Shown: one piece after another, positions 1 through 64,000 of the stretch | Numbering within the stretch: position 1 is the first letter of the stretch | Layout: each line of letters begins with the position of its first letter | Assembly: GCA_965656855.1 (NCBI GenBank) | Contig: CBFHML010000097.1 | Coordinates: forward strand, 31,250-95,249 | DNA length: 64,000 bases | Source: Roseovarius sp. | GTDB taxonomy: Bacteria > Pseudomonadota > Alphaproteobacteria > Rhodobacterales > Rhodobacteraceae | Direction: 5' to 3' | The notes under the pieces: model-generated | Database searches by the model: none | What the model saw: the letters and a program-made list of their open reading frames with translations, nothing else | Told to the model about the DNA's origin: nothing | Translations under genes and position numbers: made by a program

Positions 1-2
1 GC

Positions 3-308
3 CTGCATCCCGACAATGTCGAGGTTCTGGGGCAATGGTCTTCGCATGAAACAGTCACGAATTTTCTCATGACGCCCATTCTGGGGCGGGTGCGCGCGCC
101 GTTCACGCCCCGACCAGAGGCTGGTGAAGTCGAAGAGGTGTTTTCTGTCCCGCTCGCGCATTTGCTGGATGCGGCCCGGTTCGGGGTTCAGCATCGCCGT
201 TGGCGTGGGGCCCGACGCTATTATTTCGCTGTTCCATATGGCCCATATTACATCTGGGGCGCGACGGCGCGTATCCTTCGCTCGCTTGCCGATGCGGCCG
301 CAAAATGA
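3..308 (+). CDS. CoA pyrophosphatase-type NUDIX hydrolase, C-terminal fragment (5' end outside window)
   Basis: The reading frame is open from the window edge (LHPDNVEVLGQWSSHETVTNFLMTPILG...). The C-terminal YYIWGATARIL motif is typical of NudL-like CoA pyrophosphatases. The stop overlaps the next start (ATGA at 305-308). Confidence 0.55.
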   Translation: MHPDNVEVLGQWSSHETVTNFLMTPILGRVRAPFTPRPEAGEVEEVFSVPLAHLLDAARFGVQHRRWRGARRYYFAVPYGPYYIWGATARILRSLADAAAK

Positions 309-1459
309 CCCGCATTTCAGCTGACTGGATCACGGCACCATCCACGCAGGCGGTGTGTGCCATGCTCGAAGATGCCGGACATGCCGCATATATGGTTGGC
401 GGTTGCGTGCGCAACGCGCTGTTGAACGAGCCTGTGGGCGATGTGGATATTGCGACAGATGCGCATCCAGACCGTGTTATCGCGCTAGCGCACGCCGCGG
501 CGCTAAAGCCTGTTCCAACAGGGATCGAGCATGGCACTGTGACGGTCATCGTTGATGGCACATCTTTTGAGGTGACCACGTTTCGCAAGGATGTCGAAAC
601 GGATGGGCGTCACGCGGTTGTGGCCTTTGCAACGGATATTGCCAGCGATGCGCGCCGCCGTGATTTTACGGTCAATGCGCTTTATGCCCAGCGTGATGGC
701 ACTGTGCTTGATCCGTTGGGCGGTCTTGGCGATATCGCTGCACGACGTATCCGATTTATAGATGATGCAGAGACGCGGATTCGCGAGGATTATCTGCGTA
801 TCCTGCGCTTCTTTCGGTTCTATGCTTGGTACGGCGATGCTGGCGGGCTTGATCCCGAGGGGCTTGCGGCGTGCGCAGCACTCGCGGATGGCATCGATGG
901 GCTGTCCAAGGAACGGATCGGTGCAGAGATACGCAAGCTTTTGTCTGCGCGAGACCCTGCACCAGCGGTCGCTGCTATGAGCCAGTCCGGAGTTTTGCAT
1001 CACGCGGTGCCCGGGGCTATGGATATGGCGCTTTCGGTGCTTGTTCATATCGAACAGAGCCTGAATATCCCTGCTGATCCCATCCGCCGTCTGGCCGCTC
1101 TTGGTGGGGATGTTGTAGACAAGAACCTGCGCCTGAGCCGGGCAGAGACGCGCGCCTTTGCAGATATCCGCGCCGGGGCGCTGGGCAGTGCGCAGCCGGG
1201 CGAGCTTGGGTATCGGCTTGGGCCAGAGCGGGGGCGGGATGCCCTCCTTTTGCGTTCCGCCTTGATGGAACAGCCGGTGTCAGAGGCAGCTCTGGTTGAT
1301 ATAACCCGCGGCGCAGAGGCCTCTTTCCCGGTGAAGGCTGGTGATCTGATGCCCGCGTTTTCGGGGCCTGAACTGGGCGCAAGGCTCAAGGTATTGGAAC
1401 AGGCCTGGATCGCGTCGGGTTTTCAACTGGACCGCGACAGCCTGCTGAACAGGGATTGA
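305..1459 (+). CDS. cca: CCA tRNA nucleotidyltransferase / poly(A) polymerase family
   Basis: Carries the GGCVRNALL...GDVDIAT nucleotidyltransferase motif. Start trimmed from 200 to the ATG at 305, which overlaps the upstream stop. Confidence 0.85.
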   Translation: MTRISADWITAPSTQAVCAMLEDAGHAAYMVGGCVRNALLNEPVGDVDIATDAHPDRVIALAHAAALKPVPTGIEHGTVTVIVDGTSFEVTTFRKDVETDGRHAVVAFATDIASDARRRDFTVNALYAQRDGTVLDPLGGLGDIAARRIRFIDDAETRIREDYLRILRFFRFYAWYGDAGGLDPEGLAACAALADGIDGLSKERIGAEIRKLLSARDPAPAVAAMSQSGVLHHAVPGAMDMALSVLVHIEQSLNIPADPIRRLAALGGDVVDKNLRLSRAETRAFADIRAGALGSAQPGELGYRLGPERGRDALLLRSALMEQPVSEAALVDITRGAEASFPVKAGDLMPAFSGPELGARLKVLEQAWIASGFQLDRDSLLNRD

Positions 1460-1464
1460 CCTGC

Positions 1465-3306
1465 ATGTTCAAATTCTTTGAAAATCTTGTCGATCCTTAT
1501 TGTGACTACGCCGAAGAGTCACGACCACCTACGCGCCTCTGGCCCTTTATGCGGGCCTATATGGTCCCGTTTCGACGGGTGTTTTGGCTAACCGGGATGA
1601 TGTCAATTGTCGTCGCCGCGATCGAAGTGGGTCTGATTTATTACATGGGGCGGCTGGTCGATATCCTGTCCGGCAACCCGAAAGAGGTCTGGGCCGAGTA
1701 TGGCACCGAAATCTTGGCTGTGGCTGTCTTTATCCTCGTTCTGCGTCCGCTGGTTCAGGCGCTGGATGTGCTGCTGCTCAACAATGCGGTCATGCCCAAT
1801 TTCGGGACTTTGATACGCTGGCGGGCGCATCGCCATGTGCTCAACCAATCTGTTGGTTGGTTCGAGAATGATTTTGCTGGTCGCATCGCCAACCGCATTA
1901 TGCAGACACCTCCAGCTGCGGGTGAGGCGGTGTTTCAGGTTTTCGACGCCATTACGTTTTCACTCGCCTATGTGGTGGGCGCGGCGCTTTTGCTATGGGG
2001 TGCAGATCTACGCCTGATTTTGCCGCTTATGGTTTGGTTGGGTCTATATATCCTGCTGGTTCGGTGGGTGATGCGCCGCGTTGGCCCTGCGTCAAAGGCG
2101 GCGTCGGATGCCCGCAGCTGGGTCACCGGGCGGGTCGTGGATGCCTATACCAACATCCACTCGGTAAAGCTTTTTGCCCATCGCTCTCGCGAAGTGGATT
2201 ATGCTGGTGAAGCCATTGAACTGGCGCGGCGTACCTTTCAGGCTGAAATGCGGATCTACACCACCATGGATGTGACGCTCGTGGCGTTGAACGGGCTCCT
2301 GATCGTTGGTGTCGTTGGCTGGGCGATCCTGCTTTGGTCAACCGGCGAGGCAAGCGTTGGTGTGGTTGCGGCGGCTACTGCGCTTACCTTGCGGCTCAAT
2401 GCGATGACGGGCTGGATCATGTGGGCGTTGTCTTCGTTCTTTCGCCAGCTGGGTGTGGTGGCCGAGGGGATGGAAACGATTGCACAGCCTATCGAGCTTG
2501 TGGATGCCCCCGATGCAAAACCGCTGGAACTGACTGAGGGTAGGATCGAGATCTGTGATCTCTCGCATCATTTTGGACGGCCAAGTGGTGGTCTGGATCA
2601 TGTGACGCTTACCATAAATCCGGGTGAAAAAATCGGTCTCGTTGGTCGGTCGGGTGCCGGGAAATCGACTCTCGTAAAGCTTCTTTTGCGATTTTATGAC
2701 GCTGAGAGGGGGAGCATCCTGATTGACGGGCAGGACATCTCAAAGGTTAAGCAGGACAGCCTGCGTGATCAGATTGGCATGGTGCAACAGGATAGCTCGC
2801 TTTTGCACCGTTCCGTGCGCGATAACCTTCTTTATGCGCGCCCGGATGCGACAGAGGCAGACATGATTGCCGCCGCGCAAAAGGCTGAGGCGCATGACTT
2901 CATTCTTGATCTGGCCGATCCAGAGGGGCGGATCGGGTATGATGCGCATGTGGGCGAACGTGGCGTAAAGCTGTCGGGTGGGCAACGTCAGCGGATTACA
3001 TTGGCCCGCGCCATCCTAAAGAATGCGCCCATCCTTCTTTTGGATGAAGCGACCAGTGCGCTGGATAGCGAGGTAGAGGCGGCGATTCAGACCACTCTCT
3101 ATGGTATGATGGAGGGTAAGACCGTCATCGCCATTGCGCATCGCCTGTCCACAATTGCGCAGATGGATCGCATCATTGTGCTGGATCAGGGTCAAATTGT
3201 GGAAGAAGGCGACCATCAGGAGCTGTTGGCGCAGGGCGGACTTTATGCACGGTTCTGGGCGCGGCAATCGGGTGGATTTCTGAATGTGGACGAGGCGGCG
3301 GAGTAG
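1465..3306 (+). CDS. ABC transporter, fused permease/ATP-binding protein (MsbA-like exporter)
   Basis: N-terminal membrane domain, then Walker A GRSGAGKST, signature LSGGQRQR and Walker B ILLLDEATSALD. The ATG at 1465 is preferred over the TTG at 1456. Confidence 0.9.
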   Translation: MFKFFENLVDPYCDYAEESRPPTRLWPFMRAYMVPFRRVFWLTGMMSIVVAAIEVGLIYYMGRLVDILSGNPKEVWAEYGTEILAVAVFILVLRPLVQALDVLLLNNAVMPNFGTLIRWRAHRHVLNQSVGWFENDFAGRIANRIMQTPPAAGEAVFQVFDAITFSLAYVVGAALLLWGADLRLILPLMVWLGLYILLVRWVMRRVGPASKAASDARSWVTGRVVDAYTNIHSVKLFAHRSREVDYAGEAIELARRTFQAEMRIYTTMDVTLVALNGLLIVGVVGWAILLWSTGEASVGVVAAATALTLRLNAMTGWIMWALSSFFRQLGVVAEGMETIAQPIELVDAPDAKPLELTEGRIEICDLSHHFGRPSGGLDHVTLTINPGEKIGLVGRSGAGKSTLVKLLLRFYDAERGSILIDGQDISKVKQDSLRDQIGMVQQDSSLLHRSVRDNLLYARPDATEADMIAAAQKAEAHDFILDLADPEGRIGYDAHVGERGVKLSGGQRQRITLARAILKNAPILLLDEATSALDSEVEAAIQTTLYGMMEGKTVIAIAHRLSTIAQMDRIIVLDQGQIVEEGDHQELLAQGGLYARFWARQSGGFLNVDEAAE

Positions 3307-3309
3307 ACA

Positions 3310-4539
3310 ATGACAGAGGTAAAAATCCAACGTCTTGGCCATCATGGTGACGGCATTGCCGAAGGGCCTGTTTATGCGCCCCTCACCCTGCCGGGAGAGC
3401 GCGTGACAGGGGACCTCGACGGACAAACGCTCTGCAACGTCAAGATTGTCGATCCGTCATCTGATCGTGTGGCACCGCCCTGTCGACATTTCAAATCTTG
3501 TGGTGGCTGCCAGCTTCAGCATGGCTCGGACAAGCTCATTGCCGGCTGGAAAACCGAAACAGTAAGCCGCGCACTGGCAGCACATGGGCTTGAGGCCGAA
3601 TTAGAGCCGATTTTCACGGCACCTGCCGCCTCACGTCGCCGTGCAACATTCTCTGCGCGGCGCACCAAGAAAGGGGCGCTTGCGGGGTTTCATGCGCGGG
3701 CGTCAGATGTCCTTGTGGAGATCCCTGATTGCCGCCTGTTGGAGCCGGGCCTGATGAAAGCGTTGCCCGTTGCAGAGGCACTTGCCATCGCAGGTGGCAT
3801 TCGAAAGGGTGAGCTCAGCGTCGCAGCAACGTTGTCGGAATCGGGTCTTGATCTTCAGGTAACCGGGGGCAAACCACTCGATGAAGCGTTGCGGATGACG
3901 CTTGCTGCATTGGCTGATGACCACGATTTGGCGCGCCTGACGTGGGAAGATGAAACCGTCGTGACCCGCCGCCCGCCATATCAGGTCTTTGGCGATATCC
4001 GGGTCGTGCCTCCGCCCGGCGGATTTCTTCAGGCGACCAAGTCATCAGAGTCCGCTCTGATTGCGGCCGTTCAGGATATTGTCAGCGGCTCTGTTCATGT
4101 GCTGGATCTTTTCGCCGGGTGCGGCACCTTTGCCCTGCCGCTCGCCCGGGGGTCTGCGGTTCACGCGGTCGAAGGCAGTCGAGCCATGACAGAAGCCCTC
4201 GATCACGCTTGGCGCAAGTCTGAAGGTCTCAAGCAGGTCACGACAGAGGTTCGCGACCTTTTTCGCCAGCCTGTCATCCATGAGGATCTGCTGCGCTTTG
4301 ATGCCGTCGTGCTAGATCCGCCGCGAGCGGGCGCAGATGCGCAATGTATGCATCTGGCGCAGGCCGCAATTGGTAAGATCGCGTATGTTTCCTGCAACCC
4401 GGTCACGTTTGCGCGGGATGCCGCGACCCTGTGTGCTGGCGGCTATACGCTGGATCATGTCCGCCCGGTGGATCAGTTCCGCTGGTCGTCGCATGTGGAA
4501 TTGGTGGCGCAGTTCACGCGAAAGTCACCCAAAGCGTGA
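3310..4539 (+). CDS. 23S rRNA (uracil-5-)-methyltransferase RumA/TrmA family
   Basis: Fe-S cysteine cluster CRHFKSCGGCQLQH, SAM motif VLDLFAGCGTFALPLA, VVLDPPRAG, and catalytic YVSCNP. Confidence 0.85.
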   Translation: MTEVKIQRLGHHGDGIAEGPVYAPLTLPGERVTGDLDGQTLCNVKIVDPSSDRVAPPCRHFKSCGGCQLQHGSDKLIAGWKTETVSRALAAHGLEAELEPIFTAPAASRRRATFSARRTKKGALAGFHARASDVLVEIPDCRLLEPGLMKALPVAEALAIAGGIRKGELSVAATLSESGLDLQVTGGKPLDEALRMTLAALADDHDLARLTWEDETVVTRRPPYQVFGDIRVVPPPGGFLQATKSSESALIAAVQDIVSGSVHVLDLFAGCGTFALPLARGSAVHAVEGSRAMTEALDHAWRKSEGLKQVTTEVRDLFRQPVIHEDLLRFDAVVLDPPRAGADAQCMHLAQAAIGKIAYVSCNPVTFARDAATLCAGGYTLDHVRPVDQFRWSSHVELVAQFTRKSPKA

Positions 4540-4610
4540 AATCCTCGGTGACCGATGCGCGGTAACAGGATAGAAGGCACAAAAAAGAGCAGCTAAATCG
4601 AGCAAACCTG

Positions 4611-5108
4611 ATGCGTCTTGTGAAATGTGTGATGATGATCCTGTCCCTAGCCGTGGTAGCGGGATGCGGGTCTAAATTCAAAACTTATAATGGTCCCCAA
4701 GTGACCCGCGTTCTTGTCTATAAAGAGGCGCGCAAGATGTATCTTTTGCACCACGATGAGGTGCTGAAAACTTACAAGGTCGAGCTTGGCTTTTCTGCCG
4801 AAGGCCACAAGCAGTTCGAAGGTGATGGTAAGACGCCAGAGGGTGAATACAGGATCGACCGGCGCAATCCCAACAGCGCGTTTCATCTTTCAATCGGGAT
4901 TTCCTATCCCAATGCACAAGATATTGCACGTGCACGCGCCGCAGGGAAAAAGCCCGGTGGGGATATTTTCATCCATGGTCGGCCCAACCTCAAGAAACGA
5001 GGGCTCGGGCCGGATTGGACAGCTGGCTGTATTGCCGTCAAGGACCGTGAGATGGAAGATATCTACGCGATGGTCAGGGACGGCACGCCGATTTCGATCT
5101 ACCCGTGA
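4611..5108 (+). CDS. L,D-transpeptidase (YkuD domain) lipoprotein
   Basis: Lipobox LAVVAGC plus YkuD catalytic motif IFIHG...DWTAGCIAV. Confidence 0.85.
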   Translation: MRLVKCVMMILSLAVVAGCGSKFKTYNGPQVTRVLVYKEARKMYLLHHDEVLKTYKVELGFSAEGHKQFEGDGKTPEGEYRIDRRNPNSAFHLSIGISYPNAQDIARARAAGKKPGGDIFIHGRPNLKKRGLGPDWTAGCIAVKDREMEDIYAMVRDGTPISIYP

Positions 5109-5118
5109 GGTGTAGGGT

Positions 5119-5634
5119 CTATTTGCCCATCACCAGTGTCCACCACAGCTTGCCATTATCTTCCTGAAGCCATGCGAACCCCATGTTGCGGGCATCAGGT
5201 GCCATGATCACCTGCCGTGTCGCTGGATCTTCCATCCAGGCCGCAAGGGTTTCCAACTCAGTCTCATAGGTCTCTGATATCGTCTCGCCCACCAGTTCGC
5301 CGGTATACCCAACCCGCTGGATGCGCTGGATAGGCGAAGACCCGTCTGAGCCGAAATGCCAGGGACGGTTCTGAACTGCCATGTCTTGCGAATGGGTTGC
5401 GGCAGCTGCATTGAGCTGCGCGTTAAGCTCAACCGGGGTAAGACCACCCGCCTCCCGCAGCGAATTTACAGAATCGAGCATGCGGAATTGTATCCGCGCA
5501 GTGCTGCCGGGGCTGATCCGATACACCCTCGGCAGAGGCTTGCCATCCGCGCCAATCTGCGGCGGAGGTGGCGGCGTGGCACATGCCGACAAGAGAAAAA
5601 GGGCCGATAGGAGCAAGCTGAAGATGCGTGTCAT
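5119..5634 (-). CDS. CAP/SCP (YkwD-like) domain lipoprotein
   Basis: Start trimmed to MTRIFSLLLSALFLLSAC (lipobox). The CAP-like core reads HSQDMA...WHFGSDGSSP..R. Confidence 0.7.
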   Translation of the reverse strand: MTRIFSLLLSALFLLSACATPPPPPQIGADGKPLPRVYRISPGSTARIQFRMLDSVNSLREAGGLTPVELNAQLNAAAATHSQDMAVQNRPWHFGSDGSSPIQRIQRVGYTGELVGETISETYETELETLAAWMEDPATRQVIMAPDARNMGFAWLQEDNGKLWWTLVMGK

Positions 5635-5805
5635 TTGGGTCCGCCAGACGAAATAAACGTGTTTATCCCGTTTACCGTCCCTGCGTTGCGATTCAAACCC
5701 ACTTGCGCGGATCCTCGTCAATTGAGCCGGGTTTGAATTGCGACTGAGGCTTTCCGGCCATATGATCGCACCACACTTCATGTGGCTTCAGACGGAGAAA
5801 GACCC

Positions 5806-6405
5806 ATGGCAAAGATACATAAAACGGTAAGCCGCCGCGCCTTTATGGCGGGGACAGCCGCGTCCATCGGCCTGCCCGCGCTGGCTCAGAGCGTGGATGG
5901 CACCGAAACGACAGAGATCGAACGCGAGGTCACCGAAACGGTGCGCCGCAATATCTCTAGCTTCAGATCGCTTGACTGGCGGCCCTACTTCTCGAACCTT
6001 AACAATGGTGCTGTGCTCGTGGATATTTCTTCCCGTGCCCTTCATTTCTGGAGCGAGGATGGTCAGACATACAAACTTTACCCATCCAGTGTCCCGCTAA
6101 CCGAAGACCTGACGCGGCGTGGCCGTACCACCGTTGTGCGCAAGGTCGTCGGACCGGATTGGCGGCCGACACCATCTATGCTCAAGCGCAATCCTGACTG
6201 GCCACCTTATGTGCCGCCAGGCCCGGATAACCCGCTTGGCACACATGCGCTTTACCTCAGCTGGACGTATTACCGCATTCACGGCACCCATGACACACGC
6301 AAGATCGGGCGCCGGTCTTCGAATGGTTGCATCGGGCTGTACAACGAGCATATCGAAGAACTTTTCGGAATCACGAAAGTTGGCACCCAAGTGTTGCTTA
6401 TTTGA
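5806..6405 (+). CDS. L,D-transpeptidase (YkuD domain), Tat-type signal
   Basis: GGAGAAAG lies upstream of the ATG at 5806. Twin-arginine-like signal SRRAFMAG and YkuD motif YRIHGT...SSNGCIGL. Confidence 0.85.
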   Translation: MAKIHKTVSRRAFMAGTAASIGLPALAQSVDGTETTEIEREVTETVRRNISSFRSLDWRPYFSNLNNGAVLVDISSRALHFWSEDGQTYKLYPSSVPLTEDLTRRGRTTVVRKVVGPDWRPTPSMLKRNPDWPPYVPPGPDNPLGTHALYLSWTYYRIHGTHDTRKIGRRSSNGCIGLYNEHIEELFGITKVGTQVLLI

Positions 6406-6544
6406 CGAAAAAGGGGCCGTTTCTGCGGTGCAGCCCGCAAGATCAGTTTGCAATAGCCCGGTTTTGCTGCTTAGACATATCCTACTAGGAAAGTCTTGGG
6501 CGCGTGCTGTCTTGTGGACGGCAGGCCTACATCTGGAGGATAAC

Positions 6545-6733
6545 ATGAAGAAACTCGTTCTCGCCGCTGCGTTTTCTGCTGCTGCAACCGCTGGCTTTGC
6601 TGGCAACATCGAAGAGCCCATGATGGAAGCGCCCGTCGTCGTTGAAGAAGCGAATGCAAGCTCTTCGGCTGCTGGCGTCTGGATCCCGCTGGTCCTGCTG
6701 GCCATCGTAGCAGCTGCTGTCGCCGCTGACTAA
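6545..6733 (+). CDS. small (62 aa) secreted/membrane-anchored hypothetical protein
   Basis: GGAGGA RBS precedes the ATG. Signal peptide MKKLVLAAAFSAAATAGFA, an acidic linker, then a C-terminal hydrophobic helix WIPLVLLAIVAAAVAA. Followed by a terminator. Confidence 0.5.
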   Translation: MKKLVLAAAFSAAATAGFAGNIEEPMMEAPVVVEEANASSSAAGVWIPLVLLAIVAAAVAAD

Positions 6734-6760
6734 TCGTCCCGATCATCGAATAACGAAAAA

Positions 6761-6786
6761 GGCAGCGGTTTCCGCTGCCTTTTTTG
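6761..6786. terminator. bidirectional rho-independent terminator between the small ORF and hemH
   Basis: Stem GGCAGCGG-TTT-CCGCTGCC is flanked by an A-run upstream and a T-run downstream, and sits between convergent genes. Confidence 0.7.
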
Positions 6787-6811
6787 TGTCTGCAAATCTG
6801 TGTCCGAGAAA

Positions 6812-7876
6812 TCAGTCGACCCAACCTTTCAGGTTCGTTTCAATGATATGGGTCAGCGCCTTGATATGTGCCGGGCTGTCATTCAGGCAGGGAATGTACA
6901 AAAACTCCTCGCCCCCGGCCTCTTCAAAGCTTTCTTTGATCTCTTCGTTGATCTCTTCCAGCGTTTCGATGCAGTCGGCAGAAAATGCGGGGGCCATTAC
7001 AGCGATTTTCTTTTTGCCCTCTTCGGCAAGCTTTGCCACATGTTCCACGGTGTAGGGGCGCAACCATTCTTCGGGGCCAAAAACAGACTGGAATGTGGTG
7101 GTGATCTGGGTGTCGTCCCAGCCCAACCGCTCTTTCAGCAGGCGCGTCGTTTTCTGGCACTGGCAGTGATAGGGATCACCTTGCCTAAGATAACGTTGGG
7201 GCATTCCGTGATAGGACACGACAAGGATCTCGGGCCGATCCTCTGCCTTGGCATATGCCTCTTCGACTGATTGCGCCAATGCCTCGATATAGGCCGGGCT
7301 TTCGAAATACGGCTCGACCGTGCGCGCCGTGGGCTGCCATGTCTCGTCCATCAATGCACGAAAGAACTGATCGTTTGCGGTCGCAGAGGTGGCACCGGCG
7401 TAATGCGGATAAAGCGGGAAGAACAGAATGCGCGTGCAGCCCGCCTCGGTCATCTTGCGGACCTTGGATTTGGTCGATGGATTGCCGTAACGCATGCAGA
7501 AGTCGACCATGAGGTCGTCACCGTGCTTTTCCTGCAACTCGGCTGCCAGCTTTTCCGTTTGGTTGCGCGTGATCGTCATAAGCGGGCTTTCGCCCTGCTC
7601 TTCGTTCCAGATGGATTTGTAGGCCTCACCGCTGGTGAATGGACGCTTTGACAGGATCACAAGCTGCAAAAGCGGCTGCCATAGCCACGGGGAATAGTCG
7701 ATCACCCGGCGATCCGAGAGGAACTCGTTGAGATAGCGGCGCATTGACCAATAGGAATAATCATCGGGTGTGCCCAGATTAGCCAAAAGAACGCCAGTCT
7801 TTGCCTTGGGAATGGCAGGATGATCGCTTGGCGCGTGAACGGGGCAGGTCGCTATTTTTTCTTGCGCATCGAACAT
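6812..7876 (-). CDS. hemH: ferrochelatase
   Basis: Full-length match to the ferrochelatase pattern (GVLLANLGTPD..., RRYLNEFLSDRRVI, YPHY, SYHG.P). Confidence 0.9.
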   Translation of the reverse strand: MFDAQEKIATCPVHAPSDHPAIPKAKTGVLLANLGTPDDYSYWSMRRYLNEFLSDRRVIDYSPWLWQPLLQLVILSKRPFTSGEAYKSIWNEEQGESPLMTITRNQTEKLAAELQEKHGDDLMVDFCMRYGNPSTKSKVRKMTEAGCTRILFFPLYPHYAGATSATANDQFFRALMDETWQPTARTVEPYFESPAYIEALAQSVEEAYAKAEDRPEILVVSYHGMPQRYLRQGDPYHCQCQKTTRLLKERLGWDDTQITTTFQSVFGPEEWLRPYTVEHVAKLAEEGKKKIAVMAPAFSADCIETLEEINEEIKESFEEAGGEEFLYIPCLNDSPAHIKALTHIIETNLKGWVD

Positions 7877-7936
7877 AACGGGTCGCTCTTTGTTGTTTTT
7901 CTGATCAAGCAGGACATAAAGGCTCTGGCGCGTTCG

Positions 7937-8752
7937 TCAATCTTTGAGCGGCTTTTCATGCGTTCCAAGAGCCTCTGCGAGACGTGTTGCCGCAGATCCG
8001 GGCTTTAATGGCTTTTGTTGGGTCTCTGCTGGAGCCCATCCAGTAAGTGTGATGATCTCAAATGTTGCAGGTGCGCGCCCATCCGGGGAGCGGTAGGAGG
8101 CGGTATAGATTTCACAGGCCTTTGCTAAAATGTCTCGCCGCATAAAGTGCCGCGGCCGGGTCGACAATGCGTTGGCCTCTCCCATTGCGCGCAGATCGCG
8201 CATCAGGGCCAAGGGATCTGCATAGGATGCGGTTAGCGTAAAACTGTCCGCCACTGGCAGGGCATACCCTGCTCGCTGCAACAATGCGCCCAGATCCCTG
8301 ATCTCTCCCATTGGGGCAACGCGGGGTGATAGCCCGCCGCGCAGATCCGACTCCGCCTGCGCCAGAGCACTGCGCAACTCGTGCAAGGTTTGTCCGCCAA
8401 AGAACACGCCAAGAAACAGCCCGTCAGGACGAAGCGCGCGCCGGGCCTGGATCAACTGCCCTACCGGGTCATCGGCCCAATGCAGGCATAGTGCATGAAT
8501 GATCAGGTCGTGCGCCTCTTCTGGAATGCCAAGCGTGTCGCTGTCCTCGATATGCAGCGCTTCGGGAAAATGCTGTTGCCACAAATCCGGAAAACCACCG
8601 ATCACAAGGGGCGCGGTAAAGGATTTGTTAACCAAAGAGAGCCGATCCTCGACCTCCTCGATGGCGGCATGATGCAAGAACAGGTCCCGCGGGTCGCCAG
8701 CGCGGCGGCGGTTTCGCAAAAGTGCGGTTCTGTCGGTCAGGCTACGAGACAT
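7937..8752 (-). CDS. class I SAM-dependent methyltransferase
   Basis: The 432-aa ORF was trimmed to MSRSLTDRTALL (ATG at 8752). Contains DLIIHALCLHWADDPVGQL..ALRPDGLF, a Methyltransf_11-like pattern. Divergent from comF. Confidence 0.75.
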   Translation of the reverse strand: MSRSLTDRTALLRNRRRAGDPRDLFLHHAAIEEVEDRLSLVNKSFTAPLVIGGFPDLWQQHFPEALHIEDSDTLGIPEEAHDLIIHALCLHWADDPVGQLIQARRALRPDGLFLGVFFGGQTLHELRSALAQAESDLRGGLSPRVAPMGEIRDLGALLQRAGYALPVADSFTLTASYADPLALMRDLRAMGEANALSTRPRHFMRRDILAKACEIYTASYRSPDGRAPATFEIITLTGWAPAETQQKPLKPGSAATRLAEALGTHEKPLKD

Positions 8753-8767
8753 GTGAAGAGAGATAGA

Positions 8768-9499
8768 ATGCTGCACGCGGCAATTCAAACGGCAATCCAC
8801 TTGGTTTACCCGCCACGATGCACCCTTTGTGGGGGCTTTGTTGAAAGTGATCACGGTCTGTGCGGGCCCTGCTGGCGCGACACGCCGGTGATATCCGGGC
8901 TGGTCTGCGATACGTGTGGTGTCCCGCTCCCTGGGGTTCCGGGTGCCGGGGTAGAGCATTGTGATGCGTGTCTGCGGATTGCGCGGCCGTGGGCACAAGG
9001 GCGCGCGGCGCTGCTCTATCATGACAATGCCCGACGTCTTGTGATCGCTCTTAAGCATGGGGACCGGCATGATATAATCCGGCTCGCGACCCGCTGGATG
9101 ATTCAGGCCGCCCGTCCAATTTTGACGGATGATACGCTTGTCACGGCTGTTCCACTGCACCGGCTGCGCCTTTTGCAGCGACGGTTCAACCAGTCTTCTT
9201 TGCTTGCACAGGCGCTGGCTCGTGAAACTGGGCATGACTGTTGCCCGGATCTGTTGTTACGCCGTAAACGCACGCCCTCACTCAGGGGGCTTGGCGCCGA
9301 TACCCGGTTCGCAACGCTGCAGGACGCCATCATTGCCCATCCGCGTCGCAGGCACCTGATGCGTGATCGGCCTGTACTGATTGTCGATGATGTGATGACT
9401 TCAGGTGCCACGCTTTCGGTTTGTACTCAGGCCTGCCACGCGGCGGGGGCGGCGCGTGTGTGTATCCTGACACTGGCGCGCGCGGCCAAGGACACCTAG
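8768..9499 (+). CDS. comF: ComF family phosphoribosyltransferase-like protein
   Basis: Trimmed to MLHAAIQ. N-terminal zinc-finger cysteines (PPRCTLCG...LCGPCW, CDTCG...CDAC) and PRTase motif VLIVDDVMTSGATL. Confidence 0.8.
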   Translation: MLHAAIQTAIHLVYPPRCTLCGGFVESDHGLCGPCWRDTPVISGLVCDTCGVPLPGVPGAGVEHCDACLRIARPWAQGRAALLYHDNARRLVIALKHGDRHDIIRLATRWMIQAARPILTDDTLVTAVPLHRLRLLQRRFNQSSLLAQALARETGHDCCPDLLLRRKRTPSLRGLGADTRFATLQDAIIAHPRRRHLMRDRPVLIVDDVMTSGATLSVCTQACHAAGAARVCILTLARAAKDT

Positions 9500-9530
9500 A
9501 TTGCCATCAAACAGGCAAAAGGTGGATCAC

Positions 9531-9785
9531 ATGACTGTCGAAATCTATTCTTCCCCGCTCTGCGGTTTCTGTCACGCGGCCAAGCGGCTGTTGTCGCAAA
9601 AGGGTGCCAACTTTACCGAAATTGACGTGCTGAGCGACCCTGATCGCAAGCCCGAGATGATCGAACGCGCAGATGGCAAACGCACGGTGCCGCAGATTTT
9701 CATCGATGGCACCCATGTGGGCGGTTGTGATGAGCTGTACGCGCTCGATCGGGCTGGCAAGCTGGATGCTCTGCTATCCGCATGA
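9531..9785 (+). CDS. grxC: glutaredoxin 3
   Basis: Active site CGFC, plus TVPQIFIDG.HVGGCDEL. Start taken at the ATG at 9531. Confidence 0.85.
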   Translation: MTVEIYSSPLCGFCHAAKRLLSQKGANFTEIDVLSDPDRKPEMIERADGKRTVPQIFIDGTHVGGCDELYALDRAGKLDALLSA

Positions 9786-10615
9786 AAGCCGGTCTTGTCC
9801 AGCTCAATAGTAGTGATGATCCGGCGGCCAACCTGCCCGTGACCCTTGATCTGGTCCGGCAGGCAGCGGGGGCCGGGGCGGATATCGTGCTGACGCCTGA
9901 GGTGACGAATTGCGTGTCGGCCAGTCGCCCGCACCAGATGTCCGTGTTGCGCAATCAGGATAAGGACATCACTCTCGCCGCGCTGCGACAGGAGGCCGCC
10001 AACCTGAACATCTGGCTTCTTATCGGTTCGCTGGCGCTCAAAACCGATGATCCCGATGGCCGTTTCGCCAACCGATCCTTTCTGATCGACCCAAATGGGG
10101 ACATCGCGGCATGGTATGACAAGATCCACATGTTCGATGTCACCGTATCCGAAACAGAAAGCTATCGCGAATCGGCAGGCTACAGGCCCGGTGACCGGGC
10201 GGTGCTCTGCCCTACGCCCCTTGGCCAAATTGGTCTGACCATATGCTACGATGTTCGGTTTCCCGCGCTTTACCGTACACTGGCCAGCGCTGGTGCAGAG
10301 ATCCTGACCGTGCCGTCGGCGTTCTCTCCGGTTACGGGTGCTGCCCACTGGGAAAGTCTTTTGCGGGCTCGTGCAATCGAGAATGGTTGCTACGTTCTGG
10401 CGCCAGCGCAAACCGGCACACATGCCGCATCAACGGGCAAAGAACGCAGGACCCATGGTCACAGCCTTGCCGTGGGCCCATGGGGTGACGTATTGGCAGA
10501 TGCAGCAGGCGATCCCTGTGTGCTATTGGTTGACGTGGAATGTAATGAGGTCAAGCAGGCGCGCAATCGCATTCCGTCGTTGAACGCTCAGAGGCCATAC
10601 AAAGACCCCCTATGA
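9782..10615 (+). CDS. carbon-nitrogen hydrolase (nitrilase superfamily, Nit-like)
   Basis: ATGA overlap with grxC. Carries the E..K..C triad context (TPEV, YDKIHMF, ICYDVRFP). Confidence 0.85.
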   Translation: MKAGLVQLNSSDDPAANLPVTLDLVRQAAGAGADIVLTPEVTNCVSASRPHQMSVLRNQDKDITLAALRQEAANLNIWLLIGSLALKTDDPDGRFANRSFLIDPNGDIAAWYDKIHMFDVTVSETESYRESAGYRPGDRAVLCPTPLGQIGLTICYDVRFPALYRTLASAGAEILTVPSAFSPVTGAAHWESLLRARAIENGCYVLAPAQTGTHAASTGKERRTHGHSLAVGPWGDVLADAAGDPCVLLVDVECNEVKQARNRIPSLNAQRPYKDPL

Positions 10616-11058
10616 CGGAAAATTCCATTCATTCCCTTGCCGTCACTTTTTTTAGTGAAGTGCTTACGACAGAGCAGCTTATCCGCGCCAAGTTGAGCAA
10701 GGTGCTGCCCAAGGGCATGGAAATCTCTCATTTCTCGGTACTCAACCATTTGGCGCGCGCCGGAGACGAGCGAAGCCCGGCGCAGCTTGCGCGGAGTTTT
10801 CATGTCACGCGTGGAGCTATGACAAATACCCTGAACAAGCTGGAATGGGCCGGGTACGTGCACATCCGGCCGGATTGGGACGATGCAAGACGCAAAATGG
10901 TGTCCATTAGCCCCGCCGGTGTAAAGGCACGCGATGCCGCGATTTCGGCAATCACACCTGTCATCGGGGACATGGTCGCAGATCTGGGTGACGCAAAATT
11001 CCGTGCCACGCTGCCGGTGCTGCGGGAATTGCGGCTCAAACTCGAAGGCGATGCATAA
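10612..11058 (+). CDS. MarR family transcriptional regulator
   Basis: ATGA overlap with the upstream gene. Size and pattern fit a winged-HTH MarR protein (FSVLNHLAR....PAQLARSFHVTRGAMTNTLNKLE..GYV). Confidence 0.75.
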   Translation: MTENSIHSLAVTFFSEVLTTEQLIRAKLSKVLPKGMEISHFSVLNHLARAGDERSPAQLARSFHVTRGAMTNTLNKLEWAGYVHIRPDWDDARRKMVSISPAGVKARDAAISAITPVIGDMVADLGDAKFRATLPVLRELRLKLEGDA

Positions 11059-11061
11059 AGG

Positions 11062-11820
11062 TCAGCTGGGTTTCAGGCTTGCCGTTACATAATTTACGCT
11101 CAGATCCTGATCCGAAAGCGACCATGTCCAGCTTATCGGGTGAAACACAAAGCCCTTCTTGTCGACCGGGTCCATTCCTGCCTGTTGTAGCAACTGCCAT
11201 AGCTCATCTGGTGTGATGAACTTGCTCCATTCATGCGTGCCTTTTGGCAGCCAACGCATCACATATTCCGCCCCCAAGATTGCGACGGCAAAGCTTTTGG
11301 GATTGCGATTTATGGTGGAACAGAGATGCAGGCCGCCGGGTTTTAGTAACGCGCGGCACGCCGTCAGAAAGGCCAGCGGATCGGCGACATGCTCCACCAC
11401 TTCCATGTTCAAAACCACATCGAATGTCTCGCCGGCCTTTGCCAGCGCCTCGGCGCTGGTGTGGCGGTAGTCGATGGTCAGACCTGATTGGACGGCATGA
11501 ACCTGCGCGACCGGGATGTTGCCCGCCGCGGCATCCGCGCCTGTCACCTCTGCACCAAGCCGGGCCATCGGTTCGCTCAGCAATCCGCCACCACAGCCTA
11601 TGTCGAGGATGCGAAGCCCAGCAAACGGCATGTCCTTTGCCAGATCCCGGTCAAATTCTGCGGCAATCTGTCCCGTGATATAATCGAGACGGCAAGGGTT
11701 CAGCATGTGCAGCGGCTTGAACTTGCCCTCTGGATCCCACCATTCGGCGGCCATTGCCTCAAATTTGGCGACCTCAGCGGGGTCTATCGTGGTCGGAGCG
11801 GGTTGCATTCTGCTCTCCAT
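11062..11820 (-). CDS. ubiG: bifunctional ubiquinone biosynthesis O-methyltransferase
   Basis: [23 protein letters not shown] plus SAM motif [20 protein letters not shown]. Start trimmed to MESRMQ. Confidence 0.85.
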
Positions 11821-11856
11821 GTGCTCAATTGCCGTAATCACCCTATATAGGTCGGC

Positions 11857-12831
11857 ATGGATAAATTCTCGGGCCAAAAAAGCGCAACGCAATTTCTACA
11901 CCCTTCGATCGAGCCCTTCGATCGCAGAATGATGGATGTGGGCGATGGGCACCAGATCTATGTCGAACAATCCGGCAATGAAACCGGCATTCCCGTCGTC
12001 GTGCTGCATGGTGGTCCAGGTGGCGGATGCAGCCCGGCGATGCGGCGCTATTTCGATCCGCGCTATTACCGGATCATCCTGTTTGATCAGCGTGGCTGTG
12101 GCCGGTCCAAGCCCCATGCCAGTGTTGAGAACAATACGACATGGCATCTTGTGACCGATATCGAGCGTATCCGCGAGGCGCTGGGCATTGACTCATGGGT
12201 TGTCTTTGGTGGTAGCTGGGGTGCGACGCTGGCGCTGGTCTATGCACAGTCCCATCCTGTGCCGGTTAAGCATCTGGTACTGCGTGGCGTTTTTACCATG
12301 ACCAAGGCAGAGCTGGACTGGTTCTATGGCGGTGGTGCCGGGCGCTTTTGGCCCGAGACCTGGAAACGCTTTCAGTCTCTCGTGCCTGAGGATGAGCGCG
12401 ACGACATGATCGGCGCCTATTACAGGCGACTGTTTTCTGGCGATCGTGCCGAGGAGGTGCGCTACGCCAAAGCGTGGAGCAGTTGGGAAAACGCGCTTGC
12501 GACGGTTCATTCAAATGGGCAGGGCGGTGACAGCCCTGCGGAATACGCGCGCGCCTTTGCTAGGTTGGAAAATCATTATTTCCGGCATGGCGGCTTTCTT
12601 GGGCAGGATGGCTATATTTATGACAACATGCCGAGAATTGCGGATATCCCCGGCATCATCGTGCAGGGTCGCTACGACATGATCTGTCCGCCCGATTCGG
12701 CGTATCGACTGGCCGGTTTGTGGCCACGGGTGGACCTGCGCATCATCGGTATGGCAGGGCATGCCTTGTCCGAGCCGGGTATCAGCGAGGAACTCGTGCG
12801 CGCAATGGATCGGATTGCCCGGCTCTATTGA
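11857..12831 (+). CDS. pip: prolyl aminopeptidase (proline iminopeptidase)
   Basis: [16 protein letters not shown] and nucleophile elbow [10 protein letters not shown]. Confidence 0.85.
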
Positions 12832-13032
12832 TCCTTCGCCGCCTGCCGCGTGTGCGTGTGAACATCGACAAAGCACGCAAGGCAGCGATGTCTGGCTAGT
12901 GTATAAGAGCAAGGCTGGCGTGAGACTGCAGAATCCACGGCCATGGGGCTTGCAGTCTTACCCCATCGGGCGTATATGCCCATCAACAGCGGCGCCGCCG
13001 GGTTCACCCGAAGGCTCCACCGGGAAATTCCA

Positions 13033-13055
13033 ACGGGCCGCGCGCCCGTTTTTTT
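13033..13055 (+). terminator. intrinsic terminator/attenuator in the leader upstream of rimP
   Basis: ACGGGC-CGCGC-GCCCGT stem followed by T7. It ends 16 nt before the rimP ATG. Confidence 0.6.
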
Positions 13056-13070
13056 GTGCTTGAAAGACTC

Positions 13071-13643
13071 ATGAGCAACGACCTGATCGCCAAGACCGCA
13101 ATGGACCGCCGTATGGCCGAAATCATCACCCCGGTGATCGAGGACATGGGCTATGAACTTGTGCGTGTTCGCCTGATGGGTGGCAAGACGGCCACGCTTC
13201 AGATCATGGCAGAGCGCGCAGATGGCGGCATCGAAGTGGACGATTGCGCCCAGATCTCCAACGCTGTCAGCGCGGTTCTGGATGTAGAGGACCCGATCCT
13301 TGACGCTTACACGCTCGAAGTGTCCAGCCCCGGTATCGACCGGCCGCTGACCCGGCTCAAGGACTTTGAGGAGTTTGAGGGCTATGAGGCCAAACTTGAG
13401 ACGCAGGATCTGATCGACGGTCGCAAACGCTTTAAGGGTGTTTTGACTGGCGTCGAAGGTGACGAGGTTCTGATCAATATCGAAGAAGGCACCGTCGGGC
13501 TGCAGTTTGACTGGCTGACTGATGCCAAGCTTGTCCTGACGGACGAGCTTATCCGAGACATGTTGAAGGCGCGCAAAGATGCGGGCGTTCTGAACGAAGA
13601 CAGCTTCGACGACATCGAGGCCGACGGGCCCCAGGAGGACTAA
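13071..13643 (+). CDS. rimP: ribosome maturation factor RimP
   Basis: Pattern ...GYELVRVRL......LQIMAER...VDDCA.IS...S..LD..DPI...[14 protein letters not shown], located immediately upstream of nusA. Confidence 0.85.
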
Positions 13644-13648
13644 AGACA

Positions 13649-15280
13649 ATGGCAATCACCTCTGCGAACCAGCTTGAGCTCTTGCAAACCGCCGAAGCGG
13701 TGGCACGCGAAAAGATGATCGACCCCATCCTCGTGATCGAGGCCATGGAAGAGAGTCTCGCCCGCGCCGCCAAATCGCGCTACGGCGCAGAGATGGACAT
13801 CCGTGTGGCCATCGACCGCAAGACTGGTCGCGCCCATTTCACCCGTGTCCGTACCGTGGTCGACGAGGAAGAGCTTGAAAACTATCAGGCCGAAATGACC
13901 GTCGAGCAGGCGAAACAGTATCTTGAGGATCCGAAAGTCGGCGACACCTTTGTCGAGGAAGTGCCGCCCGTGGACATGGGCCGTATCGCCGCGCAATCCG
14001 CCAAGCAGGTTATCTTGCAGAAGGTCCGCGAAGCAGAGCGTGATCGCCAGTTCGAAGAGTTCAAAGACCGCGCGGGCACCATCATCAACGGTGTCGTCAA
14101 GCGCGAGGAATATGGCAACGTCATCGTCGACGTAGGCCGTGGCGAGGCGATCCTGCGCCGCAACGAAAAGATCGGGCGCGAGGCGTATCGCCCCAACGAC
14201 CGCATCCGTTGCTTTATCAAGGACGTTCGCCGCGAGGCGCGGGGCCCGCAGATTTTCCTCAGCCGTACTGCGCCTGAGTTCATGGCGGAACTATTCAAAA
14301 TGGAAGTTCCCGAAATCTACGATGGCATCATCGAGATAAAGGCCGTGGCCCGTGATCCCGGTTCGCGCGCCAAAATCGCGGTCATTTCCTTTGACAACTC
14401 AATTGATCCTGTTGGCGCCTGTGTCGGTATGCGCGGCAGCCGTGTGCAGGCCGTTGTGAACGAGCTGCAAGGCGAAAAAATCGACATTATCCCTTGGAAT
14501 GAGGATCAGCCGACATTTCTCGTCAACGCGCTTCAGCCTGCTGAGGTCAGCAAGGTTGTCCTTGATGAAGAGGCAGAGCGCATCGAGGTTGTCGTACCCG
14601 AAGAGCAGCTTAGCCTTGCTATCGGTCGTCGCGGTCAGAACGTGCGTCTTGCTTCGCAGCTGACCGGGCTCGATATCGACATCATGACCGAAGCCGAGGA
14701 CAGCGAGCGTCGCCAGAAAGAATTCGAAGAGCGTACGCGCCTCTTTATGAATAATCTGGATCTGGACGAGTTCTTTGCCCAGCTTCTTGTGTCCGAGGGC
14801 TTCACCAATCTTGACGAGGTCGCATATGTCGAGGTTGACGAACTGTTGGTGATCGATGGCGTCGATGAGGACACCGCAAACGAGCTTCAGGCCCGTGCCC
14901 GTGATGTGCTGGAGGCGCAGGCGCGCGAAGCTTTGGAAAAGGCGCGCGAACTTGGTGCCGAGGATAGCCTTATTGAATTTGAAGGCCTGACCCCCCAAAT
15001 GGTTGTTGCGCTCGCGAAGGATGACGTGAAAACGCTCGAAGACTTCGCCACCTGCGCGGATTGGGAACTGGCTGGCGGCTGGACCACCGTGGATGGCGAG
15101 CGCGTCAAGGACGAAGGCCTGCTTGAATCCTTTGAGGTCTCTCTCGAAGAAGCGCAGGACATGGTTATGACCGCTCGTGTGATGCTTGGCTGGGTTGATC
15201 CCACCGAACTTGAAAGCGAGACAGAAGACGCTGACGCCGAAGATGCGGATGATGCTGAAACAGAAGGAGCCGAGGCCTGA
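13649..15280 (+). CDS. nusA: transcription termination/antitermination factor NusA
   Basis: S1/KH architecture, with [30 protein letters not shown] and an acidic C-terminal repeat region. Confidence 0.95.
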
Positions 15281-15305
15281 ACCCTCGGGTCTCGGGCTGA
15301 CTCTT

Positions 15306-15929
15306 ATGGGGCGCGCAGGGCAACCCAAGGACCATTCAAACGGTCCGGAGCGTAAATGTATCGCCACAGGCGAAGTGCAACCGAAAAACGGCTTGCTCCG
15401 TTTTGGCGTTGCACCCAGTGGCGAGGTCGTCCCGGATGTGCTGGAAAAGCTGCCCGGGCGCGGTATATGGATAAGCGCGGATCGCGGCGCTATGGAAAAG
15501 GCGATCAAGAAGGGGCTGTTCTCGCGGGCGGCCAAACAGACGGTTCAGGTCCCTGAGGATCTGATCGACAGGGTCGAGACGCAATTGGCGCAAAGAGTCG
15601 TCAATTTGATCAGTCTGATGCGCAAGGGCGGTCACGCCGTGTCCGGCTATGAGCGTGTCAAGGATTGGCTCGCCAAGGATGAGGCAGAGGTTCTTATTCA
15701 GGCGCATGACGGCTCCGAGCGCGGGAAAACAAAGCTTAGCACGCCCTATGGCGGGTCTTGGATCGGATGGCTTTCTGCCGACGAGTTAGGACAGGCATTC
15801 GGGCGGCAAAGCACAATCCACGCAGCACTGGGTGCTGGCGGTTTGTGCCAACGTGTTGTAGAGGAGGCGGCAAGACTTAAAGGCTTGCGCGTCTCGGACG
15901 GGGATAAGCCCCGCCGGAAAGGAAGTTGA
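15306..15929 (+). CDS. YlxR/DUF448-type RNA-binding protein with L7Ae-like C-terminal part
   Basis: [19 protein letters not shown] motif, positioned between nusA and infB. Trimmed so it starts after the nusA stop. Confidence 0.7.
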
Positions 15930-15934
15930 ACCAC

Positions 15935-18412
15935 ATGAGCGACAACGACGGAAAGAAAACTCTGGGTGTGCGCAGCGGTCCCCGTGCGGGAAACGTGAAG
16001 CAAAGCTTCAGCCATGGGCGCACCAAGAACGTCGTGGTGGAGACGAAGCGCAAACGTATCGTGAAACCCAAGCCGGGCGCAGCACCCGGCGCGGCCAACA
16101 AGACTGTGAATCTTCCTGATTCCACACGCCGCCCTGCGGGCATCTCTGACAATGAGATGGAACGCCGGATGAAGGCGCTTGCTGCCGCCAAAGAGCGTGA
16201 AGTCGAGGAAAGTGCCAAGCGCGAAGCCGAGGAAAAGGCCCGCGAAGAAGACCGTCAGCGCCGCCGCGAAGAGGCAGAGGCCAAGGAGCGCGAACAGCGC
16301 GAGGCCGAGGAACGCGCCAAGGCCAAAGCCGCAGAAGAAGAACGCCAAAAGCTTGCGGCCGCGTCCGCGACGCAACAGGCCGCCGCCGCACCCCCGGCAG
16401 AAGAGCCCGGTGCAAAGCAGGATCGCACGATCAAGCAGGCGCCGCGCAAGCCAGAGCGCACAGATCGCGATGACACGCGCAGCCGTGGCAAAGCCCGCGA
16501 CGACAACAGCCGTCGTGGTGGAAAGCTGACGCTGAACCAAGCGCTTTCGGGCGGTGAAGGTGGTCGTCAGAAATCCATGGCCGCCATGAAGCGCAAACAA
16601 GAACGCGCCCGGCAAAAGGCCATGGGCGGAGCGCAAGAGCGTGAAAAGGTCGTGCGCGACGTGCAATTGCCCGAGACCATCGTGGTCAGCGAGCTCGCCA
16701 ACCGTATGGCAGAGCGCGTTGGCGATGTGGTCAAGGCGCTGATGAACAATGGCATGATGGTGACGCAGAACCAGACCATCGACGCCGACACCGCCGAACT
16801 CATCATCGAGGAATTCGGCCATAAGGTCGTGCGCGTGTCTGACTCGGATGTTGAGGACGTCATTCACGCCGTTGCCGACAAGGACGAAGATCTGCAATCG
16901 CGTCCGCCCGTCATCACGATCATGGGCCATGTCGACCACGGCAAGACGTCGCTCTTGGATGCGATCCGCGATGCCAAGGTCGTCGCCGGCGAGGCGGGTG
17001 GCATCACCCAGCATATCGGCGCCTATCAGGTCATGACAAAGGGCGGCGCCAAGCTGTCCTTCCTCGACACGCCGGGTCACGCGGCCTTTACCTCCATGCG
17101 TTCGCGTGGGGCGCAGGTGACGGATATCGTCGTGCTCGTTGTGGCTGCGGATGATTCGGTCATGCCTCAGACCATTGAGGCGATCAATCACGCCAAGGCG
17201 GCACAGGTCCCGATGATCGTGGCGATCAACAAGATCGACAAGCCCGAGGCAAATCCCGACAAGGTCCGCACGGGCCTCTTGCAGCACGAGGTCGTCGTTG
17301 AGGCGATGTCGGGCGAGGTGCAGGATGTCGAGGTGTCTGCCCAGACGGGTCAGGGCCTGGACGAGTTGCTTGAGGCCATCGCGCTTCAGGCCGAGATCCT
17401 TGAACTCAAGGCAAATCCCGACCGCGCCGCCGAAGGTGCCGTGATCGAGGCACAGCTTGATGTGGGTCGTGGTCCCGTTGCCACCGTTCTTGTCCAGCGC
17501 GGCACGCTCCGTCAGGGTGATATCTTTGTTGTGGGCGAGCAATACGGCAAGGTCCGCGCGCTGATGAATGACCGTGGTGAGCGGGTGAAAGAGGCCGGTC
17601 CATCCGTGCCCGTAGAGGTGCTTGGTCTCAACGGCACGCCAGAGGCTGGTGACGTGCTCAACGTCGTCGACACAGAGGCGCAGGCGCGTGAGATTGCTGA
17701 ATACCGCTCCAAGGCTGCCAAGGAACGGCGCGCCGCAGCGGGGGCTGGCACCTCGCTCGAACAGCTTCTTGCGCAGGCGAAAGAGAACGAGAACGTCAAG
17801 GAACTGCCCATCCTGATGAAGGCCGACGTGCAAGGTAGCGCCGAGGCGATCGTGCAGGCGATGGAGAAGATCGGCAACGAAGAGGTCCGCGTCCGCGTGC
17901 TGCATTCGGGCGTCGGTGCCATCACCGAATCCGATATCGGCCTCGCCGAGGCATCAGGCGCACCGGTCTTTGGCTTTAACGTCCGTGCCAACGCGCCCGC
18001 CCGCAACAGCGCCAACCAAAAGGGCGTCGAGATCCGCTATTACTCGGTGATCTATGACCTTGTGGATGACGTTAAGGCGGCGGCAAGCGGCCTTCTGGGC
18101 AACGAGATCCGCGAAAAGTTCATTGGCTACGCGCAGATCAAAGAGGTGTTCAAGGTCACAGGCGTCGGCAAGGTCGCTGGCTGTCTGGTCACCGAGGGCA
18201 TCGCCCGCCGCTCTGCCGGGGTCCGTCTGCTGCGCGACGACGTGGTGATCCACGAAGGCACGCTCAAGACGCTCAAGCGCTTTAAGGACGAGGTGCCAGA
18301 GGTCCAGTCCGGTCAGGAATGCGGCATGGCGTTCGAGAACTACGACGACATCCGCGAAGGTGACGTCATCGAAATCTTCGAGCGCGAAGAGGTCGAACGC
18401 AACCTGGCCTGA
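15935..18412 (+). CDS. infB: translation initiation factor IF-2
   Basis: Charged N-terminal region, then G-domain motifs [22 protein letters not shown] and NKID. Confidence 0.95.
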
Positions 18413-18441
18413 TCTGGGGTTTGGGAGAGAGATTTTGGAAG

Positions 18442-18470
18442 GGGGCTGGTTTTTTGACCGGCCCTTTTTG
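18442..18470 (+). terminator. probable infB terminator
   Basis: GGGGCTGGT-TTTTTG-ACCGGCCC stem with one mismatch, followed by TTTTT. Confidence 0.55.
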
Positions 18471-18533
18471 CGTTTGAGGTTGATACAAGAAAAGCGATGT
18501 AAGGAGTTGATGCTTACTGAAAATTTATGCCGT

Positions 18534-19574
18534 TCAGCTGACGCTCACGCGGCCTTCACGAACAAATTTCAGAAGTGTTTCGAGTCTCCTAAAGATGGCT
18601 AAGAATATCTTAGCTTCGACAATCTGATTGCCTTCAATTATTCCGGTGAAGCTCCTTCCACCCGGTATATGAAGAGCTGACACTAATACATCAATTAGTT
18701 TAAAAAGCTCTGTTTCTTCGGTTGACGAAGGTGAGGAATAGCTATCCGCAGTAATTTCAAGCCAACCTTTGCTTTTCATATATTCACGGAGTTTCTTATA
18801 ATTTTCCCTAGCTTCATCGTAGGTATTTTCGAATTGCCTTATTTGGTTATCGACAGCGTCAAAAAGATTTCTAGAGCCCTTTACAGTTATCTTACCAGGA
18901 GAAGCCCATTGCACTGCTGCTAAATGAGGGCGTTCATGGTATGGTAAAACAGACTTAAGATCGTTGAAGAAGCCTAAGTAACTAGAGCCTCCTCGAAAAG
19001 GCTTGTCACGGAATGCCGAAACATAATTAACAGGCGCGACTGAAGCTTGAGTATTCTGAAGGTTGATCACAGCTTCATGGAAAACATATACATCGGAATA
19101 TCTTGAGTAAAATTCTTTAAATTCTTTCATCTTCCATTGACCATCAATTGGTATCTCGTGCGTTGACGGTGGCTGTTTTACAAAAGAATAATCACGATTA
19201 TGATCACGTGCAAAAAACCCCTTGCTAGGAATGTAATCGTCGCAAATTCTCCCTAAAAATGGTCTTAACTCGATATCTTTTTCAAAAATTGCGGATGCAT
19301 CTGCTTCATAGTACTGAACCGAGGGTGCGTATACATAGACAAAGTGGAGGTCCGAACGCCCAAGAAAATAGTCTTGCGTTGTTTCTCTTGTGGCAGAAAC
19401 AACGAGATATTTTTCAATTTGGCCATCTTCATCAGCTATCGCGGAAGCGAAGAAATAGGTAGTTCCCCGCGTGTTCGACCTCTTCAAAAGGACCAATACG
19501 GCAAAATCTGCGTCTACAAGAATACTCTCGTAGGATGCTTTAGTTTTCTTTAAGACTTGCGCATCGGTACTCAT
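18534..19574 (-). CDS. hypothetical protein, 346 aa, no recognisable family
   Basis: It is the only long ORF across the AT-rich stretch. Its start overlaps the upstream ORF stop (ATGA). I saw no Walker, HNH, HEPN or PD-(D/E)xK motif. Confidence 0.7.
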   Translation of the reverse strand: MSTDAQVLKKTKASYESILVDADFAVLVLLKRSNTRGTTYFFASAIADEDGQIEKYLVVSATRETTQDYFLGRSDLHFVYVYAPSVQYYEADASAIFEKDIELRPFLGRICDDYIPSKGFFARDHNRDYSFVKQPPSTHEIPIDGQWKMKEFKEFYSRYSDVYVFHEAVINLQNTQASVAPVNYVSAFRDKPFRGGSSYLGFFNDLKSVLPYHERPHLAAVQWASPGKITVKGSRNLFDAVDNQIRQFENTYDEARENYKKLREYMKSKGWLEITADSYSSPSSTEETELFKLIDVLVSALHIPGGRSFTGIIEGNQIVEAKIFLAIFRRLETLLKFVREGRVSVS

Positions 19575-19876
19575 AGCTTTGGCACATGTTTGACGATATC
19601 TTCGGAAATATCATGCTCGGCGACCCTCCAAAGGTGGAGGTGACCATCTCCATCGAGACGTGATGGTCCTGCATCAGGGGGCAGGTCCAAACATACCGCA
19701 GGTTTATTTTTAAATGGTGAAACCAAGGCCATTTTTCGCGCACGCTCCTCGGTAAACAGGGAGCATGAAGCCCAGTCACAGGGGTCTTTTTTCTCGGGAC
19801 ATGGCTTGCCTCGCCCGTGTTGGCTTGAGAAAGCCCTTTCGTCCACGCTGCTGCTTTGAGCGCTATACTTAACCAT
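19571..19876 (-). CDS. hypothetical small protein, 101 aa, no recognisable family
   Basis: GGAGG sits 6 nt upstream of the ATG at 19876 (MVKYSAQ...). Its stop overlaps the start of the 346-aa ORF. GC3 by hand count is about 50%. Confidence 0.5.
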   Translation of the reverse strand: MVKYSAQSSSVDERAFSSQHGRGKPCPEKKDPCDWASCSLFTEERARKMALVSPFKNKPAVCLDLPPDAGPSRLDGDGHLHLWRVAEHDISEDIVKHVPKL

Positions 19877-20127
19877 AACAAACCTCCAAAAGCCTTGGCG
19901 GCGCGTCCGGGTAGCACTGCCGTTTGGACATTCTGGCGGCAACTCTTCCGCAAACTGTAAACTCGAATGTGACATGCTGGAACAGATGCTACAAATTTTC
20001 TGGTGAAGCAACAGGCGAAGTTGTATTTACAAAAAACATACAATCGAGTGATGTTTACAGCTTACGTTCTCTCAAGTTTTGAACTCAGTTACCTATACAA
20101 ACGTACAACCATCAAACCAACCCCCCC

Positions 20128-20526
20128 TCACAACCAATCCCGCAAAATCGGGATGAGCGGCACGTCTGCCGGGGGCATGGGGTAGTCTTTCAGGTCGTTG
20201 GGCCGCACCCATTTGAGCGCCTGACCCTCCTTGCCCTGCGGCACGCCCGCCCATTTCCGGCAGGCGAATAGCGGCATCAGCAGGTGAAAATCCTCATACC
20301 CGTGGCTCGCGAATGTCAGCGGCGCAAGGCAGCTTTCCCATGTGTCGATCCCCAGCTCCTCTTGCAGCTCGCGGATCAGAGCCGCCTCTGGCGCCTCTCC
20401 GGTCTCGACCTTGCCACCGGGGAATTCCCACAGGCCTTCCATCGACTTGCCGGGCGGTCGCTGCGTCAACAGCACCCGCCCCTCCACATCAATCAGCGCC
20501 ACGGCAGAGACCAAAACGATCTTCAT
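20128..20526 (-). CDS. mutT: 8-oxo-dGTP diphosphatase-type NUDIX hydrolase
   Basis: Nudix box GGKVETGEAPEAALIRELQEELGI. Start trimmed to MKIVLVSA, which overlaps the argJ stop (ATGA). Confidence 0.8.
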   Translation of the reverse strand: MKIVLVSAVALIDVEGRVLLTQRPPGKSMEGLWEFPGGKVETGEAPEAALIRELQEELGIDTWESCLAPLTFASHGYEDFHLLMPLFACRKWAGVPQGKEGQALKWVRPNDLKDYPMPPADVPLIPILRDWL

Positions 20527-21752
20527 GACCGGTAGTCCGCATTGATCGAGATGTAGCCATGCGTCAGATCGCAGGTCCACACAGTTGCCGTGCCGCCCCC
20601 AAGGCCGAGGTCGACATGGATCACGATCGTCTCGCCCTTCATATAGGCCGCGCCGTCATCCTCTTGGTAATCGGGGTGTTTCCAGCCCTTTTCGGCCACC
20701 AGAATGTCACCGAACCAGATGCTGAGCTCATCGCGATCCGCAGGCGCGCCCGACTTGCCCACCGCCATCACGACGCGGCCCCAATTGGGATCCTCGCCCG
20801 CCACGGCGGTTTTCACCAGTGGCGAGTTGGCGATGCTGAGTGCATGCACCTTGGCGTCCTCATCCGAGGAGGCGCCTGTCACCGACACCTCGACGAATTT
20901 CGTCGCTCCCTCGCCGTCGCGCACCACCTGATGCGCGAGATCCAGCATGACGGTCCGCAAGCCCTCCATGAAGCCGACGCTGCGATCCGTGACCCGGATG
21001 CCCGACGCGCCCGTCGCCGCCACCAGCAACGTGTCAGAGGTCGAAGTGTCACCATCCACCGTGATGCAGTTGAACGTCTTTTCGTTGAGCGCGGACACCA
21101 TGTCCTGCAATGGCTCTCGCTCGATCACCGCGTCGGTAAAGATATAGACGAGCATCGTCGCCATATCCGGCGCGATCATGCCTGAACCCTTGGCGATGCC
21201 GGCGATATGAATCTCTTGGCCGTCCTGCATGACCGTCGTGCCCGCCCCCTTGGGGAAGGTGTCTGTCGTCATGATGGCGTGGGCCGCATCCGCGATCCCG
21301 TCGCCCGACAACCCGCCGCGCAGGGCGTCCATAACACCGGTGATCCGGTCATGTGGCAACGGCTCTCCGATGACGCCGGTTGAGCTGGAATAGACCCGCG
21401 TTTCGGGCAGGTCCAACGACAGCGCCACGGCCCGCGTCACCGCCTGAACAGCGCCTGCGCCGTTCTTGCCGGTAAAGGCGTTTGCGTTTCCCGAGTTCAC
21501 GAGGATGGCCGCGCCCGCCTCGGCATGCTGGCCAATCTTATCCTCGCAATCCAGCACCGCGGCCGAGCGGGTCGCTGAGCGCGTGAATGCCCCCGCGATG
21601 GTCGTGCCCGGCACCAACCGTGCGAGCATGACGTCTTTGCGCCCCTCATATTTGACCCCCGCCGCCGCGGTCGCAAAGCTCACGCCGCGGATCACTGGCA
21701 GTTCGGGAAAGTTTTTCGGCGCCAGTGGCGACACGGGGAGGGCCTTGGCCAT
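20523..21752 (-). CDS. argJ: bifunctional ornithine acetyltransferase / N-acetylglutamate synthase
   Basis: Autoprocessing region PDMATMLVYIFTDA and full-length ArgJ pattern. Confidence 0.9.
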   Translation of the reverse strand: MAKALPVSPLAPKNFPELPVIRGVSFATAAAGVKYEGRKDVMLARLVPGTTIAGAFTRSATRSAAVLDCEDKIGQHAEAGAAILVNSGNANAFTGKNGAGAVQAVTRAVALSLDLPETRVYSSSTGVIGEPLPHDRITGVMDALRGGLSGDGIADAAHAIMTTDTFPKGAGTTVMQDGQEIHIAGIAKGSGMIAPDMATMLVYIFTDAVIEREPLQDMVSALNEKTFNCITVDGDTSTSDTLLVAATGASGIRVTDRSVGFMEGLRTVMLDLAHQVVRDGEGATKFVEVSVTGASSDEDAKVHALSIANSPLVKTAVAGEDPNWGRVVMAVGKSGAPADRDELSIWFGDILVAEKGWKHPDYQEDDGAAYMKGETIVIHVDLGLGGGTATVWTCDLTHGYISINADYRS

Positions 21753-21755
21753 CGG

Positions 21756-22610
21756 TCAGTTCTCCAGCAGGTCGGTGTTCTGAATGACCGAAGGTTCCAG
21801 CCCTTCAGAGCTTTTGCGGACGACGTCGGCATCTGCCTGAAGCTCTGCAATGTGAGCCTCGAGCGCCGATTGACGGGCTTGTTCGGCAAGCTCTGCACGC
21901 ACCGCGTCAAATTCGGGACGTTCCTTTTGGCGCGTCTCTGCAAGCTTGATGACGTGCCAGCCAAAGGTCGTTTCCACCGGGCCAGAGACCTCATCCGGGG
22001 AAAGGGTGGCGACCGCATCAAAGAAGTCGGCAACCATGTCGCCCTCTCCGAACCATCCAAGGTCCCCTCCGACAGAGCCGGACGGGCCGGTCGACTTGGT
22101 GCGGGCCAGAGCCGCAAAATCGGCACCCTCGGCAAGTTCCTCAACCAGCGCCTGCGCCTCTTCCTCGGTCTCTACCAGGATATGGGCGGCGCGGTATTCG
22201 GTCTCGTCCGTTTCGGCGGGATACGTTGTCTCGTAGAGGGTGCGCAGGGTTTCCTCATCGGGCTCTTGCGCCACGATCCGGTTCATTACCTGGCTGGCGA
22301 GAATGGCACGTGTTTCATTCTCGATCTCGATTTTGGATTTTGCCGACATGTCGCCATCCAGCGACTGCATCAGAAGTGTGTGTTGGATCAGTTGATCAAC
22401 AATGCCGCGGAACAACAGTTCGTCGGGGAATTGGTCATATTGTGGGGGCAGATCAGAGCGCAACGCGATAACGTGACCAAGCGTGATCTCGGTTCCGTCC
22501 ACCGTTGCGAGGACGCGTGCCGGATCAGGCGTATCCTGTGCGTTGACTGCGGATGTGGACATGAGCGCGGCACATATAAGCGCCGAGAGCGACAGAAGGG
22601 TCTTTGCCAT
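21756..22610 (-). CDS. periplasmic peptidyl-prolyl cis-trans isomerase (SurA-N + PpiC rotamase)
   Basis: Signal peptide plus parvulin motifs (AAHILV, GGDLGWF, FGWHVIKL). Confidence 0.8.
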   Translation of the reverse strand: MAKTLLSLSALICAALMSTSAVNAQDTPDPARVLATVDGTEITLGHVIALRSDLPPQYDQFPDELLFRGIVDQLIQHTLLMQSLDGDMSAKSKIEIENETRAILASQVMNRIVAQEPDEETLRTLYETTYPAETDETEYRAAHILVETEEEAQALVEELAEGADFAALARTKSTGPSGSVGGDLGWFGEGDMVADFFDAVATLSPDEVSGPVETTFGWHVIKLAETRQKERPEFDAVRAELAEQARQSALEAHIAELQADADVVRKSSEGLEPSVIQNTDLLEN

Positions 22611-22657
22611 GGGAAATCCTTTGGTTGGTCACAGAATGGGCCTCTGGGTCTGTGACG

Positions 22658-22686
22658 TTGACACTCTGTGAGCGGCCCCTTACATC
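22658..22686 (+). promoter_or_regulatory. possible sigma-70-type promoter of secA
   Basis: TTGACA-N17-TACATC, about 105 nt upstream of the secA ATG. Preceded by an 8-bp perfect inverted repeat at 22628-22656. Confidence 0.3.
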
Positions 22687-22794
22687 GCCATAGGATGAAG
22701 GCAAGGCCGCCCCTTGCGCCTGTTCTAGGGGCGTGTGGCGGGCGGGGCAAGCGGTTGCCCCAAAGAACAGGCGAAACACCGGAACGGATAGAAC

Positions 22795-25506
22795 ATGCTT
22801 GGATTTGGAACGGTTGCCAAAAAGGTTTTCGGCACGCCCAACGACCGCAAGGTCAAGGCAACACGGCCTCTGGTCGACAAGATAAACGCGCTGGAGCCTG
22901 AATTCGAGGCGCTGAGTGACGCTGGCCTGATAGAGAAAACCGCAGAATTCAAATCTCGTGTTGCGAACGGCGAAAGCCTTGATGCGGTCCTGCCCGAAGC
23001 CTTTGCCAATTGCCGAGAAGCGGCGCGTCGTGCGCTTGGCTTGCGCGCCTTTGACGTCCAGTTGATGGGCGGCATTTTCCTGCATCAGGGCAATATCTCT
23101 GAGATGAAGACCGGCGAAGGCAAGACGCTTGTGGCGACGTTTCCAGCCTATCTCAATGCGTTGACCGGCCAGCCTGTGCACATCGTGACGGTCAATGATT
23201 ACCTCGCCAGCCGTGACGCGGAATGGATGGGCAAGGTCTATGGCGCTCTTGGACTGACGACAGGCGTTGTGGTTCCTGATCAGGATGGCCAGAGCAAGCA
23301 GGCCGCCTACGCGGCTGATGTGACTTACGCTACCAACAACGAGCTTGGGTTCGATTATCTTCGCGACAACATGAAAAGTACGCTCGAAGAAATGAACCAA
23401 CGCGGCCACTTTTTCGCTGTGGTGGACGAGGTCGACTCGATCCTTATCGACGAGGCGCGAACACCGCTGATCATCTCTGGCCCCGCCGAGGACAGAAGTG
23501 ATCTGTATCTGACCGTCGATAAGCTGATCCCGGAATTGACCGAAGAACACTACACCATCGACGAAAAGACCAAGAACGTCACGTACACTGACGACGGCAA
23601 CGAGTTTATCGAACAGCTTTTGCACCAGCGCGGTCTGCTGGAAGAGGGTCAGAGCCTGTATGACCCCGAAAGCACAACAGTCGTTCACCACATGAATCAG
23701 GGTCTCCGGGCGCATAAATTATTCCTGAAGGACCGTGATTACATCGTCCGCGACGGCAATGTTGTGCTCATTGATGAATTCACTGGCCGGATGATGACTG
23801 GCAGGCGGCTTTCGGACGGTTTGCATCAGGCGATCGAGGCCAAGGAAGGCTGCGACATCAAGCCAGAGAACGTGACCCTCGCGCAGGTGACGTTCCAGAA
23901 CTATTTCCGCTTGTACGATAAGCTGTCTGGGATGACCGGCACCGCCTCCACCGAGGCTGCGGAATTCGCCGAGATCTACGGGCTTGGCGTGGTTGAGGTG
24001 CCAACCAACAAACCGATTGCCCGGGTCGACGATGATGATGCTGTTTACCGCACGACGCAGGAAAAATTCGACGCGGTTATCGATACCATCAAAGAGGCGC
24101 ACGAGGTGGGTCAGCCTACCCTAGTCGGCACGACCTCTATCGAGAAATCCGAGATGCTGAGCGAGATGCTCAGCAAAGCTGGGGTTGAGCACAATGTGCT
24201 GAATGCGCGCCAGCATGAGAAGGAAGCCCAGATCGTCGCTGATGCCGGCAAGCTGGGTGCGGTGACCATCGCCACGAACATGGCTGGACGCGGGACCGAC
24301 ATCAAACTGGGCGGGAACGTGGATTTTCAGATCATGGAGGCGCTTGAGGCAAATCCTGACTCTGACCCCGAAGAGATCCGCAAGAAAATCGAGGCCGACC
24401 ACGATACTGATCAAGAGGCGGTCAAAAAGGCAGGCGGTCTGTTTGTTCTGGCAACGGAACGACATGAAAGCCGCCGGATCGACAACCAGTTGCGCGGCCG
24501 TTCCGGCCGTCAGGGGGATCCGGGGCGCTCTGCGTTTTTCCTGAGCCTTGACGACGACTTGATGCGTATTTTTGGATCCGAGCGGCTGGAAAAGGTACTC
24601 TCTTCGCTTGGCATGAAGGAAGGTGAGGCGATCATCCATCCATGGGTGAACAAAAGTCTCGAACGTGCTCAGGCCAAGGTCGAGGGACGCAATTTCGACA
24701 TCCGCAAGCAGCTCTTGAAGTTTGACGACGTGATGAACGAGCAGCGCAAGGTGATCTTCAAGCAGCGTCTTGATATCATGCGCGCCGAAGATCTCAGTGA
24801 GATTGTGCAGGATATGCGTGGCGAGGTGATCGACGATCTGGTCGACACCTACATGCCGCCCAAAACCTACGCGGACCAATGGAACATCGAAGGTCTCTAT
24901 GGGGCTGTGATCGAACAGTTGAACATGGACCTGCCGCTTATGGCATGGGCCGAGGAAGAGGGCGTAGACGATGAGGCGGTTGTCGAGAGGATCGAAAAAG
25001 CCGCCGATGACATGATGGCCCAAAAGGCAGAAGCATTTGGTGCAGAGACGATGCGTACCATTGAAAAGCAGGTCCTGTTGCAGACGATCGATGCCAAATG
25101 GCGCGAGCATCTGCTGACGTTGGAACATCTGCGCAGCGTCGTTGGCTTTCGTGGATACGCTCAGCGAGATCCGCTCAATGAATACAAGAATGAGGCGTTT
25201 CAGCTCTTTGAGAGCATGCTCAACGGTCTGCGCAAGGATGTGACCCAAAAGCTGGGTCAGGTCCGCCCAATGAGTGAAGAAGAACAGCGTCAGATGGTCG
25301 AAGATATTCAGGCGCAAAGATCACAAATGGCCGAAGCCGGTGAGCGTGAAAAGCCCGAGCCCGCCTCGCCAGAGGTCGCGGCAGGTGAGCCGCAAGAAGG
25401 CTTTGTCGAAGATGACCCGTCGACTTGGGGCAATCCGGGCCGCAACGAGGCTTGTCCTTGTGGGTCAGGCAAGAAGTTCAAGCATTGTCATGGGCGGCTC
25501 GCCTGA
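22795..25506 (+). CDS. secA: preprotein translocase ATPase SecA
   Basis: Full-length SecA, with [10 protein letters not shown], the DEAD-like motor, and the C-terminal zinc motif [14 protein letters not shown]. Confidence 0.95.
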
Positions 25507-25577
25507 TATCGCGTCAAGGTGGCATGCCGCATTGACTCCGCTTGGATGCCCTAACTGGGCCATTATCCCCGTGTAGA

Positions 25578-25612
25578 TCTGTCTCCGTACCTTATGAGGG
25601 TCTGGAGACAGA
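25578..25612 (+). promoter_or_regulatory. RBS-sequestering hairpin immediately upstream of the 25614 ORF
   Basis: Perfect 9-bp stem, TCTGTCTCC (25578-25586) with GGAGACAGA (25604-25612). The 3' arm contains the GGAGA Shine-Dalgarno and ends 1 nt before the ATG. Confidence 0.4.
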
Positions 25613-25613
25613 G

Positions 25614-26807
25614 ATGTTTAAATCGGTTGGTAAATCGCGTCTTATCATGATGGGTGGCACCCTGACCTGTGCCTTGGGAATCGGCGTGTTGATGCAAATG
25701 ACAGCGGCTGGTCCCGCAACGGCGGATAAACCAGCACTGCAAACCTCTGCGGTTGCCGTATCTTCGTTTGTGGCCGAGCCGACAATCATCTCTGACGCGA
25801 CAGAAGAAGCGGCGGTGGCGCCTGTGCAAGACGAGACTGCAGCAGACTCCCTTTCCGAAATCGACGAACAAACCCCCTCCGAGCAACCTACTGACATCGC
25901 CGACGTCGTTGAGCCTGTATTGGGCACCAAAGCATCCGACATGATGAGCAGTGCCGCAAGCGAGGTCACATTTGATGCGGTGACTTTGACCCGTGCAGAG
26001 GCGAATTTGCCTGAGCCGTCAAACCAGCCAGCATCACCTGAAACAAAGCCGGTTGAGCTAGAGTTTGCGGCACTTGGTAACGCCCCGGTCGCGGACCTGC
26101 CGCAAGAAAACACAGACCTCGAACTTGCATGTGAGATGGAGATGACGGCGCTGTCTGATCCAGCCGCGGTTGTCACGCTTGACCTTGATGCGCCGTGCAT
26201 GGCGAACGAAAGATTTACGCTGCACCACAATGGTATGATGATCACAGGCGTCACGGACGAGGCTGGTACCTGGCAAGCTGATATTCCGGCCCTGTCAGAG
26301 CAGGCGTTGTTTATCGTCGCCTTTGCCAATGGCGAAGGCACCATCGCCAACGCCGATGTTGCTGCGCTGTCTCAGTATGATCGCTATGTCGTTCAGTGGA
26401 AGGGCTACAGCGGGATGCAGATCCACGCGCTTGAATATGGCGCTGATTATGGACAGGCTGGGCATGTCTGGCATGACACATCCCGCGGTTCGGATGTGGC
26501 CCTGCGCGGCGAAGGTGGCTTCTTGATGCGGTTGGGCGAGACAGGCATGGATGACGCCCTGCGTGCCGAAGTTTACAGCTTTCCGTCTGGCAACGCTCAG
26601 AGGGACGGTGACGTCAAGATCAGCCTTGAAACCGAAATCACACAAGCGAACTGTGGCCGCGATGTTGAGGCGCAGGCGCTGATCAAGACCGCCGATGGCA
26701 TGATCGGTGCGCGTGACTTAAACCTCGCGGTGCCGGACTGTAACGCCGTAGGTGACTTTCTAGTGTTGAAAAACCTCTACGAAGACCTGAGAATCGCGCG
26801 CAACTGA
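25614..26807 (+). CDS. hypothetical membrane-anchored protein with an acidic low-complexity linker
   Basis: N-terminal TM/signal anchor (LIMMGGTLTCALGIGVLMQM), an acidic Ala/Glu/Pro-rich region, then a C-terminal globular part. No family recognised. Confidence 0.6.
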   Translation: MFKSVGKSRLIMMGGTLTCALGIGVLMQMTAAGPATADKPALQTSAVAVSSFVAEPTIISDATEEAAVAPVQDETAADSLSEIDEQTPSEQPTDIADVVEPVLGTKASDMMSSAASEVTFDAVTLTRAEANLPEPSNQPASPETKPVELEFAALGNAPVADLPQENTDLELACEMEMTALSDPAAVVTLDLDAPCMANERFTLHHNGMMITGVTDEAGTWQADIPALSEQALFIVAFANGEGTIANADVAALSQYDRYVVQWKGYSGMQIHALEYGADYGQAGHVWHDTSRGSDVALRGEGGFLMRLGETGMDDALRAEVYSFPSGNAQRDGDVKISLETEITQANCGRDVEAQALIKTADGMIGARDLNLAVPDCNAVGDFLVLKNLYEDLRIARN

Positions 26808-26829
26808 AGACTGCGCCCGAGGGGGTTTC

Positions 26830-28386
26830 ATGAAAAAGGTTTGTGCGGCGTGCATCGCCGCACTTTTCTGGTTTGGCGCCGGGTTTGCATATGCACAAGA
26901 CGTCACGCTGAAATCCCGTGATGGGAATGTCGAAATCTCAGGTAACCTCCTCGGTTTCGATGGAGAATTTTATCGTGTTGATACTGTTTACGGTGAACTG
27001 ACGGTAGATGGGTCTGGTGTCATTTGTGAGGGGCCGGGATGCCCCGATCTTGAGGCATTTGTCGCCCGCGCTTCGTTTTCGGGATCGCCCAAGATTGGGC
27101 GGTTGCTCATGCCCGCGCTTCTCGAAGCTTTTGCGATCCGTGAGGGTTACGAGATACAGACCCAAGAAAGCGGGGGTCAGCAAAAATTCTATGTGCTCAT
27201 CGATCCCGAAGAAGACCGCGTCGTTGGAGAGTTCGTGTTTCGCCTTACGAATTCTGATGAGGGGTTTGCCGATTTACTGGCCAATGCAGCGGACATTGCC
27301 ATGTCCATGCGGGAAATCCGACCCGAAGAAATAAACCGTGGGCGTGATGCGGGTCTGGGCGATCTGACCGGGCGAGGTCGCGCCAGGGTTATTGCGCTCG
27401 ACGCGCTTGTGCCTGTGGTCAGCCCCAGTAATCCGGTGCAGTCAATTACGCTTCCGAAACTGTCAGAGGTCCTGAGTGGTGCCATCACGAACTGGGCTGA
27501 TCTCGGCGGACCGGACGCACCGATTGCCGTGCATCTTTATGGTCCCTCTACGGGACTGGGACAGGTCAGTGAAGACCTCCTGTTAAAGCCAGTCGACGCG
27601 GAACTGACGGCATCCGCGCAGCGTCATGCCACCGGGCCGGACCTTATAGAGGCCATCATGTCGGACCCCTTTGCCATTGGCATCGCAAGCCAGGCAGAGA
27701 CTGGCAATACGTGGAGTCTCAGTCTGAGTGGGTCGTGTGGTTTTGCCCTGCGCGCGACACGGCGCGCGGTCAAAACCGAAGATTACCCGCTTACGGTGCC
27801 GATGTTTCTCTACCTGCCGGCGCGGCGTATGCCAAAACTGGTGAGGGAATTTTTGTCTTATCTGCGCGATCCCTCGGCTCAGCTTGTGATCCGTCGGGCC
27901 GGTTTCGTCGACCAGATGCCAGAGGAAATCGCAATCAACGCGCAGGGTGATCGATTTGCGAATGCCATTGTGCGGGCAGGCGATGAGATCGTTCTGTCCG
28001 ATCTTAAACGCATGGTTGAAGTTCTTTCGCCGCTGAGGCGGCTTACGACGACATACCGGTTCGAGACGGGTTCAACCCGGCTGGATGCACAATCACGCTC
28101 GAATGTTCAGCAATTGGCGCGTGCGCTTGAGCTTGGTCTTTACGATGCGCGGCGTCTTGTTTTTGTCGGCTTCAGTGACGGCGAAGGCGCTGCCGAGGCA
28201 AATCAGCGTATCGCGAATCGGCGCGCTGACACCGTGCGTAAGGCTGTGGTGACCGCGGCGGAAACAGCCAATCTGGCCCGGATCAGTATCGAAACAGAGG
28301 CCTTTGGAGAAGCGATGCCAATGGCTTGCGATGACACGGCCTGGGGGCGCAGCATCAACCGTCGCGTCGAAATCTGGGTGCGCTGA
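26830..28386 (+). CDS. PstS-like substrate-binding domain fused to an OmpA-family C-terminal domain
   Basis: Signal peptide and a central periplasmic-binding-protein-like region. The C-terminal OmpA-like motif reads FETGSTRLD......VGFSDGEG....N..IANRRADTV......NRRVEI. Confidence 0.7.
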   Translation: MKKVCAACIAALFWFGAGFAYAQDVTLKSRDGNVEISGNLLGFDGEFYRVDTVYGELTVDGSGVICEGPGCPDLEAFVARASFSGSPKIGRLLMPALLEAFAIREGYEIQTQESGGQQKFYVLIDPEEDRVVGEFVFRLTNSDEGFADLLANAADIAMSMREIRPEEINRGRDAGLGDLTGRGRARVIALDALVPVVSPSNPVQSITLPKLSEVLSGAITNWADLGGPDAPIAVHLYGPSTGLGQVSEDLLLKPVDAELTASAQRHATGPDLIEAIMSDPFAIGIASQAETGNTWSLSLSGSCGFALRATRRAVKTEDYPLTVPMFLYLPARRMPKLVREFLSYLRDPSAQLVIRRAGFVDQMPEEIAINAQGDRFANAIVRAGDEIVLSDLKRMVEVLSPLRRLTTTYRFETGSTRLDAQSRSNVQQLARALELGLYDARRLVFVGFSDGEGAAEANQRIANRRADTVRKAVVTAAETANLARISIETEAFGEAMPMACDDTAWGRSINRRVEIWVR

Positions 28387-28408
28387 TGCGCATTCATCTG
28401 ATGAGGGT

Positions 28409-29191
28409 TTAAATCAGCCCCTCGCTTTTGAAGCTTGTTTCACAAGATTTGCCGATGATCAGATGATCATGAAGCACCATGCCCAGCGTCTCTGCCGCGA
28501 GTTTTATCTGCTGTGTCATGGTGATGTCTGCCTCAGAGGGTGTCGGGTCTCCGGATGGATGGTTATGCACCAAAATAAGCGCGCTGGCGTTCAGTGACAG
28601 AGCACGTTTGACCACCTCGCGTGGATAAACCGGAACATGATCAATTGTCCCACGGGCCTGCGCCTCGTCAGCGATCAGCACGTTTTTGCGGTCGAGGTAA
28701 AAGACGCGGAATTGCTCAACATCCGCATGTGCCATCGTGGTGTGACAATAGGCAAGCAGGGCGTCCCAGCTGGAGATGATATGTCGTTGCCTGACGCGGG
28801 ACCGGGCAAGACGATGTGCGGCCGCCTCTACGATCCGCAATTCGCAGATCACTGCGTCGCCGATGCCGCTCACCTCTGCCAGCTGATCCGCGCTGGCGCT
28901 GAGAACGCCGTTGTAATCGCCAAAACGATCCAGCAAGGCGCGAACAAGCGGCTTTACGTCGCGCCGGGGGATCGCGCGAAAGAGCACAAGCTCCAACATT
29001 TCATAGTCAGGGATCGCGTCTGCCCCACCGGACAAAAACCGATCGCGGAGCCGCTTTCGATGATCGCGCAGATAAGAAGGCTGCGGAGCTATCACAGTCT
29101 TGGCTGCGGCGGCTTTGTCCGAATCGAATAATGGCAGCGCCATTTCGTGAAAGGCAGTCTCATGGCTCATGCCCAGAGACTGCCTGACCAA
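28409..29191 (-). CDS. radC: RadC family (JAB/MPN domain) protein
   Basis: HhH-like N-terminal part (LRDRFL..G...DYELLELVL) and JAMM motif LVHNHPSGDPTPS. The exact start is uncertain (29191 or 29170). Confidence 0.8.
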   Translation of the reverse strand: MVRQSLGMSHETAFHEMALPLFDSDKAAAAKTVIAPQPSYLRDHRKRLRDRFLSGGADAIPDYEMLELVLFRAIPRRDVKPLVRALLDRFGDYNGVLSASADQLAEVSGIGDAVICELRIVEAAAHRLARSRVRQRHIISSWDALLAYCHTTMAHADVEQFRVFYLDRKNVLIADEAQARGTIDHVPVYPREVVKRALSLNASALILVHNHPSGDPTPSEADITMTQQIKLAAETLGMVLHDHLIIGKSCETSFKSEGLI

Positions 29192-29224
29192 GTTTAGCGA
29201 AAGGTTAACCTCGTATGGAAACCA

Positions 29225-30391
29225 TCAGCTTTTCATGCTGTCCCAAAAGCTTTTGACTGATTTGAAAAAGCTGTGGGATTCTGGATTGTTCTCTTCGGAG
29301 AGAGAGTTGAACTCCTCCAGCAATTCCTTTTGCCGAGACGTCAGGTTTACGGGGGTTTCTACGGCGAGTTCGATGAACATGTCGCCACGGCCCCCCCCGC
29401 GCAATGCGGGCATGCCCTTGCTGCGCAAGCGCATCTGACGTCCCGATTGAGATCCTTCCGGGATCTTCACCCGGCTGCGGCCGCCGTCGATTGTGGGAAC
29501 CTCGATGTCCCCGCCAAGTGCTGCTTTGGACATCGAAACAGGCACACGGCAGAACAGATTGGTGTCCTCCCGCTCGAAGATTTCATGACGATCCACCTCG
29601 ATGAAGATGTAGAGATCGCCAGTGGGACCACCGCGCATTCCCGCCTCGCCCTCACCGGCAAGCCGGATACGGGTGCCGGTTTCCACGCCCGCCGGGATAT
29701 TCACGGAGAGCGAGCGTTCCTGTTGGACGCGCCCCTGACCGTGGCAGGTGTTGCACGGATTTTTGATCGTCTGACCGAGCCCCGAACAGGTGGGACACGT
29801 ACGTTCCACCGTAAAGAAACCCTGCTGCGCGCGGACTTTGCCCATGCCTGAACAGGTGGGGCAGGTTGTCGGCTCTGCGCCACCTTCGGCGCCGGAGCCG
29901 CTACAGGCGCCACAGGAGACAGATGTGGGGACGCTGATCGTTTTTTGCAGCCCCACAAACGCGTCTTCCAGAGTGATTCGAAGATTGTAGCGCAGATCAG
30001 AGCCGCGTGCCGCACGTTGACGTCCGCCGCCACCGCCGCGCCCGCCCATGAAGTCACCGAAAAGGTCATCGAACACATCAGAAAAGGCGCTGGCGAAATC
30101 CCCCTGTCCGGGACCGGCTCCGCCGCCAAAGCCACCGCCGGGGCGGCCGCCTCCACCCATGCCTCCTTCGAAGGCGGCATGGCCAAAGCGGTCATAGGCC
30201 GCTTTCTTTTCAGGATCTTTCAGAACATCATAAGCCTCGCCAGCCTCCTTGAACTGGCCCTCGGACTGTGGATTGTCCTTGTTCCGGTCAGGGTGCAATT
30301 CTTTGGCTTTCTGGCGGTAGGCTTTCTTGATCTCGTCGGCTGAGGCGCCCTTGGATATGCCGAGAACCTCGTAATAATCTCGTTTGGCCAT
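29225..30391 (-). CDS. dnaJ: molecular chaperone DnaJ
   Basis: J domain with HPD, a G/F-rich region, and four CxxCxGxG zinc repeats. Confidence 0.95.
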
Positions 30392-30405
30392 CGGAGAAAC
30401 TCCTT

Positions 30406-30438
30406 ACAAACGACAAACGGGGGCCTCTAAGGGCCCCC
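30406..30438 (-). terminator. intercistronic stem-loop (partial terminator/attenuator) between dnaK and dnaJ
   Basis: GGGGGCC (30419-30425) pairs with GGCCCCC (30432-30438). On the minus strand it is followed by the T-rich run GTTTGTCGTTTGT. Confidence 0.45.
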
Positions 30439-30457
30439 GCCCATCCAATGCCGCACC

Positions 30458-32377
30458 TTAGGCGCGCTTGTTGTCGTCGAGATCTTCGAAATCGGCATCG
30501 ACGATATCGTCATCGCCATCGCGCGGCTCGTCCGCAGCGGCGGGACCGTTGTCGTCTCCACCGTCTTGGCTTGCTTTATAGATCGCCTCACCCAGCTTCA
30601 TGGCCGCTTCGGTCACGTTCTGGATGCCGGACTTGATCTTGTCCGCGGTTGCATCGTCCTTCTCAAGGTCATCCTTGAGCGCGGCGATCGAGAGTTCGAT
30701 GGCTTCGACAGTCGATGGATCCACCTTGTCGCTATGCTCTTCCACCGACTTTTCGGTCGAGTGGATCAAGCTTTCGGCTTGGTTGCGAGCCTCGACCAAT
30801 GCGCGGCGTTCCTTGTCCGCCTCGGCATTGTCCTCGGCATCTTTGACCATCTTGTCGATGTCCTCGTCCGACAGACCGCCGGATGCCTGGATCGTGATCT
30901 TGTGCTCCTTGTTCGTGCCCTTGTCCTTGGCCGAAACAGAGACGATGCCGTTGGCGTCGATGTCGAATGTCACTTCGATCTGGGGCATCCCGCGCGGTGC
31001 TGGCGGAATGTTTTCGAGGTTGAACTGACCCAGCATCTTATTGTCTGACGCCATTTCACGTTCGCCTTGGAAGACGCGGATCGTCACGGCCGATTGATTG
31101 TCCTCGGCGGTAGAGAAGATCTGCGACTTGTTTGTCGGAATCGTGGTGTTGCGGTCGATCAGACGGGTGAACACGCCACCCAGCGTTTCGATACCAAGCG
31201 AGAGCGGCGTGACGTCGAGCAAGACAACATCCTTGACGTCACCCTGAAGCACGCCAGCCTGAATGGCAGCACCCATGGCGACAACCTCATCAGGGTTAAC
31301 GCCCTTATGGGGTTCTTTGCCAAAGAACTTTGTCACTTCCTCGACCACGCGTGGCATGCGGGTCATGCCGCCGACCAGAACGATCTCGTCGATTTCGTTG
31401 GCGGAAAGGCCCGCATCTTTGAGAGCTGCCTTGCACGGCTTGAGAGAGTTGACGATCAGGTCTCCGACAAGGCTTTCCAGCTTGGCGCGGGTCAGTTTGA
31501 CGACCATGTGAAGCGGCTGACCATCCGAGCCCATAGAGATGAACGGCTGGTTGATCTCTGTCTGGCTGGACGAGCTCAGCTCGATCTTGGCCTTCTCGGC
31601 GGCTTCCTTGAGGCGCTGCAGCGCCATCTTGTCTTTGGTCAGGTCGACGCTGTGTTCTTTTTTGAATTCTTCAGCGAGGTAGTTGACGATCCGCATGTCG
31701 AAATCTTCACCGCCAAGGAACGTGTCGCCATTGGTGGATTTCACTTCGAACAGGCCATCGTCGATCTCAAGGATGGTCACGTCAAACGTACCGCCACCAA
31801 GGTCATAGACCGCGATGGTGTGCGTGTTTTCCTTGTCGAGACCATAGGCAAGTGCGGCTGCTGTCGGCTCGTTGATGATGCGGAGCACTTCGAGCCCGGC
31901 GATCTTGCCGGCGTCCTTGGTGGCCTGACGCTGTGCGTCGTTGAAATACGCAGGTACGGTGATGACCGCTTGCGTGACCTCTTCGCCAAGATAGCTCTCG
32001 GCGGTTTCTTTCATCTTACCGAGGATGAAGGCAGAGATCTGGCTGGGAGAGTATTTCTCATCCTTGGCCTTGACCCATGCGTCGCCATTGCCCCCGTCGA
32101 TCACGGTGAACGGCATATTCTTTTTGTCCTTGGCGAGATCGGGATCATCCTCACGACGACCGATCAGGCGCTTGACGCCGAAGACTGTGTTTTCGGGGTT
32201 CGTGACCGCCTGACGTTTGGCCGGCTGGCCAACAAGACGTTCATCGTCCGTAAAGGCGACAATAGAGGGCGTGGTACGCGCCCCTTCTGAATTCTCGATC
32301 ACGCGCGCGCGGCTACCATCCATGATGGCGACGCAGCTGTTGGTGGTGCCGAGGTCGATACCTATGACTTTACCCAT
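30458..32377 (-). CDS. dnaK: molecular chaperone DnaK (Hsp70)
   Basis: Trimmed to [14 protein letters not shown] (ATG at 32377). Full Hsp70 pattern follows. Confidence 0.95.
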
Positions 32378-32488
32378 GTTGTTCGATCCCTTCTGCTTAA
32401 GGCGATTTAATGGAGGCCGGACCCGTTCCGGCATCAGGCCTCCGGATGAAGTGCGGTTACGACAAAGCGTTTCCGCGTTTCGTGCGGT

Positions 32489-32517
32489 ATATAGGCAGGC
32501 CTCCGCCACCCTGCAAG
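32489..32517 (-). promoter_or_regulatory. RpoH (sigma-32)-type heat-shock promoter of dnaK
   Basis: The minus strand reads CTTGCA-N16-CCTATAT, matching the alphaproteobacterial sigma-32 consensus CTTG-N17/18-CYTATNT. It lies about 110 nt upstream of the dnaK ATG. Confidence 0.55.
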
Positions 32518-32554
32518 CCGCCGACTTGGTGGGAATCGGGAATTCCGAGTTAAA

Positions 32555-33193
32555 TTGAAGGTATTGACCGGAAAGGGGGCAAAAATAACCCAGACCAGCT
32601 TGGATATTCGCGGATTTCGCATCTTTAAAGGATACCTCCACAAGGCGGCGCAGAACGATCTTGTAGAGGCGCTTCGTGGTGTCGTGCGCGATGCGCCGCT
32701 CTTTTCGCCCATGACACCGTATGGCAAGCCGATGAGTGTAAGCATGACGTCAGCGGGCAAATACGGCTGGTATGCGGACCGATCCGGTTATCGCTACGAG
32801 ACGCGGCACCCCAACGGCAACGCCTGGCCGCCTATGCCGGATGCCGTATGGCGGATCTGGGCTGACCTTGTCAGTGAGGGGCGTGGGCCGGATTGCTGTT
32901 TGGTGAACCATTACCGCGAGGGGGCTCGGATGGGGATGCATCAGGATAAGGACGAGGCCGATTTCGATTGGCCCGTTCTATCGGTCTCTCTGGGGGATGA
33001 CGCGCTTTTTCGGATGGGCAACAGGACACGAGGTGGCAAAACCGAATCGGTTTGGCTGCAATCGGGGGACGTGGTGGTGATGGGGGGCGAGGCCCGATTA
33101 AGATATCACGGGATAGACCGGATAAGATCTGGCACATCACAGCTTTTGGCAAAAGGTGGTCGCATCAATCTGACTTGCCGTGTGGTGGACTGA
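32555..33193 (+). CDS. alkB: alpha-ketoglutarate-dependent dioxygenase AlkB
   Basis: HxD motif MHQDKDE, later H and RxNLTxR (RINLTCR). TTG start; the exact start is uncertain. Confidence 0.8.
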
Positions 33194-33201
33194 TCTGCGG
33201 T

Positions 33202-33816
33202 TCAGCGTGAGATGGTGCAGCAGCCCGAAACAAAGCTAACGCCGCTTTGCTCGGTCAGGAAGATATCGACATCAATGCCATAGGCGCGATCAGACATGCC
33301 GTCGGTACACAGGTCGCGACGAAAAACCGAGGTAAGAACCCGCGCTTCGCTTTCGCCAAATATGGCATAGCGATCGGTCCGATTTTCGGCGACGACGGTG
33401 TAGAGATTTCCAAAACTGACGGGATCTTGCCCGCTTCGCGAAAATTCGGCCTTTTGGTCCGAGATAAGGGACAAGGACCAGAATGGCTCTGTCCCGCTGC
33501 AATTTAATGGCCGGGGAAGAACATCGCCTGGCTGTCCCGGTTGCCGGGCAAGGTAGCGCATCGCAACCCAGCCTGATCGCTCGCGCATGTTGATCCGGCC
33601 CCAGTCGCCGCTTTCGTCGCGGGCAACGACCTCGATACCCTCAACGTCTGAGGCCAATCTGTCGAGAATACTGGCAGAGGTATTGGGCGCGGCGCGGACA
33701 TTCAGCACGTCTGTTTGCGCCACTCCGGATACATCGAAGAAAGCTGGCAGAGGCTCTGCCCGAGCGAATGTGCCAAAAAGGATCACGCAAACGGTGAAGG
33801 CTGCACGGACGATCAT
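33202..33816 (-). CDS. secreted SH3-like domain protein (COG3650-like)
   Basis: Trimmed to MIVRAAFTVCVILFGTFARA (signal peptide). SH3b-like part: LNVRAAPNTSASILDRL....VEVV....DWGRI. The start overlaps the upstream stop (ATGA). Confidence 0.6.
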   Translation of the reverse strand: MIVRAAFTVCVILFGTFARAEPLPAFFDVSGVAQTDVLNVRAAPNTSASILDRLASDVEGIEVVARDESGDWGRINMRERSGWVAMRYLARQPGQPGDVLPRPLNCSGTEPFWSLSLISDQKAEFSRSGQDPVSFGNLYTVVAENRTDRYAIFGESEARVLTSVFRRDLCTDGMSDRAYGIDVDIFLTEQSGVSFVSGCCTISR

Positions 33817-34634
33817 CGACGCGCGTCCCAGCTGCTGGAGGCGTGTTGCCTTGTATAGAATTCTCCCATCAGACCCAGCGTAAGAAGCACGGCCCCGACG
33901 ATCAACGCGTACTGATAATCGGTGTTGCGGGGAAAATAATTTTGAAACACGAACCCTCTGCATTGGTCGATGATATGAAAAAGTGGGTTCCAGTCGAACA
34001 TCATCAACATGAAATTAGGCAGGGTATTGGCCACAAAAAGCTTTCCTGACGCGATCATGTTGGCACGTGTATAGATCACCTGAACGAGGTTCATCGCTGT
34101 CGGAAACCATGGTTTCAACGCAAGAAACAGTAGTCCGACGGCACATCCCGTGAACCACGCCAATAAAAGCATACCGAACGCACCGACAGGGTCGAAGATT
34201 TCGATGCGCACAAAGGCAACATGGTAGACGAAGAGGATAACGAAAGCGGAAATCACCTGAATGTAGAGACAGCCAAGCGCGGCCGAACAGATAGAAATCA
34301 TCGTATTCATCGGAGCGTGTTGCATCATCGGAGATGCCCCTCCGTCAGCGCCCGAGACAGCGCCCAGTGCCTTGATGTGCGTGAGGTACAGAAAAACGCC
34401 TGACATCATGTATAGCATGAAATCGCCACGCAGCTTGGCGCCACGCAATCCCATCACTGAAAACATCACGTAAAAGGCGAGTACAAAGACCACAGCCGTC
34501 ATGATATTCACACCGAGCGCCATAAAGGCGTTACCATGTGTCTTGCGGACATCCCGCACAGTTGTGTGATAAATCAGTTCGCCGATTGTGATCGCGGACC
34601 CGATAAGAGATTTTCTGCGTGTATTTTGAAACAT
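33813..34634 (-). CDS. ABC-2 type transporter permease (KpsM-like polysaccharide export permease)
   Basis: About six predicted TM segments and an N-terminal cytoplasmic stretch IGELIYHTTVRDVRKTHGNA, typical of ABC-2/KpsM-type permeases. No adjacent ATPase gene. Confidence 0.65.
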   Translation of the reverse strand: MFQNTRRKSLIGSAITIGELIYHTTVRDVRKTHGNAFMALGVNIMTAVVFVLAFYVMFSVMGLRGAKLRGDFMLYMMSGVFLYLTHIKALGAVSGADGGASPMMQHAPMNTMISICSAALGCLYIQVISAFVILFVYHVAFVRIEIFDPVGAFGMLLLAWFTGCAVGLLFLALKPWFPTAMNLVQVIYTRANMIASGKLFVANTLPNFMLMMFDWNPLFHIIDQCRGFVFQNYFPRNTDYQYALIVGAVLLTLGLMGEFYTRQHASSSWDARR

Positions 34635-34772
34635 CGCCTGCCGCCAACTTTGTCGATTTCGATCTTTTTTACACGGATTTCTTGCCGTCCGGTTAGTGAC
34701 GCAGCATAAGAGGCACGACGTACTCTCGCAACATGCCGGTTGTTTTCACTGTAAAAGCATTGGAGCAGATCA

Positions 34773-35570
34773 TTGGATTACGACAAACTTGTCACGGTTT
34801 TTCGCCGTCTTGCGCTGGAGGCGGGCGACAAGATTATGGAAATCTACGAGGCCGACGATTTCGACGTGAAGGTTAAATCTGATGAAAGCCCGGTGACCGA
34901 GGCGGATGAGGCGGCTGACGCGCTGATCTCAGCGGGGCTGAGAGCTGACTTTCCTGACGTGACACTGATTACCGAAGAGCAGGCAGCATCGCATCAACTG
35001 CGCGCCGGGACATTTCTGATTGTCGACCCTCTGGATGGTACAAAAGAGTTCATCAACAGGCGTGGTGATTTCACTGTCAACATAGCGCTTGTCGAGGATG
35101 GGGTGCCCACCCGCGGTGTGGTGTACGCCCCTGCAAAGGCGCGCATGTTCTTTACGCGGGCCGATGGTAGTGCCGTCGAAGAGACCGGGCCGTTCGACAA
35201 GCTCAAGCTGGGTGATCTGCGGGAAATTCGTGTTTCCGAGCCGGACAACACAGCGTTGATGGTTGTCGCAAGCAAGTCCCACCGTGATCAGGCAACAGAT
35301 GATTACATCTCGAAATACGCAGTCAAAGACATGAAAAGCGCTGGTTCGTCGCTCAAGTTCTGCCTGCTGGCGACGGGCGAGGCGGATCTCTATCCGCGCG
35401 TTGGGCGCACCATGGAATGGGATACGGCCGCTGGTCACGCTGTTCTGCAAGGCGCGGGTGGGCTTGTGGTGCGGTTCGATACGCATGAGCCGCTTACCTA
35501 CGGCAAAGAAGATTATGCGAACCCGTTTTTCATCGCGTACTCTCCACAGGTCGAGCTAAAGTCAGCGTGA
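34773..35570 (+). CDS. cysQ: 3'(2'),5'-bisphosphate nucleotidase
   Basis: Inositol-monophosphatase-fold motifs: DESPVTEAD, VDPLDGTKEF, WDTAAGHAV. TTG start. Confidence 0.8.
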   Translation: MDYDKLVTVFRRLALEAGDKIMEIYEADDFDVKVKSDESPVTEADEAADALISAGLRADFPDVTLITEEQAASHQLRAGTFLIVDPLDGTKEFINRRGDFTVNIALVEDGVPTRGVVYAPAKARMFFTRADGSAVEETGPFDKLKLGDLREIRVSEPDNTALMVVASKSHRDQATDDYISKYAVKDMKSAGSSLKFCLLATGEADLYPRVGRTMEWDTAAGHAVLQGAGGLVVRFDTHEPLTYGKEDYANPFFIAYSPQVELKSA

Positions 35571-35571
35571 C

Positions 35572-35718
35572 ATGAGCGTTCTCGTCGTCATCCCGGCATG
35601 CCACGCCTCCACTTGCGATCCCGGCAAACCTCTTGTGGTTCTGCACGGCGCTGACGACACGGTCAAAAGTCCGATCCAGATAAGCTGGATAGAAAAAGAC
35701 GCCAGTTCCGGGAGTTGA
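35572..35718 (+). pseudogene. kdsB: truncated remnant of CMP-Kdo synthetase (kdsB/kpsU-like)
   Basis: The 48-codon ORF MSVLVVIPACHASTCDPGKPL... matches the KdsB N-terminus (E. coli [21 protein letters not shown]). Both conserved Arg are Cys (TGC), and it stops at about one fifth of normal length. Confidence 0.5.
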
Positions 35719-35909
35719 ACAACCCTGACGATATTGACCGGATACAGGCTATGACGGCTGAGATGGAGATGAATTGAACCTGCCTAGAAACCGCCCAAGT
35801 TTTAGCTACATTGGATCATCTTTAGGCGCGAAGGGTCACGTGCGGATCAAGTCGAAGGTACTTTGATCGCGAGTGTTCAGTTTACAAGTTTTATTCAAAG
35901 GAGCCTCAA

Positions 35910-36803
35910 ATGAAAAATAAGCTGACCAAGGCGATTTTTCCTGTAGCCGGTATGGGCACGCGCTTTCTTCCTGCGACAAAATCGGTTCCCAAAGAAATCA
36001 TGACATTGGTCGACCGTCCTCTGGTGCAATATGCCATTGACGAGGCGCGTGCAGCTGGCATCAAGGAATTCATTTTTGTGACTTCGCGCGGCAAAGGCGC
36101 GCTTGAGGATTATTTCGACAATGCCCCACAGCTGGAACAAGAGCTTCGGAAGAAGGGAAAGGATGACCTTCTCGAAATCTTGAAATCAACCAACATGGAC
36201 AGCGGCGAGATTGCCTATACCCGGCAGAACAAGGCCCTTGGACTTGGGCATGCCGTATGGTGCGCGCGTCGCCTGATCGGGAATGAACCGTTCGCCGTCA
36301 TTTTGCCAGACGATGTTATCCACGGGGAAAAGCCCTGCTTGGCGCAAATGGTTGAGGCCTTCAACGAAACTGGTGGAAATATTGTTGCCGCTATGGAGGT
36401 CCCCGAAGAAAAGGCATCTTCCTACGGTATGCTGGATATCAAAGAGGACCATGGGAAAATCGTTTCGACAAAGGGCATGGTGGAAAAGCCGGCGCCCGGC
36501 GAGGCCCCCTCGAATCTTGCGGTCATTGGCCGCTACATTCTGACGCCGACCGTGTTGCAGAAACTGAACAAGAAGCGGACGGGCGCAGGTGGGGAAATAC
36601 AGCTCACCGATGCGATCGACGACGCGCGTGACAGTGGCGAAGAGGTTTTCGGCTTCCGCTTCGAAGGAGAGCGTTTTGACTGCGGCTCCAAGGCTGGCTT
36701 TCTTCAGGCGACTGTCGCCTTTGCGCTGGAGCGTGCAGAGCTGCGGGATGAATTATGGGCCTATATCAGTGACCTTGTGACTACGGCCAAGGCAGCAGAG
36801 TAA
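35910..36803 (+). CDS. galU: UTP--glucose-1-phosphate uridylyltransferase
   Basis: AGGAG RBS. Motifs KAIFPVAGMGTRFLPATK..PKE and LGLGHAV. Confidence 0.9.
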   Translation: MKNKLTKAIFPVAGMGTRFLPATKSVPKEIMTLVDRPLVQYAIDEARAAGIKEFIFVTSRGKGALEDYFDNAPQLEQELRKKGKDDLLEILKSTNMDSGEIAYTRQNKALGLGHAVWCARRLIGNEPFAVILPDDVIHGEKPCLAQMVEAFNETGGNIVAAMEVPEEKASSYGMLDIKEDHGKIVSTKGMVEKPAPGEAPSNLAVIGRYILTPTVLQKLNKKRTGAGGEIQLTDAIDDARDSGEEVFGFRFEGERFDCGSKAGFLQATVAFALERAELRDELWAYISDLVTTAKAAE

Positions 36804-36820
36804 ACTATAGGGGTGCAGGT

Positions 36821-37804
36821 TTGAAAAACGTCCTGGTTACTGGTGGTGCGGGTTACATTGGCTCCCATGCTTGTAAAGCTCTCAGAAAGGCTGGTTACAC
36901 CCCTGTCACCTATGACAATCTCAGCACTGGCTGGCAGGACGCGGTAAAGTTCGGGCCGTTCGAGCAAGGCGATTTGCGCGACAGAGAGCGGCTTGATCAG
37001 GTTTTTGCAGCCTATCAGCCGGCGGCCGTGTTGCATTTCGGGGCTCTGAGCCAAGTTGGCGAAAGCATCCGTGAACCGGGTATGTATTGGGATAACAATG
37101 TCACGGGATCGCTCGTGCTCATTCAGGCTGCGGTTGCGGCGGGCTGTCTTGATTTCGTTTTCTCCTCCACCTGCGCGACCTATGGCGACCAAGACAACGT
37201 CGTGCTTGATGAAAATTGCCATCAGGCGCCGATCAATCCCTATGGCGCCTCAAAGCGGGCGATAGAGGATATGCTGCGGGATTTTGAGCTAGCAAACGGG
37301 CTGCGTCATGTGATTTTCCGGTATTTCAACGTGGCAGGCGCCGACCCGGAGGCAGAGGTGGGAGAGTTTCATCAGCCTGAAACACATCTTGTTCCACTGA
37401 TCCTCGATGCGGTTGACGGGCGGCGGGATGCGCTGACCATCTTTGGGACGGATTACGATACGCCGGATGGCACCTGCATCCGTGACTATGTGCATGTCAT
37501 GGATTTGGTGGATGCACACGTGCTTGGTCTTTGCTGGCTTCAAGATGGTAAGCCGAGCGAGGTGTTCAACCTTGGGACAGGCACAGGTTTTACGGTGCGC
37601 GAAGTCATCGACAATTCGCGAGTCATCACGAACAAATCGGTCCCCGTAATAGAAGGCACGCGCCGACCCGGAGATTGTGCAAAACTCATTTCCGGATCGA
37701 CCAAGGCCAAGGCCAAACTTGGCTGGACGCCAGAGCGTTCGACACTTGACCACATGATCGCCGATGCATGGCGGTGGCATCAATCCGGACACTACACCAG
37801 ATAA
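36821..37804 (+). CDS. galE: UDP-glucose 4-epimerase
   Basis: VTGGAGYIGSH Rossmann motif, SST...YGASK catalytic motif. TTG start. Confidence 0.9.
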   Translation: MKNVLVTGGAGYIGSHACKALRKAGYTPVTYDNLSTGWQDAVKFGPFEQGDLRDRERLDQVFAAYQPAAVLHFGALSQVGESIREPGMYWDNNVTGSLVLIQAAVAAGCLDFVFSSTCATYGDQDNVVLDENCHQAPINPYGASKRAIEDMLRDFELANGLRHVIFRYFNVAGADPEAEVGEFHQPETHLVPLILDAVDGRRDALTIFGTDYDTPDGTCIRDYVHVMDLVDAHVLGLCWLQDGKPSEVFNLGTGTGFTVREVIDNSRVITNKSVPVIEGTRRPGDCAKLISGSTKAKAKLGWTPERSTLDHMIADAWRWHQSGHYTR

Positions 37805-37833
37805 ATTCTGGGTGGTCCCGGCAGAAAGGGCAA

Positions 37834-38865
37834 ATGGCTGCGATGACAAGGGCATCAGAGCTATGGATGGCCTACAGGCTGCGCTGGAAACGTCGTCGCC
37901 TTTTGTTTCGTGCCTTGCGCAAACGCCACCAACTTCGCCCGCTTCAGGACAAGACCGCCGCAATCAAGACAGGCGACATCCTCGCCTTCTCCACCGTCAG
38001 AAACGAGGCTTTGCGCCTGCCATTTTTTCTGTCTCATTATCGCAAGCTTGGCGTGGGGCATTTTCTGATCGTCGACAATGGAAGTGATGATGGCACGCGC
38101 GACTATCTTGCACGCCAGCCTGATGTCACGCTTTGGGGGACCGATCACAGCTATCGGCTGTCACGCTTTGGGGTCGATTGGCTCACGTGGCTTCAGATCC
38201 GTTTCGGGCATGGGCATTGGTGCCTGACCGTCGATGCAGACGAGATCCTGATTTACCCCCACCATGACACGCGTGATCTGATGGCCCTGACGAATTGGCT
38301 GGATAGGCATGAGCGGCAGTCATTCGGGACATTGATGTTGGATATGTATCCAAAGGGTCCGCTTGATGCAGAAACATATCAGGCCGGGGCAGACCCGTTC
38401 GAGCACCTGTGCTGGTTCGACGGTGGCAATTATGTGATGCAGCAAAAGCCCGATCTGCAAAACCTATGGATCCAGGGTGGGGTGCGGGCGCGCCGGTTTT
38501 TTGCGGACCGGCCCGAGCGTGCGCCAACGCTGGGAAAGACGCCTTTGGTAAAGTGGAACCGCCGCTATGCCTATGTCAGCTCTGCTCATTCGATTTTGCC
38601 AAGGCGGCTCAACCGGGTTTATGACGACACCGGCGGCGAGCGTCTCTCTGGGATCTTGCTGCATACCAAGTTCCTGCACACGGTTGTCGAAAAATCAGCT
38701 GAAGAGCAGCTGAGAGCCGAGCATTTCGCCAACTCCGCTTTGTACGACGACTATTACGAAGCCTTGCAGAAGGCGCCGGACCTGTGGTGCGAGACGTCTC
38801 GAAAGCTGTCCGGATGGCGACAATTAGAGGCGCTGGGCCTAATGTCGAAAGGTAACTGGGTCTAA
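37834..38865 (+). CDS. GT-A fold glycosyltransferase (family 2-like), paralogue 1
   Basis: FLIVDNGSDDGT and DxD-like VDADE. About 60% identical to the next gene over a hand-aligned 96 aa. Start trimmed so it follows the galE stop. Confidence 0.7.
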   Translation: MAAMTRASELWMAYRLRWKRRRLLFRALRKRHQLRPLQDKTAAIKTGDILAFSTVRNEALRLPFFLSHYRKLGVGHFLIVDNGSDDGTRDYLARQPDVTLWGTDHSYRLSRFGVDWLTWLQIRFGHGHWCLTVDADEILIYPHHDTRDLMALTNWLDRHERQSFGTLMLDMYPKGPLDAETYQAGADPFEHLCWFDGGNYVMQQKPDLQNLWIQGGVRARRFFADRPERAPTLGKTPLVKWNRRYAYVSSAHSILPRRLNRVYDDTGGERLSGILLHTKFLHTVVEKSAEEQLRAEHFANSALYDDYYEALQKAPDLWCETSRKLSGWRQLEALGLMSKGNWV

Positions 38866-39029
38866 CCCTATCGAGGATAGTTTACGAAAGAGAAACAATA
38901 TCTTATCTTTCGGTAAAATTGTTGCTTGGTGCAGCGGTCAGAAAGTCGGAAAATGTTGGGCAAGAGTGTATTAAGTTTCCGCGCATATGTTTTCATGTGC
39001 CCCGTCACTCTGCCTAAAGGGAATGTTCT

Positions 39030-40040
39030 GTGAGACTAGCGCAGTCCTACGTCATGCGGCTGCGCCGCAAGCGCTATCAGGTGCGTGCCTTTCGCAAGCA
39101 TTTTTCGCTTAAATCGGTGGTGAACAGGACTGCCAAGATCCGGGATGGAGATATCCTGTTGTTTTCCACCCTGCGTGACGAGTTCGTCAGGCTGCCGTAT
39201 TTCCTGCACTACTACAGAAATTTGGGCGTCTCGCATTTCATCATTGTCGACAATGACAGCACAGATGGCAGCCGGGAATACCTTGCGGAACAGCCGGATG
39301 TGTCGGTCTGGACCACCAAGGGCAGCTACAAGCGGGCCAAGTTCGGGATTGACTGGCTGAACTGGTTGCAACGCAAATACGGGCACGGCCATTGGACGCT
39401 TGTCGTCGATCCGGACGAATTCTTTGTTTACCCATTTTGCGACACCCGCCCCATTCGGGCGCTGACAGATTGGCTCGATACCAGTCAGGTTCGGTCTTTT
39501 GGCGCGATGCTGTTGGATATGTATCCCAAGGGGCGGGTCGATGCGGTCCGTTATCAGCCGGGGCAGGACCCGCTTGAGGTCGCAAGCTGGTTCGATCCTG
39601 GAAATTATGTGATCGAGAAGAACAAGAAATACGGAAACCTCTGGATTCAGGGTGGCCCTCGCAGCCGTGTCTTTTTTACTGACAGGCCAAAGAAGGCCCC
39701 GGCGTTGAACAAGACCCCGCTTGTGCGATGGGACAGAAAATACACCTATATCAGCTCAACGCACATGCTTTTGCCGCGTGGTCTTAACCTGACTTATGAT
39801 GAGTGGGGTGGGGAAAAGGCGAGCGGCATCCTGCTTCACGCAAAGTTCCTCCACACTTTCGTCGAAAAGGCAGACGAAGAATTGACCCGTGGGCAGCACT
39901 ATGCCGGGAGTGTGGAATACAAGGCATATGCAGAGAACGCACGCGATAGCTCGGACCTTTGGTGCAAGTGGTCTGAGAAGTATATAAACTGGCGGCAGCT
40001 TGAGATACTTGGGCTGATGTCCAAGGGCAACTGGGCGTGA
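39030..40040 (+). CDS. GT-A fold glycosyltransferase (family 2-like), paralogue 2
   Basis: FIIVDNDSTDGS, VDPDE, and the same C-terminus LGLMSKGNW as paralogue 1. Start is the GTG at 39030, or the ATG at 39054. Confidence 0.7.
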   Translation: MRLAQSYVMRLRRKRYQVRAFRKHFSLKSVVNRTAKIRDGDILLFSTLRDEFVRLPYFLHYYRNLGVSHFIIVDNDSTDGSREYLAEQPDVSVWTTKGSYKRAKFGIDWLNWLQRKYGHGHWTLVVDPDEFFVYPFCDTRPIRALTDWLDTSQVRSFGAMLLDMYPKGRVDAVRYQPGQDPLEVASWFDPGNYVIEKNKKYGNLWIQGGPRSRVFFTDRPKKAPALNKTPLVRWDRKYTYISSTHMLLPRGLNLTYDEWGGEKASGILLHAKFLHTFVEKADEELTRGQHYAGSVEYKAYAENARDSSDLWCKWSEKYINWRQLEILGLMSKGNWA

Positions 40041-40053
40041 GAAGGGGTAAAAC

Positions 40054-41754
40054 GTGAGTGTCGGCATTGTCATGCTGGTCCATACAGCGTTCGGAAGAGC
40101 CGAGCAGGTAGCGCGCCATTGGTCAGCTGCCGGTTGTCCTATCGTCATTCACGCCGACAAAAGCGTCCCCAAGAAAACCTACCAAGATTTCGTGAGCGCG
40201 TTGTCGGATTTGCCCGATGTGCGATTTTCCCGGCGCCATCGGTGCGAATGGGGAACTTGGGGGCTGGTTGCCGCGACACAGGCCGCCTGTCGGACGATGC
40301 TGAATGAATTCAAGGATGTCCGGCATGTCTATCTTGCCTCGGGATCCTGTCTGCCATTGCGGCCTGTTGAGGAGCTAATCGACTATCTTGCCGAGCGTCC
40401 TCATACTGATTTTATCGAATCTGCGACTACGGCGGATGTGCCTTGGACGATCGGCGGTCTCGATCACGAGCGGTTCACCCTGCGGTTTCCTTTTTCATGG
40501 CGCAAAAACCGGTTCCTTTTCGACAAATACGTCGCACTCCAACGTAAGATCGGATACCGGCGCCGGATCCCCAATGGCATCGTCCCGCATATGGGCAGCC
40601 AATGGTGGTGTCTGACCCGTCAAACCCTGTCGGCCATTCTCGAAGACCCGGATCGTGCGGTATATGACACTTACTTCCGCAAGGTCTGGATCCCGGATGA
40701 AAGCTATTTTCAGACGCTGTCCCGATTGTATTCGCGCCAGATCGAAAGCCGATCGCTGACGCTGTCGAAGTTCGATTATCAGGGCAAGCCACACATCTTT
40801 TACGATGATCACCTGCAGCTTTTGCGCAGATCCGATTGCTTTGTCGCGCGCAAGAGCTGGCCGTTTGCCGACAAACTTTACGATGCCTTTCTGACTGATG
40901 CCGCGGGTGCCATGAAACGTACCGAGCCTAATCCCGGCAAGATCGACCGTATCTTTGCCAAGGCGGTCGAGCGGCGGATGCGCGGTCGTCCGGGCCTATA
41001 TATGCAAAGCCGGTTTCCGGTCGAAGGCCGTGAAAACGCCATGACATGCGCGCAATACTCGGTTTTTGAGGGATTCAGCGATCTTTTCGAGAATTTTGAG
41101 CCATGGCTGGCGCGCGTGACCGGCACGCGGGTACATGGCCATCTTTTTGCGCCTGAACGCGTTGAATTCTCTGAGGGGCAGCGCTTGATGAATGGGGCGC
41201 TCAGCGATCATGCAACCTTGCGTGATTATAATTCCAAGGCGTTTCTTTCCAGCCTGATCTGGAACACGCGCGGCGAGCGCCAGTGCTTTCAGGTTGGTCC
41301 GCGCGATACGATCAAGGAAATCGAATGGGACATCGCCAAGGATTCGAATGCGCAGATTTCGGTCATTTCAGGGGCTTGGGCCGTGCCGCTTTTCAAGTCC
41401 AACCTGAATTTCTCGGAGATACGGCAAGAGGCGGCCCGCCTGCAACAAATCGAAAGCAAACATCTTGATGTTCTGCGCTCGCCTTGGGCGACTGCGCGGA
41501 TACGGATTTGGACAATGGCAGAGTTTATCGAGGCACCGATGGAACCCTTGCAGACCATCATCGACGAGATCGGCAAGCAAAGCGTGCATGGACTGGCAGA
41601 GGTGCCGAAGATGGCGGATCTCACCGGGTTTGGTCAGTTCCTGCAGAATTTGAAAAATCAGGGTATGCATCCCTACCTGATGGGAGATTTCCCTGTCGAG
41701 CATCGTTTGCACGAGCCTGAGCGCGGCAAACGCAAGCCGTACCTGGTCCGGTAG
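40054..41754 (+). CDS. Branch/GT14-like (core-2/I-branching type) glycosyltransferase with a C-terminal domain of unknown function
   Basis: The N-terminal 230 aa fit the Branch-family pattern (IVMLVH......, YLASGSCLPLRP, GSQWWCLTR, PDESYFQT). The C-terminal roughly 300 aa are unassigned. Confidence 0.6.
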   Translation: MSVGIVMLVHTAFGRAEQVARHWSAAGCPIVIHADKSVPKKTYQDFVSALSDLPDVRFSRRHRCEWGTWGLVAATQAACRTMLNEFKDVRHVYLASGSCLPLRPVEELIDYLAERPHTDFIESATTADVPWTIGGLDHERFTLRFPFSWRKNRFLFDKYVALQRKIGYRRRIPNGIVPHMGSQWWCLTRQTLSAILEDPDRAVYDTYFRKVWIPDESYFQTLSRLYSRQIESRSLTLSKFDYQGKPHIFYDDHLQLLRRSDCFVARKSWPFADKLYDAFLTDAAGAMKRTEPNPGKIDRIFAKAVERRMRGRPGLYMQSRFPVEGRENAMTCAQYSVFEGFSDLFENFEPWLARVTGTRVHGHLFAPERVEFSEGQRLMNGALSDHATLRDYNSKAFLSSLIWNTRGERQCFQVGPRDTIKEIEWDIAKDSNAQISVISGAWAVPLFKSNLNFSEIRQEAARLQQIESKHLDVLRSPWATARIRIWTMAEFIEAPMEPLQTIIDEIGKQSVHGLAEVPKMADLTGFGQFLQNLKNQGMHPYLMGDFPVEHRLHEPERGKRKPYLVR

Positions 41755-41760
41755 AACGTG

Positions 41761-43194
41761 ATGGCAAAGCCTTTTGATTATTTCGTTGTTTATGCCGAAA
41801 TGCGGACCGGGTCCAATTTTCTTGAGTCCAATATCAATGCGTTCAATGATCTTGAATGCTATGGTGAGGCGTTCAATCCGCATTTCATCGGCTATCCTAA
41901 CGCAACGGACATTGCCGGGATCAGCCAAGCGGTGCGGGACACGCATCCCGCCAGCCTGATCGCGGCGATCAAGGACAAAACAGCCGGTCTGGGCGGGTTT
42001 CGCTTTTTCAATGACCATGATCCGCGCGTGCTTGATATGACGCTGGACGATCCGCGTTGCGCCAAGATTATTCTGACCCGCAATCCGATCGAAAGCTATG
42101 TTTCGTGGAAGATCGCCAAGGCAACCGGCCAATGGAAGCTGACGAACGTCAAGCGGCGCAAGCCGGGTACGATGGCGTTCGACACACTGGAGTTCGAGCG
42201 GCATGTGGCGCGCTTGCAGGAATTTCAGGTCATGTTGCTCAATCGGCTGCAGAAATCGGGGCAAACTGCCTTTTATATCGCCTACGAAGATCTTCAGGAT
42301 CTGGATGTCATCAACGGGTTGGCGCGGTTTTTGGGCAGTTCAGAGGTGTTGGAGTCTCTTGATCAATCCCTGAAAAAACAGAACCCCAGTCCTTTGTCGG
42401 ACAAGGTAGAGAATTTTGATGAGATGGTGCACGCTCTTGCCGGGGTCGACGCGTTCAATCTGACCCGGACCCCCAATTTTGAGCCACGTCGGGGGGCAGC
42501 TGCGCCCAGTTTCGTCACTGCTGCGAAAGCGCCATTGCTTTACATGCCGATCCGGTCCGGACCGCAGGCCCGCGTCATGGCCTGGATGGCCGCGCTCGAC
42601 GGTGTCGATGTTGGGGACCTGCCCACAAGCATGAATCAAAAGACCCTGCGACAATGGAAACGCCGTCATCCGGGACATCGCAGTTTTACTGTCCTGCGCC
42701 ACCCGGTCGCGCGGGCGCATACCGCATTTTGCGAAAAGATCCTGCAGACAGGACCGGGGTCTTATGCGGATATCCGCAAGACTATGCGGAATTTTTACAA
42801 GGTGCCCCTGCCGGGTCAGTTCCCCGACAAGGACTATGGGACCGAGGCCCATAGCGCTGCGTTCAAGGCATTTCTTGCTTTTTTACAGGCGAACCTGTCC
42901 GGTCAGACAAATATTCGGATCGACCCGCACTGGGCAAGTCAGGCCAGTGTGCTGCAAGGGATATCCGACTTTGCGCCGCCTGATCTGATCCTGCGCGAAG
43001 AGGAACTGACCGCACGCCTGCCGGATCTGGCGAGCATGGTTGGCGTCACATCTGTTGTCGCGCCGCAGGATGCAGGCCCGAACGATGCCATGCCGTTGCC
43101 GGATATCTATGACAAAGAGATCGAGGATCTAGCGCAAAAAGCCTACCAGCGCGATTACCTGCTATTCGGCTTTGGAGCGTATGGAGAGGTGTGA
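41761..43194 (+). CDS. two-domain sulfotransferase-like protein (NodH-like N-half, Sulfotransfer-like C-half)
   Basis: The N-half has a PAPS 5'-phosphosulfate-binding-loop-like motif, YAEMRTGSNFLE. The C-half reads FTVLRHPVARAHTAF, typical of sulfotransferase families. Confidence 0.6.
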   Translation: MAKPFDYFVVYAEMRTGSNFLESNINAFNDLECYGEAFNPHFIGYPNATDIAGISQAVRDTHPASLIAAIKDKTAGLGGFRFFNDHDPRVLDMTLDDPRCAKIILTRNPIESYVSWKIAKATGQWKLTNVKRRKPGTMAFDTLEFERHVARLQEFQVMLLNRLQKSGQTAFYIAYEDLQDLDVINGLARFLGSSEVLESLDQSLKKQNPSPLSDKVENFDEMVHALAGVDAFNLTRTPNFEPRRGAAAPSFVTAAKAPLLYMPIRSGPQARVMAWMAALDGVDVGDLPTSMNQKTLRQWKRRHPGHRSFTVLRHPVARAHTAFCEKILQTGPGSYADIRKTMRNFYKVPLPGQFPDKDYGTEAHSAAFKAFLAFLQANLSGQTNIRIDPHWASQASVLQGISDFAPPDLILREEELTARLPDLASMVGVTSVVAPQDAGPNDAMPLPDIYDKEIEDLAQKAYQRDYLLFGFGAYGEV

Positions 43195-43211
43195 CACCAG
43201 GCGCCGGATTA

Positions 43212-43676
43212 TCAGGCAGCCTGTTGTGATTGCGCCTCTGTCACGATGGTGTAGAGCGTTGCAGGATCATTATTTGCGCGTAGTTTAGCGCAGACGGATA
43301 CGTCACGCAGTGTCCGGGATACCAGCGCAAGCGCCTTTAGGTGTTCTACCCCTGCATCCACTGGCGCGAAAAGTGCGAAGGCAAGGTCGACAGGCTGACG
43401 GTCAACCGCCGAGAAATCTATCGGCGTTTCCATCAACACAAGCGCCCCTGCCACTTCGCTGAGCCCTTCGAGTCGCGCATGAGGGAGGGCAACGCCATGG
43501 CCCACACCTGTGGGGCCAAGGCTTTCGCGATCCATGAGTGCCTCGATCGTGCGGTTCTGATCCAGTCCATAAACAGATTCCGCAATCGCGCCCAACTCGT
43601 GAAACAAGCGCTTTTTGCTTGAAATCGAAGAGTAAACGCGGACGGCACCCGGTTTGAGGATCTTTGTAAAGTTCAT
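43212..43676 (-). CDS. ptsN: PTS IIA-like nitrogen regulatory protein PtsN (EIIA-Ntr)
   Basis: Phosphorylatable His motif GVGHGVALPHAR, located downstream of hpf. Start trimmed to MNFTKIL. Confidence 0.8.
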   Translation of the reverse strand: MNFTKILKPGAVRVYSSISSKKRLFHELGAIAESVYGLDQNRTIEALMDRESLGPTGVGHGVALPHARLEGLSEVAGALVLMETPIDFSAVDRQPVDLAFALFAPVDAGVEHLKALALVSRTLRDVSVCAKLRANNDPATLYTIVTEAQSQQAA

Positions 43677-43722
43677 CAGAAATGTGCTCCGCACGTTGGG
43701 CTTGGGCACCTATGCCCGATTT

Positions 43723-44286
43723 TTAGGGGTCAATCCACCCGATGTTTCCATCATCGCGGCGATACACCACGTTCAGCCCTTCTTTGCCTTCGTTACGAAA
43801 CACCAAGACAGGTGCTCCCGCTAATTCCATCTGCATCACGGCCTCACCAACGGAAAGGGAGGGAATGTGCGTCTCCATCTCTGCCACGATAATCGGCTGA
43901 AGGCTCTCGGGCTCCGATTCTTCGCCATCTTTGTCAGAAGCGAGGATATAGGAGGATGCTTGCAAAAGTTCAACCGGCTCGGCGCGATGCCTGTGGTGGT
44001 CCTTCAGTCGGCGCTTATACCGGCGAAGTTGTTTTTCCATCTTTTCGCTGCAGCTATCGAAGGCGGCATAGATTTCATGTGAATGCGCTTTGGCCTGTGC
44101 TGTCAGACCGGTCGATAGATGCACCGTGGCCTCGCAGACGAACTCATTTGCGCTTTTGGAAAAAATCACATGTGCATCGGTTGGGCGCTCTGCGTATTTG
44201 TCGATCATCGTATTGAGCTCGGTCTCGACATGCGTCTGAAGCGCGCTTCCGACATCGATTTGTTTTCCACTGATCTGATAGCGCAT
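43723..44286 (-). CDS. hpf: ribosome hibernation promoting factor (long HPF)
   Basis: GGAGGA RBS. Starts MRYQISGKQIDVG.AL..HVE and has a C-terminal dimerisation domain (...VVYRRDDGNIGWIDP). Confidence 0.85.
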   Translation of the reverse strand: MRYQISGKQIDVGSALQTHVETELNTMIDKYAERPTDAHVIFSKSANEFVCEATVHLSTGLTAQAKAHSHEIYAAFDSCSEKMEKQLRRYKRRLKDHHRHRAEPVELLQASSYILASDKDGEESEPESLQPIIVAEMETHIPSLSVGEAVMQMELAGAPVLVFRNEGKEGLNVVYRRDDGNIGWIDP

Positions 44287-44451
44287 TCTGGTTCCTCCAA
44301 GTGACAAAGAGAGCGTGATCCCGCGCGATTGTCGGGCGGTGTTCAGCTCTTTTCAGGAAAATGACACGAAAAGTCTGTCTTGCTTGTGGCTTTCCAGCCA
44401 CCTTGGCGGTTGGAAAAGGACAGGACTATCACTGCTCGTGTCATACCTCGT

Positions 44452-44481
44452 ATTTGAGGCGCTTTGTGGGGCACTTGTCAA
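44452..44481 (-). promoter_or_regulatory. possible sigma-70-type promoter for hpf-ptsN
   Basis: The minus strand reads TTGACA-N18-TCAAAT inside the 247-bp lptB-hpf gap. Confidence 0.3.
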
Positions 44482-44533
44482 TGCAGATCGCGTGAAGGCT
44501 GTGTGAATGGCGTAGGGTCGACCGGTCACGGGA

Positions 44534-45292
44534 TCATGAGATGCGGAAATTATCACCGAGGTAAACCCGACGAACATTCTCGTTCGAGACAACCTCTTCG
44601 GGGCTGCCTGACATCAGAACCTTGCCGTCGTGCAGGATATAGGCGCGGTCCACGATTTCCAGTGTTTCGCGCACGTTGTGGTCGGTGATCAGCACGCCGA
44701 TACCACGTTTCTTGAGGTCAGATACCAGATGGCGGATATCCCCGACCGAAATTGGATCGACACCGGCAAAGGGTTCGTCCAGCAAGAGATACTTGGGATG
44801 CGCAGCCAGACAGCGTGCGATTTCGACACGCCGCCGCTCGCCACCAGAAAGCGCGAGAGCAGGCGCGCGACGCAGATGCTCGATCGAGAATTCCGACAGC
44901 AATTCTTCCAGTCGCTCACGCCTCTTATGGCGGTCGGACTGTGAAATATCGAGGATGGACATGATATTGTCCTCAACCGACATGCCACGAAAGATCGACA
45001 TTTCCTGTGGCAAATATCCGATGCCCAGCTTGGCGCGACGATACATCGGCAGGCCCGTAACCTCTCGGCCATCAATGCGAACGTGCCCGCCCTCGGGATA
45101 GATCAGGCCCGCTATGGCGTAGAAGCTTGTGGTTTTGCCGGACCCATTCGGACCCAAAAGTGCGACGACCTCTCCTTGCCGAAGTTGCAGAGACACATCG
45201 CGGATCACCACGCGTTTTTTGTAGCTCTTGCGCAGGTTTTCAACGACCAGACCTTCGCTTTCATGCGCAACGTGCAGTTCGGGGCGGGCCAT
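44534..45292 (-). CDS. lptB: LPS export ABC transporter ATP-binding protein LptB
   Basis: [17 protein letters not shown] and [11 protein letters not shown], downstream of lptA. Confidence 0.9.
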
Positions 45293-45295
45293 GCT

Positions 45296-45787
45296 TTATT
45301 CTTCCTGCGGCCGCAGGATCGTCTTTACCCCGCCGGTAACGCGGGCTGTCCCTGCCCGGGTGTCCACGAACATCTTGTCACCGGTCAGCGCATTGACGCC
45401 TTGCAGCAAGAGCACTTCGCCTTCCATCTCGATCAGACCGCTGTCGATGTCGTAATCTGCTGTGCTTGCCTCTGCGGCATCCTCCCCGCTGACAAGCGTG
45501 ACACCGCCAGATGCACGAAGCTCTTGGATGCCACTTTGGTCATCTTTGTAAACCACGAGAACCCGAGGCGCAGACAGGCGCATCTCTCCCTGACCGATGA
45601 GGACATTGCCGGTAAAGACCGCGGTGCCGCTGGTTTGGTCAACGTCGAGATTGTCGGCTGTCACTTCGACCGGCAAGCGGCTATCTTGCTCTGTGTTGCC
45701 AAAGGCCACTTGCGCGCCTTGGGCAAGAACCGGGCTGGACAGACCCATGAAAAGCAGGCCGATAATAGTGTGTTGGATGAAATTCAC
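45296..45787 (-). CDS. lptA: LPS transport periplasmic protein LptA (OstA-like)
   Basis: Signal peptide, OstA-N beta-jellyroll pattern (...AD.L.VDQ..G.A.F.GNV...QGE..L), and position between lptC and lptB. Confidence 0.75.
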   Translation of the reverse strand: MNFIQHTIIGLLFMGLSSPVLAQGAQVAFGNTEQDSRLPVEVTADNLDVDQTSGTAVFTGNVLIGQGEMRLSAPRVLVVYKDDQSGIQELRASGGVTLVSGEDAAEASTADYDIDSGLIEMEGEVLLLQGVNALTGDKMFVDTRAGTARVTGGVKTILRPQEE

Positions 45788-45792
45788 GGGGT

Positions 45793-46407
45793 TTATTCCT
45801 CAACAATCTGTCGCGTGTATACCAGTTTGACCCCATCGGTAAAAAGCAAATGTGCGTCCCCGGTTTCCTCGTTGCCCTGAAGCACCATCCGACCTGCCGT
45901 CAGGATACCCGGCGGTCCGGTGCCTTTCACGGCGCCCGGCGTTTCGGCGTATAGTGCATCCAGCTTTGCCTCAAGCCGGGCCGTGCGAAGATCGTAGCCG
46001 GTTGTCGTGACGATGTGCACATCGCCAGTGAGCGTGGCGGTATAATCGTTCTGATGCAGATCCGCCTGATTTGAAACAACATCGATGCGGGCGCCTGACT
46101 GAAGCATGATTTCGGCTGTTACGTCTTCGGCTTCGATCAGACGGGGGTCGCTGCGATTGGGGCGTGCTGTCACTGCGACGAAGGCGATTTGATCGCCACC
46201 AGATGTCATCCCGGCAAAGGTGGCATTGGTCGCACCCTGATCCTGAGCCCGCTGAGCAAGATCGATCTCTCCTACAGGGACGGCCTTGGTGGGGTCGATG
46301 CTGCGGGAGATGAGAAAGAGTGTGGACAGAAGGCCAAGCGCAGCAAGTGGCAGGACGATCTTCATCCATGCAACCAGTCGCGAGTAGAAGTTATCCTGTC
46401 CAAACAT
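45793..46407 (-). CDS. lptC: LPS export system protein LptC
   Basis: N-terminal TM anchor (VAWMKIVLPLAALGLLSTLFLI), correct size and position upstream of lptA. Start trimmed to the ATG at 46407. Confidence 0.65.
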   Translation of the reverse strand: MFGQDNFYSRLVAWMKIVLPLAALGLLSTLFLISRSIDPTKAVPVGEIDLAQRAQDQGATNATFAGMTSGGDQIAFVAVTARPNRSDPRLIEAEDVTAEIMLQSGARIDVVSNQADLHQNDYTATLTGDVHIVTTTGYDLRTARLEAKLDALYAETPGAVKGTGPPGILTAGRMVLQGNEETGDAHLLFTDGVKLVYTRQIVEE

Positions 46408-46409
46408 AC

Positions 46410-47021
46410 CTAGTGAGAAAAGATGTCGAGTTCCGGCCAACCGGCAAGATCAAGCTGGGCGCGCGTGGGCAGGAAATCAAAACAGGCCTTTGCCAGATCG
46501 ATCCGGTCCTCGCGGACAAGCCGCGTATTCAGTTCCTCGCGCAGGCGGTGCAAATACAGTACATCCGACGCCGCATAATCAAGCTGCGCATCGCTCAGCT
46601 TGGATGCGCCCCAATCACTGCTTTGCTGTTGTTTGGAAATGTCGACATTGAGCAATTCCTGAAGCAGGTAGCGCAGACCGTGACGGTCGGTGTAGGTGCG
46701 GATCAGCTTGCTTGCGATTTTGGTGCAGTAGACAGGGGCGGCCAGTGCCCCAAAGGCATTATACATGGCTGCGATATCGAACCGCCCGAAATGAAAGAGC
46801 TTGAGAACATCCGGGTTTGTCAAAAGCTTTTCGAGATTCGGCGCAGAGGTCTGGCCCTTGCCGATCTGAACGAGATGCGCATTGCCGTCTCCACCCGACA
46901 GTTGCACAACGCAAAGCCTGTCACGGTGCGGATTGAGGCCCATCGTTTCGCAATCGATGGCGACAATGGGCCCAAGATCCAGGTCGTCGGGCAGATCGTT
47001 TTGATAAAGATGGTTTGTCAT
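46410..47021 (-). CDS. RNase D-like 3'-5' exonuclease (DEDD family, short form)
   Basis: Trimmed to MTNHLYQNDLP. Motifs IAIDCETMGL, HFGRFD and YAASDVLYL. Confidence 0.8.
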   Translation of the reverse strand: MTNHLYQNDLPDDLDLGPIVAIDCETMGLNPHRDRLCVVQLSGGDGNAHLVQIGKGQTSAPNLEKLLTNPDVLKLFHFGRFDIAAMYNAFGALAAPVYCTKIASKLIRTYTDRHGLRYLLQELLNVDISKQQQSSDWGASKLSDAQLDYAASDVLYLHRLREELNTRLVREDRIDLAKACFDFLPTRAQLDLAGWPELDIFSH

Positions 47022-47315
47022 GGCGCTTTTCCGTTTTCCGGCCCGGCATCCCAGGCCCTTTCTTGTCGCGTTTCTATCCCGGAAAAGGCGTTTTCCAGCA
47101 AAGCCCGCGCAACAGAGCCAAGCAGCCAACGCCCTGCTGATATGGTTCTGCTGTACCTAGAGTTTGGCGAACATGCTCGTCAAGTAAGACGTGACGCCCC
47201 GCTTGTAGAATCGGGACCCATGACTTGGCCCTGAGGTCGAACTGCAAACGCGTAATCTGTCGGACAGTAAGAACACTTTCCAGCGCACGGCGACCAATTG
47301 AGAGCTCGGGGGATT

Positions 47316-47401
47316 TGGTGCCCAGGAGAGGACTCGAACCTCCACGTCCTTGCGGACACTAGCACCTGAAGCTAGCGCGTCTACCATTCCGCCACCTGGG
47401 C
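47316..47401 (-). tRNA. tRNA-Leu (anticodon CAG), class II with long variable arm, CCA encoded
   Basis: The reverse complement GCCCAGGTGGCGGAATGGTAGACGCGCTAGCTTCAGGTGCTAGTGTCCGCAAGGACGTGGAGGTTCGAGTCCTCTCCTGGGCACCA folds as a cloverleaf. Anticodon loop TTCAGGT, T-loop GGTTCGAGTCC. Confidence 0.9.
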
Positions 47402-47552
47402 AGGTGTCGTGCCGGGCCATTTAGACCGCTGGCAGGCGGCTGTCAACGGCCATTCGCCTAACTTCACCAAGGTGGGCAAATCACCTTGTCCAAGCGCCAG
47501 ACGGGCGTTAGGTAGGAGGCTGTCCACTCAAGGCCTGAGGAGGCGTGCTTCT

Positions 47553-48533
47553 ATGCCGAAACTTGTCACCATTTACGGCGGATCCGGGTTTTTGGGGCGG
47601 TATATCGCTTGGCGCATGGCCAAAGCCGGTTGGCGTGTTCGCGTGGCGGTGCGGCGTCCCAACGAGGCCGTATTCGTACGCACCTACGGCAATGTGGGTC
47701 AGGTCGAGCCGGTTTTCTGCAACATCCGCGATGATGCCAGCGTCCAGTCGGTGTTGATGGGCGCGGACGCGGTGGTGAATTGCGTCGGCACATTCGACAT
47801 CCGAGGCAAGAATAACTTTCAGGCCATTCAGGCCGACGGGGCAGAGCGCGTTGCGCGTCTCGCCGCCAAAGAGGGCGTTGCGCGGATGGTCCAGATTTCG
47901 GCAATCGGTGCCGACAAGAAATCTGACAGTGTCTATGCCCAGACCAAAGCAAAGGGCGAAGACGCGGTGCTGTCGCACATGCCTGATGCTGTGATCTTGC
48001 GGCCCTCCGTGATTTTCGGGCCAGAAGATGAATTCTTCAATCGTTTCGCGGCTATGACGCGACTTGGCCCGGTCCTGCCTGTGGTCGGCGACAAGACAAA
48101 GTTTCAGCCGGTCTATGTAGACAATGTGGCCGAGGCCGCTGCCAAGGCTGTTACAGGTGAGGCAGAACCCGGCATTTATGAGCTTGGTGGCCCCGATGTG
48201 AACACTTTCCGCGAGCTTATGCAGGAGATGCTCAAGGTCATACGCCGTCGTCGGCTTATCCTGAACATCCCCTTCTGGGCGGCAAACTTGATGGCCTTTG
48301 GCATGGAGGCGCTTCAGATGGCGACATTCGGGCTCTTCAAGCCGCAGATCACCCGAGATCAGGTGCGAAGCCTGCGGACCGACAACATCGTGTCTGGTTC
48401 TGCCAAAGGGTTTTCCGACCTTGGGATCAAACCGGTCGCGACCGAGGCGGTTTTGCCCGATTATCTGTGGCGCTTTCGGTCTGGGGGCCAATATCAGGCC
48501 ATTCGGGATTCTGCTCGTAACTTGCGTCTTTAA
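47553..48533 (+). CDS. NAD(P)-binding NDUFA9-like / NmrA-like epimerase family protein
   Basis: GAGGAGG RBS. Rossmann motif [12 protein letters not shown]. Start trimmed from 47409. Confidence 0.8.
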
Positions 48534-49333
48534 GTGTAAGCGATCGCAAGCAGAGCAAGGCCAAGCACGACACGGTAGACCACATAGGGTGTAAAGCTGA
48601 CGCTGCGCAACAGACGCATCATTACAGCCAGAGACAAAAGCGCGGCGGCAAAGGCAAACGTCGCCGCAATCGCACCGTCCCGCAACAGGGCCATGTCAGC
48701 CTCGGCCACAGTCTCGCCGCCAAGATAAATTCCGCTGGCGATGATCGTTGGTATCGACATCAGCATTGCTATCTTGGCCGCATCCTCGCGCGCGTATCCC
48801 AGAAACCGTGCGCCGGTAATGGTGATGCCCGACCGCGACGTGCCGGGAATGAGTGCAATGGCCTGCCAGACACCAATGATCATGGCGTCTTGCATCGAGA
48901 AATCCTTTTGCGTGCGGTGCGTTTCGCCGATCTGGTCGGACCAGTAGAGGAAAGCGGCGAAAATCAGCATCGCCCAACCAATCACTGCTACAGACCGTAA
49001 TTCGTCATTAAGGCCGGTGATCTTCAGGATCAGCCCAAACGCCACCACCGGAACGGACGAAACAAGAAGCAGCAACGCAAGCCGTGCACCCGGCGTGTCG
49101 GCGTGTCCGATCAAAAGACGTGGCAGACCACCAAGAGCAGATTTCACGTCTTTCCAGAAATAGAGGATTACCGCCAGCAAGGTTCCGACATGCACGGCGA
49201 CATCAATGGCCTGTCCCTGATCCTGCAAGCCTGTGAGGTTCGGAATCAGAATGAGATGCCCAGAGGACGAAACAGGAAGGAATTCTGTCAGGCCCTGAAT
49301 CACGGCGACGAGAATCAAATGGAATAGCGGCAT
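48530..49333 (-). CDS. uppP: undecaprenyl-diphosphate phosphatase
   Basis: Polytopic membrane protein with [11 protein letters not shown] and PGTSRSG motifs. Confidence 0.9.
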
Positions 49334-49555
49334 GCAACACCGGTCCTGTGCGGAAGTCAGGGGAAGCTATACCGCAATCAAATCGAGGAGAAAGATGGTA
49401 ATTAGGTCCGATACGGTCATAAATATTACGCAGATTGCGCTATTCATTTACCGGGGAGGTCAGGAAAAACGCAAAAAGGTCAGCAATAATGACTTTATTT
49501 CGATCTAGGTTTGCGATAACAAGCCCGAACGTCCAGCAGAACCGGAGAATGCGCC

Positions 49556-50992
49556 GTGGCCAAGACACCGATGTTGAAATTCGTGACAATAGATCGTGAC
49601 ATGCCTGAAAAGCGGGCAGCGGAGCTGCGCCGTGAAGATTTCGACGAGATCTATGCAGAATACGCCGACACCAAGGCCAAAGAGCAATCTGCCCGGTGTA
49701 GTCAATGTGGCGTTCCCTATTGCCAAAACCATTGTCCCTTGCACAACAATATCCCCGACTGGCTGCGTCTGACGGCCGAGGGTCGCCTGCAAGAGGCCTA
49801 TGAGGTCAGCCAAGCCACCAACACATTCCCCGAGATCTGTGGCCGCATCTGCCCGCAGGATCGCCTGTGCGAGGGCAATTGCGTCATCGAGCAGTCGGGC
49901 CACGGCACCGTCACCATCGGCTCGGTCGAGAAATATATTACAGACACGGCTTGGGAAAATGGCTGGGTTACCCCTGTACAGCCAACGCAAGAGCGCGCCG
50001 AGTCCGTTGCCATCATCGGCGCTGGTCCGGGTGGGCTTGCTGCGGCTGATATGCTGCGTCAGGCCGGCGTTCAGGTTACGGTTTATGACCGCTATGACCG
50101 CGCCGGTGGCCTGCTGACTTATGGCATTCCGGGTTTCAAACTGGAAAAACCCGTTGTCATGCGCCGTATCGATCAGCTGGAACAGGGCGGTGTGAAATTT
50201 GTTCTCAACTGCAATGTCGGTGAGGACATCACATTCGATGAGATCCGCGAAAAGCATGATGCAGTTCTGATCGCCACAGGCGTTTATAAAAGCCGTGAGT
50301 TGCCCGGACCCGGTGCAGGTTCGAAAGGGATTGTACGCGCTATCGACTTTCTCACCGCCAGCAATCGCAAAAGCTTTGGCGACGAGGTTCCTGAATTCGA
50401 CAGTGGCGAACTCAATGCAGAGGGCAAGCGCGTCATCGTGATCGGTGGTGGCGACACAGCTATGGACTGCGTGCGGACGGCGATCCGGCAGGGGGCCACA
50501 TCGGTCAAATGCCTGTACCGTCGTGATCGCGAAAACATGCCCGGCAGCCAGCGCGAAGTCGCCAATGCCGAGGAAGAGGGCGTCGAGTTTCTTTGGCTCA
50601 GCGCGCCAAAGGCGTTTCACGGTGATCCCGTCACCTCTGTTAAGGTCCAGCAGATGCGTCTGGGTGCGCCCGACGCCACCGGCCGTCAAAGCCCCGAGGA
50701 AATCGAAGGCGCGGAAACCGACGAGGCCGCCGATCTGGTGATCAAGGCGCTTGGTTTCGAGGCAGAGGACCTGCCGACGCTTTGGGGTCAGGAAGAGCTG
50801 CAAGTTACACGCTGGGGCACCATCAAGGCCGAGTTCAACACTGGCAAGACCAACCTCGACGGGGTCTATGCCGTGGGTGACATCGTGCGCGGTGCGTCTC
50901 TTGTTGTGTGGGCTATCCGCGATGGGCGCGATTCTGCAGCTGCGATTCTCGAACATCTTTACAGCGGTTCCAAGGCTGTTGCCGCCGAATAG
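49556..50992 (+). CDS. gltD: glutamate synthase (NADPH) small subunit
   Basis: Fe-S cysteines (CSQCGVPYC...CP, CGRICP...CEGNC) and FAD/NAD motifs IIGAGPGGLAAA and VIGGGDTAMDC. Confidence 0.9.
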   Translation: MAKTPMLKFVTIDRDMPEKRAAELRREDFDEIYAEYADTKAKEQSARCSQCGVPYCQNHCPLHNNIPDWLRLTAEGRLQEAYEVSQATNTFPEICGRICPQDRLCEGNCVIEQSGHGTVTIGSVEKYITDTAWENGWVTPVQPTQERAESVAIIGAGPGGLAAADMLRQAGVQVTVYDRYDRAGGLLTYGIPGFKLEKPVVMRRIDQLEQGGVKFVLNCNVGEDITFDEIREKHDAVLIATGVYKSRELPGPGAGSKGIVRAIDFLTASNRKSFGDEVPEFDSGELNAEGKRVIVIGGGDTAMDCVRTAIRQGATSVKCLYRRDRENMPGSQREVANAEEEGVEFLWLSAPKAFHGDPVTSVKVQQMRLGAPDATGRQSPEEIEGAETDEAADLVIKALGFEAEDLPTLWGQEELQVTRWGTIKAEFNTGKTNLDGVYAVGDIVRGASLVVWAIRDGRDSAAAILEHLYSGSKAVAAE

Positions 50993-51080
50993 ACTGACGG
51001 CACCGCTATGTGCGGTGCCTCACCCGTGATCCTGAATGATTATAGGGCAACGGCCCTGACCCACCGAACATAGGAAGGGT

Positions 51081-54000
51081 ATGACGATGAGCGAATTTGA
51101 TCTCGACTGGGCCACACGTGAAGAGGCCAAGCGCAAGTGGCTTGCCGAAAACGGCATGTATTCTGAGGAAGAAGAGCATTCTTCCTGCGGCGTCGGACTT
51201 GTCGTGTCCATCAATGGCAAGCCCAGTCGCAAAGTTGTCGAATCCGGTATCAGTGCGCTCAAGGCGATCTGGCACCGCGGCGCTGTTGATGCCGATGGCA
51301 AGACCGGCGATGGTGCGGGCATCCATATTCAGATCCCTGTGCCGTTCTTTTACGATCAGGTGCGCCGCACCGGCCATGAACCGCGTGAAGATCAGCTTTT
51401 GGCAGTGGGTCAGGTATTTTTGCCGCGGACCGATTTCGGCGCGCAGGAAACCTGCCGTACCATCGTCGAAACCGAAGTGCTGCGCATGGGGCATTATATC
51501 TACGGCTGGCGTCACGTGCCGGTGGATATCAGCGTGCTGGGCGAAAAGGCGAACGCGACCCGCCCCGAGATCGAGCAGATCCTCATTTCGAATGCCAAGG
51601 GCGTGGACGAAGAGACATTCGAGCGCGAGCTTTACGTCATCCGCCGCCGCATCGAGAAGGCCGCTGCCGCCGCAAGCATCAATGGGCTTTATATTGCCAG
51701 CCTGTCGTGCCGCAGCATCATCTACAAGGGCATGATGCTGGCCGAACAGGTGGCGGAGTTCTATCCAGATCTCAAGGACGATCGTTTTGTCTCGAACTTT
51801 GCGATCTATCACCAGCGTTATTCAACCAACACCTTCCCGCAATGGTGGTTGGCGCAGCCGTTTCGCATGCTTGCGCATAATGGCGAGATCAACACCCTGC
51901 GTGGCAATATCAACTGGATGAAAAGCCACGAAATCCGCATGGCAAGCGCCTCTTTCGGGGACCATGCCGAGGATATCAAACCGATCATTGCGCAAGGCTC
52001 GTCCGACTCGGCCGCGCTTGATTCCGTGTTCGAGGTGCTGGTGCGCGCCGGGCGTAGTGCGCCGATGGCCAAGACTATGCTGGTCCCAGAAAGCTGGTCC
52101 AAGCAGGCAGAGGAACTGCCCGAAGCGTGGCGCGACATGTATTCCTACTGCAACTCGGTGATGGAGCCATGGGACGGCCCCGCAGCTCTTGCCATGACTG
52201 ATGGTCGTTGGGTCTGTGCGGGACTTGACCGTAACGGCCTGCGCCCGATGCGCTATGTCGTGACCGGTGATGGCCTCGTCATCGCAGGCTCTGAGGCTGG
52301 CATGGTCCCGATTGACGAGGGCACCGTGCGCGAAAAAGGCGCCCTTGGTCCCGGTCAGATGCTGGCCGTGGACACCAAGAAGGGCCTGTTGTTCCACGAT
52401 ACCGAGATCAAGGACAAGATGGCGCGCGCGCTGCCCTTTGGTGAATGGGTCGGTAAGATCAAGGATCTGGACGAAAAGCTTGCAGGCGTGACCGAGACCG
52501 CGCTTCATTCTGGTGACGAACTGCGCCGCCGCCAGATTGCGGCCGGCTATTCCGTGGAAGAGATTGAAAGCATCCTGTCGCCGATGGCCGAGGATGCCAA
52601 GGAATCGATCGCCAGCATGGGCGACGATACCCCGTCCGCGGTGTTGTCGAAAAAGTATCGCCCGCTTAGCCACTATTTCCGCCAAAGCTTTAGTCAGGTG
52701 ACAAACCCGCCGATCGACAGCTTGCGGGAATTCCGGGTGATGAGCCTTAAGACGCGGTTTGGCAATCTCAAGAACGTGCTCGATGAAAGTGGCGCCCAGA
52801 CCGAGATCATCGTGCTGGAAAGCCCGTTTGTGGGAAATGCACAATGGTCGGAGCTGACCAAGCATTTCAATGCCGGCGTGACCGAAATCGACTGTAGCTT
52901 TACCCCCGGCAAGGGCGCCCTGCACGAAGCGCTGGAGCGTATCCGCGCCGAGGCGGAAGACGCCGTGCGGTCTGGCACCGGGCATATCGTGCTGACCGAT
53001 CAGGCCGTGAGCGAAACACGTATCGGCATGCCGATGATCCTCGCCACAAGTGCGGTGCACAGCCATCTGACACGCAAGGGTCTGCGGACTTTTACCAGCC
53101 TGAATGTTCGTTCGGCAGAATGCATCGACCCGCATTATTTCGCAGTGCTCATCGGGGCAGGCGCCACTGTGGTCAATGCCTATCTGGCTGAAGACACGAT
53201 TGCAGACCGAATCGAGCGTGGCCTGATTGACGGACCGCTGACAGAGGCGATGGCCCGCTACCGCGACGCGGTGGATCAGGGTCTGCTCAAGATCATGTCG
53301 AAGATGGGTATCAGCGTGATCTCGTCCTATCGGGGCGGTCTCAATTTCGAGGCAATTGGGCTTAGCCGCGCCATGTGCGCAGAGTATTTCCCCGGCCTTG
53401 TCAGCAGGATTTCCGGCATCGGCGTTTCGGGCATTCAGGCCAAGCTTGAAGAGGTCCATGCCCAAGCTTTCGATGGTGCACGCAACGTGCTGCCTATCGG
53501 TGGCTTTTACAAAGCGCGCAAAACGGGTGAAACCCATGCTTGGGGTGCGCAGTCGATGCATATGATGCAGATGGCGTGCAACAAGGCGTCGTTCGAGTTG
53601 TGGAAACGCTATAGCCAGGCGATGCAGGCCAACCCGCCGATCCACATTCGTGATCTCATGGCGATCAAGCCGATGGGCGCCCCCGTTGCGTTGGAAGAGG
53701 TTGAAAGCGTTACAGCGATCCGCAAACGCTTTGTCACGCCGGGCATGAGCCTTGGTGCGCTGTCACCAGAGGCGCACAAGACCCTGAACGTAGCGATGAA
53801 CCGTATCGGCGCGCGCTCGGACTCGGGCGAAGGTGGCGAAGATCCGGCGCATTTTGTGCCAGAGCCCAATGGCGACAATCCATCTGCCAAGATCAAGCAG
53901 GTGGCATCCGGTCGCTTTGGTGTCACGGCAGAATACCTCAATCAGTGCGAAGAACTGGAGATCAAGGTCGCTCAGGGGGCCAAGCCCGGTGAGGGTGGCC

Positions 54001-55619
54001 AGCTTCCGGGGATGAAAGTGACCAAGCTGATCGCACGGCTGCGGCACTCGACGCCGGGGGTCACGCTGATCTCACCGCCGCCGCATCACGATATCTACTC
54101 CATCGAGGACCTGGCGCAGCTGATCTACGATCTCAAGCAGATCAATCCGACTGTAAAAGTCTGTGTGAAGCTTGTGTCGCAATCCGGTGTCGGCACGATC
54201 GCCGCCGGTGTGGCCAAGGCCAAGGCGGATGTGATCCTGATTTCGGGCCATAATGGTGGCACCGGCGCGTCGCCTGCGACGTCGATCAAATATGCTGGCC
54301 TGCCGTGGGAAATGGGCCTGACAGAGGCGCATCAGGTTCTGTCGATGAATAATCTGCGCTCGCGTATCACGCTGCGCACGGATGGCGGGCTTCGCACGGG
54401 TCGTGATATCGTCATGGCCGCGATGATGGGGGCCGAGGAATATGGCATTGGCACCGCCGCCCTGATCGCGATGGGCTGCATCATGGTGCGTCAGTGCCAG
54501 TCAAACACCTGTCCGGTCGGCGTGTGCACGCAGGACAAAAGCCTGCGGGACAAGTTCACTGGCAATGCAGATAAGGTCGTGAACCTCATTACCTTTTATG
54601 CGCAGGAAGTGCGGGAAATCCTCGCCAGCATTGGTGCGCGCAGCCTTGATGACGTGATTGGGCGCGCGGATCTGCTGACGCAGGTCAGCCGTGGGTCGGC
54701 ACATCTCGATGATCTTGATCTAAACCCGATGCTGATCACTGTCGATGGTGCCAGCCACATCACCTATGATCGCAACAAGCCGCGTAACGAGGTGCCCGAT
54801 ACGCTGGACGCGGAAATCGTGCGGGATGCGCAGCGGTTCCTCAACGATGGGGAAAAAATGCAGCTGCATTACGCGGTGCAAAACACGGATCGCACCGTGG
54901 GCACGCGGGTTTCCAGCCATATCGTGCGCAACTTCGGTATGCGCAACGGGTTGCAGCCCAACCACCTGACCGTAAAGCTGACGGGCAGTGCAGGCCAGAG
55001 CCTTGGTGCCTTTGGTGCGCCGGGTCTCAAGATCGAGGTCTCGGGCGACGCCAACGATTATGTCGGCAAGGGTCTGTCGGGGGCGACGGTCGTGGTACGC
55101 CCACCGATGATCAGCCCTCTGGATGCAGCCGAAAACACCATCATCGGCAATACCGTGCTTTATGGCGCGACCGACGGCTATCTCTTTGCCTCGGGCCGTG
55201 CGGGCGAACGCTTTGCTGTGCGCAACTCCGGCGCAAGCGTGGTGGTTGAGGGGTGTGGCTCCAACGGGTGCGAGTATATGACGGGCGGCGTTGCCGTGAT
55301 CCTTGGCACAATTGGCGCCAATTTCGCAGCGGGCATGACCGGCGGCATGGCCTATCTTTATGATCCCGATGGGCTGACCGAAAAGCTTATCAACCGCGAA
55401 TCCGTCGTGACCTGTCCGGTCACAGTGGATCATTGGGAAGACGAGCTGAAAGGCCTGATCGAGCGGCACGCAGAAGAGACCGGCAGCCGCAAGGCGAAGG
55501 ATATTTTGCAATATTGGGCACAGGAAAAGGACAAATTCGTCCAGATCTGCCCGATGGAAATGCTCAACAAGCTTGAGCATCCGATCAGCCTGGAGGGGAC
55601 GTCCGTTCCGGCAGAATAG
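51081..55619 (+). CDS. gltB: glutamate synthase large subunit
   Basis: 1512 aa. Ntn amidotransferase Cys (HSSCGVG), FMN and 3Fe-4S regions (CIMVRQCQSNTCPVG), and a C-terminal GXGXG beta-helix. Confidence 0.95.
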   Translation: MTMSEFDLDWATREEAKRKWLAENGMYSEEEEHSSCGVGLVVSINGKPSRKVVESGISALKAIWHRGAVDADGKTGDGAGIHIQIPVPFFYDQVRRTGHEPREDQLLAVGQVFLPRTDFGAQETCRTIVETEVLRMGHYIYGWRHVPVDISVLGEKANATRPEIEQILISNAKGVDEETFERELYVIRRRIEKAAAAASINGLYIASLSCRSIIYKGMMLAEQVAEFYPDLKDDRFVSNFAIYHQRYSTNTFPQWWLAQPFRMLAHNGEINTLRGNINWMKSHEIRMASASFGDHAEDIKPIIAQGSSDSAALDSVFEVLVRAGRSAPMAKTMLVPESWSKQAEELPEAWRDMYSYCNSVMEPWDGPAALAMTDGRWVCAGLDRNGLRPMRYVVTGDGLVIAGSEAGMVPIDEGTVREKGALGPGQMLAVDTKKGLLFHDTEIKDKMARALPFGEWVGKIKDLDEKLAGVTETALHSGDELRRRQIAAGYSVEEIESILSPMAEDAKESIASMGDDTPSAVLSKKYRPLSHYFRQSFSQVTNPPIDSLREFRVMSLKTRFGNLKNVLDESGAQTEIIVLESPFVGNAQWSELTKHFNAGVTEIDCSFTPGKGALHEALERIRAEAEDAVRSGTGHIVLTDQAVSETRIGMPMILATSAVHSHLTRKGLRTFTSLNVRSAECIDPHYFAVLIGAGATVVNAYLAEDTIADRIERGLIDGPLTEAMARYRDAVDQGLLKIMSKMGISVISSYRGGLNFEAIGLSRAMCAEYFPGLVSRISGIGVSGIQAKLEEVHAQAFDGARNVLPIGGFYKARKTGETHAWGAQSMHMMQMACNKASFELWKRYSQAMQANPPIHIRDLMAIKPMGAPVALEEVESVTAIRKRFVTPGMSLGALSPEAHKTLNVAMNRIGARSDSGEGGEDPAHFVPEPNGDNPSAKIKQVASGRFGVTAEYLNQCEELEIKVAQGAKPGEGGQLPGMKVTKLIARLRHSTPGVTLISPPPHHDIYSIEDLAQLIYDLKQINPTVKVCVKLVSQSGVGTIAAGVAKAKADVILISGHNGGTGASPATSIKYAGLPWEMGLTEAHQVLSMNNLRSRITLRTDGGLRTGRDIVMAAMMGAEEYGIGTAALIAMGCIMVRQCQSNTCPVGVCTQDKSLRDKFTGNADKVVNLITFYAQEVREILASIGARSLDDVIGRADLLTQVSRGSAHLDDLDLNPMLITVDGASHITYDRNKPRNEVPDTLDAEIVRDAQRFLNDGEKMQLHYAVQNTDRTVGTRVSSHIVRNFGMRNGLQPNHLTVKLTGSAGQSLGAFGAPGLKIEVSGDANDYVGKGLSGATVVVRPPMISPLDAAENTIIGNTVLYGATDGYLFASGRAGERFAVRNSGASVVVEGCGSNGCEYMTGGVAVILGTIGANFAAGMTGGMAYLYDPDGLTEKLINRESVVTCPVTVDHWEDELKGLIERHAEETGSRKAKDILQYWAQEKDKFVQICPMEMLNKLEHPISLEGTSVPAE

Positions 55620-55747
55620 ACCCTAATCCTCCCGTCGCAGGCGGCTGCACATATGCGCGGCGCTTGCGGCGGGACAAGGTGTTCTGCTTCGCCAGCCTCA
55701 CAAGTTTGCGCTTTTGACGCCCTGTTCTGAGCGGTATAGCTGCCAGC

Positions 55748-56473
55748 ATGGCGAAAAAGACCAAACGCACCAAATCCTGGCCCCTCGCAGATCGGATCAT
55801 CGCGCCTTTCCGTTGGATGCAGCGGTGGGTTTTTCGGGTGGTTTTGCTCGGTGTGGTGATCACTCTGGGCACCGTCGCGGCGCACCGCTTTTTCAACCCG
55901 CCTGACACGCTCTACATGAGGCAAGAGGCCGCTCGGCTCGGCACGCTGGATCGGCAATGGGTGCCTATGGCAGACATAGCTCCTGTCATGGCCCGCGCCG
56001 TTGTTGCGGCTGAGGATGCGAATTTCTGCAACCATTGGGGTTTTGACATGGGGGCGATCCGCGCCGCTATCGAAGAAGGTGGTGGGCGTGGGGCGTCTAC
56101 CCTGACCCAGCAAGTCGTAAAGAACACATATCTCTGGCATGGCCGGTCGTGGATCCGCAAGGCGCTGGAGGCTGCGATCACACCGATAGTCGAAGCGTTC
56201 TGGCCCAAGCGGCGTATTCTTGAGGTTTATCTGAACGTCGCAGAGTTCGACGAGGGCGTGTTCGGTGTCGAGGCTGCGGCGCGGCATTATTTCGGCGTTG
56301 GACCGGAGGATTTGTCGCCGACCCAGGCGGCGCGGTTGGCCGCCATTCTGCCCAATCCCAAAGATCGTTCGGCCAGGCGACCGGCGCCTTTTGTCCGCGA
56401 ACGTGCATCACAGATCCTAGATGGTGCGGCCACGATCCGCCGCGACGGGCGCTCCGCATGTTTCGAGGATTGA
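55748..56473 (+). CDS. mtgA: monofunctional biosynthetic peptidoglycan transglycosylase
   Basis: TM anchor and GT51 motifs (VVAAEDANFCNHWGFD, GASTLTQQ, RILEVYLNV.EF). Confidence 0.85.
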   Translation: MAKKTKRTKSWPLADRIIAPFRWMQRWVFRVVLLGVVITLGTVAAHRFFNPPDTLYMRQEAARLGTLDRQWVPMADIAPVMARAVVAAEDANFCNHWGFDMGAIRAAIEEGGGRGASTLTQQVVKNTYLWHGRSWIRKALEAAITPIVEAFWPKRRILEVYLNVAEFDEGVFGVEAAARHYFGVGPEDLSPTQAARLAAILPNPKDRSARRPAPFVRERASQILDGAATIRRDGRSACFED

Positions 56474-56543
56474 AATACGCCCGCATTCCGGGCATTGAAG
56501 ATGACATACTTTCGTCTTCACAAAAAAGGTCGAACACTTTCTG

Positions 56544-57209
56544 ATGGCAAGGCTGTATCACGTCCCGCTTTCTCCGTACTGCCGCAAGGTGCGGCTTGTC
56601 TTGGCTGAAAAGCGGATAGAGTGCGAACTTGTCGAAGAACGGTATTGGGAACGGGACCCAGATTTCATGCGACGCAATCCGGCGGGCAAGGTGCCGGTGC
56701 TTCGGATTGATGGCAAGATGCTGTCTGAAAGCACGCCGATTTGTGAATATCTCGAAGAGCGTTATCCAGAACCGGCGCTGATGCCCAAGGGGCATGACGG
56801 GCGCTACGAAGTGCGGCGTCTTGTGGCCTGGTTCGACGACAAGTTTCATACAGAAGTGACATCCAAGCTGCTGTATGAGCGCGTGAACAAAAAGGTCATG
56901 GGCAAGGGCTTTCCCGACAGTGGCAACGTCAAGTCAGGAGCGAAAGCGATCAAGTTCCATCTAGATTACCTCGCATGGCTGTTGGAACGCCGCCGCTGGC
57001 TTGCGGGTGATGTCATGACGCTTGCTGATTTCGCCGCCGCAGCACACCTGTCGAGCCTCGATTACATCTCGGATGTCGATTGGCACCGCAGCGAGGCGGT
57101 CAAGGACTGGTACGCCAAGATCAAATCGCGCCCTGCCTTTCGCGGTATCCTTGCCGATCAGGTGCCCGGATTTCCGCAGCCCGCGCATTATGCGGACCTC
57201 GATTTCTGA
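56544..57209 (+). CDS. glutathione S-transferase family protein
   Basis: Thioredoxin-like N-domain ([12 protein letters not shown]......NP.GKVPVL) and an alpha-helical C-domain. Confidence 0.8.
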
Positions 57210-57264
57210 AGGGTACCGCCTCCTCTGGCCTACCGTCAAACGACCCGGAGTATTTGCCGGAAAA

Positions 57265-58311
57265 ATGAAAAACCCGCTGAAAGAGAGACTGGTTGCACAG
57301 GCGTTGACCGAAGGGTTCGACGCCTGCCGCATCTGTCGCCCTTGGGACGTCGGCCATGTGCCCGCGCGGCTGTCGGCGTTTCTGACGCGGGGCTATCATG
57401 GACAGATGGAATGGCTGGCGGATAGGGCGCATTGGCGTGGTGCGCCACAGGTTCTATGGCCCGAGGCGCGTAGCGTGATCATGCTGGCAGAAACCTATGG
57501 CCCCGATCATGACCCGCTGGATTTGCTGTCGCAGACGGACCGAGGATGTGTCTCTGTTTATGCCCGAAACAAGGATTATCACGATGTAGTCAAAAAGCGG
57601 CTGAAGCGTCTTGCGCGCTGGCTGATCGCAGACGCCGGGGGTGAGGTGAAGGTATTTGTTGATACAGCACCCGTACCGGAAAAACCTCTCGGAGAGGCTG
57701 CTGGTCTTGGCTGGCAGGGGAAACACACCAATCTGGTAAGCCGTGATCTGGGCAGTTGGTTCTTTCTTGGCTCAGTCTTTACCACGCTTGAGTTAGAGCC
57801 TGATCAAGCCGAAACCGACCATTGTGGCACATGCCGGGCCTGTTTGGATATTTGCCCGACCGATGCTTTTCCAGCGCCCTATCAACTCGATGCGCGGCGC
57901 TGCATCTCTTATCTTACGATCGAACATCGCGGACCTGTTGATGAAGACCTCCGCGCACGCATGGGCAATCGGATCTACGGTTGCGATGATTGCCTTGCCG
58001 TTTGCCCCTGGAACAAATTTGCACAACGCGCCAGCGAGGTAAAATACCACGCGCGTGCCGATCTAGAAGCACCAGAGCTGGCTGAACTCGCCACGCTGGA
58101 TGACGCGGCGTTCCGGGCGCGCTTTTCCGGAAGCCCTATCAAACGGATCGGGCGAGACCGCTTTGTGCGCAATGTGGCCTATGCGATCGGCAATTCTGGT
58201 CATCCCCGGCTTTTGCCAGCCGTTCAAGCGCTCTGCGACGATCCGGACGAAACCGTGGCCGATGCAGCGCGCTGGGCTGTGATGCGACTTCGGGCTGCCG
58301 CAAACGGCTAG
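57265..58311 (+). CDS. queG: epoxyqueuosine reductase
   Basis: Trimmed to MKNPLKERL. Two 4Fe-4S motifs, [12 protein letters not shown] and [11 protein letters not shown], and a HEAT-like C-terminus. Confidence 0.85.
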
Positions 58312-58366
58312 GCATTTCGCTGGTGATGGCGGTACTACCGGGACTAATCGCGATAAAGGATCGGGC

Positions 58367-60367
58367 ATGGCAGTGTTGTTGGGAGTGGATACAGGCGGGA
58401 CCTACACCGATGCTGTGCTGATCCGGGATGAACATGAGGTGATCGCCACCGCCAAGGCGCTTACCACGCGGCAGGATCTGGCGATTGGTATCGGGCAGGC
58501 TGTGCAGGCTGTGCTTCACGAGAGCGGTGTCACCCCGGCAGAGATCGGGCTTGCGTCTTTGTCGACGACACTGGCTACCAATGCGCTCGTTGAAGGGCAG
58601 GGTGGCCGCATCGGGCTGGTCTATATCGGTTTCAAAGAACGCGACCTCTCCAGCCATGGGTTGCAAGAGGCGCTCGGTTCTGATCCGGCTCTGACTCTGG
58701 AAGGTGGGCATAGCCATTCCGGGACTGAGGCGGCGCCGCTGAACGAGGCTGCACTTTCGGGTTGGTTAGAGACGATAGAGCCCGCGTCGGCCTATGCCGT
58801 CGCTGCGCAATTCGCCACGCGTAACCCGGAGCATGAACTGCGCGCCGCTCAGATGATCCGTGCTGCCACTGGCAGGCCGGTGTCTATGTCGCATGAGTTA
58901 TCGGCAAAGCTCAACGGACCCAAGCGGGCGCTGACCGCGCTCTTGAATGCGCGGCTGATCGGGATGATTGCTGCTCTGATTGCGCGGGCTGAACATACTC
59001 TTGTCAGCCTTGGTGTGACGGCGCCGCTCATGGTGGTGCGTGGGGATGGTGCGTTGATTTCGGCAAAACAGGCACGAAGTCGTCCAATAGAGACGATCCT
59101 GAGTGGCCCGGCCGCAAGCATTGTTGGCGCACGCTGGCTGACCGGCGCACAAGAGGCGCTGGTATCCGACATAGGTGGTACGACGACAGACATTGCCGTG
59201 TTGCGTGATGGCAAGCCCATGATTGACTCCGCTGGTGCGCGTGTCGGCCCGTGGCGTACCATGGTCGAGGCGGTCGCTATGCGCACGACTGGCCTTGGTG
59301 GGGATAGCGAAGTGCATGTGCAGGAGGCGGGATTGCAGGGTGGTGTGATATTGGGACCGCGCCGGGTGATCCCCGTCTCTCTTCTTGCGCAAGAGGCAGA
59401 GCAAGCCGTGCATGCCGCACTTGACGAACAGCTGCGGCGCGAGACGCCGCATGAACAGGATGGCATGTTCCTGCGCGCGGTTTCGGGTATTGATCAGGGT
59501 GGATTAGGCACAAAAGATACGGATCTTTTGACTCTGGTCAGTGATGGGGTACATCCGCTATCTCGCGTTCTGAGGGCAAGATCGGACCGTGCCGCGCTGC
59601 GCCGTCTGGTTGCGCGGGGGCTGGTTCAGGTAGCCGGGCCCACACCGTCTGACGCTGCGCATGTTCTGGGCCGGCTCGACAGTTGGGATGTGCAGGCCGC
59701 GGTCAAAGTCATGCAACTTTTGGGGCGGCGGCGTATCGGCACCGGTGGTCGGCTGTGCCCCAAGCCCGAAGACATGGCACAGATGATCGTCGATCAATTG
59801 ACGCATCAGACAAGTCTTGCCCTGCTTGAAACTGCTTTCGCCGAGGAAGATGATCCGTTCGCCCCGCCTCCGGCAGAGCTTGCCCGTCACGTCCTGATGC
59901 AGGCGGGCCTTGGTCCGCATCGCGGGCTTGTGCGTATCGATACTGGCCTGAATGTGCCGGTTGTCGGGCTGGGCGCGTCAGCGGCAAGCTATTATCCAGC
60001 GGTGGGCGACAGGCTGCGCTGCGAGATGATCCTGCCGCAACATGCAGGCGTTGCCAATGCGATCGGCGCTGTGGTAGGGCGTATCTCTGCGCGCAAAAGT
60101 GGCACGGTCACATGTCCGGCAGAGGGCACGTTTCGAGTTCACGCCCCGGATGGACCGCAAGATTTTGCAGATCCTGAGGTGGCGCTTGGCAGGCTTCGCG
60201 ACCTGCTGGAAGGTGGCGCGACCACCGCCGCAATTGAGGCGGGCGCAGGCGATATTCACCTGCACACAGAAGAAGACATCAAAACAGTGACTGTTGAGGC
60301 GCGAGAGGTGTTCATAGAGGCCCACTTGACGGTCGAAGCAAGCGGGCGCCCCCGCATAGCGGGCTAG
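58367..60367 (+). CDS. hydantoinase/oxoprolinase (HyuA-like) family protein
   Basis: ASKHA-fold start LGVDTGGTYTDAV, GGTTTD, and size about 666 aa. No HyuB-like partner is adjacent. Confidence 0.7.
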   Translation: MAVLLGVDTGGTYTDAVLIRDEHEVIATAKALTTRQDLAIGIGQAVQAVLHESGVTPAEIGLASLSTTLATNALVEGQGGRIGLVYIGFKERDLSSHGLQEALGSDPALTLEGGHSHSGTEAAPLNEAALSGWLETIEPASAYAVAAQFATRNPEHELRAAQMIRAATGRPVSMSHELSAKLNGPKRALTALLNARLIGMIAALIARAEHTLVSLGVTAPLMVVRGDGALISAKQARSRPIETILSGPAASIVGARWLTGAQEALVSDIGGTTTDIAVLRDGKPMIDSAGARVGPWRTMVEAVAMRTTGLGGDSEVHVQEAGLQGGVILGPRRVIPVSLLAQEAEQAVHAALDEQLRRETPHEQDGMFLRAVSGIDQGGLGTKDTDLLTLVSDGVHPLSRVLRARSDRAALRRLVARGLVQVAGPTPSDAAHVLGRLDSWDVQAAVKVMQLLGRRRIGTGGRLCPKPEDMAQMIVDQLTHQTSLALLETAFAEEDDPFAPPPAELARHVLMQAGLGPHRGLVRIDTGLNVPVVGLGASAASYYPAVGDRLRCEMILPQHAGVANAIGAVVGRISARKSGTVTCPAEGTFRVHAPDGPQDFADPEVALGRLRDLLEGGATTAAIEAGAGDIHLHTEEDIKTVTVEAREVFIEAHLTVEASGRPRIAG

Positions 60368-60379
60368 TCGGAATAGACC

Positions 60380-60898
60380 CTATTTCAGCAGCTTCTCAAT
60401 ATCGCCTGTGATCTGCCCGGACATTGGCCTGACAGGCGACCCATAGGTGCCTGCCACTCTGCCATCTGGGCTAACCAAGACCTTGTTGAAGTTCCACGAC
60501 GGTTCGAACCCGGCTTCTTTCAGGACGGATTGAAAGAAAGGATGTGCCTGTTGACCACGCACATGAGTGAGACCAGTCATCGGCATATCAAGACCATACT
60601 GCAATTCACAGAATTCCTTGATGGCCTCGTTGTTGGACAGTTCCTGTTTGAAATCGTCAGAGGGCACCGCCAAAACGACAAGCCCGCGGTCGCGATATGT
60701 ATCATAGAGCTCCTGCAGGGCGGAATATTGTTTGGTAAAGCCACACCGCGACGCTGTGTTGACGACCAAGACAGGCTGGCCGCGCCACTCTGACAGTTTG
60801 AGCGTCCCACCGTCGATATTCTCAAACGGTGCATCAAGATCAAGCGCGGCGGCTGGCAGGGCCAGAACGAAAGCAATAAGAGTAGCTATGAAACGCAT
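60380..60898 (-). CDS. glutathione peroxidase (Cys-type), secreted
   Basis: Signal peptide. Motifs VVNTASRCGFT, LAVPSDDF and WNF.K.LV. Confidence 0.85.
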   Translation of the reverse strand: MRFIATLIAFVLALPAAALDLDAPFENIDGGTLKLSEWRGQPVLVVNTASRCGFTKQYSALQELYDTYRDRGLVVLAVPSDDFKQELSNNEAIKEFCELQYGLDMPMTGLTHVRGQQAHPFFQSVLKEAGFEPSWNFNKVLVSPDGRVAGTYGSPVRPMSGQITGDIEKLLK

Positions 60899-60984
60899 AT
60901 GAGCCTCCGGTATATTTAAGAGTATACGTCGCCACGGCGGAACTGGATCAAGATGCGCCGTGCACAGGCAAAGGAGCTTCGACT

Positions 60985-61908
60985 ATGAGCCCGCTAAGAG
61001 GAATCGCGCTCAAGCTGGTGGCGGTGGTTCTCTTCATCGTCATGGCCTCGCTGATCAAGGCCGCGTCAGAACAGGTGCCGCCGGGGCAGGCGGTTTTCTT
61101 CCGGTCATTCTTTGCGCTGCCCGTCATTTTCGCATGGCTTGCTCTGCGCGGGGATTTGGGAACTGGTTTGCGTGTCACCTCGCGTATGGGGCATTTCTGG
61201 CGCGGGGTTGTTGGCACGACGGCGATGGGGTTGATGTTTGCAGGGCTTGGCCTGCTGCCCCTGCCCGAGGTCACAGCGCTTGGCTATGCGGCGCCATTGC
61301 TGGTGGTGGTGTTCGCGGCGATGTTTCTGGACGAAAAAGTGGGTCTGTTTCGCCTTGGGGCGGTCGCCTTGGGCTTGGTGGGGGTGCTGATCGTCCTCGC
61401 CCCGCGCCTGACCACGCTCAGCGAAGACACGGTTGAGGTGACCCAGGCCATAGGCGCTGTTTTGGTATTGCTGGGCGCTGTTTGTGCAGCGTTGGCGCAG
61501 ATATATATCCGCAAACTGGTTCAGACCGAACAGACAAGTGCGATCGTGTTCTATTTCTCGCTCACCTCAAGCCTGTTGAGCCTTTTGACGATACCATTCG
61601 GCTGGGTCATTCCGGGCGGAACAGAGACGATTTTTCTGATCCTTGCGGGCATTCTGGGCGGGACGGCGCAGATCTTCCTGACTTCCAGCTATCGCTTTGC
61701 CGATGCCAGCGTCGTGGCGCCGTTCGATTACGCCTCGATCCTCTTTGCCATCGTGATCGGCTATGTCTTTTTTGACGAGGTGCCGACGCAGCAGATGCTG
61801 ACTGGGGCGTCTCTAGTGATCCTTGCGGGGATCATCATTATTTTGCGGGAACGTCAGCTTGGTTTGCGACGCGGACATGCAAGGTCGGTCAAAACTCCGC
61901 AGGGTTAG
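60985..61908 (+). CDS. DMT superfamily (EamA-like) transporter
   Basis: About ten TM segments in a two-EamA-repeat architecture. Confidence 0.8.
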   Translation: MSPLRGIALKLVAVVLFIVMASLIKAASEQVPPGQAVFFRSFFALPVIFAWLALRGDLGTGLRVTSRMGHFWRGVVGTTAMGLMFAGLGLLPLPEVTALGYAAPLLVVVFAAMFLDEKVGLFRLGAVALGLVGVLIVLAPRLTTLSEDTVEVTQAIGAVLVLLGAVCAALAQIYIRKLVQTEQTSAIVFYFSLTSSLLSLLTIPFGWVIPGGTETIFLILAGILGGTAQIFLTSSYRFADASVVAPFDYASILFAIVIGYVFFDEVPTQQMLTGASLVILAGIIIILRERQLGLRRGHARSVKTPQG

Positions 61909-61912
61909 TGCC

Positions 61913-63238
61913 TCAGCGTCCCGTCAGCGCGGCAGCGGCATAGAGCGGGGCAAGCGTCGCGCGCCGGAACTGGCCCAAAGGAAACCGACCGGGAGGCGTT
62001 TTCATGGCTTTCGGATAGCGGCGGTTGGGCTGACGGCCAAGGGCCAGATCGGCAAGGACAGCCCCGGAATAAGAGGCCATAGCAACCCCGTTTCCATGAT
62101 AGGACATCCCGGCAAATGCCCCCGGCATGTGCGGGATCGGCCCGACATAGGGCGTCAGATTCGCGGCAAAGGACAAAAGGCCCGTCCAGCTGAATTCAGT
62201 CTCTACTTTTGCCCAATGCGGAAACATCCCGTCGAAATGGGCCCGCAGGCGGCGCGTCACCCTCGCATCGGCCGTGGTCGAGCTTTGCAATCCGCCGCGC
62301 ATGCCAAAGAGCATGCGCCGGTCCGGCATGAGGCGAAAGTAATGCAGGAAGATCCTGTCATCGAAACACATCTGGTCGCTGATCCAACCTTGTGCCGCGA
62401 TCTCTGCCTCAGTTAGGGGGCGCGTGACGATCACGTTGGACTGCACCGGAAGGTAGCGCCCTGACAGCCAATCTGGCAGATCGTCTGAGGAATACCCGTT
62501 GGTCGCCACGATTATCTTTTCGGCTGTGATGCGGCCAGTGGCAGTGTGAAGATGGTAACGCGTATCGCGCTCGATCCGCTCAACCGGAGTTTTTGCGTAT
62601 ATGTGTGCGCCAAGGCCTTGGGCCGCCTGCGCCATACCTATGGCATATTTCATCGGGTTAAGCGCAAAGCCAACAGGATTGGTCAATGCGCCGTAAAAGG
62701 GGCCATTCATCCCATTTTGAGCCAGATCAGAGCCTGATAGAATCTGGGAACTGACGCCAAGATCTGCCTCGATTTGGCGTGCCTGTGCCTCGAACCCGGC
62801 AAAGGCGCGGGGGCTATGGGCCAGCAGTGTTTCACCGTCTGAATGGATGTCGCAGGCGATGTCATGACTGTCGATCAGGTGGCGCGCGAACTGCACCGCG
62901 TCAGCCTCGGTGCGGCGCCACTCGCGGCGACCGTCCTCTCCAAAACGGCGGGCAAGGGTGCGGTCACTTGCCTTGGCCCCGCCGCAACAGCAAAATCCGC
63001 CATTACGCCCTGACGCGCCCCAACCGGGGTCCTGCGCCTCGACGAGAATCACATCCGCACCGCCTTGCGCCAGATGCAGAGCCGCCGAAAGACCGGTGAA
63101 CCCACCACCGATCACGACGACATCACAGCTTTGGTCGCCTTGCAAACTTGGCCAGTCTGGCTGCGTGACCGTCTGTGGCCAGAAGCACCGTTCGCGTGGA
63201 CCTTCGCCATAGGTGTAGGCGGGAAAGAGCCGTTTCAT
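61913..63238 (-). CDS. FAD-dependent oxidoreductase (DAO family, gamma-glutamylputrescine oxidase-like)
   Basis: Dinucleotide motif VVVIGGGFTGLSAAL. Overlaps the upstream polyamine permease stop. Confidence 0.8.
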   Translation of the reverse strand: MKRLFPAYTYGEGPRERCFWPQTVTQPDWPSLQGDQSCDVVVIGGGFTGLSAALHLAQGGADVILVEAQDPGWGASGRNGGFCCCGGAKASDRTLARRFGEDGRREWRRTEADAVQFARHLIDSHDIACDIHSDGETLLAHSPRAFAGFEAQARQIEADLGVSSQILSGSDLAQNGMNGPFYGALTNPVGFALNPMKYAIGMAQAAQGLGAHIYAKTPVERIERDTRYHLHTATGRITAEKIIVATNGYSSDDLPDWLSGRYLPVQSNVIVTRPLTEAEIAAQGWISDQMCFDDRIFLHYFRLMPDRRMLFGMRGGLQSSTTADARVTRRLRAHFDGMFPHWAKVETEFSWTGLLSFAANLTPYVGPIPHMPGAFAGMSYHGNGVAMASYSGAVLADLALGRQPNRRYPKAMKTPPGRFPLGQFRRATLAPLYAAAALTGR

Positions 63239-64000
63239 GCGCGTTTCGCTGCGTTTTCATCCGCGATCTGCCGTAGCATCGCCCGTTTGGAAATGAGGGA
63301 TGCCACGATCACGCCGACGGCCACGATACTGATCAGAATTGTCGACAATGCGTTGATCTCGGGGCTGACGCCCAGCCGGATCGATGACCAGACCTTGATC
63401 GGCAATGTGGTGGCTGATGGACCGGCGGCAAAGGACGCGATCACCAGATCATCCAGCGACAGCGTAAAGGCCAGCAACCATCCCGCAATGACCGACGGCG
63501 CGATAATGGGCAGGGTGACCAGCCTAAACGCCTGAAGCGGTGAACACCCCAGATCTAGCGCGGCTTCCTCCAGTGACCGATCAAAGCTCATTAGCCGTGC
63601 AGAGACGACCACAGATACGTAGCACATCGAAAAGGTCGTGTGCGCGAGGATGATCGTAAACAGACCCCGATCCAGCCCAATACCGATGAAAAGCAACAGC
63701 AACGAAAGGCCTGTGATGACTTCTGGCATGACCAGCGGCGCATAGATCATGCCGGAAAATAGCGTGCGGCCCAGAAAACGCCCTGCGCGGATCAGGACAA
63801 GCGCGGCCATGGTGCCCAATACCGTCGCTATCGTAGAGCTGATCACCGCGACCTGTAGTGTTACCCATGCCGCATCCAGATAGGCCTGATTGCTCAAAAG
63901 CTCGCCATACCACCTTGTCGAGAAACCGGCCCAGACCGTCACCAGTTTCGACTCGTTGAAACTGAAAATGATCAGCAACAGCATCGGCAGATAGAGGAAG
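63235..64000 (-). CDS. polyamine-type ABC transporter permease (PotC/PotI-like), 5' end outside window
   Basis: EAA loop EEAALDLGCSPLQAFRLVTLPIIAPS. The frame stays open to the window edge (..LPLYLPMLLLIIFSFN). Confidence 0.8.
   Translation of the reverse strand, partial: FLYLPMLLLIIFSFNESKLVTVWAGFSTRWYGELLSNQAYLDAAWVTLQVAVISSTIATVLGTMAALVLIRAGRFLGRTLFSGMIYAPLVMPEVITGLSLLLLFIGIGLDRGLFTIILAHTTFSMCYVSVVVSARLMSFDRSLEEAALDLGCSPLQAFRLVTLPIIAPSVIAGWLLAFTLSLDDLVIASFAAGPSATTLPIKVWSSIRLGVSPEINALSTILISIVAVGVIVASLISKRAMLRQIADENAAKRA

Follow-up and report, generated by a model that had tools for sequence, protein, structure and literature searches.

What occupies the junction of infB and mutT in this Roseovarius genome, and what might it do for its host? 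The stretch of DNA analysed here (64 kb, hereafter the window) carries at this junction a GC-poor segment with two genes on the minus strand, A and B. A sequence-only reading of the segment had proposed an undescribed module made of two orphan proteins, its function entirely open. We find with high confidence that the cassette is a divergent member of the PD-T4-10 family. The idea of a foreign, translationally coupled two-gene islet of defence or toxin–antitoxin type is borne out: B belongs to the PD-T4-10_B family, A is a divergent PD-T4-10A, and the cassette is strain-specific. The label 'undescribed' has to be dropped, as PD-T4-10 has been described and validated in E. coli (PMC9519451) and is included in PADLOC. 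Nor is the function entirely open, since the founder is a toxin (B)/antitoxin (A) abortive-infection system.

PD-T4-10 is one of 21 systems obtained by functional selection for phage resistance in E. coli and originates from strain ECOR65 (QOYX01000006; Vassallo et al. 2022, Nat Microbiol, PMC9519451). The system consists of two overlapping ORFs without predicted function, and the HHpred tables for founder A and B contain nothing above about 20% probability (PMC9519451). The founder B is toxic, A neutralises B, and A could not be deleted (PMC9519451). Resistance is lost when B is deleted, and protection against T-even phages takes the form of abortive infection (PMC9519451). The toxicity of B, the neutralisation by A, and the abortive infection of T-even phages are thus properties known from the literature for the E. 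coli founder only. A 2024 survey lists PD-T4-10 as 'two overlapping genes with unknown function', and our literature search found no later mechanistic papers on PD-T4-10 or DUF6575.

A GC-poor segment between infB and mutT

The variable cargo segment spans 1,658 bp (positions 18470–20127, without strand), from the infB terminator to the mutT stop codon. Its GC content is 0.437. In 1,181 windows of equal length taken from the rest of the 64 kb, GC averages 0.574 (sd 0.021), which puts the segment at z = −6.5 and confirms the sharp drop in GC that had been reported at the infB/mutT junction. It is the lowest value in the 64 kb; every other window is at or above 0.523.

The right-hand boundary is the intrinsic terminator of infB, a hairpin followed by a T-run (18441–18469, plus strand), at which all alleles rejoin. 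The hairpin AAAAAGGGCCGG...CCGGCCC is common to the window and to four relatives with other cargos (L008, L019, L020, and L030). The left-hand boundary is the stop codon of a mutT-like NUDIX gene of 132 aa (20128–20526, minus strand; Pfam NUDIX_4, E 9e-28), and the alleles part company 1 nt past this stop codon.

Between the mutT stop and the start of A lies an AT-rich leader of 152 nt (19976–20127, minus strand; GC 0.40). Its first ~36 nt (20092–20127) are a degenerate remnant of a leader common to relatives, in which positions 20092–20103 (CGTTTGTATAGG) represent a decayed copy of the palindrome TTTTGTACAAAA. The palindrome is not enriched elsewhere in the window. A scan of the cassette strand for sigma-70-like promoters and terminators found nothing, and an Rfam search gave no match. 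Because the leader and argJ-mutT are on the same strand, read-through transcription of the cassette from argJ-mutT is possible.

Neither an integrase nor a transposase is found within the segment or its flanks, and the segment edges carry no target-site duplication, terminal inverted repeat, or boundary repeats. The only tRNA in the window is at 47316, 27 kb from the segment. In accordance, the first reading had noted the absence of integrase, transposase, flanking tRNA, and direct repeat. We therefore reject a site-specific integrative element (island, integron cassette, or IS). An integron attC at the segment edge is likewise rejected, because the motif misfits GTTRRRY and is present at one edge only.

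The mutT/infB junction is a variable hotspot

The relatives compared are contigs encoding an ArgJ identical or at least 90% identical to that of the window. The junction is hypervariable, with at least five other unrelated cargos in close relatives whose flanks are 81–98% identical. In one of them (L008), the flanks are 97.8% and 95.7% identical to the window, homology is lost at 20127 and regained at 18469, and the intervening 1,228 bp encode an unrelated 376-aa protein. The segment limits originally read from the letters, 18471–20127, fall within 2 bp of the stretch that differs from this ~97%-identical relative. Other cargos are a DUF4325 + HATPase_c pair in a complete chromosome (L019, CP121311.1), a DUF6236 gene (L020), and a 515-aa hypothetical (L030), and at least two more occur in L022 and L023–L026. 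L019, L020, and L030 share the breakpoints seen with L008, and every cargo meets the shared sequence again at one and the same base ahead of the terminator. Four of the five cargos that span the junction are GC-poor (0.39–0.45); that of L030 has a GC of 0.51. The window allele itself recurs, identical, in a contig from another sample (L010). Named members of the ArgJ cluster, together with the taxa that carry the closest A–B homologues, place the host lineage in Paracoccaceae/Rhodobacterales.

Comparison of the junction among relatives, which had been suggested at the outset, thus shows the cassette to be strain-specific, with other cargos between the same breakpoints. The opposite case, the same genes in all relatives with host-like codon usage, does not apply: the cargos differ, and GC3 is 0.36 in B and 0.50 in A, compared with 0.67–0.80 in infB, mutT, argJ, nusA, and secA.

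Because unrelated cargos lie between the same two breakpoints in close relatives, the mutT/infB site is an integrase-free variable hotspot. No recombinase or repeat pair flanks the cargos, which makes homologous recombination the simplest explanation for their exchange. Recombination between homologous, conserved flanks (argJ-mutT and infB), and not site-specific integration, probably brought the cassette to this site.

One ArgJ allele is shared by eight metagenomic contigs, every one of which breaks off less than 1 kb from the mutT stop, the outcome expected when a heterogeneous population is assembled. JGI metagenome contigs contain no exact match to a 25-mer taken from the 3' end of mutT.

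Gene B belongs to the PD-T4-10_B family

Gene B (18534–19574, minus strand) encodes a 346-aa homologue of PD-T4-10B and is the putative toxin. In the scan against defence models that had been proposed for the cassette, PADLOC matches B with its PD-T4-10_B model (PDLC04024; E 7e-34), residues 11–345 aligning to positions 15–346 of the 353-position profile, and leaves the window A unmatched. A profile built from 46 family sequences aligns with E. coli PD-T4-10B over 316 columns (hhalign 98.9%, E 1.1e-17). At E ≤ 1e-3 the B family comprises 921 representative clusters (50% identity), 191 of which are found at E ≤ 1e-30. The view of A and B as orphans is overturned by this family size. Homology to a housekeeping family, which would have told against a defence module, is not what we find; both proteins are homologous to PD-T4-10 instead.

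Residues L19, Y69, L76, P116, D144, Y163, G196-x-S198, S225-P226-G227, and R329-R330 are universal in the B family, founder included. G145, W147, K322, and G341 are near-invariant in the Rhodobacterales-centred set and differ in the founder, so the activity of B could differ between the window clade and the founder.

The AlphaFold model of B has a pLDDT of 88.0. A Foldseek search with this model against the PDB returns no neighbour, the best match having an E of 0.075 and a TM-score of 0.15. Searches of Pfam, NCBIfam, and PHROGs yield nothing above threshold for B or A, and a PDB sequence search with the profiles of both proteins returns noise only. By tblastn, B has no match in plasmid and phage collections.

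Three other assignments were tried and rejected. DUF6575 (PF20215) does not match the window B and reaches 22.9 bits with the founder B, below the gathering threshold of 26.6 and over residues 43–117 only. A VapD/Cas2-like endoribonuclease at residues 243–299 of B scores 20.2 bits with NCBIfam VapD against a cut-off of 100, and the region is predicted with high confidence to form helix-helix-loop-helix, not the ferredoxin-like beta-alpha-beta-beta-alpha-beta. A weak match to RRP7 was rejected as well.

Gene A encodes a putative antitoxin of 134 residues

Gene A (19571–19975, minus strand) had been read as an ORF of 101 aa starting at ATG 19876 behind a GGAGG-N6-ATG signal. The 346-aa frame of B proposed alongside it stands; that of 101 aa does not. 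Residues E10, L12-P13, C16-P17, and W30-R31, encoded upstream of ATG 19876, are conserved even in homologues of ~30% identity, and most A homologues have 134 aa. Therefore, the start of A is that of the 134-aa frame. The 'GGAGG' is not a ribosome-binding site: it falls within TGG-AGG, which encodes the invariant Trp30-Arg31. In homologues this Arg has a CGN codon, and the motif is absent. No Shine-Dalgarno sequence is detectable for A, and a strong one is absent from all Rhodobacterales A genes examined. In the window's own record, and likewise in the identical allele of L010, the product is annotated with 101 aa, and gene callers missed A altogether in four other loci (L001, L003, L004, and L007).

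A profile of 20 A-family sequences aligns with E. coli PD-T4-10A over 108 co-linear columns (hhalign 75.7%, E 2.4e-5). The motifs L-P-x-C-P, W-R-F, C...S-[LM]-[FY], and G-H-x-D-F are common to the A family and the founder A. Residues P13, C16, P17, R31, F49, C66, S72, G103, and H112 are universal, founder included, and position 114 is D or H throughout the family, again with the founder. Three of the 20 family members match the PADLOC model PD-T4-10_A (PDLC04023; the PD-T4-10 models are PDLC04023–04026), and none of the 20 matches any other of the 5,027 PADLOC models. The window's own A has no direct match to the PD-T4-10_A model. A finder whose rules demand both components would for this reason miss the cassette. 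A is assigned as a divergent PD-T4-10A, and putative antitoxin, on profile-profile and transitive evidence, with less support than B. A canonical type II antitoxin is rejected: A has no recognisable HTH, RHH, AbrB, or PHD domain, and Pfam matches none of the 20 members at E ≤ 10.

A and B form a unit

The stop codon of A overlaps the start codon of B in the sequence ATGA (19571–19574, minus strand), an arrangement expected of translational coupling and recognised from the start as an overlap of two same-strand ORFs. The same ATGA is found in the E. coli founder, both in its cloning primers and in the locus L031 described below, and in L001, L002, L003, L014, and L015. An A-like ORF lies directly upstream of B and abuts or overlaps its start in 14 of 14 loci, which include Leisingera, Tabrizicola, Cypionkella, Phaeobacter, Celeribacter, Citreimonas, Vannielia, Roseovarius, and Sphingomonas as well as metagenomic contigs. 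In every host examined, the A–B pair is GC-poor relative to its flanks. The nearest homologues available as DNA are ~68% identical in protein, a distance at which synonymous sites are likely saturated.

Two natural fusions join the proteins. In L013, A and full-length B form a single frame of 470 codons. In P0210, the A domain (residues 10–133) is joined to positions 132–343 of the B profile, replacing the N-terminal beta-rich domain of B. The two fusions argue for a direct interaction of A and B. The replacement in P0210 suggests that B has two modules, with the C-terminal part carrying the essential function.

We located the founder by means of 48 nt of its A/B junction, rebuilt from the published cloning primers. 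This junction is present in 13 of 5,426 complete E. coli genomes, and the one locus retrieved (L031) encodes an A of 171 aa and a B of 363 aa with an ATGA overlap. The pair resides in a P2-like prophage, between the replication endonuclease and portal genes and beside an AIPR gene. This position is the P2 hotspot that PMC9519451 attributes to Rousset et al. 2022. The system is rare and patchy: two peptide patterns taken from the window subfamily match 8 of 185,579 species genomes, which is a lower bound.

Proposed mechanism and alternatives

Our explanation is based on the founder homology, the gene order and overlap, the strict co-occurrence of A and B, and the fusions. It is further based on the intact frames with their invariant residues, the foreign composition, and the strain-specific presence at a variable site. 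The surroundings of homologous pairs, several of them mobile or defence-like (listed below), also speak for it. The cassette is likely a horizontally acquired toxin–antitoxin/abortive-infection module of the PD-T4-10 family, in which B is held by A and freed on infection. A and B would be translated as a coupled pair, and A (134 aa) would bind B (346 aa) and keep it inactive, presumably through direct contact. Upon phage infection this neutralisation would be lost, and the freed B would arrest or kill the cell before the phage cycle completes. The effector part would be the C-terminal module of B (about residues 132–346, with the GGxS, SPG, and RR motifs). By analogy, the window copy may act like the founder in its Paracoccaceae host. 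That it works there as an anti-phage abortive-infection module is a proposal that we favour by a slight degree. Several points speak against our explanation: the founder is only ~20% identical and differs at near-invariant B residues, A has no recognisable DNA-binding domain, unlike typical type II antitoxins, no promoter was found, the window A is unmatched by the PADLOC A model, and few neighbourhoods of homologues contain recognisable defence genes.

The neighbourhoods bear on a different reading, in which the cassette is a purely selfish addiction module, maintained through post-segregational killing or hitch-hiking, that does not protect this host from phages. Recognisable defence genes occur in only 2 of about 8 distinct neighbourhoods examined. 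The pair in L002 has type I R-M genes and a resolvase as neighbours. That in L001 (Leisingera-type) neighbours a HerA-like ATPase (PADLOC E 5e-14) together with a D12 methyltransferase, a DUF4365 protein, and IS66. Elsewhere the pair neighbours a terminase and IS1595 (L004) or an integrase (L007), or lies within an IMG/VR provirus call with the same layout as the Phaeobacter locus (L032). The scarcity of known defence genes, the toxin–antitoxin-like architecture, and the recombination-prone variable site would all suit an addiction module. However, the founder came out of a functional selection for phage resistance, and deletion of its B abolished protection (PMC9519451). In addition, R-M or HerA-type genes accompany some homologues, others lie in the P2 defence hotspot, and addiction would bring little benefit at a chromosomal site present in single copy. 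We consider pure addiction unlikely.

The predicted structure of A raises a second alternative. The AlphaFold model of A is a mixed beta/alpha domain with a pLDDT of 87.6. Its best named Foldseek matches are proteins of the ADP-ribosyltransferase (ART) fold in two independent libraries, all sub-threshold: in the PDB, IcmQ (prob 0.33), LT-A, CNFy, and Tpt1/KptA, and in BFVD, Tpt1 and DarT (prob 0.30, rmsd 3.2 Å over 68 columns). In the model, the first strand bears R31, a strand leading into a helix bears S72, and a later strand opens with H112, a placement that mirrors the order of the R-S-E motifs. The universal residues C16, R31, C66, S72, and H112 and the D/H at position 114 resemble an active or metal site. 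A could accordingly be a small enzyme or a ligand- or metal-binding sensor (with an ART-like fold or a Cys/His metal site) that controls B through catalysis or by sensing a cue from the phage, in the manner of type VII toxin–antitoxin systems. Yet no fold match reaches E ≤ 1e-3 (E ≥ 0.4, prob ≤ 0.33, TM ≤ 0.42), the catalytic Glu is absent, with His112 in its place, and the founder has Ala where the 'SxS' has Ser70. Moreover, A gives no Pfam or PDB sequence signal, and the fusions fit simple binding equally well. The ART-like fold is thus a lead only, and Cys16, Cys66, His112, and (Asp/His)114 may alternatively form a candidate metal site. That A is an enzyme or sensor seems improbable to us, and we give equally little credence to the specific proposal that PD-T4-10A uses a pocket (C16, R31, C66, S72, H112, and D/H114) either to modify B or to sense a small molecule or protein induced by the phage. 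If true, PD-T4-10 would represent a new class of toxin–antitoxin defence, enzymatic (type VII-like) or ligand-gated, and the fold of B, confidently modelled and with no neighbour in the PDB, would make a new toxin family.

Decay of a once-functional element would agree with the strongly non-host composition, the missing promoter and Shine-Dalgarno sequence for A, and the degenerate leader palindrome, but both frames are intact and full length, all family-invariant residues and the ATGA coupling are kept, an identical copy exists in an independent sample, and the lack of a strong Shine-Dalgarno sequence in any Rhodobacterales A makes its absence a family trait; we regard decay, which had been named as a possible objection, as very improbable.

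Discussion

PD-T4-10 is known and experimentally validated, and the window cassette, a very probable divergent relative of it, is not categorically new. The family reaches well past enterobacteria into marine Rhodobacterales and related metagenomes, as the 921 clusters indicate. In these lineages A is routinely mis-called or missed, and the PADLOC A model is blind to most of them; rule-based defence finders therefore under-count PD-T4-10. The universal residues and the two natural A–B fusions provide a guide for mutagenesis and structural work. The alternative cargos at mutT/infB (the 376-aa and 515-aa hypotheticals, the DUF6236 protein, and the DUF4325 + HATPase_c pair) are candidate new defence genes. 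The main added value of the present analysis thus lies in the invariant residues, the fusions, the ART-like or metal-site lead for A, and the hotspot with its uncharacterised cargos.

Compared with PD-T4-10, the cassette has the same A-then-B order and ATGA overlap, both proteins are homologous, and the sizes are similar (134 + 346 aa here, 171 + 363 aa in the founder). Both are rare and patchy, lie in a variable hotspot, and are GC-poor relative to the host. In contrast, the window proteins are only ~20% identical to the founder, the window A does not have the ~43-aa N-terminal extension of the founder and is unseen by the PADLOC A model, and the clade-invariant B residues G145, W147, and K322 differ in the founder. 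The host here is a marine Paracoccaceae alphaproteobacterium, whereas that of the founder is an enterobacterium. The site here is a chromosomal core-gene junction without a prophage, whereas the founder is in the P2 prophage hotspot.

Phage and chromosomal defence hotspots likewise have fixed conserved flanks and interchangeable, mostly hypothetical, GC-poor cargos of 1–2 kb. Unlike those of the P2 hotspot, the flanks here are chromosomal housekeeping genes (mutT and infB), with no integrase or recombinase nearby, and at one edge of the site relatives have in common a short leader in which a 12-bp palindrome is duplicated.

The cassette resembles type II toxin–antitoxin and abortive-infection modules in being a small bicistron whose genes overlap and whose first gene encodes the neutraliser. 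The toxicity and rescue observed for the founder, the horizontal movement, and the association with mobile elements are alike as well. It differs from them in that A has no recognisable HTH, RHH, or AbrB DNA-binding domain. By sequence (Pfam, NCBIfam, PHROGs, and PDB), neither protein belongs to a known toxin or antitoxin superfamily, nor does B by Foldseek. With the ART-fold proteins (DarT, Tpt1/KptA, IcmQ, and LT-A), A has a sub-threshold likeness in two libraries and a similar strand order of conserved Arg, Ser, and His, but it has no catalytic Glu, no sequence-profile signal, and no significant match.

Variable cargos at the mutT–infB junction

The junction between mutT and infB is a hypervariable cargo site. 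When close relatives are compared with the window segment 18470-20127, which carries the PD-T4-10-like A–B allele, at least five unrelated cargos are found between identical breakpoints. In relatives' loci, the junction is occupied by a gene for a 376-aa hypothetical protein (L008:4639-5865), a DUF4325 and HATPase_c pair that weakly hits the N-terminal part of DrmA at E 2.5e-6 (L019:8626-10039), a gene for a DUF6236 protein (L020:8626-9868), or a gene for a 515-aa hypothetical protein (L030:6626-8462). Further alleles are present at L022:6626-7255 and in L023-L026, and a 147-aa gene is another alternative cargo; the list is not exhaustive. None of the alternative cargos is a known PADLOC system, which makes them candidates for new accessory or defence genes.

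In relatives, a leader of ~70 nt on the 3' side of the mutT stop contains two copies of a perfect 12-bp palindrome, TTTTGTACAAAA, spaced ~41 nt apart, and cargo divergence starts directly after a copy. The palindrome is positioned at 6644-6655 and 6685-6696 in L024-L026 and L030, at 8644 and 8685 in L020, and at 8641-8652 in L019; the window has a degenerate copy at 20092-20103. L023 and L024 share one cargo, with exactly one repeat unit more in one than in the other. The palindrome was not found at the opposite cargo edge and is not enriched in the rest of the window. It may serve as an operator or a recombination site.

Other sequence features of the window

A perfect 13-nt inverted repeat has one arm in the infB 3' end (18386-18398, GAAGAGGTCGAAC) and the other in the interior of gene B (19473-19485, GTTCGACCTCTTC); ~0.03 such pairs per 2 kb are expected by chance. 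Within the window, GC is second-lowest at ~33700-35400 (0.51-0.52 vs a mean of 0.574), a far milder dip than that of the cassette. Inside infB, at 16050-16650, a strong A-over-T skew (up to 0.75) together with a GC of 0.63-0.68 coincides with the part encoding the low-complexity N-terminus of IF2, which is rich in Lys, Glu, Ala and Arg; the feature is an ordinary one.

Gene A, natural fusions, and the founder locus

Gene A (window 19571-19975; homologous loci L001:5600-6004, L003:4630-5004, L004:4628-4996, and L007:4627-4998) is systematically mis-called by automatic gene callers, being cut to 101 aa, lengthened to 148-216 aa, or missed. A and B also occur naturally fused into single polypeptides. 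In a Tabrizicola MAG (L013:2397-3782), full-length A and B are joined, for which a frameshift or assembly error is possible; in protein P0210, A is joined to the C-terminal two-thirds of B.

The founder PD-T4-10 of E. coli (NZ_CP019267.1, L031:7275-9026) is located inside a P2-prophage hotspot, where its immediate neighbours are an Abi-like gene of the AIPR family and a dinI-like gene with a frameshift; together they form a small two-system defence cluster. Whereas none of the Rhodobacterales gene A copies has a clear Shine-Dalgarno sequence, the founder PD-T4-10A is preceded by one (AAAGGAG).
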